A DNA stretch of 63,023 nt, the filler included, from Salisapilia sapeloensis CBS 127946 (Eukaryota > Protista > Oomycota): the NCBI GenBank assembly GCA_023334545.1. It is 7 parts of 7 records of this genome, joined end to end, with 100 filler letters (N's around TTAATTAATTAA, not from the genome) between each part and the next. Parts side by side here need not be neighbours in the genome. Positions count along the whole stretch, not along the records: positions 49,106 to 59,284 come from JAADVB010000448.1; 6 more parts are not named here. One strand, written 5' to 3'. Of the stretch, positions 1 to 63,023 are shown piece after piece. Each line of letters begins with the position of its first letter. The first letter of the stretch is position 1. The notes under the pieces are model-generated. The model was not told the DNA's origin and made no database searches. It saw only the letters and a list, made by a program, of their open reading frames with translations. The position numbers and the translations under genes were made by a program.

Positions 1-110
1 GAGCGTTCGAAATAAAGCTTCCGATTATTTTAGAAGTTATGGACAATTATTTGGCAATCAGACACCTCATTATATTTTGCAATTTTGACAGGTTTGACAC
101 GCCCTAATAA
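1..110. mobile_element. Right-hand part of a dispersed non-coding repeat (candidate MITE end), truncated by the window start
   Basis: Aligns with 62687-62794, including the identical block caatcagacacctcattatattttgc and the shared end (gtttgacac/aa..ccctaataa). Similarity to that copy stops at ccctaataa. Confidence 0.6.
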
Positions 111-1010
111 CGAAGCGCTCACTAGCGCAAGTAAAGCGAAGAGCTCATCAAGTCGAGCGACTGTTTCGCGCGCTTTTTCAAATGTGCACATTTCGAGGCC
201 GAGGCATGCCTTGAAGTCTTCACGGAGATGATTTTCTTCTGATTCCATACAAGAAGAACGATCGGTTGCTTTTGTACTCCTAAATTGGCAGGAAATTTAT
301 ATTGAAGTGCTCTGTTAGGTTTCCAATGGCACATGGCAAGTGGCAACACACAGTCGTATATTCTCAACGAATACGGAATTCTCCGATTTAATCACCATGG
401 GTATAATTGGAAAAGGTGAGTCTCCAATCACGTCGAAACGGTATGCAGTGCGAGCACGGCCTGAACTGAACGGGAACCATTCAGCTGATCAAGCAACATA
501 CGAAAGATGGAAGCGGGTATATACTGGACGAAGGAGGTATCTGACACCGACTAGATGAGTTTTCGTGCTCGATGACGGTTGACAGCACTTGCAAAGTCTC
601 GACAATACGTTTTGAGCAGCTTGGTGTTTACGATACCGTATGACGCAATCGAACGTAATTCAGACCGGGCGAATGCGATAAGTATTCAAGATGTGGCGAC
701 CAGACCTGAACATAGATTTAGATGGCTTTCTCGAGATAAAAGACTTTCAATCGCGTCGGAAGTTTGTCGACAAGAAAACATTAAAGAACATTTATTTTGC
801 CATGTCTTGCCCAAGTTACCATACTATTTAATTGGCTGAAAATAAAGAAAACAAATATGATTGGACAAATTGTGTTGGTCATCCAGGTTACTGTCAAAGA
901 TCGAGTTGAACTGCTGATTCAGAATTGCCTATCCAGCTTTCAAATCTCGTCTTTAAGTAGCAGCGTAAGTCAACTTCATCCAGAGGCAGATTCTTAAGGA
1001 CCAAAGGTGA
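111..1010 (+). mobile_element. Decayed Ty1/Copia pol relic (RT C-terminal half + RNase H), frameshifted
   Basis: Collinear Copia motifs read across frameshifts: QEIYIE-VL-RF-M (289-330; consensus SQxxYIExVLxRFxM), RARPE (451-465; TRPD), KRV...RYLxxT (511-552), YDA (639-647; YxDAD), WLSR (723; WxSxKQ), ADx..TKG (986-1008; ADxLTK). Nucleotide-similar to 35970-36320. Confidence 0.7.
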
Positions 1011-1621
1011 TGCTGGAAAGCAGCACGTATTAGGTGTCCACCACAAACAATTCCAACATTGTTATTGCTCGATCGAGTATGACTGCAGCCACCAGTGTCT
1101 GCAATCAACGCAAGTATATCAGACGATGTATCAGCTCTACGTTGATCTCTATCCGAAGCGAGTGTATGTAATCATGAATTCATCACTCCGCCTGGACCAG
1201 AGGAATCTTCAGATACGAAATTCTTGTATCTGTCAGTGTCAGCTAGACAGTAGATACACTACCACAGTTCACTCCTATCCAAATACGACTTGTCCCCATC
1301 TCACACCTATCTATAAAGCCCAAGTCCATCTCCTCACCAAATTACTCCAGCATGAAGTCACCACTCACATCCATCTGGATGTCATGAAGGCCAAGAACCG
1401 ATCTCTCATCCAACCAAACCCAAGCACTTCAACATTGCGTGCCTCTGTGTTTGAAATGAATCTCATTATCTCCAATCTTATATTTGTATCTCTGTTCTGC
1501 GCGAATGAGATTCCATGTCAGATCCACATCATACATAAACTTCGGCTGAGCTACTACGTCATACCACCATCGGGACTTGTAATCGATGTCTGTCTTCCAT
1601 GCGAAGCCAATTTTCTAGAAG

Positions 1622-1656
1622 TCATTTCCTACAAATCCATTTCGTGCAAACCATTT
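1622..1656 (+). promoter_or_regulatory. Cluster of oomycete initiator-like motifs (YCATTY) upstream of the desaturase
   Basis: TCATTT at 1622, CCATTT at 1637 and 1651, all within 40 nt of the ATG at 1661. Short motif with no clean FPR. Confidence 0.35.
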
Positions 1657-1660
1657 TAAA

Positions 1661-2854
1661 ATGGTAGCTGTTCCGCCTGGTGCACAGACGACGGCCACTG
1701 AAAAAGAGCTGGCCAAGGCAGGCTTCCAGCATGTCGAAGGAGCGCCGGAACCACTGCCGCTCGAGCGACCGGAATTCTCCGTAAAGGACCTCCGTGCTGC
1801 CATCCCGCCGCACTGCTTCGAACGCTCGCTATTCACTAGTATGTCCCACGTTGTCATAGACGTGAGCATCTGTGCAGCTCTCTTCTATGCGGCGACATAC
1901 ATTGACACGCTGCAGGAGATGAGTGCCTTCGCCGTGCTCTTGTGGCCAGTCTACTGGTTCTTCCAGGGCAGTTACGGCACTGGCATTTGGGTCCTCGCCC
2001 ACGAATGTGGCCACGAAGGTTTCTCCGATTACAAATTGGTCAATGACACCGTTGGTCTCATCCTCCACTCGGCGCTCCTGGTGCCGTACCACAGTTGGCG
2101 TATCTCCCACCGCCGCCATCACTCGAACACAAACAGTTGCGAGAACGACGAAGTCTTCGTTCCGTGCTCTCGCTCGGATATGGGACCACCACCAGCGGCC
2201 GGTGATCACCTTGAGGACGCTCCGATCTACCAACTCTACTCCATCTTCTACATGCTTCTCGTAGGATGGATGCCCGGCTATCTCTTTTTCAACGCTACCG
2301 GACCGAAGAAGTACGAAGGTAAGAGCAAAAGCCACTTCAACCCGTACTCGGCCATCTACTCTCCTCGTGAACGCTGGATGATCGTCCTGAGCGACATTGG
2401 GCTCGTGGTCGCGGCTGCCGGTCTCGGCTACGCCATCAACCAGTTCGGCTTTACGGCGTTTGCCAAGTTCTACCTCGTGCCATACATGATCGTGAATGCA
2501 TACCTCGTCCTCATCACGTTCCTCCAGCACACAGACACGTTCGTGCCGCACTTCCGTGAAGGCGAGTGGACGTGGCTGCGTGGCGCTCTGTGCACCGTCG
2601 ACCGAACGTTCGGATCGTACCTCGACGGCGTCTTGCACCACATCGTGGACACCCACGTCGTCCACCACATCTTCTCCAAGATGCCCTTCTACCACGCCGA
2701 AGAAGCCACCGAAGCCCTTCGCCCTGTCCTAGGCAAGTTCTACCTCAAGGACAACACGCCGGTGCCAGCTGCGCTCTGGCGCTCCTACCGCTACTGCAAG
2801 TTCGTAGAAGACGACGGCAAGATCGTGTTCTACAAGAAAGACTTGCGCCAGTAG
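1661..2854 (+). CDS. FAD2: Delta-12 (omega-6) fatty acid desaturase, intronless
   Basis: 397 aa with three His boxes (HECGH, HRRHH, HVVHH). The N-terminus (GFQHVEGAPEPLPLE..FS..DLRAAIP.HCFERS) matches the oomycete delta-12 desaturase type. Confidence 0.9.
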   Translation: MVAVPPGAQTTATEKELAKAGFQHVEGAPEPLPLERPEFSVKDLRAAIPPHCFERSLFTSMSHVVIDVSICAALFYAATYIDTLQEMSAFAVLLWPVYWFFQGSYGTGIWVLAHECGHEGFSDYKLVNDTVGLILHSALLVPYHSWRISHRRHHSNTNSCENDEVFVPCSRSDMGPPPAAGDHLEDAPIYQLYSIFYMLLVGWMPGYLFFNATGPKKYEGKSKSHFNPYSAIYSPRERWMIVLSDIGLVVAAAGLGYAINQFGFTAFAKFYLVPYMIVNAYLVLITFLQHTDTFVPHFREGEWTWLRGALCTVDRTFGSYLDGVLHHIVDTHVVHHIFSKMPFYHAEEATEALRPVLGKFYLKDNTPVPAALWRSYRYCKFVEDDGKIVFYKKDLRQ

Positions 2855-2923
2855 AAACATAAGTACACAAGATTGTCATTTCCTAGTCTCTCTCTCTGTT
2901 TCCTCTATGCATGCCTACTCTAC

Positions 2924-5640
2924 CTAGTCAAACCAGCGCTGCGCTGCCTTCTTCTCCTGGTCGCCAAACAGCTCCGTCTTGTAGTTCCGGACCATAGCTT
3001 CAAACGAGTCCTCCGGCCCCTGCTTCCCACGCTTCCTCTTCCCCTTCTTCTTCTTCGGCTCAGACGCCTCCTCCGCTTCCACCGGCTCAATCGGTTGCAC
3101 AGGTTCCACAGGTTCCTCCACCTTGGCTTTCTTCGCCTCCGGAGTCCCCTCCTCATTCTCGTCCCCTCCTTCAGCCTGCTCAGCCGCTCGCTGCCGCTTC
3201 TTCTCTCGCTGTCGCTGGCCTCGACTCTGCTTCTTCTTCTTCTCCACGCCCTGAGCCTTCTCCAAGGCTCTGGCCTCCTGCCGCTTCTTGGCCGCGTCCT
3301 GCTGCCGCTTCTCACGCAGCTTGAGCTTCCCGTGGTTCTCCAAGGCAAACTCGACGATCAGCCTCGTCTTCTCTTGCTTGCCTCCCTTGCCCTTCTTCAC
3401 GCTCGACCCACCGACAGCGTACTTGGTGTACGCCGTGTTGTTATTCAACGTCCGGAGCGCAGCGAGGGCATGCGGGTGCTCTGTGAACTCGACAAAGCCG
3501 TATCCCTTGGACTTGGCTGTCTTGCCAGGCTTGACATCCTCCGTCTCGCGCACCACCTTGGCTAACTTCACTTTTACCGGCGCATCCGGTCGAGACAGAC
3601 GCAAGTCGTAGTTGACCTTCTTCTCCGACTTGTCCAATCCTTTCTCTGCTGCTTCCTTAAACACTTCCTTGAGCTGCTTCTCGTCCACCGACAGCGCGAG
3701 ATTCCGCACCGACAGACGGTACGGCGAGACAAAGTTCAAAGGGTCCTTGAGCTTCTCCTTCTTCTCCTTGACAGCGCGCTTTCGACGCTCTTGGTCGATC
3801 TTGGGCATACCAGCCAACTCCTCCTCTGTCATCTTGTTCACGTTGATCGTACCTTCGTACGCCAAGTGCAGGTTGCGCTTATCCTTGCGCTGACGAGCGA
3901 GACGGTTCTCCTCCGACACTTTGCTCGCTTCGTCCTTGGACAGGGTCGGCGTCACCGTCAGCATACGCCCATCGAGCGTCAAGGCGTCTCCATCTGCGAG
4001 AGCTGATAGCTGGAACTTGTCCTTCTTGTCCTTCTTGTCTTGCTCTTCCTGAACGCGACTCTTGCTCAAGACACGGTCGGCAGCGTCCTGGTCTTGGAAA
4101 CGGACGAACGCGACGCCACGAGAGAGACCAGAGCCCTTGTCCATGACGATGCGAGCGTACTGGACTGGACCAAAGGTGGAGAAGAAGGAACGAACGGCGT
4201 CTTCCGTCGTCTGGAACGACAGGTTACGAACGAAGACAGTACGCAGACGCTCTGCCTCTGAATCCTTCTTCGGAGCAGACTTCTCTTCCTCTTCCTCTTC
4301 CATCTCCTCATCCTCCATCTCCTCATCCTCCACCTCTTCCTCCTCGACACTTTCCATCTCTTCATCTTCCTCCTCCTTGACACTATCATCTTCCTTGATA
4401 CTGTCCTCCTCTTCCTTGATACTCTCCTCCTCTTCCTTAATACTTTCCTCTTCCTCCTTGACAGTCTCTTCTTCTGCCGTCTCCTGCCTCTTGACGTACT
4501 CGCTTTTCTTGACAGCGACATCGACGACCATCTCTCGTCCCTTGAGCTTGCTTCCATTCAGCTCCTGGACAGCAGACGCCACGACAGAAGGGTCTAGGAA
4601 CTGGACAAATCCAAAGCCTCGACTCTTGCCTAGAGCTCCCTCCTCCGCCGCATGCCGAACCACCTTGGCTTCCTCCACTTGACCAAACTTGCTGAAAACC
4701 TTCTGCAAGTCCTCGTCTTTCGTCTCGAAGTGGAGGTTGCGCACGATCAGACGCTGCCCGACGGCCTCTCGCTGCCTCTTGCCAGCCGAGAACTGATGAT
4801 ACGCTTCCACCGACAGCTTCTGGCCCTTAAAGATGTGATTATCGAGCTTCTCGACAGCTTTTTCCACGTCGCGAAGTGCTTGGAGCTGCACGACAGCGTA
4901 CTTGACACCGTTCGACAGCTCCTTCACCTCGACAGAGTCCACTGGAGCAATCTTCTTGACCTTCTTAAAGACCTGCTTCTTCTCCACGTCTGGGGCTAGA
5001 CCGGAGAGGACGATCGACTTGGATGATGGAGTGGCTTGAGCTTCCTTTCGCTCCTCTACTTGACGCAAGAACTCTCGATGCTGACGACGACGAGCGTTCC
5101 GGTCGCTCTGCTTTCCCTCCGTCTTGATCTTGGGCTCTTCCTCCGTGACGGGAGCTACTGTCGGAACAGGCTCCTGCACGTCTACAGGTTCCTCCTTGAT
5201 CTCCGGCTTAACCTCACTGCTTTCTTCTACTACGTTTGGAGTAATGACCTTTCCTCCTCGCTTCTGAGGCTTCTCCTTGGCGATTTCTACAGCGAATCGT
5301 TAGGATAAAGACAGAATCAGAAGTCGACTTATGGACGTACCGATACGCATTTTGCGTCCATCGAGATCCATTCCATTCAACCTTTCAATCGCCAACTGAG
5401 CATCCGTCGGCACAGCACTATCAAAACACTTGTAAGTCTTGTAGGCAGCAAAGCATTGGCAGTCGAGACGTACAATTTGACAAATGCGAAACCTCGCGTA
5501 TTCTGCTCATTCTTCCTCGCACCCTTGTTCTTAATGACATCCACCTTTTTCACAGGCCCGACTTCACCAAACACTTGCTCGAGGTTCTCTTGTGTAACCC
5601 CATAGGGCAGATTCCGGACGAAGACACTTGCACTCGCCAT
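2924..5640 (-). CDS. RBM28: Nucleolar four-RRM protein, RBM28/Nop4 family; 3 exons (5640-5474, 5417-5341, 5286-2924)
   Basis: RRM1 VFVRNLPY..RGFAFVKF, RRM2 LIVRNL..GFGFVQF, acidic linker, RRM3 TVFVRNL..RGVAFV, and RRM4 RLSVRNL..KGYGFVEFTEHPHALAALRTLNNN with LIVEFALEN. GT-AG introns splice in frame. Confidence 0.9.
4381..4460 (-). repeat. Coding tandem repeat of about 21 nt (IKEEEES-like) in the RBM28 acidic linker
   Basis: Three to four imperfect copies of tcctcttccttgatact on the + strand. Confidence 0.7.
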
Positions 5641-5817
5641 GAGGTCTATGACTTTGGGTGGTGCCCGACTCTAGCCGCTGGAACCACCGAAAGTCTTGGT
5701 TAAAGTATACTCCGATCAAGTACGACACGTACTCTTAAGAGACGCAAAAGACATGACAAGCAGCAAGCGTCAGTACAGACAAAAGGGATAGATGTATTCA
5801 TGCATTGAGTATCTAAA

Positions 5818-6398
5818 TTAGCTAGATGGGACGCCCAAAATGGCCGACATGTCAGACGAATTGTAGCCTTTGACGTCCTTGTTCTGCTGTCGCTTGCGGT
5901 AGTGGATGCGACGGGAGATGGTCACCTTGCGACTATCGGATGAAGCCTTCTTCTCCTTCCGCCGCTTGTCCTTTTTAGACTTCTTCGCCTTCTTCTTCTC
6001 CTTCCGCTCGCTCTTCTCAGATTCTTCACTGTCCTCCTCTTTGCCTGTGATATGCAACGTTAGGACCATGATTTAGACGCGATAAGCACCAGCAAAGTAC
6101 CTTGATACGACTTGTTCAGAGCTGCTAGAACGTCCGAGAAACCCTGGGACGTCTCAGACCATCCCTGCGTCTCTGCCTGTGCTAAACTGCATCCGACGCC
6201 GAGACTTTCGGACCGACGAGCGACCTTGAGATGCGAAGCCTGACCCTGGAGGTCCTTGCCGACACCTTTCCCGGCTTTCCATCCCATCTTGACAAGCATC
6301 TTGTATCCAAACTTGGACGTGTCTTCCGCCCATGCCTTGTTCTGCAGTCCACCGACAGACACCATGACCTGGCCGCCATCATCCGTCTCCCGAGCCAT
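5818..6398 (-). CDS. G-patch domain protein (PINX1/GPATCH4-like); intron 6100-6045; start uncertain (6398 or 6365)
   Basis: NKAWAEDTSKFGYKMLVKMGWKAGKGVGKDLQG (G-patch with the PINX1-type preceding motif), followed by a Lys/Glu-rich tail. Confidence 0.8.
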
Positions 6399-6548
6399 CT
6401 CGACGACTTGTGCTTGTGTGACTGGCGACGACACGTGCTCTTATACACAGTCTAAACAATACTACTTTCAAATATACAGTATTTAAAATAGTACCGAGAG
6501 TTTTGTTTATTAGAGAACAATGGACATACTCGCGTACATGAGCAAAGT

Positions 6549-7706
6549 ATGCTGTCAAGACACCTGCGACCACTCTTCTACACCTTGCAGCATTCTCCGA
6601 GCTGCACTAGTACGCTAGTCAAGTCTTTGCAAGCTTCGAATGGCACTAGATTCTACTCTAGTAGAGATAAAACCAAAAGTAGGCAGCTAGAGCACAAGCT
6701 GCTGAAAGCTGAAAGCTACCTGAAGCCACTGACCCACGATGACTGGCAAGTCATTCGTCCTCGTCAGATACAAGTACACGTTTCTACATTGCTATCCCAC
6801 TGCCATCATACCAACGCACCTGTATATAGGACATCAATCCACCAGCGGAGTGGCTAACGAAACTAGACCAACTACAGGAGCGCATCGGCGTCCGCTTTCA
6901 AGACATCACGCACCTCCAATGTGCCTTAATCCACCACGGCGTCCTCCCTGCAAACCAAATCGACGAATCTCAGTTCCCACATCGACTATCGAACCGCAGT
7001 CTCGAGTTCCTTGGGGACTCGATCCTTGGCATGGGTGTCTCTGCCTACCTCTTCCAGACAGAGCCAAGTTTCCAGGAAGGAGACTTGACACATGCCAAGA
7101 AGGCACTCGTGAACAACCAAACTCTATCCAAGATCTGTGTCCACGCACTTCAAATGCATGACCTCATCCTCGTCCCCGACGACTTTAGCCTCGGTCGGCA
7201 AAGTCGGAAGCCACACTACCAAAAGGGTCGAATAACCATCCAAGCAGGTGCCGTGGAAGCACTCATCGCTGCCATCTATCTAGACCAGGTGCGTACATTA
7301 TAAGAAAGAGAAAGAGGTGAGAGCTGATGTCGTTCTAGGGTCTGGAGACGTGCCTACGCTTCATGAACGACCACGTGATCCCTCCTGCGATCGAATACGC
7401 GACGGACGAAGAGGTTTGGTACGCCGGGAATAAACTCCAGGAGCTACTCCAGGCTTATGGCCTTGGTCAACCAGAATACAAGTATGTACACGCATCTCTT
7501 AAGGACAGTCGATAGCAGCTGTAACGATAGACGATAGGCAACTCCCTGCGCCGGCCAACAGCGACGTCTACAAGGTGACAGTCGTGGTGAATGGAGATCC
7601 CATTGCGACGGCCAGTGGCGGATCGTACAAGGAAGCGAGACACAATGCTGCCAGTGAAAGCTACAACTTCTTCAGCCGGTTCTTAACGGCTCCAAAGAGG
7701 TCGTAG
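6549..7706 (+). CDS. RNase III domain + dsRBD protein with a predicted mitochondrial presequence; exons 6549-6773, 6830-7288, 7339-7481, 7538-7706
   Basis: Signature SLEFLGDS, EGDLT...LVNN..L, QAGAVEALIAAIYLDQG, and a C-terminal dsRBD (KLQELLQ..G..PEY...YKVTVVVNG..A.A.GGSYKEA..NAA). The N-terminus is Arg/Ser/Leu-rich and acid-free. Confidence 0.85.
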
Positions 7707-7780
7707 AGCTCGTGTCCAGAGGCAGAGGCACTAGATAGACAAGAAAAAAGATGGCATTTGTGACTATAGTGGCATTCCGC

Positions 7781-8366
7781 TTAGAACTCAGCTTCATCGC
7801 TCGACTCGTCGTCCTCATCCTTGGCAGTGGCTTTATTCGCAGCACTCGGTTCCTCTTCTGTGTACGGCACAGCCATGGCAGCGACGGCGGCACGACGTTT
7901 CGCACGAGGGATGATGTTAGCGGTGTCTACGCCGATAAAGTCGTCTTCATTTAGCTTGACTTCGGCGTCTGAGCCAGAGTCATTCCCGTCTTCATTGTCA
8001 CTGTCGTTCGTGCGTCTCCGCTTCGCCTGATGGACGAACGTTAGGAAAGAGGTTTCAAAGGAGACAGAGGAAGTGCTTACTTTATGATCCGTCGACTCCT
8101 CTCCACTCCCGTCTTCATCGTCATTCTCGTCTTCATCTTCATCCTCCTCGTCGTCGTTATCGTCCTCGACCTTGGCTACTTTCTCCTCCTTGGTCTTTTT
8201 CACCTCCTGCTTACCATTGGTCGTTTCTTCTGCCTTGCGCTTCTGACCGACAGACTCTTCACTTATACTTTTGCTACAGAGACAAGGAAGAAGGTTAGAA
8301 CATGCATGCTTGTCGTGGTAGAATGGAAGACTTCATGCAGCGAAGGACGTACTTGTCTTCGGACAT
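7781..8366 (-). CDS. Small acidic nuclear protein with a CHZ-like (histone chaperone) motif; about 3 exons
   Basis: MSED/N exon at 8366 spliced to KRKAEE plus acidic tracts. EDDFIGVDTANIIPRAKRR resembles the Chz1 EDD..EID.SNII..RR motif. Confidence 0.6.
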
Positions 8367-8763
8367 GGCGAATTCGTCTGCTTTTGGCGCGAGTCCGAAC
8401 CGCTTTTTGGTTGGTGCCTGTTTTGCTATAAATACATTTGACACACACTATTTGGCTCTTACAGAAAGCTATGGAAAGACATTAGAGTGTTCATTATTAC
8501 AAAACCACGGTGTATATTTAGAAACCCCACTTCAACAAGATCTTCCACAGCTCTTGACCGATGGACACCTCTTCTAGCCTTTCCAACCTTTTTCATGTCG
8601 ATCTCGTCTACTTTGCATGTATTTATACTGTCGAAAATCTAGTTTCTACTGCCCATACTACATGTCTTATCGACATGGACTAAATTTAGGACACTGGAAT
8701 CTAGTCTTATCCGCAGCAAGATCCTCTTGTACTCCAGTTTGCATATCACGAGCTAGTGTCAAG

Positions 8764-9367
8764 ATGGGTGGAAACGCAGGTGAAAATATTGGAGGAGGGT
8801 CGAATATCCTACGAGGTGGTAAGCGAGCGTATAACTGCAAGACGCTCGTTGGAAACTTTGTCGAAGAAACGTACCGACCGAACGCTGTCAAGGAAAAGTG
8901 GCCTGGTGGATCCAGATATGAAACTACTGCGCAGCATCAAATGCTCGAAGGCGCTGGCGTCCAAATGACGCGATATGGTGCAGGACTGAAGAAACCAGAA
9001 GACCCTCGTTTCGACTACAACCAGCTCATCGGTGCCAACAGACTATACTCGGACTTGAATTGGAAATCACTCGCACATTCTGCCCATTCGCTATCGAAAG
9101 AGGTTTGTCTACATATCTAACTAGTACACGCTTGAATGCATACTCATACAATAACGATAGCCGACGGAGTTTGCAGCACCGAGAGAACGACCATTATGCA
9201 ACATGAACGAGTCAGAGCTACAGCAATATCGCCACCGATGGACCAAGGACACGAACGACCTCAAGGTAGTCCGATATGTGACGGAAAGCTCCGCAACCCA
9301 GCAATCAGCAACCTCCTCCCGTTTCTGGAAACCTCTCACGGGTTCCAGTCCTCCATCTTTCACTTAA
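8764..9367 (+). CDS. Probable ciliary microtubule inner protein (CFAP68/CFAP95/CFAP107-like family); intron 9103-9160
   Basis: YNCKTLVGNFVEE resembles the Y..x.LIGNW.EE motif of these MIPs. The spliced second exon contains L..YR.RWT.D....RY.TES. Confidence 0.55.
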
Positions 9368-9609
9368 CTATGAATACACTATCATTCTCTCTCGACAGCT
9401 TCCGCTCCACCTCCAAAGCCATGTCTACATAATCCGTACAGCAGCCCAGCACCCAGTGGCCGTCAGACGTCCACGAGCCTGTCGTGGCCGCATCTGTACC
9501 TCTCCTGTACCAATCGCTGTTGAATTCGCACTTAGCGGGAGAGTAAAATTGGTTGGAAGCGCCAAAGCCATTTTGATCCAAGAGTCAATCAGAAGCACAA
9601 GTAGCAGGC

Positions 9610-10060
9610 ATGTCGTCTAGTGGAATCGCCGTGGGACTCAAGAAGGGCTACCCAAGCAACAAGAAGACCGTCCCGAAGACGTCTGCTTCGCGCAAGGGCG
9701 TACGTTTTACTTTAATATGAACGACTATGAGAAACAGACAATTGATGGAGCAAATGCGTTTCTAGCGCTGTGGACCCAAGACCAAGGTCGTCCGTGATGT
9801 CGTCCGTGAAGTTATGGGCCTCATGCCGTACGAACGTCGTATCCTTGATATGATCAAGAGCGGTGGATCCTCCGCGGAAAAGCGCATCTACAAGTTCGCC
9901 AAGAAGCGCGTACGTTTTGTCTTGTCTTATCGAAAATGCTCTATTCATACTCACGCTCGTCGTATTATAGCTCGGAACGCACCGTCGTGCACTCCAGAAG
10001 CGTGAGGAGATGAAGCAGCACTACGCCACTCTTCGTGCCAAGCAGGCTGGTGCCGCCTAA
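9610..10060 (+). CDS. RPL36: 60S ribosomal protein L36 (eL36); introns 9700-9765 and 9910-9970
   Basis: GIAVGLKKGY, VRDVVREVMGLMPYERRILDMIK, KRIYKFAKKR/LGTHRRALQKREEM. Confidence 0.95.
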
Positions 10061-10448
10061 GCTTGCTCCTAGACCGTTGCGCAGGGTAGAGGCTACCTCG
10101 CGAGCGACGGCAGCCAGCGTCAGCTGTGCTTGTGGATGCATATATCCTCTTTTAGGAGCTGCAAGTGCCTGATGCTGTCTGCTGGAACGTTGCGCTAAAG
10201 GAGAAACACGATCGGATCATGACGAATGCTTCACTTTAACGTTTTTTCATTAGTATTTCCTACACTCCTGTCGCACTGATATATTGCTTCGTTGCATGCG
10301 GTACAGACATGCTCTGTAGGCTGTCTCACGAATGACTCTAGCATGGTCCTACGTGCAAGGATGGATTGAGCTATTTTAAGCGGATCAGTTGCAACGACGA
10401 TTGCCCCGCTGACCACAACTGCATTTGGCCTAGAGAGTTGTATTAAAC

Positions 10449-12693
10449 ATGAACGATACCTTGGAGGACGAGGAGTTCGAGTTCGAGTTGCCAAATAAAC
10501 CATCCGAGTCCATCGATCGATTCCGAACGCTGTCGCTGCCGGCTCGGAGACACCACACGTCCATCGTCCCGATGTCAACGCCTGACCGAGAGCGGCTTTC
10601 TGCTATTGGAAAACTAAAGGAACGGTCGCAGAGCTCGCCTGCCATTCCACCGGAAGGCCGGGAACGAGCAGGTGACCCTGCCATCACACATGCTCTGAAG
10701 TTACTACATAAACTCCAAGGAGACTTGGATACGAATGCCGAGTCAGCTACGATTTCGAGAGGCGAGTTGGACCAAATCATGAGAGGCTTTGCACATGCTT
10801 TCGAGTCGACACTGTCCGTGCTGGAGGAACATGCGGTTCGTCGTTGTATATTAGCTCCACAGGGGCCCGTGGGTAGGTAGTGGAAAGCTGGTCTGATGGA
10901 TGTCGTTCTGTAGGTAGAGGAAGAGATGCAGTCACTGTTCAAGTCCCATGCAAACGTCTTTGACGATAGCGTCCGTCAATTCATCGTCCAGAACATTACG
11001 CCAGAGGTAGACAATGTCCATTCGTACTTGTGCTTTCATGAACTTCATCCAAAGATCATGCGTAGACGGAAAGTTCCAAGACATTCCGGTCCGCAGTGCG
11101 CCGGACTAGTCTCGTCCGACAAGCTGTACTGGGCATGCAGCATACGTCGGACAATGGAAACTCTAGACAGTCGAGCAAGTGGCATCCATCTCTAGTGAAG
11201 CGAGTGCTTGCTCAGAACTGTGGCAACCATGCCGATTTCTATGCTCACATCAGTGATCCAGACGTCCTTACGACCGTCCAGAACGAGCTAGATCGAATTG
11301 ATGCATGGGATTTTGATATTTTACTAGTAGGCTACACTCGTGCTGCATAGAATGTCGAAACAGCTTAACGACGTGGAAACGTAGATCGCCAAAGCAGTCC
11401 CGAGACAAGCACTCAGTATCATCGGCGAGAAGGTAATGGAGCAGTTAGACTGCTGTGCGCAGCTGCAATGCTCCAAGACTACACTTCGAGAGTTCATCCG
11501 TGGGTATGCGATGGAGTGGACGCATTGTAGACACTTGACTGACTTTCAATTGGATACTTGGTAGAGCTAGTGCCGAGTACCACGATCGTCCCTACCATAA
11601 TGGTAACGTCTGTTGTCTTCAAGCAGGTCCTGTGCATTTCCTGTCTAATATATCACGTAGCCGAGCATGCAGCGGATGTCGCCAGGACATTATACCATTT
11701 CATCCAAGTCGGTGGGATTGGTAACTTTCTTACGCCACGCATGAAATGCGTCACGATCGTCGCTGCTATCGTCCACGACATGGTACGCAGCGTTATATGA
11801 GATTCATCTATGGCTATACATTAAGTGACCACCTCGTTCTTATGGTGGAATCAGGGGCATACAGGCTTGTCGAACAACTTTCACATTGCCGTGGAAGACG
11901 ATCTGGCAATGCAGTACCTCTTCAGATCTCCTCTCGAGCACATGCACTGTGCATTGACATTTCAGCTAATGAAGAAGAAGCGGTGTAACATTATACAAAG
12001 CCTTTCGAAAGCGGACCAGTACGAAGTACGTTCTCTATGTCTTGTAGAATGGATACGTGTTTATGATATACGCATATGGTAACCCAGATCCGAAGCTACA
12101 TCACCGACCTCGTGTTGGCTACAGACAACAGTGTCCATGCAACACACTTGGCCAAATTAGAAGGACTAGGTCGAAGGTACGTTGGACTCACATGCCGAAT
12201 CCTTTAGCAGCGCATGAACAAGTCTGATGTGACTAGAGCGAGCGAAATAGACTGGGAACTGTCCGAGCCAGATGACCAGAAGCTCGTTTTGCAGGTTTCC
12301 ATTCTAATGCCCAAGTCTCTCGCCCTGACTTGTCTAATCATTTGAGAGTAGATGTGCCTCCACGCAGCGGATGTATCGAATCCAGCAAAGAGCTTGCGGA
12401 TGGCTACGATCTGGACGGAGCGTGTGATGCTCGAGTTCTACGAGCAAGGCGATAAAGAGCGGGAGCTCTTGATGCCCATCAGCGCTGGTTTCGATCGAGA
12501 GAACCCGATTCCGTTGGAAAAGATCCAGGCAGGCTTTGTCATCGGCATCGTCCGACCCCTGTACCGGGCTCTGTGCGAGATCCCTGGCATTGAGCTCGAG
12601 CACTGTCTGGCGCAACTGAATACGAATCTGGACTACTGGCAGACAGAAATCGAGCGCAAGTCGGCACGAGAAAAGTCCGAGGAAAGCAACTAA
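10449..12693 (+). CDS. Class I 3',5'-cyclic nucleotide phosphodiesterase; about 9 short introns
   Basis: WDFDI, PYHN/AEHAADV, AAIVHDM/GHTGLSNNF, PLEHMHCA, CLHAADVSNPAK, WTERVMLEFYEQGDKER. Each motif is rebuilt across GT-AG introns of about 37-72 nt. Confidence 0.9.
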
Positions 12694-12734
12694 ACGAATA
12701 CCATGTATATAGATTTGAAATGATCGTTTCGAGG

Positions 12735-15700
12735 CTACTCCGTGCCGTCCGAGTCTTGCTGCATCGTCATCTGCGTCGCCTCCTCCTCCTCCTCCTCTTC
12801 CTCACTCCGAGGTCTCTTCTTATTCGTACTGTCGCTCGTGTCGGCCTCTCCTTCATCCTGCATGCGCTCTCGCACGAGGTTTTTATTAAAGCGAAAGTCT
12901 CTCGACTGTCGGAGCTTGCACCAGCTATCAAAATCGTAGTCGGTGCAGACCTTGGACAGTTGTAGCAGCGCGACATCCAGCTGCTCCATCCGGAAGACGA
13001 CTTCCGGAATGAGTTTGGACCATCCAGTCGCGCCAGTCTTCTTCCCCTTGCCTTTCCCTTTGCTCCCACGCATCATCATATTGTCCTTCTCTTCCTTGTG
13101 GATGCAGGCGATGAATTGGAGGAGCGTCGGAGACATATCTCTCGCCAGTCGATCAAACAGGCGCTGAAGGAACTTGGGGAGCGAGCTCTGCTTCCGACGC
13201 ACTCGGACCTTGACGAGCACACCCATCTGCTTATAGACTCTCAGCAGTAGACGAACGACACGTAAGGATAAGGCAGACGTGTTGTGATCCATCGTGATGA
13301 AGGGCTGTAGGATCCCAGCGACATCGTAGATGCGTTTGCACAGAGCCTTGAACTGGAACTGGTCCATCCCTTCCGACGTCCCGATGACGTCTCGAATAGG
13401 AAACCGATTCTCTTCCTCCAACGCATGCAGCGTACTTACGTCACTATCACCAAGCCGAAGCTCCAGTCGTCGCTGTGAAGAGTCAAAGCGTTTGACAGCC
13501 GCCTCCAAGTCAAGAGCTTCCTCCTCGCTCTTGCTAACGACCGCAAAGGCGATAGTCACGATCGCCTTACTCTCCAACATCTCTAGATCCAAAGGCTCCG
13601 GTCCGTCCATCTCGGCAGCAGTGGACTCTGCTCCGTTGCAAAAGTCCAGTAGACCTTTGGTGATCTGAACAGCAAGCGTCGACTGGAACTTACTCTGCGG
13701 ATGCGGCTGGAGAAAGACGAGCGTCATGTTCGTTACGAGGCGCTCGAGATAGACGTTGGCCGTCGTCAGCGTCCTCTTCATCCACTCCAGCTCCTTCTCG
13801 ACAAGCGAAAGCGGCAGGTGGGCGTACATGGTGCTGATCATGTCGAACACGACCGCCGCTTCTTGGAACAAGTGCTTCTGCACGAGCTCATCCAAGAGCA
13901 TCTGGAGCATCTGGGTGGACTTGTGGAGAGACTCAGCGCCTCGCAAGTAGCCAAAGGCCTTTTCATCCGCCAGTCGACACGACGTCAAAGCTTCCATCAT
14001 CCAATCGGCTGTGTCGTCAATGGACGAAAGGGACGTCCAGACGTCGAGCACGAGATAGAAGGCTTCGAGACAAGCGCATCGGACGAGTGCATGGCGCTCT
14101 CGACGTTTCGCGTCTGCGTTGGTGGAAGAGAAGAAGGAGAAGAAGAGCGAGAGAAGGAGCGGTGCGAATTGAGTGGTTAGTGCCACGGCATTTCCGTCCG
14201 ACATCGGTCGCTTCCTCCGCTTCCGAGGCGCCGAGACGACAGACTGGACCACTAGCTCGAGCGTCTCCTTTGCTTTGGCAAGTAGGAAGAGAACCAAGTC
14301 GTCACTGTCTTTCGAAGGCACGTGCTCCTCTCGTTCATATCGCTTCAGCGCTGCTTGGAGCGCAGTCGCGATGTTCGAAGGAGAGACGAGGAGCGCAACG
14401 TCCGTCGGGGCAGCGCGGCGGAAAAAGGTGTCGTCTATCTTGCTCTTGCCCACCACTCGCTTCTGCTTCTTGGGTGACTTCTTACTAGTCGCCACGTCTT
14501 TCAAACTAGCCTCCTCTACTTTCGTCGACACCCACCGATGCATCTGGAGAAAGTGGATACAGTCGTCCCACGTCGACGTATCCAGAGGCCAGGTAGAAGA
14601 CGTCGCGATGCTCCAGTTCATGCAAACCTCCCAGATCGACTGGAGGGTGAGTGCGACCTGGAGATTCGACTCGCCCATACTCTCCTGCAAAACGAACGAC
14701 GAGCTCTTGTCCAGATCGAAGTTGTCGATCGTACACTTTCGCATCCGCTCCATGACACTTTGCATCGTCCTGTCGATCTTTTCAAACGACAGAGTCGCAC
14801 TAGACGCTTGTGTCGACACCTGCGCATCCAACATGTCTTCTACATCCGCACTTTCGTCATACTGCTTTCGTAAATCCAAAACACCAATCGCCAGGAGATG
14901 CAAGAGGTAGCCCAGAGGCTCTTCATACGCCCCCACGCGTTTCGGGAGACAAGCGTCGACTTTGATAGGAGGCAAGACACTAGCATTCGTGTCGATGTAC
15001 GTCTGTAAGTGACGAAAGACCAGATCCAGGACAGCCGGACGGAGCATCGGACACTTTTGAAAGACACGTAAGAGCTCGGCGTACAACGTCAGACGGACGT
15101 TGGGCTGGAGCTGCAGCGCCTTCTTAAAGACACCACAGAACTGTCGAAAGAGCTCTTCCGCAACGACCGTGTCCGTCTGCACTTGAGACCCAGCCACTGG
15201 TCGCTGACTCCCGACACTCGCGTCGTCCGTCGGCTGCTGCGACAAGAGCGTGCCGACGTTCTGCGAGTAGAGCTGAGTGAGCGTTGCGTGTCGCCGGAAG
15301 ACTTGGGACGACAAGCCGAGGAGGAAGGAGAGGCCTTGGATGCCGACGATCCGACTGCCTTCATCCTTTCGAAACATGGCTTTCCGGAGTGTCAGGACAA
15401 AGAGGTTCTTAAGAGAAGGTTCGTCTTGCAGGAGAGGACCCAAGGCAGAGAAGAGGGCAGACGCATCGGACGGAGGCAAGTACGTCATGTACTCTAGACA
15501 GTCCTGGATCTTGGTCAAGAGCCCTCCTTTCATCTCCGAACGATGTCGATCCACCACTCGAGTCAGCAACAGCAGATACACGTGCAAACTACTAGACCTA
15601 GAGATTACGGCACTCATGATACGTTGTACAATCTCCTCTCGCGCAGCTTCTTGCAGGTGAAAGCACCGTAGGATTAGTCGAAGCCCATAGTCTTGCCACA

Positions 15701-17003
15701 GACACAAACCTTTCGTCCTGCGCTCTTTCGTCGACTGCTCCATCAGTCGAAAGCCAAAGGACAGGAGGGTGTGGGTGATCGGGTTCAGAGACCCGTCCTG
15801 GAGGAGCGTCACGGACTCTAGCAAGGCGTCTCGGAAGCTCTGATCGTCGACGTGGCTGTCCGAAGGAGCTTTCTCTCGATACGACTGGATGATGTGCGTC
15901 TGTAGATTCGACAGGACGGTCGACTGGTGCTTCGGACGAGACGCGACGATGAGCAGGAGAGACAGGTTGAAGGACGTGAGATTGCCTGTCTCGAGGTTCA
16001 GTACAGCCAACAGGACAGGTGCGATGCCGTCCTCTTGCTGCAGCAAAAGAGAGAACTCGTACAGCATCGTCGACTGGATCGACCGGAGCTCTCGTAGACT
16101 AGACGTCCGATCATCTTCACTACGACCTCGGGCTGCTCCTATGGCGTTCGAAAGCTGGTCACACAGATGCAGGATCATGGCGAGCATCAGTCGCTTGCAA
16201 AAGACATTCGACAGCTTCCCCACGAGCAGCATGACGTTATAAAAGATAGTCGGGAGGAGCTCATACGTCACGTATCCTTCTCCGACTTCACGAAACTCCT
16301 CCGTGCAGTCTCGTACGATCTTGGAGCACAAGGCTAGCTCCTGCTCCGTGTCGAGAGAAAAGTTACGGAACGTCTTGAGCGCCTGGAGGAAGAAGCGCTT
16401 CGGCCATCTCTGTGCAAAGAGCTTGTTCAGGGCATCGTCCTTGAGCTGTACGCCAGACGCCTCTTTCTCCACTGTCTCAGACGTGTCGAGAGCGACCGTC
16501 GGCACTTGGGCCAGTCGCAGCAGCAGCTGAGGCAGCAGCTCGATCGTGTGCCAGACAAACTCGTTCGAGGTGCTATGCTGACTCTCCGCTAGCTTCTGGA
16601 GGATCGTATCGACTACTATAGGCAAGTCGGACGGTCGTAAGAGATGCACTTGCTGCAGCAAGGTCTCGACGAGCGACGCAACGAGGTCTTTTGGCAGGTC
16701 TTTGGCATGTATAATCGCCACAATCGTCGTAAAAGTTCTTTTCCGCCATGCCTCTCCTTTGCGAGTACCCGTCGGAGCTCGTAGTGCCCAAAAAGCCGCT
16801 CGAACGAGATCAATAAAAGCACTCTGGTCTTGCTTGTCTGCTATCTCGGTAACATGTCGTTCGACTTGGTCTAAAGTCGCTCTGGTAAGGATCTCATATC
16901 CTTTCCTCTCCTTCTGAGGTTTATCCACCTGCTTGGTCTCTCGACAGTCTCGATACTGCTGCAGTAGGTCGACTGCCCATGCGTCGGACATGTCCTTGTC
17001 CAT
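12735..17003 (-). CDS. FANCI: Fanconi anemia group I protein homolog, intronless
   Basis: About 1420 aa helical solenoid with FANCI-diagnostic segments: LTLRKAMF, Q.NVRL.LY, EPLGYLL, IPEVVFRMEQLD..LLQLSK, RDFRF. Confidence 0.85.
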   Translation of the reverse strand: MDKDMSDAWAVDLLQQYRDCRETKQVDKPQKERKGYEILTRATLDQVERHVTEIADKQDQSAFIDLVRAAFWALRAPTGTRKGEAWRKRTFTTIVAIIHAKDLPKDLVASLVETLLQQVHLLRPSDLPIVVDTILQKLAESQHSTSNEFVWHTIELLPQLLLRLAQVPTVALDTSETVEKEASGVQLKDDALNKLFAQRWPKRFFLQALKTFRNFSLDTEQELALCSKIVRDCTEEFREVGEGYVTYELLPTIFYNVMLLVGKLSNVFCKRLMLAMILHLCDQLSNAIGAARGRSEDDRTSSLRELRSIQSTMLYEFSLLLQQEDGIAPVLLAVLNLETGNLTSFNLSLLLIVASRPKHQSTVLSNLQTHIIQSYREKAPSDSHVDDQSFRDALLESVTLLQDGSLNPITHTLLSFGFRLMEQSTKERRTKGLCLWQDYGLRLILRCFHLQEAAREEIVQRIMSAVISRSSSLHVYLLLLTRVVDRHRSEMKGGLLTKIQDCLEYMTYLPPSDASALFSALGPLLQDEPSLKNLFVLTLRKAMFRKDEGSRIVGIQGLSFLLGLSSQVFRRHATLTQLYSQNVGTLLSQQPTDDASVGSQRPVAGSQVQTDTVVAEELFRQFCGVFKKALQLQPNVRLTLYAELLRVFQKCPMLRPAVLDLVFRHLQTYIDTNASVLPPIKVDACLPKRVGAYEEPLGYLLHLLAIGVLDLRKQYDESADVEDMLDAQVSTQASSATLSFEKIDRTMQSVMERMRKCTIDNFDLDKSSSFVLQESMGESNLQVALTLQSIWEVCMNWSIATSSTWPLDTSTWDDCIHFLQMHRWVSTKVEEASLKDVATSKKSPKKQKRVVGKSKIDDTFFRRAAPTDVALLVSPSNIATALQAALKRYEREEHVPSKDSDDLVLFLLAKAKETLELVVQSVVSAPRKRRKRPMSDGNAVALTTQFAPLLLSLFFSFFSSTNADAKRRERHALVRCACLEAFYLVLDVWTSLSSIDDTADWMMEALTSCRLADEKAFGYLRGAESLHKSTQMLQMLLDELVQKHLFQEAAVVFDMISTMYAHLPLSLVEKELEWMKRTLTTANVYLERLVTNMTLVFLQPHPQSKFQSTLAVQITKGLLDFCNGAESTAAEMDGPEPLDLEMLESKAIVTIAFAVVSKSEEEALDLEAAVKRFDSSQRRLELRLGDSDVSTLHALEEENRFPIRDVIGTSEGMDQFQFKALCKRIYDVAGILQPFITMDHNTSALSLRVVRLLLRVYKQMGVLVKVRVRRKQSSLPKFLQRLFDRLARDMSPTLLQFIACIHKEEKDNMMMRGSKGKGKGKKTGATGWSKLIPEVVFRMEQLDVALLQLSKVCTDYDFDSWCKLRQSRDFRFNKNLVRERMQDEGEADTSDSTNKKRPRSEEEEEEEEATQMTMQQDSDGTE

Positions 17004-17110
17004 TTTGTTGCTGCTGGTCTTTTCCTTCAATCACAGTCTCTCAATTCTATTTATATCCAATCGGAAAGAGTGGCGCCACCACTAAGGCGCCAAATTCGTA
17101 TCGGAGCATC

Positions 17111-18816
17111 ATGCATCTCTCCTTCGAAGGTAGGATAGCTCCTAGCTACTTGACAAATAACTCTTTGACACTTGTCTTGATACAGGTATCAAGGTCGACA
17201 TCCCGATCGAAGCTGACAACCTCAGCTTTGACTTTTGCGACGGACAGCTCGTGCTACGCTGCACAGGCTTCACCGGCAGCCTCGTCTTATCCAAGCCACG
17301 TACTTGCTCTATCTTGTTCCGATACCTCTATAAGTCTAATGCAGTGCAATAGAACCTGCTGCAGAGAAGACGCCTCCTTCTCGAACATCCAACGTCGCTC
17401 CAGACAGCTCTCTCCTAGGCTGGGTGGACTCGAGTCAGAGCGGAAGTTCGTCCCACAAGCGTCCGAATCCCAAAGCACAGGATGCACCTGACAAGACCAA
17501 AAAGGCCAAGACGTCCTTGTTCAAGACCCAGGACAAGTCGCAGCAGAAGAAACTCGTCAGCTCTTCGCTCTTCCACCAGACGCCCACAGCCAGTCCAGAC
17601 TCCTCCAACGGCTCCTTCCTGTCGCCAGATCCAAAGATGGAGACTGGCAAGAAGCGCAAGAAGACGAAAAAGACCAAGACCAAGACGAATGCCTTGTCTC
17701 CAGATGAAATTGTCGTGCCTGCGGTACAAGGCAAGTGGGATGTTTTAGACACGACAGGAGCAGACATCCCGGAACGCTGGGGTCTCTCGGCCACCAAGAT
17801 CTCGGACAATCGAGTGCTCGTCTACGGAGGCTCTGACGACGATGAAAGGACACTAGGAGACGTCCACGTCCTCCATCTCGACACGAACGAATGGATATCG
17901 TACCCAGATTCCGACGGCACGAAACGCACGTGGCACTCGAGCGTCTTTCTGCAAGACAAGGAGCTCTTCTTGACCTTTGGAGGAGAAAGAAACGACCAAG
18001 ACCAGCTCCACGTCCTCTCCGATGTCCGAGCACTCGACCCGAGGAGCATGCACTGGTTCCAACCGAGCATCGTCGGCACAGCACCCACCGCCAGGTAATT
18101 TGACACCACTCTCTCGTACCCACAAGACCATCTAACGAGCTAGTAAACTGCAGGAGCGGACATACGTGCACTGTCATCGATAGCGACGTCATCGTATTCG
18201 GTGGGAGTCGAGGTAGAAACCGACAGAGCAACGTCTTTCTACTAGACACAGGTATGTCCTCTCCTCCTCTCCTCCCACCACATCCATCTAATCTTGTCTG
18301 ACAGAGGAATGGACGTGGAAGAGCGTTCAGCCGGAAGGCAAGGGACCGTGTCCGAGAACCTACCACAGCGCCGTCACGATGGCAGACGGAAAGATCGTCA
18401 TCTTCGGAGGGAACGACGCGACAGAGAGCTTTAACAGTGTCCATGTGCTCGAGCGAAAGGGGAAAGGATGGGCGTGGAGCGAACCGGAGGTCGTCGGGCA
18501 GAAGCCCATTCCACGCACTGGACACTCTGCGACGCGGCTGAACGACCATCAGATGCTCGTCTACGGCGGATGGGACCCCCAGAGCGAAGGTGCGCCGACG
18601 CTTTTGACGGTCTTTAACGACGCGTTTGTCCTCGACACGTCGACGTGGGTCTGGACGGCAGTGGACATCCAGAATAAGGAGAATCTCATGGGTCGCGTCG
18701 GACACGCTGGAGTCGTCCAGGGCCAAGACCGAGTGCTCTTGATCGGAGGGCAGGACGGACACGAGCGACGGCAACAGTCCGTGCAGGTGCTGAGCGTAGA
18801 GAAAGACTTGTCCTAA
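17111..18816 (+). CDS. Kelch-repeat beta-propeller protein with an N-terminal extension and basic low-complexity linker; about 4 introns
   Basis: Repeated Kelch blades: VLVYGG, FLTFGG, RTYHSAV..IVIFGG, PRTGHSA..MLVYGG, RVGHAG..VLLIGG. Upstream exons from 17111 splice in frame. Confidence 0.8.
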
Positions 18817-18894
18817 GTACCAAATGCATATTCTTACTTGGGTTGTTAAACTAGCAATGTCCTGTCGACCTTTGCGTCCGGTCTGCGAGAGAGC

Positions 18895-20208
18895 TTAGCC
18901 TATCAGGTCATCGAAATCGAAACTGACACTGTCCAGGAGCCGACTGATATTCTCGTCGGACGGAAGCATGTCCTGATTGCTCACGCCTTGGGCGCGACTC
19001 GTGTCTGTCGGAAACGAAGGGTACGTCGACGTGGACCATGTTGATCGAGTCGGTTCTCGCCATAGACCAGACTCTCGCTCAGGACACATGCGTTTCCAGT
19101 CGGAGGAGCTGGTCGACGTAGAGGAGAACGGAGGGAGGAAGGGGAAGACTGGCAAAAAACCAGAGGAAGACGATGCTGGCGGAGGCAGGGAAGACACTGG
19201 AGTCGGTCGAAGCTGATTTGACCGATGAGCGCTTCCTGATTGCTGGACCATGTTCGGACTCGAGCTCTCTTCCATCGACACGGGAGGATAGGACACGTTC
19301 GGAGCACTCAGCCCGTCTGAAGAGCTCTGGTTGCCACTCTCTTCCTTGAGCTCCCACTTTCTCCGTGCTGCAGAGTTGAATCGATTCTTCACAGCGTTCT
19401 CCGTTCGGCCTGGCAGCATCTTGGCAATCTCGCTCCATCGATTCCCGAGCCTCTGCTGCCAACGAAAGACGATCTCGTCTTCCTCTGGCGTCCACTTGCC
19501 CTTCCGAATGTTCGAGTCCAAGTGGTTGCACCATCGCTCTCGACACTGCTTCCCGATCCGACCCGGGAGGTGGCACGCAATGTCGCACCACCGGATCTTG
19601 CCGACGCCATGTCTCGAGATGAGGTCGACGAGGATCTGGTCTTCCTCTGGCGTCCACGGCCCTTTGATCAAGCCTGGCTTGAGCACCTTGTTCCACCTAT
19701 GGAGACACTGGACGTCTGTCCTTTCGTTCCCGAGCGCCTCCGCCACGCGCTTCCAATTCTTGCCATTGTACTGGAGCACTGCGACCCGGAGCTTGTTGTC
19801 TTCCTCTGGTGTCCATCGCACTGGCGCCTTGGCCTTCCGCTTCCCTTTGCTCGGCTGCTTGGAGAGGCTGTTGAGAGCTCTGGCGTCGGCTTCAATGTCC
19901 TCCGGTACGTCCGTCCCTGGCGTCGAGACAGCAGAAGACGACTGGGGCGTCTGGAGCTGGAAACTGGAGGACGCAAAGGCTTGGACGATGTCTTCTCTCG
20001 GACTCGACGTCACGAGCGAAGGCGAGCGTTGGTTCGACGGCGATTCCCACGCGAACGGAGCAATGTCAGGACGTAGCGTACTGGCAAACGGTCGAGAGAG
20101 CGCGTTGTCTGGCATCGAGTCTCTTGCGACGGACGTGGCTGGGCTCGAGTCGAAGCTCCGATGGCGTTTGGATCGCGGATGCGGCCGAGCGTCGAGCAGG
20201 TCGTCCAT
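18895..20208 (-). CDS. R1R2R3 Myb transcription factor (start uncertain)
   Basis: Three Myb repeats: [77 protein letters not shown]. Confidence 0.9.
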
Positions 20209-20545
20209 ATCATGGAGACTGGCATCGGAGCTCGTTCGTTTTGAGAGTCTGGGGACAAAGCAGTAGTAGGACACTAGCAGGAGCGAAAGACAGAGTAGAG
20301 ATCAAACCTGGAAGGCAAGTGGGACATGGCAGAGCGGATCGAGAGTAAGAGGCAAGTCAAGAGGCATCGGCCGAGAGACCGGAAAGACTTGACTACCTTG
20401 TCAATCGCCTCGTATTTTCAGACAGGATATTAATAGAATCGAGACGTTGCATGGCGTCAAGTCGACGCGTGCGTCTGACACGGACTTCAACAAGACAGCG
20501 CGTACCAAAGGCGTGGTGCAATTCACTCGTTACACGTCTCTAGGC

Positions 20546-21578
20546 TCAGTCGCTCGTGACGCCAGCCGCGCGCAGCTTTTGTTCGAGCGTTCGGAACTCC
20601 TCCTCGCTCACCTTTTCCACCTCGCTCTCGTCCACCACCTCTTCGATCGTACTTACCTCTGGAATGTAGTGCTTGAGCATGTTCTCCACGCCGTTCTTGA
20701 GCGTCACGGTGGAGCTAGGGCATCCAGCACATGAGCCAGCCAGCTGGACGCTCACGACACCAGTGTCGACGTCAAAGCCCCTAGGTGGAGTGTTAGTTGC
20801 ATTCTTCTTAGCATGGACAGATAGCGTACTTGTAGAAGATGTCTCCTCCGTCTTCCTGGACAGACGGACGGATGCGCTGCTCCAGAAGCTCCTTGATCAT
20901 GGCCACGACTTCATCGTCCTCTGGCAGGATGGTCGTGTCCTATTCGTACGGTCAGTGCGAGTCTAGACGAGCGCTATTGGACAAAGGTACCGTGACGATC
21001 GGCTCGTCTGTCATGATAGGCTCTCCGGAGGCGTAAAAGTCCATGATGGTGGCGAAAATCTCCGAGTTGAGGACGTCCCAGTCGTACTCGTCCGTCTTGG
21101 TGACCGAGACAAAGTCCTTGCCAAAGAAGACGCGGGTGACGCCGTCGATCTGGAACATCTTCTTCGCCAGAGGCGACTGGCGGAGCTCATCGCATCCAGG
21201 CGTAAAGTCCTGTCGTAGCCTATTAGCATGGTCGAGACATTCTACGCAGAGTCTAGGAGACGTACGATGCCGGTGGTGAAGCGTTCGTCCAGGACGTCAC
21301 GTCCAGGCAAGAACTTCATGCTCAGCGGGTTGGGCGTCGGCGCCGTCTGGATGAACATGTTTCTTCTTGCACCTAGATCCATCGTCAGCTTGTTCCTATC
21401 TAGAAGCTCTTCCAGTCGTACCGGTGGTGGCCAAAAGGTCCTGTCGAGAGCTCTGCATCTGAGTCGCAATAGTCTTTCCAGCCAACGGTGTACGGACGGT
21501 GGTAGTGATATTTCGCTCCAGGACACGCGAAGTCCTGTGGACGGAATGGACTGCGAATCGTCGAAGAGAGGACAGCAT
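20546..21578 (-). CDS. NFU1: Mitochondrial Fe-S cluster carrier NFU1; several introns
   Basis: Presequence, [49 protein letters not shown], and the CxxC motif [19 protein letters not shown]. Confidence 0.92.
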
Positions 21579-21680
21579 GCTTCTTGTTCTTCTGGAGAAA
21601 ATGGGAATGGTGGAGAATAGGAAGAGGGAGTACGATTAGCCAACGCTTCCTCATGCGAAGAGACGTACACGCGAGTCGAC

Positions 21681-22745
21681 ATGGGCAACGCCAGTGCCAA
21701 GGGAAGTAAGGACGAGTTCACCTTCGAAGACGACGGTAGGCTTTGGATGTGTACCGTTACCAGCTCTAGACTAACACACCTTGAGCAGATGAAGCCTTCA
21801 CGGAGGCACTCAAGATCAATCTCCAGCGGCTCATCACGTATGCGAAATCCGCTGACACGGCGCTCCAGCGGGAGGTCGCAGAGAAGCTAGCCAACGAAGC
21901 CGTCAAGCGTACGTAGGTAGGATAGATGGGGTAGAGATCGCAGGCTCAACCATGCACGTAGCCGACCGACAGGTGCAGATCGTCGACCTCGATGGACTCC
22001 AGCTCCTCCTGCCGCTCACCAAGTCCAAGGACACCGAAGTCCAGCGTCTCGCAGCGCATGCGCTGGCCAATCTCTCCGTCAACTGTACTTTATATACAAC
22101 CCCCTCTCGATCTTTTTTATAACCATGTTTGGCAGCGGACAACCAGACCAAGATGGCGACGGAAGGAGGCATCGACATGCTCATCGACCTGCTGGAAAGC
22201 ACCAACGAGCACGTCCAGAGACAAGCAGCCAAGGCACTCGCCAACCTAGGCGTCAACGGTACCTATCTGTAAACAAATGCAAATGCAGCGTCTGACGCCA
22301 TGTCGACAGTGGACAACAAGGAGCGGATCGCCAAGGCTGGAGGCATCAAGCCTCTCATTGCCCTCGCCAGCTCCAAGCAGATCGGCGTGGCAGTCGAGGC
22401 CGTCGCAGCACTGGCCAACCTGGCTGTGAACGATGCCAACGAGGTGGAGATCGCCAAGGAAGGCGGGCTGAACCCCATCATCCAAGGCGCCCACTCGGAC
22501 TCGATGGAGCTCCAGTCGCAGGTAGCTCGAGCCCTCCGCAATCTCTCGGTCAACCGTACGTTCTCCCTACCTCTTATCGTCTACTAGACACTAGTAACTT
22601 TTAAACTGCAGCCGAGAACAAGCAGGCCATCGTGGACCTCAAGGGCGTCGAGGCGCTGCAGTCGCTCGTGCGCTCCACCAACGACCGGATATGCCAGCAG
22701 GCCCAACGAGCGCTCGTGAATCTGGGCGTCAACACGAACGAATAA
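21681..22745 (+). CDS. Short armadillo-repeat protein, Vac8-like, with an N-myristoylation motif; several introns
   Basis: Starts MGNASAKGS. ARM repeats VQRLAAHALANLSVN, VQRQAAKALANLGVN, AVEAVAALANLAVND, LQSQVARALRNLSVN. Confidence 0.8.
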
Positions 22746-22796
22746 AGCCTACGAATCAATCTCTTTCATTCCAATCCATCTCTTTTCCTCCGACCT

Positions 22797-33800: not shown

Positions 33801-35527
33801 AGATATTTGATGGAGAGATCCGTCGTGCCTCAGGATTGGTGAGCTCAGAAGCGATAGATAGCGCTTGTGAAGTGGTTCTATTCACTAGCCAAGAAGACAT
33901 TTTACAACAGATTGAAGCGAATGACCCATTGGTCGCATCGACACTAACACGAGAGAAGGATCAAGAGGATAAAGTCTATGCTTTGCAAGAGCACGTTCAC
34001 AAATCTTTAGAATTGCATCGACCCAGAACGTCTGAGAAAGAAGACATTGACAAAGCGACTTCTCCTCAAGGCAACCAGAGAGATGGCGCCTCGCTTTCTC
34101 GTCACGATCGGCCGTTGACGGCAGCTATGCCACCACCGCCAACTTTATTGACAAACACGTCAAGTGGAAAATTAGCAGAAAGGATGCCTGTCCGTGAGCC
34201 TGAGCAACAGTCTCCAGTTACGACAAAGTCCGCTAGTGTATATGAAGAGTGTGATGCTAGTGCACTTGTAACTGGTCGAAAGATAGCAATTAGATTGCTG
34301 GAGACATGGGGAGATCGGGATTATATCGGATTAACACAGCTGGATGTTCTCGTCGGCGTACAGGGAACTCCATATTCACTGATGAAAAGTCATATTGATG
34401 CCACGCCTCGAGATTTGGTGACTCTTGGATATGTTGGTGATCCCAGGACAATTGATAAACTAGTCGACTGTGTCGGCACTACTTGCGACGATACACACAT
34501 GTGGCTCATACCCTTCACTTCTCGCCAAGAAATTCGAATTGACCTTGGCGAAGCACAGGCATTATATGGCCTGCGCATATGGAACTACAATAAGAATGCA
34601 GAAGATACATATCGAGGTGTAAAGCAGATTCAAGTTCTGGTAGATGACCGCGTTATATCGCCAGCAGAGACGGGGTATTTATTACGAAAAGCTCCTGGAC
34701 ATGTAGATTACGACTTTCACCAATTACTTCGTTTTGATCCAGCCTTTGTGGCCACATATGCCTCCAAGTTGCAATGTCCAATGAAGGCTTTAGCGTACAA
34801 GACGCCAATTGTGCGTCAGGACTATGAGCCATGGCTTTTACCGCAGGGATTCACCATTCGCTTGGTTTGTTGGACGACGTGGGGTGACCCGTACTACATC
34901 GGATTGGACGGTATTGAACTGTACAATGCAGATGGAGGTCGCCTGATTGAGACTCCTCATGTCATTACCGCCAACCCGTTCAATGTATCCGACTCGGATG
35001 CGCGCATACCGTCTAATCTACTAAGTGGTCGAGATAAAGCATCTTGCGATCCACAAGATACATGGCTGGCACCATTTGCCTCTTCGCTGAATGCTACTAC
35101 TGGCAATATTATCGAAATAGTATTTGATATTCCGGTACGACTATCGCTTATCAAGGTATGGAACTACAGCAAAACAGCGACGAGAGGTGTGCGAGATGTA
35201 TCAATCTTTGTGGATGATCACCTTGTGTACAGTGGCGAGATTCAGCGATGTCAAGGTGGAGGTGAGACTACTAGTGTAGCCTTACAGCGACAAGAAAAGC
35301 AAGTGATAATGAAGTACGCCCAGCCAATATTATTTTCGAGCTCCCAAGCCCAAGCAGATACGGTGAAAAGACAAATTGTTTACTGTGGTAATAAAACGCA
35401 AGACGTACTAGGTATTAATGAAGGGCAAGTTGCTTTGGAAGCAAGATCCTTGTATGAGAAGCCTGATCCGAGCGCCGAGGGTGTCTACATAGATATGGCA
35501 ATGCGACCAACAACTGCGCTCTGCTAA
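30857..35527 (+). CDS. KATNIP: KATNIP/KIAA0556 (DUF4457 repeats), a ciliary base protein; intronless
   Basis: N-terminal YIKMLEERNRMKK. Repeated modules I...TWGD.HYVGL.GIE, RIWNYNKS, WNYSKT..RGVR.. Confidence 0.88.
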   Translation: MSERKKWSKQPHFTPSNISTGGSTTDAVAEKQRQYIKMLEERNRMKKRLADKANTGKQQELQEREHAFTTTFNVPSTTQSTANLETKPQTAPRKPRTAASLLPTKLQDKDGSRSCRSAPLNPAQRTKARAKWSKPKGEIQVEHLAEDQGMAVLKFVDETEDQDGNEGGQADILEVEGQAPFEAEENDLSTRQFLDIEDEYMEEDFEDFEEEKQAIASAISNAEVAMPTQLAREETLEPVIEVPQRQLKLDPSETTSRLVDIIQKLSHSKQERLMEVLDQFQSSEQDQDDVDVLRSSIDDPRLWKELNSTLFASPKRQCDQLETSGADVLRKTLAAEQAREEALAEERRAKEKMQEEEEKRLAMIKQLEDEERELEMLLEQKRQERLAQATQNEVVLPTHPSVLKVDKQIISPSKTLDKESPQPSLKSSELSEASKRKLSDLMLEIPFLERGGSSDTEVRIKLLSSWGGSKAIGLSRICCYDADGNEIVIDISTLRVYTTSTSVPLAPSHELVRTARRLCDRSDQTRDESKVWVGRLSDNGTLQIAFCTAFEPTKLCLWNYNGKLHGACARDVEVAINSKCVWIGSLPETYGGADENICTWIDLASSSKRSLQTSKPRVLSTARPRQDSDEIDAAGSDTARTEMSIDSNEKDGRDIGGGDMPLWLSSTRQLNSSGLLDPHEASNRPKRRSWESNDLSATDSDGRDNSRSLRRSQVRTQSRENDDAKVVPIMPESGHSRMNVSYDPAPSPRTPPYVSDDSLDLLNEKKDWNEVDRYNARQTGSDTYAISTGAPMDMNENLETSFTTSELLTRLRADPYASKRGLPFAMDEKPGISIPELPRGSGLLLEIFTTWGDSHYVGLNGIEAFNEHGELVQFRHPGRQVTANPHSINVLQEYDDDPRVPQNLVDGVNLTSDDRHMWLAPFSLGDVHSVTLSFEHECSISMVRIWNYNKSRTHTFRGARQVRLSLLRPKKGKYQGDMERMQIFDGEIRRASGLVSSEAIDSACEVVLFTSQEDILQQIEANDPLVASTLTREKDQEDKVYALQEHVHKSLELHRPRTSEKEDIDKATSPQGNQRDGASLSRHDRPLTAAMPPPPTLLTNTSSGKLAERMPVREPEQQSPVTTKSASVYEECDASALVTGRKIAIRLLETWGDRDYIGLTQLDVLVGVQGTPYSLMKSHIDATPRDLVTLGYVGDPRTIDKLVDCVGTTCDDTHMWLIPFTSRQEIRIDLGEAQALYGLRIWNYNKNAEDTYRGVKQIQVLVDDRVISPAETGYLLRKAPGHVDYDFHQLLRFDPAFVATYASKLQCPMKALAYKTPIVRQDYEPWLLPQGFTIRLVCWTTWGDPYYIGLDGIELYNADGGRLIETPHVITANPFNVSDSDARIPSNLLSGRDKASCDPQDTWLAPFASSLNATTGNIIEIVFDIPVRLSLIKVWNYSKTATRGVRDVSIFVDDHLVYSGEIQRCQGGGETTSVALQRQEKQVIMKYAQPILFSSSQAQADTVKRQIVYCGNKTQDVLGINEGQVALEARSLYEKPDPSAEGVYIDMAMRPTTALC

Positions 35528-35681
35528 TTATATTGAATTTAATGTTCTTCTGGTACAAAGTTTGTAGCAATAACGCTTTAGATGTTTCCAAGTGTAGCGT
35601 AACTCGCCCGAGGAGTACGATGTCCGGCTAGCACGAATCTCGATAGTCATCCTAGCTTGACTCGTGTCCGATTATGGGCCA

Positions 35682-35781
35682 NNNNNNNNNNNNNNNNNNN
35701 NNNNNNNNNNNNNNNNNNNNNNNNNTTAATTAATTAANNNNNNNNNNNNNNNNNNNNNNNNNNNNNNNNNNNNNNNNNNNN
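35682..35781. other. Artificial contig spacer
   Basis: 44 N + TTAATTAATTAA + 44 N. Confidence 0.97.
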
Positions 35782-35969
35782 TCGTATGCTACTGTGTCAT
35801 GTCTTGGCGGAGAATCGTGTCGAGCGTATCATCAGAAGCCCTTCAGGTTGAAGCTGTATTCGATTTACTTGCAACATTGAGCTCTTCGTCATTTCAATGG
35901 GACGGTGTACAGTGAGAGTCGCAAATATTGATCAATTATGTCATCCACCCCTGTACTACGTCTGTTCCC

Positions 35970-36420
35970 AAATAATAGCGAAGAGCTAACTAGCGCAAGT
36001 AAAGCGAAAAGCCCACTGAGTCATTCGCGCGCTTTTTCAAATTTGCACATTTCGAGCACCAGGCGTAACTTGAAGTCTTCTCGAAGAGTGTTTCATCCCG
36101 ATTGCATCAGAGACGAACGCTCATTTGCTCTTGTACTCCTCGTTTGATGGAAAACCTATATTGAAGTGCCACGGTAAGTTTCCAATGGCAAGTAGCAAAG
36201 AAAATGGACGATTCTCAGCGTACACGGAATTGCCCAATTCGATTATCATAAATAGAATCACAAAATGCGAATCCGCAATTATGCTAAATTGGTATTTAGC
36301 GCGAACACGACCTGATATATGATAAACAATTAGTTTTTGTATCGACTTGTATTTCTTAGCTTCGCTTTTTATGTACAACTTAATTAGTCGTAGCATTAAA
36401 AAGATGGTAGATGCTTGCAT
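35970..36420 (+). mobile_element. Decayed Ty1/Copia RT relic, same family as 111-1010 (may extend to about 36720)
   Basis: KTYIE (36151-36165), KF.M, ESAI...WYLARTRPDI (36293-36319), then ALKR..R.L across a frameshift. Shares nucleotide blocks with 111-465, e.g. actagcgcaagtaaagcgaa, tcgcgcgctttttcaaat, tatattgaagtgc. Confidence 0.75.
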
Positions 36421-37092
36421 TCATATCGAACCAGTAACAATTGCTGCCTCTTAGAGTGGTGGCCAATCTTTTTTTTTAAAACTAGACAGAGAATTCCTGT
36501 CTAGTGTCGACATTTCGCGGGATTTATTCACGTTTTCTGTTGGCAACTACTCGCTCAATATAGCATTATAGTATCAGAGCAACTTGCCAATAATAGGCAT
36601 TGCCAATGGACAATGGCAATGGCATCAATATTGCCGTCACTTTTCCGTCCCATGCATAAAAATTTCTTAATAGAAATGACGCAAGACAGACGAGAAAGAT
36701 AAAACGCATTTTCGTATGAACCTTGAAAGGTCAATTGCATACTTAATTACAATCTTGATGTGCTGTTTTACTCTGCTTCTTATGATTACCTACGTATCGT
36801 ATAGAACATCAAATGGGATATATGGGAAAGTGAGACAGATAAGTAAACAACTACAAGCTCACATGTATTTTTTGTTTTGCGTATCAATCGTATCATCGAT
36901 CTAGTGATTTCATTTTGTTTACAGCAGACTAGGAACTGACCCATGTATGCTGTCCATTCAAGTCAATGATCTATTGCTATTCGACATTAATTAACAGTAT
37001 CTCAATGGTGTATGTGACACCACTAGAGCTTTCATTATGCAATTATATTCATCCGATGCAATCGATAAGAGAGATAGTCAACCAACATGAAG

Positions 37093-38182
37093 TTAAATCC
37101 GTCTCTTGTTCGTTTTCGAGAAACACTCGCCCCAGACGCACACATTTTTTCCTCGCAACATGTCTTCAAATTGCTCTCGCGTGAATACAGTTGAGCTTTT
37201 CGCTTCCTCTTCACTCATTTTCTTGCCCTCCACCTGCTCTTTCAACGCAGCATCTACCAACTCGGATGAAGAAGCAAGGTGATATTGCTGGAATGGGTAC
37301 ATCTCTCCTTCCGTCGGCATCACACGTTTCTCAGACGGAACCTGATACGTCTTCATTAAGCAGTCTGTGGCACTAGAGATGAGCAGTCGTGTAGTAAAAT
37401 AGATATCGACGCAACGTACCAATCAGACGTTCCAGTTTTTCTCTTGATAGCGAATCCTTATCATTGCCTTGGGCAGCGACGCTGTAGAGGCAATTCAGAC
37501 GCTCAGAGACTGCGCCTTTGACAGTCAATGCAAAGGCGGCAAGTAGTAAATCGACATCACATTTGCCATCCTCAGCACTCGTTTGAAAGAGACTTAGTAG
37601 CATGCGTTCAAGATGATACTAAGGGCAGGTATGACGTCAAGATCAGGATAAACGACGGACGATAAAGATGATTTTTACCGCTTTCTGGATGCCATTCGGA
37701 CACGCCTGCTGCAGTTTCCACCCCAAGTACATGTCAAAATCCTTCATAGAAGCCTTTCCGCTCGGGAATGCTTCTTTGACTCCCTTTCGAACGTCACCAA
37801 ATACTTCTGGCCTATAAACAGCATAAGTATACTACAAGTGATGACTATAATCATGCTTGTCATACGTAATTTCGTTGCTACTACGCAGCTCCCACGCCTC
37901 ATACGGTGCTAGCGGAGAGGAATCAATCAATGGGTTTTGCAACGCACCGAAATTCTTTTTGTTCTTCTGTCCACGATAGATGAAGAGTCCAATAGCGACC
38001 AAGACACCTCCCAATGTTACACCAGGATTACGACTAAACCATCCAGGCTTATGTTTCGACTCTCCACTTCCACCAGCATCATTGCCTGGCCCAGACGTAC
38101 TAGTGGACGAAGAAAACGTGCGATAATACGGCGTAGAAGCGCGAATAGAGCGCCTCGAGTGCTGCTGGATGCGTCTCCACAT
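37093..38182 (-). CDS. Hypothetical mitochondrion-targeted single-pass membrane protein with a degenerate EF-hand-like C-terminal fold; 3 introns
   Basis: Presequence MWRRIQQHSRRSIR..RTFSS, TM segment GVTLGGVLVAIGLFIY. Spliced exons give LLLAAFALTV.G.V.ERL..LY and end in VCVWGECF. Confidence 0.7.
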
Positions 38183-38431
38183 ATTATTGATACGTCGTGG
38201 TCAAGACTTGGTGTTTGAATCACTTGCGTTTTGTATGATCTTACGTTCTCCAAGCTCCACTGAATGCCCCATTTTCGACCGAACCTGGTGCGAGCAATCG
38301 GAGCTGTGAGGAGAGGGATGCAGCTGTAGCTAGTACAGAATTGGTCCAAGTAAAACATCTATCACTACATCTACATCCAACGTCCCGGTCGCTCGAATCC
38401 ATTGCAACAACAAGATACTTGATATATGAAC

Positions 38432-40479
38432 ATGTCAGAGCCACAAGCACTTTATCGGTAGATCCTGCGTCTAGATGGTACCACTCGATGGACGCACTGA
38501 TAAGCTTGATTATATGCACGTAGCCAAGTGCTGGAAGAGGAGAGACAAGTGAGAGAATTGATGCAGTCTCAAGGTATTGCTGCTCATGACACGACACAAG
38601 CTCGATTCCAGTATGCTCAAACCATTCCATCCCATCCGTCCATTTCTTAACATGAATACACTAGACTCTTGGCGACTGCACGTCAATTCGCCAATACAGA
38701 CCCGACGTTTGCAGCTACAAAAGAACTCGAACAAGGGCTATGGAAATCCTGTTTCTATAAACGCATCGAAGACTTTCGTCGACTCCTTCGACAAGTACCG
38801 TCTAACTCCATACGTACATGATCACCTTGTTAAACTCCGAGTAGAATGGCCAGTCGAACGGACAATCCGTCCGGCATGAGCTCCAGGCCTTGTTCCGAGA
38901 TGCTTCAGCTTTCTACGACCTCCTCCGGTCTCTCTATCAAGGGGCACTCGTATCTGCCATCCAGTCCGACGACGATGCATCCATCGAGGCGACGCGTCGT
39001 GGTCTCTACCGCTGTTTCATCTTCCTTGGAGACCTTTCTCGATATCGAGAACAGCATTCGACTCAGTCTAAGAAGCAGTTTGTCACATCTCACGGGTACT
39101 ACCGCCAAGCCCTCGCCATTCTTCCACAGCATGGCAACGCACATAACCAATTAGCTGTCCTGGCAACGTATAATGACGCTGAGACTGTTGCCATCTACCA
39201 CTACGCACTCAGTCTTTCTGTCCTCGGTCCAGAATTTCCTACTGCGATGGAAAATCTGTCACTCGTCTTTTCCAAAAGTAAACAAAAGCCACTCATATCG
39301 TTTCCCAAGTCTCTTCAATCATCGAAAGACAAGACGACTGGGTTAAAGAGTGTCTTGCAACGTATTAATCGTCTTCACGGCGCTCTCTTAAAGCACGTGA
39401 CTAGTGATGGTACACAAGATCGAGCGTACCCAGAAGACATGGTCCAGTCACTATGTCAAGACTTGAGTAAACTGTTGTATGCAAACGTCGTAAGTGACGT
39501 CTTGCTCGTGAAACTCATTGCCATCGGTCTGTTCCTGATCGAACGTGCGTTTCAAGGACAGAATGAGTCGAATCAAAGGAATACATTAAAACTAGCAGCT
39601 AGTCTCGTCGGTACGACGATGCATGCGATCGTACACAAGCTAGAGGAAGGTGTGGAAGTGTCGAAAGCGCTGCAGCACTTGCCTCCAGTCTTGATTTTCA
39701 TCGAATACTTGTACTATCATCCATCTATCTTGTCTAGTCGAGCCGCTATGGATGGAAATGACCGCTTCACGTCTATCTTCCAACGTCTATTGACGCATAA
39801 AGTCGTTGAGAATAGCGACGTCGAAGATGGTGTGAGCCCAGAGGTGCTACAGCTACGTGAACATGTCGAGTTGAGAGGATTTGCACCGATAAAGGAACTA
39901 TGGAAGGAGCATGCCGAATGGCGAGACGCGACGATGTTCTTGGACGAAGAAGCCATGAGTGTCTTGTATGATGAAAAGAATGTGGAAGTGAAGAACGACT
40001 GGAAACTACGTCTCCAAAGCTTGTTGCATATCGGTCGAGAGATGAGCAGACAGCATCCGACTTTGCTTGTTATCCCTCCATCGTCTTCGGAAGTGAAGAC
40101 GGAGAAGACGACAGAGATTAGTGTAGAGGATACAGGTGTCAGTCGTTGGAATTGGAAGGAATTGATGCAGGACAAGGATGATTGGCAAGAGACGGAAGAA
40201 GTGGGGGATGAAGTGGACGATGAAGTGATCGTCTTCCAACCGTTCCAGACACAAGTGATGCAGAGTACGTGGACGCAAAGTGTCGGAGAGAAGGAGTTGG
40301 AAGCTGTAGAACGAGCGAATCTGGAGTTTGCACAGAGACCATCGACTTTGCAGCCGTTGTTAAAGAGCATGCCAGCGAAACGGAAGAGTGATGGAAATGC
40401 AGACGAAAGCAATAAGAAGAGAGCACCGTCTGGACGAGATGATGTGTGGAATTCAACGAAGCAGCTCTTTAGCGGATGA
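38432..40479 (+). CDS. SMG7/EST1-like NMD factor (14-3-3-like TPR domain, no PIN domain seen); 3 short 5' introns
   Basis: Spliced MSEPQALYRQ...ELEQGLWKSCFYKRIE, CFIFLGDLSRY, YYRQA..ILPQHGNAHNQLAVLA, AIYHY..SL.V..FP.A.ENL. Confidence 0.85.
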
Positions 40480-40820
40480 TCAAGAAGAATGAAAGGAATA
40501 CGGATGGAGAATTAGACACTTCGAGTAGCATCTACCGAGGAAAAAAAGGTCGGAAGCGATGACAACATGGGCCAGAGCCAATCTGAAAACAGATTTTTTT
40601 CTTTTTCTTTTAGGTACACGTGTGGTACTAGATGCAGAATCTGAAGATAGTTGTCTGTTCTTTTCGGATGGTACACTTTGGGGTACCGTTGCTGGAATAT
40701 GGTACACATCTTGCTGGAGTACACTCATAGAATGTATTGACGTACTCAGAAACATACATTCTGAAAAATTGTCGAACTCGGACCGCCGGAACCATAACGA
40801 AAAGATCTGCTACGAGAAGA

Positions 40821-41835
40821 ATGGTCGATACGGTCAAGATCCTAGTTGGCATTGCTCATGTACTACTTACTCCTGATGCTAGCAATCTCTAGCATGTATT
40901 GACGTTGCGTTTTAAAATAGGTCGTACCGACGTTGGTCCTGCTGCTCATGGCAGTATGGATGGGCTCCGTCCTGACGTCGTACTCGACGGTCGATGGAGT
41001 CGTGCAAGCGAATGAAATGCACGGGTTCGCATGGGCAAAAGGAGAAGCCAAGGTGTTCAATTGGCACCCCTTGCTCATGACCTTCGGCTTTATCTTTTGC
41101 TCCTCCCAAGCCGCACTTGCCTACGTCTCTCTTCCATTCACGCATGACGTGAACAAGGTACATATATAAAGTACTAGCTTATCTTTGCATATCTAAAGAC
41201 TGTTCGAATGATTAGAAAATTCACATGACTTTGCATGGCATTGGAGCCGTGAGTGCTGTCATTGGTGCTGTCGCCGTCTTCCGCTTCCACAATGAGCATA
41301 ACATCACCAACCTCTACAGCTTACACAGTTGGCTAGGATTGCTCACTGTCATTATGTTCGTTGGCATGGTATGCTTCCTCCTTACCTTAGCAGTATTTAC
41401 TTGTACTGAGTATACGCTAGTACATCTTTGCCTTCACCGTCTTTTACTACCCTGGCGCGAGTGCGTACAACCGTGCGAACATCAAGCCTTTACATATCGG
41501 ATACGGTCTGTCTATCGTCGGTCTCATCTTGCTTACTTCAGGTACTTTCTACCATGTATAACATCCTAACTACTAAGACTAAGGTGCATGTACTAGCGAC
41601 GGGGGTGTTGGAGAAACTTTCGTTCAACGGCAGTTGCAACATCTCTGGTAACTTGGATGGTAACCAAGTGAAAGGATACATGGCGTGGGACTGTGTGCTT
41701 GGGAACTCGATCGGTGTGCTCATTGCCTTGACACTTCCAGTCGTCGTCGGTGGCGTCTACGTTGCTAAGCAGACGCAAGGAACGATGAAGTCGTATGAAG
41801 AGGAAACTCAGCCTCTGATTGGAAGTCAGCAATAA
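40821..41835 (+). CDS. Cytochrome b561 (ascorbate-dependent ferric reductase family); 4 introns
   Basis: FNWHPLLMTFGF, IHMTLH, AVFRFHN...NLYSLHSWLG, with a fourth His in H...G. Confidence 0.9.
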
Positions 41836-41900
41836 ACTCAAGAAGTTGATTGGAATCGTACGAGAGAAAAAAAATGAATGGAATACTTTCAGCTATGAAA

Positions 41901-44250
41901 TTAAATCTGATCCAGTTGCGAACGAATGCGTTGCACGACTGCATGCCCTTCTTCTCCTTCCACCTGATGCTCGAGGACTTGCAGGATCTCATGGAAAGCA
42001 CCCCAATGTGCCTTGACAGTCAATAGACTTCCACCATTCACGAGGTTCCAAACGACTTTGCAGACGACGACCGGCACATCAGTGTTCCCGACAAACGATG
42101 CCAGTTGCTTTAAAATGGTCAAGACCCCGTTACCTTCTTCCTCTTTTTTCCATTTCCAAACGATCCCATTCATACTTTCATCCAAGCAGCAGTTCATCAA
42201 GACACCAAGAGCTGCTAGAAGAGCTTCCGAAGTATCGTCGTCGTTCATATCGATACTAGAGAGAGCAGTCAGTAGAGCATGCAACGGTCTTTCCATCTCT
42301 TCATAAGAGTAGCTGTCGGTCGTGTAGTTAATGCCTCGACTCAAGTTGCCCAACGCCCTCAACGCCTCCGTCACGATCTCTGGGTTCTTCTCTTCTTGGA
42401 AGTTGGCCAGAGGAGGGAGGTACTGAATCAATCGCTTTCGATTCGAAAGACGTAGGAAATCGTATGTCGTCACTGGCATGGGACTTGTAGATGGTAGGTA
42501 GAACGACAGATTGGTGACGCAGCTCACGAGGTTTAGCAGAAGCTCTTCATGGCTTGTTCTTTCCATCAACTGTAGACACATATCCATCTCCGGTTGTTCG
42601 TTCATGGAGATAGCGATTGATGAGCTCATGGCTAGATTGGCTAATAGACGAATGAGCTTGACGAGTACGTCTGCGATGGTATCTACTTCCTCAGACTCGT
42701 CATCCTTGTACCATCCACCGTACACCTGCAGCAAGTGTAGGAGTGTCGGTAGTTTGGCACCAAGGATATCTCGATTACGTTCATTCCCAGCGCATAGGTT
42801 CCCCATGGTAAAGCATAGACGTAAAATCATGGAATGTTGTTGGGATAAAGAGGACGACTCATCACTTGGTGTCTCTAGCACGAGCCATGACGTCTGGGTA
42901 GAGTCCAGTAGGGACAACAAGGTATTCAGATTCATATCTGCATGTGCATTCACTTGTGCTCGGAAACGTTCATGGAGTGTCAACTTGCCAAAGATACGAG
43001 AGACGTTAACCATGAGCTCAGCATGATCTCGATACGTCGGGATTAAAGCACAAAGTTTTGGCAGGATGTCATTCGAAAGCAATTGCTTATGTGATAGAGT
43101 CTTGACGGTCGAGAGATGACGCAAGATAGCGGTAACTTGGATCAAAAGCTGCAAAACAAGGCTCGAGTTGTCTGGACAGGTCATCTGGAAGAGATGACAA
43201 CACGTTGGGATCATACCATAGGTAGCTAGCAACTGAAGCATTTGAGGAGAAGCGCTGGCAACGTTCTTTAGGGCGCCACAGAGGTACACAAGTGTCTTTA
43301 GATGGTTGGAAGAGGAAGGTGATGGCAACCTGGTAAAGAACGAGATACAGCTTTCGACCAAATGGATGTGGCAGAACAGCGTGTCGTTGACGCTGTCTTT
43401 ACTACAGCCAAAGACTAGCTTGGCGACTGGATCGAACGGATCAGATTGGCTATCGAAAGAACAGAGATCGAGGGCGTAGGGCGTGAGACGAATGACTGCT
43501 TCTGGACTAGCACTCCATTCTGTGGACAAGTTCTGTACCAGAGCATTGTACAGAGTGAGCTTGGACATCTGGATAGCAACGTCACCGACCCCACTGGCGA
43601 TACTCTTGACGTACTTCTGTAACGTCTTTTGCAGATCATCTACCATTTCCGGAGACGCTTCAAGTGTCGAACGATCGAGCTGCTTGATCATTTGAATAGC
43701 TGTCATTTCCAGCTGCTCTGTACCGACCTATGTATCGTGAGATAGCTGTCAGATGATGTATTCTATATGCACTCACATTGTCTGCATTCATAAGAACCTG
43801 AACGGATTCTTCTACTATCGTGCGAGCAGAATCAACCTGTCCTTCGGACACTCGCTCACCTTGTAGGGTCGCATCTACTTTGTCTGCATCTAACTCTTCT
43901 TCACGATCCTCTTTTTGAACGACAGGTTTGGAGTCATGATACACCACCGGGACGGAGCTACTGCTGCTATTTGGAGGTGAAGGTGGAGCTTTCACTCTAT
44001 CTTCACCAGCAAAAAGCTGTCTACCTACAAGTACATGAGTAGACTCTTCCAAAGTTAGAAGACACTATAAAACCAAGACGAACGAGAGGTATTGGGTGTG
44101 AACGGACGAGATGGCTTGGATAACGATGCTCTCGCCTACAAGCACCAGACATAATAAGCATTCTACCTGCTTCATTATATATTCATAAAACTTATTTAAT
44201 ACTTCAGAAAGCACTCGAGCGATGCCATGGGGTGGAAAGCTCGCTTCCAT
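41901..44250 (-). CDS. ARMC2: Armadillo repeat-containing protein 2 homolog (ciliary); 2 introns near the 5' end
   Basis: YLCGALKN, NVSRIFGKLT, RLCFTMGNL...N..NR, VLVKLIRLLANL, EELLLNLVSCVTNLSFY, EALRALGNLS. Confidence 0.75.
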
Positions 44251-44363
44251 TTTCTCTTGCGACTGTGGGACGAAAACGAGGTTCGCATCGTTTCAAGATA
44301 CTTCCTAACCGTTAGGACTTGTTACGATACGAACTTTATCATTTCGATCTCGACAGCATCAGC

Positions 44364-46133
44364 ATGAAGGATGATGAGCAGGTTGAGGACGAGCCAGCGG
44401 AGGCTGAGCACGACTTATCCGAGTCGAATTACCATCAAGAACTCCTCCGAGTGCTCTTAATCCGCTGGTTAAAAGCTTATAACCCAGACTTTGCCTTAAC
44501 GCCTGAAGTCGTCGATATACTCCGAGCTCTTTTCCAAGACTTGGCTTCTCGTCCGTGCAATGATGGCGAGACGGATACAATTAAATTAACCGTGCTATTC
44601 AGTGAGATTGAACGTCTGGATCCACATGGAAAGGTCGTGGAGGAAGATGTTAAACGGCGGATGTGGGAAGATTTAGATGCCATGTCCAGTTACAATTCCG
44701 GTGACCAACGTATCGATTTCGACCGGTTCTGTGAATGGGTGATGAAGTGGAAGGAAGCGAATCCGGCTTCTGTACAGCAAATTTACGTAAGCTGGGTCGA
44801 ACAACTTGTTTTGCCGACCCACTTGCTCAATCTAGACGACGGGGTTCTCCTAACTCCTCTTGAAAAGCATTCGAACAAGCGTCCTCATACGAACTTTTCT
44901 ACCCAGCGCATCCTACTGCATCTCCTCCGGAGTCATGATACGCGGGAAATCACTACGAACGACCTTCGGAACACCTTCGAGCAACCATCCTCCTCTTTTG
45001 GCGACTACGATCTCGAAGAGAGTCCATCTGAGCTTCGTACACCGGAATCCGATGCACCAGAGCCAAAGCAACGAGCCGTGTGGACAGTATCAAAGTCATT
45101 TGTCGCTGGTGCCTTATCCGGTACAATCGCCAAGTCCGTTCTGGCGCCAGTGGATCGAGTGAAACTACTTTTCCAAGTGAATGAAAAGCAAGCGTTTACG
45201 CTCCGGAATGCATTTCGACTCGGTCAACAAATCTATACGACTGATGGTTTCCATGCGTTATTTCGAGGCAATTTATTAAACATCATTCGTGTCGTCCCGT
45301 ACGCTGGTGTCCAGCACTCGGGTTTTGATTACTTTCGTAAACAGTTTCACAAGTACAATCTGAAGCATTCGGATGGCAAGACAGACTTGGAGCTTTCCAA
45401 TACACAGCTCATGATCTCTGGATCACTAGCAGGTGGGCTGTCGCTCGTACTAGCCTACCCGCTCGACATTCTACGTGCTCGATACATGGTCCAGGAAGGA
45501 GCTATTCGATACAGTAGCATCATGCATGCCGTCGCGTCCATGTACAAGAAAGAAGGCGCTCGTAGCTTCACTAAAGGTCTCGTTCCGTCGCTCATGGGCA
45601 CTTTACCGTACACTGGCATCGGGTTTGGACTTAATGAACGCTTTAAACGGGCGGTATTGACCTTCCAACAACGTCATTCTTCATCGGAAGATGTCGCGAT
45701 GGAAGAAGTGCAGCAGTTGCATCCATTTACCAAGTTCTTATGCGCCTACTTTGCTGGTTGTATTGCTCAGACAAGTACCTTTTATTATTATTACTTTACT
45801 TTATGAACGTTTTATAATAATTAAAAATCTAGCAACGTACCCTTTGGATACGATACGGAGGCGTATGCAAGTGGATGGGTTCACATCGGCTTCGCATGGA
45901 CAAGCGTTGCGATATACTGGTGTGCTTCGAGCAGCGAAACTCATTTGGGCACAAGAAGGCTGGCGGAGTTTGTTTAAAGGCGTGTCTGTCAATTGGCTAC
46001 GAGTAGGATGTTGATATTATGTCTTGGATATAGAAGCTAATGGTATGTGTAGAGTCCGTTGGCGACAGGTATCAGCTTGACCTCGTACGATTTGCTCAAG
46101 GAAGTGCTTGGTGTCGAACGAGTGCCACGATAA
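44364..46133 (+). CDS. Mitochondrial carrier (SLC25A42/SLC25A16/Leu5-like) with a long N-terminal EF-hand-like extension; exons 44364-45776, 45833-46002, 46053-46133
   Basis: Three Px(D/E)xx(K/R) signatures (APVDRVK, YPLDILR, YPLDTIR) and FRGNLLNIIRVVPYAG. The N-terminus carries DQRIDFDRFCEW. Confidence 0.85.
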
Positions 46134-46526
46134 AACGATAATGAGACACTTGAATTGTAGATCTACAGCAATTGAACAAATTACTTTTGAGCACTCTTTT
46201 CTTTCGACACGGCACGATACTTTCAAAAGGATGTACAGATACTTGGTATAAATATTTTTAATTCTACTAATGCAAGAATATTATATTAAAGATGATGGAT
46301 ACCTATCACCATGTTAGCTTCTTGCTGACCTATATGAAGCATGTAGCATATCAAAATGTATAGGATGTGGAGGAAGGATGAATAAAGATGGTGATTAAAG
46401 TGCTGGATTAATCCGAGCCAGATGACCAGTTGCAATCAGACGACATCTGATCGCATACAACTTGCGTACTTCGTATTTTGCGCGCTCCCCCCGACGAGTA
46501 TCCTTCGAGAAGGGCATTTAGGAAAG

Positions 46527-48776
46527 ATGCGATTCGTACTGGCACTAGTGGCAGCGCTTGCCACGAGTATACCAGTGACTTGTGCGAAAGAGGCCAAGGA
46601 CTACCCGACTAAATCCGGGATTAAGCCATGGGTGGACCCAGACACACCGTCGAATCGTCAAGTCTACACGACATCTCGAGGGGAGAAATGGGAGCTCGTC
46701 ATGTCAGACGAGTTTAACGTACCCGATCGGAGCTTTAAGCCTGGAGAAGACCACCTCTGGACATCACTTGAGAAACCGGATGGTGTCAACGGAGCTCTTG
46801 AGCTTTATTCTCACAACATGACTTCCACGGCTTGTGAGAAGAACAAGGATGGAGAAGAAACGTGCTACTTTTACATTAAAGTCATGGACGAAGTGAACAC
46901 GCTTCACATTTACAATGCGTACTTGAAGCCGCCTGACTATGAAGACGTAGACTTCTTCTATCGGGCAGCAATGGTACAGGGCTGGAACAAGTTCTGCTTC
47001 CAAGGCGGAATGATCGAAGTGCGTGCGCAGCTACCAGGAGCCGTTAGCTCCAAGTCTGGAAACCCTGATCTATCCAAAGGACCGTCGGGTGATGTCGAAG
47101 CTGGAGATTATTATCCGACATGGCCTGGCATTTGGATGCTGGGAAATTTGGGTCGAGCTATCTTTACTGGGTCCACGGGCCGGATGTGGCCATTCTCATA
47201 CGACGACTGTAACGACGACGTCTTCCCTTCTTCCAATCAACGCATCAGTGCCTGCGATGATGATCCGGGATACGGATTAAATCCGAATCAAGGCCGTGGG
47301 GCGCCTGAAATTGATATCCTGGAAGGAGGTGGAACGCATATTTCTAGCTCCTTGCAAGTGGCACCTGGCATGCCACAAGACTTCCGGCTATTTGAGGCAG
47401 AAGCCGATGGTGCTGACAAGACCAACCCATACTGTGTCTACACTTACGACTGTAAGACGCCTGGTGCCAACTACATCGACGTGCCAGCCGATTACTACAT
47501 GAAAAAACGAGGACACAAGAGTTGGTACCAAGGTCTTCGATATGCTGCCAACAATTTCTGTAAAGCCGAGTCAGATCGAAAGCAGACGTACGAATCAGTT
47601 TCGAAGTCAGTCAAGAAGGGAGTGGACAAGAACACTTGTACTACGTCGACCTGTCCAGCATCGTATGATGTGAATGCAGATCTGAGTCTCATCGACGGCG
47701 TCGGCCCAGACCATTGGGGCATCAACTCGAACGGAACTTGTTACCCAGTCATGAACTCGTACATGGGAGCTTACCTATGTGACCCAGATAACACGAACAA
47801 ACTGTGTACGGACCCTCGTAACGAATCCACAGAGCCAACCGGCACGATGGATCCTTTCAACTACCAAATGGACGCCATTTCGTCCAATTGGCCAGTCCAC
47901 GTCGGAGCATACCTTGACTATCTGGTGTACCAAGTCGAGTGGGTAACTGGAACGAAAGGATACGTTCGATGGATGTTGGATGGCCATCCTCTCTTTGAGG
48001 TCACATCCGACGCGTTTACGAACGTCCCGCAGAACAAAAAGAAGAACAACCCGTCCAAGATGATGATTGAAGAGCCCATGTATGTCATTTTCAACGTTGC
48101 CTTGTCCAGTTCGTGGGGTACTACGCCACCGAATGCAGGAGATAAATGTCGTGGAGATGGCACGGATAAAGTCGCCAACGCCATTTGTGATGAATTCCCC
48201 ATGTACATGAAGGTTGACTACATTCGTCTCTATCAAGACACGAGTGATAACCTAAAGGATGGATCGCTCATGCATATTGGTTGCAGTCCTGAAACACATC
48301 CAACGAAGCGATGGATTGAAGAACATTTGAGCGAGTATGAAGATATTGATAACAAGATGGAAGAGGTGGTGGGAAAAGCTTTCTGTAGAAATGATGACGA
48401 CTGTACGGTCGGTAACTCTGGCCCTCGAAGTCTTTTCCACACTGGTAAATGCGAGAAAAATCGATGCAAGTGCACGCATGCCGATTCGTGGGGTGGACCT
48501 CGGTGCACGACAACCTCGGCCGAGACGTCGGACGACTTGTCTGATCGTGTCTACGGTCCTCCAATGGGCATTTCCCTCGCAGTCGGTGTGCTGTCACTCA
48601 TAGTCACGGCGCTTTCCTTGTGGCTGTCAGCTCGCGCGACCGCTAAACAAAACGAAGCGCTATTGAAATCCACGGAACAGAAGAAAGCTGCATCGATGCA
48701 GCCTTCTCCAGCTGACCAGCGATCGGATGGTTCTACACGACGTCCCAAAGATAACTACAGTCAAAACTTCGTCTAA
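46527..48776 (+). CDS. Beta-glucan synthesis-associated KRE6/SKN1-like GH16 protein (oomycete type), intronless
   Basis: Signal peptide, WELVMSDEFN, QGWNKFCFQGGMIEV, WPGIWMLGNLGRA, catalytic PEIDILEG, EEPMYVIFNVA, MKVDYIRLYQ, and a C-terminal TM helix. Confidence 0.92.
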   Translation: MRFVLALVAALATSIPVTCAKEAKDYPTKSGIKPWVDPDTPSNRQVYTTSRGEKWELVMSDEFNVPDRSFKPGEDHLWTSLEKPDGVNGALELYSHNMTSTACEKNKDGEETCYFYIKVMDEVNTLHIYNAYLKPPDYEDVDFFYRAAMVQGWNKFCFQGGMIEVRAQLPGAVSSKSGNPDLSKGPSGDVEAGDYYPTWPGIWMLGNLGRAIFTGSTGRMWPFSYDDCNDDVFPSSNQRISACDDDPGYGLNPNQGRGAPEIDILEGGGTHISSSLQVAPGMPQDFRLFEAEADGADKTNPYCVYTYDCKTPGANYIDVPADYYMKKRGHKSWYQGLRYAANNFCKAESDRKQTYESVSKSVKKGVDKNTCTTSTCPASYDVNADLSLIDGVGPDHWGINSNGTCYPVMNSYMGAYLCDPDNTNKLCTDPRNESTEPTGTMDPFNYQMDAISSNWPVHVGAYLDYLVYQVEWVTGTKGYVRWMLDGHPLFEVTSDAFTNVPQNKKKNNPSKMMIEEPMYVIFNVALSSSWGTTPPNAGDKCRGDGTDKVANAICDEFPMYMKVDYIRLYQDTSDNLKDGSLMHIGCSPETHPTKRWIEEHLSEYEDIDNKMEEVVGKAFCRNDDDCTVGNSGPRSLFHTGKCEKNRCKCTHADSWGGPRCTTTSAETSDDLSDRVYGPPMGISLAVGVLSLIVTALSLWLSARATAKQNEALLKSTEQKKAASMQPSPADQRSDGSTRRPKDNYSQNFV

Positions 48777-49005
48777 TTACACCATGACATTGCATGTTCA
48801 CATCAACCTTACTTTGTTCTTTTTATTCATTTAAAGTTGGTAGAAGGTCGATGGAGTACTTGTCTCTTATCGAAAAGTAGCTTGCTGTGATGCACTGTTA
48901 TGTCTTCTCTTGTCCAAACTTCCATATACAGTATGACTTGGTCTCAGACCCTCGATCATGTCTTCGTTTGACCTTCTAGGTGCGATTGGCGACCGATCTA
49001 ACTAA

Positions 49006-49105
49006 NNNNNNNNNNNNNNNNNNNNNNNNNNNNNNNNNNNNNNNNNNNNTTAATTAATTAANNNNNNNNNNNNNNNNNNNNNNNNNNNNNNNNNNNNNNN
49101 NNNNN
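49006..49105. other. Artificial contig spacer
   Basis: 44 N + TTAATTAATTAA + 44 N. Confidence 0.97.
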
Positions 49106-50304
49106 TCTGTTCTACACGTACTACAAATATCCCATCCAGTCTCTTCGTCAGACGCCAGCTCATGATCTAGAAGTAGCGCATCAAACAATGAAAATATCTA
49201 TCCTGCTTATAACCCAAGTTACCGTTGGTACGATCTACCAGTGGTGGTCTCAAACTCGGATTCGTCTCATATAGAAAGAGACTGAGGTTGACTGCGCATA
49301 GAGAGCGATGATGTGATAAGTGATGCGCTTAAATCTTAATTTTTTGGATACAGAGTCAAAGGCTGGACAGGATTCAGAAGAACCGGGACAAATGAATACG
49401 GAAGGGTACACTCTGTAGCTGAAGATCGTTGCCACTCCATATAAACTATATTCGTGACATCTAGTCGCTCACACATCATGGCTGCTTTACTCGAAGATGG
49501 ATACCACTTGATGGATGGTAAAAACGTGGAAGTCGGAAAACGTTCTTTTGTTGTGCTCTGCAGCTTCCTCTTGTCATGCGTAGTCTGCATGAAGCCTTGC
49601 GTACATGCACGACCATTGCATGTCCATAAAATCTTTCTGTCGCATAGGATGCTCATTCATGTCTACTCTGCTAGGCCGAAGTATGGTTGAGAAATCCGGC
49701 ATATCCTAGAGGTTTTAACACGTAGGAGATGACTTATTTGAAATAGTTGGCGAGATTAGTAAGCGTATACACTCTATTTCATCTCCTGCACTCTATGTAG
49801 ACAGCTAAAGCCTACTTTGATGATATTAGACAACTATGGAAAAATATTGTTCAAGTCCCACTGTCTCAGTCACTTGCGACTCACTGATATTCCGATCCGC
49901 GTCGAGCGAAAGTAGCGTCCCACTCCAGGTCAAGCACTGGGTACACATTATCAGACCGCAGATCATGCGTTAGATGGTCATGGAGACGTTAGCCTCTCCT
50001 TTCGACTAAGCCACTGGAGGGATCAAATTCCATGGCTTCGAGCAAACTCCACATGAATGAATACACTTTAGTGATTTAGACACTGCATGCTGCTCCCCAA
50101 GTTACCACTCTTCCTACAATCGGTTTCCACATGACATCTTAAGATCTGTCAACCCATTGCGAAGTGGATTGCTTCCATTTGCACTTGCGAAGGCGAACCT
50201 ATCTTCCTTCCGCTTGTCCTTGTCCTGTAGCAACCTCATTTTCGATCTTGCGTTCCAAGCCTCAAGGCATCAGCAAGAGGTCACGTCTTGCGAAGGGATT
50301 CGTC

Positions 50305-52584
50305 ATGTCAACGCTTCAAAGTACGGACGCGAGACTATGGAAGTACGCGGAAGCGGGCGATGTAGAAGGTGTTCACAGAATGATTGACGACGACTGTAAT
50401 GTGAACTGGGCGAACGATTGGGGTAAAAACTCGGCATCACCATTAATGGCGGCAGCATCAGGCGGTCATGTCAAAGTGATCGCACTCTTGCTAAAGCATA
50501 ATGCAGACGTGAAGATGACCGATGAATACAAGTCTACCGCACTTCACTACGCTGCTCAGCATGGACAAGCGGAAGCTGCGCAGTTGCTAATAAACTCTGG
50601 ACCGAGCATCGATAGGCGAAATAGAGAAGGTTGTACCCCACTGCATGTTGCCGCGAGAGAAGGAAACTTGGAGGTTGCAGCGATGTTACTACAAAACGGT
50701 GCGAGAGTTAACATCGCAGGTGAATGGAACGCCACCCCACTCGACTTCGCAATCCGAGACAAACGAGTTGAGATGATAAAGCTCTTGGCTCAATGGGGAG
50801 CGAATCCAACCAGTAAAATTGGTTATCGTCCATGTCCGATCAAATTCGCCAAAGACAACCGTGATACAGCTCATTTGGTGTCGATTTTAAAAGAGTTTAC
50901 GAGTCATAAGAAAGCGGTGGACAGTGGTAAGCAAGAGACTGTGCAGGGCTTCTTACGTCAGTCTATCGCTGATAAGGATGTGAAACAGATGAAGAAAAGC
51001 TACAGGAAGATCAACAATCATACAAGTCGTTTCCAAGGTTCAGTGTGGCAGACTAAACTTCGTCGTGTCCTGGATGACCACAAGTTGGAAATGGTGTACT
51101 ATGCATTCAAGATAGATGAAGTTGAAACGATCGAAGCTATCTTCAATTGGATCAATGGCGAGCAATGGATTCGAACCGCGACCTTCTCGGATGGATCGAC
51201 CTTGTTACAACGAGCTCTGAGTCACCGAAAAGTGTTCGCCGTAACGTCCATGCTATCGCACGGACTGGACCCCTATGAAGGTTCGAAAGCCAGTCAGCCA
51301 CTGCCGCTCTTGTGCCACTCGACTTTACGCGTATCAGCTGACAAATTGATAGCTAGCTACAGAACGCTTCAAAAGGCGATAAACGGTCTACCTGAAGACG
51401 GCAAAAACGCTTTTACCCAACATATCCTTGACGATTTCAAAGTGGAGATGCTGTACGCTGCCTTCGAAACGAGTGATGAGGAAAAGAGAGACGCCATCAT
51501 CAGTTGGATTGATGATAAAGATTGGATCCAAACGGCCAAATATAGCGATGAATCGACATTGATGCAGCGTGCTGTGCGCTCACAGAATTGGACTGCCCTT
51601 CGGAAAATGGTACGCTATCGGATCGATCCTTACAAGCTTATTACGGAGAATCGACTCATACCTAAGGGAAAAGAGGAAGAGGAAAAGAACGATGAAACAC
51701 CACAGAAGATCATAGAAGCCATGACACTTGAGTATGAAGTATGTGCTATGAAACTTCTTGAGAGCCATGATATGCCGCCGACTGATAGAGGAGAGTTGAT
51801 GAACTCGATGCGCTTCTTTTCAACATGCGTGAGCAACGTCTGCTCCATCATCACGTTTGCTGTGGTAAACCTCCAAGAAGAAGGGAGGGATGCGTTTATT
51901 GAAAAATGCTTGGAGCTTCCCATGCTCCGTCGCTTTGTCTACGACAGGAGTGAGCGAGACGAGTACGTCAACTACTTGGCAGGCCTGAGAGCACAAGCCG
52001 TCATTACGAAGGAAAGAAGAGAACACTTTCGTATGGATGCAACAAATGTTAATGCAGAGAATACAGTGTGGGTACACGAGATCAAAGCTTCTGTCCAAAA
52101 GAACACCGAGCATCGTGAACACACCAAACATGGCTTGAAGAAACTTCGAGAGGAATTTGACAAACTTAAAGTGTCTCTAAGGAATTGGCAAGAGCAGCAA
52201 GCGGAACATGACAAAATTCAAAACATCATCTCGGCCATCTGTGGCTGCATGATTTTCTTCGGAGCTCCTTCGGTGGGGAGACTAGTACAGGCTATTATCA
52301 ATATGATGAGCCCAAAGCTAGTACTCGACGCCATCACAGAAAGATCGGGCAGTCATGAAAACAAACTAGTGCTCAAGCAAGAAGTTAGGTGCATGATTGA
52401 AAGCTCTGGCATTCCCCCTCAAGAATTTGTCGCCAAGTTGAAAGAAGCCGCAGACAGAGTCAGCGACAAAGACGAGGAGCCATCCGTTGCACAAGCTGCT
52501 GGTGGGGCTCATACACGTCGTCAAAGTGCAAACGCGTATTCTCGAGACGAAGAAGAGAACGACCCACCTAACGCCATGAATTAA
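50305..52584 (+). CDS. Ankyrin-repeat protein with a duplicated central module and a coiled-coil/hydrophobic C-terminus; intronless
   Basis: About 5 canonical ANK repeats (SPLMAAA, TALHYAA, TPLHVAA, TPLDFA), two copies of LDD.K.EM.Y.AF...WI....WI.TA..SD.STL.QRA, then a coiled coil. Confidence 0.85.
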   Translation: MSTLQSTDARLWKYAEAGDVEGVHRMIDDDCNVNWANDWGKNSASPLMAAASGGHVKVIALLLKHNADVKMTDEYKSTALHYAAQHGQAEAAQLLINSGPSIDRRNREGCTPLHVAAREGNLEVAAMLLQNGARVNIAGEWNATPLDFAIRDKRVEMIKLLAQWGANPTSKIGYRPCPIKFAKDNRDTAHLVSILKEFTSHKKAVDSGKQETVQGFLRQSIADKDVKQMKKSYRKINNHTSRFQGSVWQTKLRRVLDDHKLEMVYYAFKIDEVETIEAIFNWINGEQWIRTATFSDGSTLLQRALSHRKVFAVTSMLSHGLDPYEGSKASQPLPLLCHSTLRVSADKLIASYRTLQKAINGLPEDGKNAFTQHILDDFKVEMLYAAFETSDEEKRDAIISWIDDKDWIQTAKYSDESTLMQRAVRSQNWTALRKMVRYRIDPYKLITENRLIPKGKEEEEKNDETPQKIIEAMTLEYEVCAMKLLESHDMPPTDRGELMNSMRFFSTCVSNVCSIITFAVVNLQEEGRDAFIEKCLELPMLRRFVYDRSERDEYVNYLAGLRAQAVITKERREHFRMDATNVNAENTVWVHEIKASVQKNTEHREHTKHGLKKLREEFDKLKVSLRNWQEQQAEHDKIQNIISAICGCMIFFGAPSVGRLVQAIINMMSPKLVLDAITERSGSHENKLVLKQEVRCMIESSGIPPQEFVAKLKEAADRVSDKDEEPSVAQAAGGAHTRRQSANAYSRDEEENDPPNAMN

Positions 52585-53856
52585 GAAAGCGATGACGATA
52601 AGCATCTAGACCAAGATGAACCGTCCGAGCCCATGCAGTTGGCTAAGACGTATATTCGATTGCAGGTGATGGAAAACAAATTGCTTAGTGGGTCGAGTCA
52701 ATTATGCTAAGTGGTTTATGTGTGGATGAGATGATGAACCTCTAAAGAAGCGTAATAAGAATCAATGCACATAATTTCTTTTTTAGACGATGAGCACAGT
52801 TTGTGACAAGTATGATTTAATATATTATATTTGTGTTCTCGTTGGTATGCTTGCCCTTCAGATAGATAGGTGAGCATTGTAAAAAGACAAGCGCTGTTTT
52901 GTTCTTAAGACCAAAAGTTAAGCGTACTGATGGCCACATTTCTGTACGTTCTTTTGAATACTATAGCTTATATGATAAACTATTGATAAATCATTTGGAT
53001 GTCAAAGTGGTAACATTCTAGCTTCCAATGCTTATACATGTAGAGTTTTCGATCTGTCAAGTTGAATACTTTAAACCTCACGGTTTGGTCGCAAACCAAT
53101 GTCTATGTACAGTAGTCGGACTATCCCAACGCAGCTAATTAAATCATCACTCTGCCAGGAAAAAGAGTGTTAGCGCAATAGTTTGCATATTTCTACATTT
53201 CATTATTGATATTAATAAAGCTTTTCCGTTTAAGTGTTGCTAGCTCGACATTAGCACAAGAAAGCTTTAGCTATAATAGGGTTTGCATTTGAGGGCAATT
53301 GTCATAAAAAACAAGAACGCCGGTACTTTAAAATCACTTGTGCGACCGATACATTTGATCATCACGAAAGAGCACCGGTCCCAACATCGGGAGCCCTAGA
53401 GTACTTTAGCGGCCTCCCTCTACTCGAAAGACTCCGGAAAAATCGAGCAACCACATCACCATTCTTCGGAATGGTTGAGTTCACCGGAGGTGGGTTCCAA
53501 GGGTAGACGTTTAATAACTAGCTGCTAATATAATTCCGGCTGTGCCACAACAAAATCACTTCGGCTACTCATTGGAAAATTATGATCATATGGTACCGTC
53601 ACAAATATATATAACAGATCGGTTCAAATAATGCAAAAGCTAAACGAAACACGAATTAACTGACAAAGTGCTGCAAACTCTTTAAAGTATGTGGAATGGG
53701 TGGAACAGTATGATACATCAAAATGCTAGCTCAGCAAAATAAAAGCAAGTAAATAATGAGTTACGCGATAGCACGATTTTATATCGTCACATAGGTTTCA
53801 CGCGTCTCGGGCGCCAGTTGCTTATCCCAAAATATAAAAATGTCGTAAAAAGATAA

Positions 53857-53929
53857 TGCCGCGACCCGGGATCGAACCGGGGACCTCAAGAACTTCAGTC
53901 TTGCGCTCTCCCAACTGAGCTATCGAGGC
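53857..53929 (-). tRNA. tRNA-Phe (GAA)
   Basis: GCCTCGATAGCTCAGTTGGGAGAGCGCAAGACTGAAGTTCTTGAGGTCCCCGGTTCGATCCCGGGTCGCGGCA, 73 nt. Intact A and B boxes and anticodon stem CAAGA/TCTTG, with one U4:C69 acceptor-stem mismatch. Confidence 0.9.
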
Positions 53930-55089
53930 ATCGATACAGTGACAGTAAACAATACTAATAAAAACAATACTTTAAAGTTACTGTCAAGTACTGATGCTGT
54001 ACTTGATAGTTTTCGTTTAACAGATTGGTTATATTTCACACTCGCAAAGTAGACCTATACTCGTTTCACTTTTAGATATGTGCCATGAATGCGCAAACTA
54101 CTTGCTTGCAGCGACGTTAATATCGCATCAAAATGTGAGTCACCTACACTCTTGAGTCCGTAAATATCGCTTTTCTCGTATTTCTGGTATCTTCTGACTC
54201 AATCATGTAGTCATCTATAAGAGCTTATGTTTTGTAGCCGCTGTCGATACAGAATCAACGAAATCATCTATAATACAGATGACGTTCGAATGGCTGGGAC
54301 CCTGCTTGATGCATACCCCCTAGTAGCTACTGTACTGATTCGGCACCACGCTGTCGATTTACCAATCTCGAGTGGGAAAGAATAAGAACGCATGAGGTTA
54401 TAGTTCTAAAGCTCGGACTGAGATTACGTCTCATGATCACGTAGTGAGAAAGCCGTATAAATAGCTCTGTTTTGCTACTCTCCAGAATATTTGTTCGTAA
54501 TCTTCTAAGGCCCTCAAGCCACAACTAGCATGCAAATTTTATCAGGATTCACTTTTCTATCACTGTACAGCTTGCTCTCTCTATAGAACGTAACTGCTAA
54601 CTCGTTTTAAGTAGACTTCACAAATATTATCTTGGTATGGATCTAGACGAGCATGACTTGTCAAGACATCTCGAAATTTACTCCAAAGAGCCTTCATGGT
54701 TTCGATGCGTGCTTCTACATGTTTTTGTAAGATAAATTTGTAATCTATATTTTGATTTCATTCCGTTGGGCCTTCCAAGAAACTGCACGACATGTACTTA
54801 ACTGACCAGATTATAGTTGGTCCATCAAATGCATAAAGAAAAGAGCGCTATTGCCAAGGCTAGAAAAAACATATTAATAGATCGGAACTGCAAGTATAAT
54901 ATATCCATCTATTTATTTTTGAAGTTATGTCGGCTAACTACACCCAACACCGCACGAAGCAGCAGCGTTAACTACAGAGCAGTCCGGAGTTGGCCCTGTA
55001 GTAGGAGCCCATGGGAACTGCAAATAACGGAGATTGCATTTATTCAATTGATAAGATTGCGGGTTAGACTGTAGATACAAACAGATAGT

Positions 55090-56350
55090 CTGGAAGTTGA
55101 TATGCCTCGTCAATAGCCCACAAGTATATTGAAATTCGTCAGACAATTTGTAAGGACTGGAGCACTAATTTGCCATCGAGTAGCGGTTCATAGAGCAAGT
55201 GTGGTATTTAATTGCTCAAGGTCCACATCGTTGCTTGGTTTGCAATTAGGACATCACTTGCTTGCAAGGATAAGAAGGTTGCCGAGTAAGACTCATTTAC
55301 AATCTGAATAATTGGCACATATTCACCTCATGATTCTAAATACTGGCGTCGCCTGGCAATAGCTTCATGCGTGAAGAAGTGCTGGTCGTACGCTCTTAAC
55401 CGAAGATGCAGTAGATTTCTCTGAACGCGACTCAAAAGAGAACTAGACGTTATGTTGGCGTATCACGTAGCAATTACTTGTATCTAATATATCCATCCAT
55501 AGGCATTGAATGAGGAAACTTTTCTAGATGCGCTCCACGTCAAAAGCCTTGATTTGTCTGTTGCCGGCAACATGCATCATTTCCATTTGTCTACGTGTAA
55601 CCTAGGTCGTAACCAACGTCGGAAAAGAAACCTCTGCTAAGACATAATCGTTTGCTTTGATGTTGGCGTAATGCACAAGATACAATGCTACTTTTTAACA
55701 GTAGCCCTAGTGATATAGCGCTTTTTTTCACATCAACTTCATAAAAATGTTCTCCATAATACCCGCTCGAGAATCCCCATTCCTTTAATGGACCCTAAAG
55801 TAAAACCTACCTCATTTAGCATTTCCACTTACAAGTCTCACATCTGCGCGCAGTATAAGTAAATTCCACAGTTCATTATCCCTGCTTTCAAGTGTGTCTG
55901 AGAAATGCGGTCAAATTAAAATCAACCTAGAACGTACTCACCAAGTCTCTCACAATAAAAGGAAGCTATATACGTGATTTATCGATGTAATGCCTAAAGT
56001 ATATGGACTGTAGCATCCACTTATCTGAAGCGTCATTTACAGTGCGATGTAGAAATTATGTTATTATGGTGCTATGTAAACACCAAACAAATTGACATGC
56101 CTTAAATCGGTTCTAGTAAACTTTCCGTCTTCGCACCAAAAGCAGTAGGATGGGATATTAAATCTCTTACCAGATCATCGAGCCCACAGGCACACAGTAG
56201 CAAACTATCATAAATAATCTTAAATATTCTACAACTCAAGACAATATAACATTCATACAATCAGAGGTATAGCTCATAGTGTGTGCAATACCGACCATTA
56301 TCTCCCAAAAGGGTCTTACGTAAACTGATTGTTCGCAACGTCAAGCCTTT
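55090..56350 (-). mobile_element. Decayed Ty1/Copia RT + RNase H relic
   Basis: Collinear on the minus strand across frameshifts: (Y)GL..SG (about 56170-56190), YIAL-VND (56032-56051; YVDD), DLGE.VLG (55924-55947), LYLV..T-PNI (55659-55685; TRPDI), AFD.E (55532-55546), GYI (55487-55495), SRVQ (55421-55432), EAI (55358-55366), TK..DV (55224-55239; TKHIDV minus 2 nt), LTR (55105-55113; LTK). Spacings are close to the Copia consensus. Confidence 0.75.
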
Positions 56351-57269
56351 CTTTTTGAAATAGTCTTGCGTTTGTACCCATTCTGCAATGTATGTAAAGC
56401 TTTACATAATGAAATTAGCTACAGGATCGAATTATTATTTACAAAAAATGTATGGCAGTAGCATACTTATTTACAACGTCTCTTATTAAGCCTCTATATA
56501 ATAATTTGTTTAAAATGCTCGTGTTACATTTCTAATTATGTTCACATCTCTAGCTGTACTCCAAAGTACTGTATGTTAGATCATAACTTCTATTAAATAG
56601 CTTTAAAATCCACCAAATCTAATTACCATCACATAAGAATATATACAAAGTTTAAATGTTCAAAATCCACGAAACCGAAGATTATAACAGAATTGAGTTA
56701 ATAAATCAAAAGTAGTTATTAAGGTTAAAAAAAAGATATCGCGCATAGGGTTTGTGCTATACTGTACATTTACACAAAAAGCTAAATATACTTGTACAAT
56801 TATAAAAAAGTTTGTTATGCAATGTTAAATCAATATGCAAAAATTAGGTGTTGCAATTATTATGTAAGCTCTCATTTATTTTAAAATACACCAATAATTT
56901 ATATGAAAAAAATTGTATCACTTAAAATTCTAACACATAAAAACATTACGTATTAACTTTAGATATAAAATAACTAATACTACATATTATTTCAAAAAGC
57001 CACAATAATTTTCAGTATAGCCTTGTTCTTTATTTAAATCCAAATAAAGAACCTATCAAGCTGGTCTAATAAGAAACATTTAAATATATTAAAAACATAG
57101 AGATAAAAAAGCGAAATTATATTTTCTAAGTTGTATTTAAGTACACTTTAAATGCTATCAAAAAACAACAAAATTTACGAATTTACATTCTGTTAAAAAA
57201 CACTATTTCTTTTGATTATCTTAGCAGTATATAAGAAATTCATAACAAACAAAGAAACAAAAATATACA

Positions 57270-59140
57270 TTGGATTTACACTAACAAATAGATTTACAAT
57301 TTACATAAATAAAAATTTAAAATATGCTAGTTAACATATAAAATTAAAAATGCTAATCACAACAATATAGAACACTTTTATAATGTACTATACGTATTAA
57401 CCATTAACATTTTAAAAATTAATATATGTAAAGATAAGTTGTTTAATAAATGTATTTAAAAACAATGAAAATTTATGCAGCATTTGGCTGTAAGTATTAA
57501 GCAAAATTTATAACATTGTTTTGTAGTAATACATAACACTATAAAAAAATTTGTTTTAAAAGCATCTAAGTGTATGCGATATTTTTTATTGTTATCTAGT
57601 TGTAGCAATTGTTGCAAAAGTTTATGTAGCAAATATACAGAGTTTGTTGTTAGTATATAGTATTCAAGTCAATTATTGTATTATATTGACAACAAAAAAT
57701 TTGATAGGTGCCGCATGTTTTCTTTTGCATTTGTAGTAAGCAGTATTAATTTTAATAAAATGCTAAATTATTATAACATTATAATACCCTAAATTTATAA
57801 AGCATTGTTTCCAAAATTGTAAAGTATTTATTACAACACAGCTTACATTGTGACACATGATATTTTTTATTTTGAAATAATTTTAAATATTTTAGGCTGT
57901 TTGTTTACTTATAAAAGGGCTTGATATAAGCATACAAATAAGTTTTAAGCAATAATTTTAGTCTATGTTTGACAAATAGGTGGCTTGTATAAAACTTATA
58001 AAGCTACAAAAGCTTTAAAATAGCTATATTGTATTTTCTTGTAAATAGGTGCCTTTTAATTGTATTTAATTTTTTTATAGATGACGCTAACAGTCAAACA
58101 TATTTATAAAGTTTTGTAGCTTAATCTTTTGCTAAGTGTATTTTAATAGATTTAATTATATTCGTACACGTATAATAAATTTTACATTGTTAATATTTAT
58201 CTTGACAAAAATGTATTAGTTTCTATTATTAAGAAGCTGTAGTAACAAGTAAGCAATATCAAGTTTCTCACAAGCAGAATATATAAATGCTGCTTTATCA
58301 CTTGTTATATTTTACAGCTTTAGTAATGTAACTCATATAAAATATGTGCTGTAATGTCAAATACAGAACTGATACAAATATCATTTGTATATATAACATT
58401 TAGTGTCTGCATCTTTAAAATATTATTTTACGTATAAGATTTTTAATTTATATGCAAAGTTATATGCAATTTAAGTATATACACTTTTAAAGTACTAACA
58501 AATACGACTTTGTAAATGTGTGCTGTTTTTGGTTACAGTGTTTGACAAAATTGACATTCAATAAGCCTTTAATTAAACATAAAATAGAGTCAAAATACTT
58601 ATACGATATATAAATTTTAGTTTTTTTTCTTTTATTTTGATAAGCAGACAAACCTTTTGTTTTTTATTTTTGTTTTTTTAGCGTGAGTGTGCAACTAATT
58701 ATGTTGTTTGCATATTATACGTAGACACTCAAAAAAAAATTATTTTTTATGTATTTAATGTTTAAAACATTACTCAGAATTAAACTTTTGTGTCTTTAAA
58801 CGCAATGAACTTGAAGTTTACATTGTGATCTTGTCTTGGTTTATGTTGTAGACCTTCTAGAAAAGACAAGCACTGTATTACGTTGCTATTTTGCAAAAAT
58901 TTTAGGATTGATAGTGTTTTGATGGGATGTTCTCTACATGTTCTAGTAATATGGGTCAAAGCTACTGTCCAATACTGGTGATAATGTCTGAGTAAATTTT
59001 ACTAAAATATTCTGATACTCTAAATATGTTTGATTTATTTGTTGATGCTGATCACTTGTTATTAGCAAAGAATTATACATACGACATATTATTTTGTTTT
59101 CGTAAATAGCTAGTCTTGATGCTGGTCAAACGACTAGATA
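57270..59140 (+). mobile_element. Extremely AT-shifted Ty1/Copia relic (integrase - RT - RNase H order)
   Basis: Integrase TPQQNGVAERMNRTL-like codons with mostly G>A/C>T changes (57278-57319). YV*DF at 58429, SQNTY exactly 53 codons later in frame (consensus spacing), MYLM..T at 58749, FVDADH at 59038-59055, W-SKR-like at 59123-59134. Confidence 0.62.
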
Positions 59141-59284
59141 GAATTTAGAATTCAGTGACGTTGTTGCTCAAAGCTCTCCCTGAAGTGTTCTACTCTCTAA
59201 ATGTTTGTATGTGTTGATTGCTCGACCACTAGCTAATCTCAAAGAAGTTTCGGTTGCTCGACTTTTTGGTCTCACTTTCATGCA

Positions 59285-59384
59285 NNNNNNNNNNNNNNNN
59301 NNNNNNNNNNNNNNNNNNNNNNNNNNNNTTAATTAATTAANNNNNNNNNNNNNNNNNNNNNNNNNNNNNNNNNNNNNNNNNNNN
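59285..59384. other. Artificial contig spacer
   Basis: 44 N + TTAATTAATTAA + 44 N. Confidence 0.97.
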
Positions 59385-59385
59385 C

Positions 59386-59436
59386 GGTGGTGGCCGTCGC
59401 GGTGGTGGTGGCGGTGGCGGTGGTCGCTACGACTAG
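59386..59436 (+). CDS. 3' end of a glycine-rich (RGG-like) protein, truncated by spacer
   Basis: GGGRRGGGGGGGGRYD* using GGT/GGC codons. Resembles tails of RNA-binding or cold-shock proteins. Confidence 0.55.
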   Translation, partial: GGGRRGGGGGGGGRYD

Positions 59437-60328
59437 GCGGTGGACACATGCGTCTGAACAGTAGCGTCGTTCGGAAAGCGTTCGTGGAATTCGTTCTCGT
59501 CTAATCCGAACAAAGATATCCGTTGAAATTCAATTCTCCTCAAGTCGTTGCATTCCAGCGCCTGTATTGACTTCGGATATGATGAGCTATCGTAGTCCAT
59601 CTACCATCGCTGCGACAAAGGTCCCCTTCGTTCGTCTCGTGAGCCATTTAGACTCTCAAACGTGAATAGCTTCGAACGAGTTGGCAGGATGGAGTCCGCA
59701 CGTGATGGAATAGAAACCTTCGAAGGAAGGCTCGACGGAGCTGAAGAGCCTCATGTCCGCCGAAACTGACAGACTGCAGGTCTCCAACTCGCGTGTCACT
59801 CGATGAGGCTCTTCCACTGGACAATGGATCTCGATTCTTCATCGTCATGACTCTGGAGCTTGTCGTATGCAGTACAAGACAGCACTAGACATTTTCCTAT
59901 CCATGCCAGACGGATCGTCAGTCGTCAGGTTATTTCTTTCATTCACGCGTGTGTGAGCCCGAAGCACCATCGGATTGCTACCTGGACGTCCCGGCATCTG
60001 GACATTTGTACATGTCGGAGCCAAGTCGCTCGCATCGATCGTGGGAAGAATTGCAGACGATTCTGTTTATCATTGCAGCCAATTTGCTTCCAATGTACCA
60101 TCTCTCTTATTCTAGGTTGTGAGCTTACGTGTAGGTCATCCTCCGTCGATCATGACTACGATGGTCGCCCACCTGCTGCACATATGCGATCAGAACGCTT
60201 CGTACCAATACACCCTGTCTCCTACAAGAATATCTTCAAGACGATAGCTCGAACGCAATGTACCGGTTCGAAAGCAAATAGATGATGTTATATTTGTCGC
60301 TTCCTGGCGTAAATAAGAATAAAACATC

Positions 60329-60407
60329 TTAGTTGGCGTGCTCCACCGGACGCTCCTCCTGCGGGTGCATCATCTCGTCCTTCTTGTCCTCACCCTTCAC
60401 CTTCATC
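60329..60407 (-). CDS. 3' end of an unidentified gene, truncated by spacer
   Basis: Open to the gap with strongly biased G/C-ending codons: MKVKGEDKKDEMMHPQEERPVEHAN*. Confidence 0.45.
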
Positions 60408-60507
60408 NNNNNNNNNNNNNNNNNNNNNNNNNNNNNNNNNNNNNNNNNNNNTTAATTAATTAANNNNNNNNNNNNNNNNNNNNNNNNNNNNNNNNNNNNN
60501 NNNNNNN
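60408..60507. other. Artificial contig spacer
   Basis: 44 N + TTAATTAATTAA + 44 N. Confidence 0.97.
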
Positions 60508-60744
60508 ACTGTCGCTATCCCCACCCTGCGCACTAGCAGCGACGTCGTTCAGCTTGGAGAGTCGGTCCTGGATGCGCTTCGACAGGTTGCTCGATGCGCC
60601 AACGCTGTCCACGGACGCCATCGCAGCCGAAGCGCTTCCGTTATCCTCCTCCATGTACGCCATGAGCTCCTCGCCAACGCTGCCTCCATAGTCTTCGGCC
60701 AGCGACTTGCGCTTCTGTCTCTTCGGTGCTGGCTTGGAGCTCAT
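60508..60744 (-). CDS. 5' end of an unidentified gene with an NLS-like N-terminus, truncated by spacer
   Basis: MSSKPAPKRQKRKSLAEDYGG..., open to the gap with genic codon usage. Confidence 0.6.
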
Positions 60745-61286
60745 TCGTATTGGACAACTCGTCAAGATTCAAAGCTGTCGTCTACAAGTACGAGGCACTA
60801 GATCGCTCGCTCTGCCTGGAAAGAAGGGCTGCGTCGTGTGCTCTTCCACTGGACAGGCTCAATAAATTGTCTTCATTCGGCCCAAGCTACAGACAAACTA
60901 CAACCACCGTTGACATTCCAAGTTTCCACTCCGCCACCAAATGTCCATGCGTACGTGAGAGCGTTGGAATGTCATTTTGACAGTCGAGTAGATAACGATG
61001 AACCGAACGCTTCCTACACATACAAACTCCTCTTTTCATTCTTCAATGCACGATGCGAAAGACCTTCCTTCAAATGGCTAGTAGCGTTCACATTAAGTGC
61101 AGATGAGGATGGTAATAGGCCGTGGTTCAACCGAAAAAGACCTTCCTTCGTGCTTACTCGTCACGATCAAGTCTCCACCTTCATATCGATCTTTGGCTCA
61201 ACATTTCTGCTTGTGTACTCATCATCGATTGCACGTCTAGAACTTTTTTTATTTGTGTAAACTTAATGAGAGGCTGCGATGGCTCT

Positions 61287-61854
61287 CTACTCGTCGCAGT
61301 CGGCGCTCTTCTCCGCCTCCAGATTGGTCTCTTGATGGTACGAGGCTTCCGCGTTGTCGTCATGGGTATTCGCGTTGACTTCTGCCTCACGGTGTAGGTT
61401 GGCATCGGCGTCTACGCCGTCCGTGCCAACACCAGCATCGACGCTGGCACCGCCGGCATTCGCAGCAACATCAGCTTCCAGACTGTCCACGTCGACGCTA
61501 GTATCGACACCGGCACCGCCAACCTTCGCATCAGCATCGACGTCCAGACTGTCCACATCCACTCCAGCACCGGCACTAACACCGCCAATACCAACATCAG
61601 CGCCGAGTTTGTGGTGTGCTTTGTCACTCGCAAGGTATGTAGCGCCATCTACCCCAGGATTTGTATTCGCATTTGCATCCGCGCCTGCATTGGCTTCATA
61701 GGCACCATGACCACCAACTAAGCTGCCAACGCCTCCGACTGCACCACCTACGCCGTGGGTCAAGCCATCGACATTCGCCAAGTGGCCAACGCCTCCAACT
61801 GCACCGTCGACGCTGTGGGTCAAACCATCGACATTCGCCAAGTGGCCAACGCCT
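61287..61854 (-). CDS. 3' part of a Gly/Ala/Val/Asp-rich repetitive protein, 5' truncated
   Basis: Open frame from the gap to the stop at 61287, containing 20-aa repeats and VD(V/A)D(A/S) runs. Confidence 0.7.
61725..61854 (-). repeat. 60-nt coding tandem repeat (GVGHLANVDGLTH(S/G)V(D/G)GAVG), at least 2 copies, running into the gap
   Basis: gtgggtcaa(g/a)ccatcgacattcgccaagtggccaacgcct recurs at 60-nt spacing. Confidence 0.85.
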
Positions 61855-61954
61855 NNNNNNNNNNNNNNNNNNNNNNNNNNNNNNNNNNNNNNNNNNNNTT
61901 AATTAATTAANNNNNNNNNNNNNNNNNNNNNNNNNNNNNNNNNNNNNNNNNNNN
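61855..61954. other. Artificial contig spacer
   Basis: 44 N + TTAATTAATTAA + 44 N. Confidence 0.97.
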
Positions 61955-61955
61955 C

Positions 61956-62468
61956 TGCAGCACTTGCGACCAATTTGTTAGTCAAGTCAATTCGTATAAA
62001 GTTGCTCGACAAGAAATTCGAGCTGGCAGATATGAAAAGGGGGGAAGTGGATCCACAATCGTTGAGCCATCCAGAATATCTCAGCTGGAGGAAGAGACAA
62101 GAGGTTTATCGGGCACAGAATCCTGCGTTGGTGAAGTATACGAGTTTGAGTCGGATCAACATAGCCCTTCGACTACAGACTCACTTAGCGCCTTTGCTCA
62201 GCTAACATCGACAAGTGAAAGTGTAAAAATAGCTGAGCCGAAAGGGAGATCATCGGGTAAAGGTGCTGTCGTGCGAGGGGATTCAAAGTGTGAAGACGAA
62301 TTGGATACAATGATTGAAAATGTATGGAGAGGCAGTATTTCTGAACTCGATCTAAATGATCAAGAGCGTGGTCGGCAACTGGCTTGGCTAAAGATGACTG
62401 AGCTGCGACTTCGTGAAGGGGATTCGGCAAATGTTGGATCTAAGGATGAAGAGAAACTCGATGCTTAA
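61956..62468 (+). CDS. 3' part of an unidentified gene; the frame is open from the gap, but the ORF track shows only its last 65 codons
   Basis: About 170 stop-free codons from tgc at 61956 (CSTCDQFVSQ...KLDA*), in frame with track ORF 62271-62468. Confidence 0.5.
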   Translation, partial: CSTCDQFVSQVNSYKVARQEIRAGRYEKGGSGSTIVEPSRISQLEEETRGLSGTESCVGEVYEFESDQHSPSTTDSLSAFAQLTSTSESVKIAEPKGRSSGKGAVVRGDSKCEDELDTMIENVWRGSISELDLNDQERGRQLAWLKMTELRLREGDSANVGSKDEEKLDA

Positions 62469-62542
62469 ATTTTACTGAAGTTGATTTTTACATATGTTTT
62501 AAATTTATTTTTGATGGGCTTTGTTTAAACTGGATTACCACG

Positions 62543-62794
62543 TATTACGGGGTTTCAAACCTCCCTAAAAATGCTTCATCTCTCTTAAATAAGATTCTCA
62601 TTTTCGGCTCTACTGATCTTATTTTCAAAATAAGATAAACCACTTCCGGAGGTTCTTCATCTTATTTGAAGATTGCCTGATTCATGAGCGCTCAAAAATA
62701 AAAGTTCAATTTTCTAGGAGTTATGTCCGATTAGTTGACAATCAGACACCTCATTATATTTTGCGATTTTGACAAGTTTGACAAACCCTAATAA
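62543..62794. mobile_element. Candidate MITE (PIF/Harbinger-Tourist-like), about 250 bp
   Basis: Imperfect terminal inverted repeats: left TATTACGGGGTTTCAAAC versus reverse complement of right TATTAGGGTTTGTCAAAC, with TTA/TAA at the flanks. Four alternating AAATAAGAT motifs (62587, 62616, 62628, 62659). The right half recurs at 1-110. Confidence 0.45.
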
Positions 62795-63023
62795 ATGCTA
62801 AATTCATCAGCCCATGTTAGATGCAATTTATGCATCATTTCTCTCCCCTTCCTTCCAACCTACATTAGTCGGATCATCTTGTCGAAGTCGCAGCTCAGTC
62901 ATCTTTAGCCACGCTAGCTGCCGATCACGCTCTCGGTCTTTCAAATCAAGCTCCACCGAGCTGGTCCTCCATACATTTTCAATTATCATATCCCATTCCT
63001 CTGAATCAGTCGAAGCGCCTCGC

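Follow-up and report, generated by a model that had tools for sequence, protein, structure and literature searches.

Results

Genes and flanking DNA at the locus

The window is a 63,023-nucleotide stretch of DNA from Salisapilia sapeloensis CBS 127946 (assembly GCA_023334545.1), of which we analysed the part at positions 49106-59284 (JAADVB010000448.1), about 10 kb of genome; the AT-rich island described here is one locus of 2.3 kb within that piece. An intron-less gene on the plus strand (50305-52584) encodes a 759-residue ankyrin-repeat protein, the C-terminal part of which has relatives only in oomycetes. Exhaustive HMMER searching with this protein gave six weak matches; five were examined, three fell in named clusters, and all three were oomycete. 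The gene product had no existing record, word-based searches returned nothing or generic ankyrin matches, and an Atlas search returned generic ankyrin clusters only. The gene is followed by a non-coding flank (52585-55899) of 39-43% GC with no Pfam match, which carries, outside the island, a tRNA-Phe (GAA) gene on the minus strand (53856-53930) with a downstream T-run.

A local island of extreme composition

Positions 56600-58900 form the core of a gene-free island that is AT-rich (22.9% GC), non-coding and unique in the piece, in which TpC/GpA, CpC/GpG and CpG are depleted and GpC is enriched. Its edges are gradual in both GC content and dinucleotide signature, as ramps of 0.5-1 kb. Across the left ramp (55900-56599), GC falls from about 0.40 to 0.26, the observed/expected (o/e) ratio of TC/GA from 0.88 to 0.71, and that of GpC rises from 1.25 to 1.69; across the right ramp (58901-59284), which runs to the end of the piece, GC climbs and the signature weakens (TC/GA 0.74 and GpC 1.42 in the interval 58306-59105).

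A first-pass annotation had drawn attention to this stretch on the strength of a hand count over 57001-58020. Our recount gave 109 C and 114 G, with dinucleotides AC 51, GC 30, TC 19, CC 8, GT 52, GA 23, GG 9 and CG 5, the sole difference being CC, previously put at 9. The ratios it had given, TpC/GpA near 0.5, CpG near 0.4 and GpC near 2.5, were likewise reproduced (TC 0.47, GA 0.49, CG 0.41, GC 2.46), and CpA and TpG were indeed plentiful (CA 1.40, TG 1.19). Over 56600-58900, compared with 2000 mononucleotide shuffles, GC (z = +7.1), CA (+4.5) and GT (+3.8) were enriched, and GA (-6.3), TC (-5.7), GG (-3.2), CC (-2.2) and CG (-2.1) were depleted. The order of the two bases mattered, AG/CT standing at an o/e of about 1.0 against 0.5 for GA/TC. 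The depletion was symmetric between strands, as had been claimed: TC and GA were equally low in each half of the island. One-strand editing of the cDNA type was ruled out by this equal depletion in each arm.

Sliding 800-nt intervals confined the signature to the island within the piece. From 49106 to about 56000, TC/GA o/e was 0.9-1.3 and GpC o/e 1.0-1.4; from about 56700 to about 58700, the corresponding values were 0.45-0.56 and 2.2-2.7. The signature was absent from the flanking 49106-56000 and from 50 kb of three oomycete genomes, and a 35% GC stretch within the flank (52706-53305) did not carry it either. It was strongest at 57451-58400 (GpC o/e 2.6-3.0, TC/GA o/e 0.34-0.65). The island is a real, strong, local anomaly.

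Absence of recognisable coding, repeat or organellar sequence

The annotation had described the island as a Copia fossil with surviving pol codons, an identification for which we found no support. Stop codons are frequent in all six frames (67-94 per frame of roughly 1028 codons), and among stop-free stretches of 56300-59284 the 20 longest had no Pfam match to RVT_2, rve, gag or another transposon family at E ≤ 10, which is a weak test if an element is heavily decayed. Ten stop-free stretches of the flanks contained no Copia domain at E ≤ 1. We found no LTR-like direct repeats (none in the piece exceeded 27 nt) and no tandem arrays in the piece. No copy of the island was detected within the 10-kb piece, even in a transition-blind purine/pyrimidine alphabet, and local alignments in that alphabet fell inside the shuffled null, so that both a concealed duplicate and duplicated arms in inverted orientation were rejected. 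Organellar origin was rejected on the finding of no rRNA or tRNA remnant in the island at E ≤ 1.

GpC was evenly spread over WGCW contexts (TGCT/AGCA, TGCA and AGCT). There was no founder motif, dominant k-mer or periodicity behind it in the island, and with no tandem repeats present, a satellite or founder-motif source of the GpC excess was ruled out.

Decay simulations favour a 5'-pyrimidine context

As the starting point for simulated C>T decay we took the non-coding flank from the same piece, brought it down to the GC content of the island and scored the outcome on 32 trinucleotide classes. In these simulations the flank is a stand-in ancestor only, and the substitutions are deduced from composition rather than from an aligned ancestral or sister copy. 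Context-free decay fitted poorly (G = 218, against about 62 for the best model), as the annotation had anticipated, and decay of the CpA type known from repeat-induced point mutation (RIP) was far worse (G = 1012). Neither these two models nor CpG-only decay reproduced the island profile. Preferring cytosines after a pyrimidine five-fold reduced G to 89, and the best grid point (relative rates 4 after T, 3 after C and 1 after G or A, 0.75 before A) reached 61-64 with no CpG term. The separate CpG preference that had been proposed is therefore not needed. The ranking of models was unchanged when the neighbouring gene was used as the start sequence.

With a roughly four-fold preference for cytosines after T or C, no further terms were required to obtain the excess of GpC and the loss of CpG. 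Starting from the flank, the 5'-pyrimidine model also yielded the loss of TC/GA and CC/GG, the gain of AA/TT (333 per kb, compared with 324 in the island and 297 under context-free decay) and the deficit of AT (116 per kb, compared with 127 and 148). Under this model GpC survives, and looks 2.5-fold enriched, because it is the sole G/C dinucleotide with a purine 5' of the cytosine on each strand.

Individual contexts followed the same pattern. Relative to the flank, per kb, the best-surviving cytosine contexts in the island were ACA (1.71), ACT (0.81), GCT (0.74) and GCA (0.70), and the most depleted were TCG (0.16), TCC (0.12), CCC (0.11) and CCG (0.06); TCA (0.54), TCT (0.62) and CCN in general (0.06-0.42) were also lost. 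The surviving CpGs obeyed the 5'-pyrimidine rule on both strands, with 10 of the 20 in RCGY and one in YCGR contexts; the flank has 42 and 41, respectively (Fisher P = 0.02).

Some observations count against this reading. Even the best model leaves a misfit (G about 62 on 31 classes), as in ACA/TGT (143 observed, about 101 expected) and ACT/AGT (69 observed, about 98 expected). In addition, the left arm of the island has a weaker signature (GpC o/e 1.76, TC 0.72) despite having the lowest GC content.

Strand polarity switches within the island

The cumulative keto skew is lowest close to the GC minimum, at about 57549, marking a switch of polarity, and the depth of this V was matched in none of 5000 block permutations. 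Read on the plus strand, the left arm (56600-57549) is rich in A and C and the right arm (57550-58900) in T and G; keto bases (G+T) make up 44.3% of the segment 56000-57549 and 55.4% of 57550-59284. The A-T skew was coupled to the C-G skew in the island at all bin sizes (rho 0.52-0.86, P = 0.002-0.014), as is expected if strand-biased C>T/G>A change produced the AT-richness. The flank, the neighbouring gene and two further oomycete loci showed no such coupling. On a fine scale, the surviving C and G did not form strand-coordinated clusters (runs test, z = 0.66).

Discussion

A candidate mechanism and its rivals

Thus, C>T loss with a 5'-pyrimidine preference is sufficient to account for the composition of the island but unproven. 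The quantitative part of the original proposal stands, in the simulations and in the surviving CpGs; its mutational part is read from composition. We infer mutation rather than native design, a flank that approximates the ancestor, a mechanism acting on single strands, and an enzyme.

The explanation that we place first, and judge evenly poised between right and wrong, is 5'-pyrimidine C>T loss in ordinary nuclear DNA that was transiently single-stranded at a fixed chromosomal spot, in an APOBEC-like context. Transitions of the C>T (G>A) type would have removed some 40-50% of the G and C from such DNA, with cytosines after T or C hit about three to four times more often than those after A or G. 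TpC/GpA and CpC/GpG would have been consumed and turned into TpT/ApA, and CpG, except in RCGY, would have gone as a by-product. The mild strand bias, flipping in mid-island, would mean more C>T on whichever strand reads outward from about 57549, with damage tapering gradually into the flanks. Cytosine deamination on DNA transiently single-stranded at one chromosomal spot could produce this, the polarity reflecting either the template of lagging-strand synthesis at an origin or, where transcription diverges, the non-transcribed strand, and the presumed deaminated context would match that of an APOBEC-like (TpC/CpC) deaminase. A process tied to position would suit the gradual edges and the skew flip in mid-island at least as well as one tied to repeats.

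The strongest rival, which we consider unlikely but a good deal less so than the others, is a native functional element whose AT-richness is kept by function instead of arising from defence-type hypermutation: a short centromere like those of diatoms or Plasmodium, a "GC-poor trough", an origin of replication or a divergent non-coding promoter. The dinucleotide bias would then follow secondarily from replication or transcription at the site, so that this explanation shares its mechanism with the first and differs in cause and purpose. It accords with a stretch of 2.3-2.6 kb that is unique, gene-free and repeat-free with graded edges, with a compositional polarity switch at its centre oriented as for an origin, with the nearby tRNA gene, and with short AT-rich centromeres in other SAR lineages, as cited in PMC7082073. 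However, selection for AT alone predicts neither the two-fold gap between GA/TC and AG/CT nor the 10:1 ratio of RCGY to YCGR. Furthermore, the centromeres mapped in oomycetes are large, Copia-like-rich and of normal GC, and promoters of Plasmopara halstedii have been reported to peak near 60% A+T rather than at 78-80%.

Foreign or organellar AT-rich DNA (a mitochondrial NUMT, virus or symbiont) that was inserted, decayed and kept the composition of its donor is a much less probable source. Oomycete mitochondrial genomes span a GC range that includes 21-25%, that of the island, and the contrast with surroundings of 39-49% GC is sharp. Yet no protein-domain, rRNA or tRNA remnant appeared even at permissive thresholds, the edges are ramps of 0.5-1 kb rather than junctions, CC/GG is depleted rather than clustered, and the coupled skews flip symmetrically in mid-island. 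An insertion old enough to have lost all gene signal should also have drifted towards nuclear composition, and a GC content as low as 21% should not persist in it in the absence of some local pressure towards AT.

An assembly or sequencing artefact, either a chimeric join or a contaminant, is very improbable. The stretch is present in one public run only, which is probably the source of the assembly; against this, 91% of sampled words of 55300-59284, across the left boundary, were found in the contigs of that run, composition shifts gradually on both sides, and DNA of normal signature returns at the right end. Least credible of all is the reading that a process of fungal type inactivated a Copia retrotransposon (CpA RIP, CpG 5mC deamination or TpCpG hypermutation), for which the AT-rich, gene-free character of the island and a TpA/ApT of 1.12 would speak, but which leaves unexplained the enrichment of CpA/TpG (o/e 1.2-1.4), a (CpA+TpG)/(ApC+GpT) of 1.04, the failure of the CpA model (G = 1012 versus 218 with no context), the missing Copia domains and LTRs, and a loss of 42-50% of C/G, for which CpG-context cytosines (19% of flank C/G) and TCG (6%) are too few.

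Significance

Major pathogens of crops and animals are found among the oomycetes, whose genomes owe their plasticity to transposons. Localised C>T change in a defined context, if real, would give this group a new level of genome defence or of chromosome biology, would suggest a DNA deaminase that has gone unrecognised and would alter how AT-rich regions in oomycete assemblies are read; regions below 25% GC are sometimes discarded as contaminants. This one locus could be the first sign that oomycetes have a mutator resembling RIP or APOBEC. More speculatively, and we hold this to be doubtful, an oomycete distant from Phytophthora and Pythium may use locally targeted 5'-pyrimidine (TpC/CpC) cytosine deamination to take chosen kilobase-scale regions down to about 21% GC. 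Fungi and animals would then no longer be the only groups with a genome mutator of the RIP or APOBEC kind, and an uncharacterised stramenopile deaminase-fold protein might be what carries it out.

Comparison with known systems

Searching the oomycete literature for short centromeres, RIP or AT-rich islands returned nothing relevant, and PMC6414701 states that no RIP-like process has been demonstrated in this group. The island resembles the products of ascomycete RIP, dependent on RID/DIM-2 in Neurospora and Leptosphaeria, in that C>T/G>A change would have led to gene-free AT-rich DNA with extreme dinucleotide distortion and leakage into the flanks. Unlike in RIP, the best-fitting context depends on the base 5' of the cytosine (T or C) and not on a 3' A, and CpA/TpG, the loss of which with gain of TpA characterises RIP, is enriched. 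The two RIP indices gave a split result: TpA/ApT, at 1.12 in the island and 0.94 in the flank, was above its threshold (≥ 0.89) and raised as in RIP, and (CpA+TpG)/(ApC+GpT), at 1.04 and 1.14, narrowly failed to come down to its own (≤ 1.03). RIP also targets duplicates, whereas the island had no partner within the 10-kb piece.

In Pucciniomycotina (Microbotryum and the rust type), transposons are hypermutated at TpCpG. There, as apparently in the island, where TCG is at 0.16 of its flank level, a 5' T marks the target cytosine. However, the island has also lost TCA, TCT, TCC and all CCN, its best-fitting model has no CpG term, and TCG makes up at most 6% of flank C/G.

AID/APOBEC deaminases act on single-stranded DNA, with a preference for TpC in APOBEC3A/B and CpC in APOBEC3G, and leave a replication-strand bias. 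The island shares a preference for 5' T or 5' C of about three- to four-fold, provided that the flank is a fair ancestor, and a strand bias that flips centrally with lagging-strand-template polarity. It differs from such footprints in having no fine-scale strand-coordinated runs (z = 0.66), and in its scale, about half of C/G over 2.3 kb, which far exceeds a single episode. The deaminase-fold proteins reported from oomycetes are of the CDD/CDA-SAM-Tudor and DYW-like kinds only (PMC3239186), and no gene of the AID/APOBEC clade is known from the group.

Ultraviolet damage would act on the 3' C of TpC and CpC, and ACA, which has no adjacent pyrimidine, survives best in the island. UV has dipyrimidine C>T change as its signature. 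It is hard to see how such damage would be limited to 2.3 kb when the adjacent 3.5 kb of non-coding DNA is unaffected, and the effect of a 3' pyrimidine is inconsistent, GCT being spared and ACT not.

The only mapped oomycete centromeres, those of P. sojae, extend over 115 to more than 270 kb, are rich in Copia-like elements and have normal GC (PMC7082073). If the island were a short AT-rich centromere or origin, it would stand in contrast to these large, transposon-rich Phytophthora centromeres. It resembles the short AT-rich centromeres and GC-poor troughs of Phaeodactylum and Plasmodium, as cited in PMC7082073, in being unique, gene-free, kilobase-scale AT-rich DNA with a central switch of skew.

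Results

The AT-rich island, the 22.9% GC core at 56600–58900 of the piece (the ~10-kb record segment from 49106 to 59284), is a real, local and highly non-random compositional anomaly. GC content was 20–26% over 2.3–2.6 kb (~56400 to ~59000), with edges that formed ramps of 0.5–1 kb on each side into surrounding DNA of 39–50% GC. The hand count made in the first-pass annotation over 57001–58020 was near-exactly repeated (C 109, G 114, TC 19, GA 23, GC 30, CG 5, GG 9; CC 8, not 9), with observed/expected ratios (o/e) of 0.47 for TC, 0.49 for GA, 2.46 for GC and 0.41 for CG; CpA and TpG, described there as plentiful, were enriched (1.40 and 1.19). Relative to 2000 shuffles of the island, z-scores were +7.1 for GpC, −6.3 for GpA, −5.7 for TpC, +4.5 for CpA and +3.8 for GpT. 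The distortion followed AT-richness in sliding 800-nt windows: TC/GA o/e was 0.9–1.3 and GpC o/e 1.0–1.4 up to ~56000, versus 0.45–0.56 and 2.2–2.7 within the island. It was not seen in moderately AT-rich intergenic DNA (52706–53305, 35% GC). A motif effect was ruled out as the source, as the GpC excess was even across TGCT/AGCA, TGCA and AGCT (2.2–2.8 fold each), no k-mer lay far above a second-order Markov null and G/C positions in the island had no periodicity.

We let the flank (the piece's ordinary non-coding DNA left of the island, 52700–56200) decay in simulation by C>T/G>A to the island's GC content, scoring misfit (G) over 32 strand-symmetric trinucleotide classes. G was 1012 for CpA-type RIP, 218 for context-free decay, 89 for a 5-fold 5' pyrimidine preference and 61–64 at the best grid point (5'T 4, 5'C 3, 5'G = 5'A = 1, 3'A 0.75); the ranking was unchanged with the ankyrin-protein gene at 50305–52584 as starting ancestor. 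Context-free loss cannot yield the pattern because it leaves the o/e of GC, CG, CC and GG as before, and CpG-only or TCG-only processes would remove too little, with just 19% and 6% of flank C/G in such contexts. The one-parameter model predicted, per kb, 47 TC/GA (49 observed), 108 AC/GT (109), 32 GpC (28), 12 CC/GG (15), 333 AA/TT (324) and 116 AT (127), so the "sparing" of GpC and the loss of CpG need no mechanisms of their own; GpC, the sole G/C dinucleotide with a purine 5' of both cytosines, would simply appear spared. The separate CpG preference first proposed is thus unnecessary, the best grid point having no extra CpG term. That model's misfit lay in ACA/TGT (143 observed v ~101 predicted) and ACT/AGT (69 v ~98), and the signature was weaker in the left arm than in the right.

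Two internal tests required no ancestor. Protection of C by a 5' purine predicts that the CpGs that survive will be RCGY, with both strands protected, and not YCGR. Ten of the 20 island CpGs were RCGY and one was YCGR, compared with 42 and 41 in the flank (Fisher p = 0.02 v island) and 29 and 31 in the gene (p = 0.01). Similarly, strand-biased C>T/G>A that made the DNA AT-rich should couple local A-T and C-G skews; they were coupled in the island at every bin size from 75 to 300 nt (rho 0.52–0.86, p 0.002–0.014), and coupling was absent from the flank, the gene and two other oomycete loci. Both independent checks were passed, and C>T with a 5'-pyrimidine preference, as originally suggested, is the simplest sufficient model. 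We put a context-dependent C>T origin of the island, judged from the composition of a single 2.3-kb locus, at about an even chance. Separately, ACGT held 6 of the 20 surviving CpGs (56949, 57393, 58169, 58431, 58720 and 58881), and ATACGTA or its complement occurred five times (0.5 expected), counts that may exceed what a 5'-purine rule alone predicts.

Over 56000–59284 the cumulative (G+T)−(A+C) curve was V-shaped, with its minimum at 57549, near the island's GC minimum, and a depth matched by 0 of 5000 block permutations. Keto content was 44.3% on the left side and 55.4% on the right (each p < 1e-5). This polarity would correspond to more C>T on the strand reading outward from the island centre, as might arise on lagging-strand templates around an origin or, with divergent transcription, on the non-transcribed strands. 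A process linked to position is suggested by the mid-island flip in skew together with the graded edges. No run structure was found at fine scale in the island. TC and GA were equally depleted in both arms, in agreement with the symmetric loss first reported, and one-strand cDNA editing is therefore ruled out.

The island had also been called a Copia fossil, for which protein domains, direct repeats and copy searches gave no support. All six frames of 56200–59284 carried stops at about chance level for 22% GC (67–94 per ~1028 codons), and a Pfam search of the 20 longest stop-free stretches yielded no family related to transposons at E ≤ 10. Direct repeats in the piece reached 27 nt at most, and it contained no tandem arrays. 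Transition-blind local alignment in a purine/pyrimidine alphabet found no second copy of the island within the piece and no direct or inverted relation between its halves above shuffled controls. A very decayed element would lie beyond the reach of these domain, repeat and alignment tests; nothing positive is left of the Copia claim.

The gene at 50305–52584 (+) is intron-less and encodes a 759-aa protein with N-terminal ankyrin repeats. In an exhaustive HMMER search, its non-ankyrin C-terminal part (~250 residues) had six weak relatives (19–26% identity), the best match carrying a UniParc identifier only. All three named relative clusters were oomycete (Phytophthora aleatoria, cactorum and idaei; P. 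kernoviae; Pythium oligandrum). The piece's genic signature (TC/GA 1.2–1.3, GpC 1.0–1.15, CC/GG 0.7–0.8, TpA 0.56–0.7) matched 50 kb of loci from these three named oomycete genomes, in which no window came near the island's values. The oomycete-only named relatives and matching signature therefore support an oomycete origin of the piece, in a lineage only distantly related to Peronosporales and Pythiales. A ~45-residue segment is duplicated within the protein (~residues 259–305 and 376–422), and the C-terminal region is present twice in one 1449-aa relative (P0121).

The spacer at 52585–56300 (35–43% GC) contained no ORF longer than 85 aa and gave no Pfam match; its 3.7 kb is an unusual length in a compact oomycete-type locus. 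Its TC/GA (0.9–1.0) and GpC (1.2–1.4) were shifted slightly from coding DNA in the island's direction. It holds only a eukaryote-type tRNA-Phe(GAA) at 53856–53930 (−; Rfam 61.8 bits), with a T-run directly downstream; the left ramp of the island lies ~2.5 kb away. At 57460–57524 (+), Rfam gave a weak match to the nematode C/D-box snoRNA ceN109 (21.5 bits, gathering score 52, E = 0.08), which most probably reflects chance similarity in AT-rich sequence.

Discussion

The next most probable reading after context-dependent C>T, with which it partly overlaps, is a native AT-rich chromosomal element, which we consider doubtful, at roughly half the weight. Organellar or viral donor DNA has no positive sign, since there were no rRNA or tRNA remnants at E ≤ 1 and no protein remnants; once donor DNA had aged enough to lose every such signal, 21% GC would not be expected to persist without local AT-driving pressure. 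A chimeric join in the assembly is argued against by the gradual edges and by a query across the left boundary, 91% of whose sampled words occur in the one public run holding the stretch.

The literature searched described neither AT-rich islands nor a RIP-like process for oomycetes; one source calls any such process in the group undemonstrated (PMC6414701). Oomycetes do possess uncharacterised deaminase-fold proteins (PMC3239186), and a targeted deaminase-type mutator is a candidate reading, although an unlikely one. The outcome in the island resembles that of hypermutated RIP DNA, but its context is not the one that defines RIP. Pucciniomycotina TCG hypermutation shares the 5' T, whereas the island's loss is not confined to CpG. 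Closest in context and strand behaviour are APOBEC-type deamination of single-strand DNA and UV-type dipyrimidine damage, but the latter leaves the confinement to 2.3 kb unexplained. The island's shape recalls the short, AT-rich type of centromere described in some SAR lineages (cited in PMC7082073); P. sojae centromeres differ in being large, Copia-rich and of normal GC.
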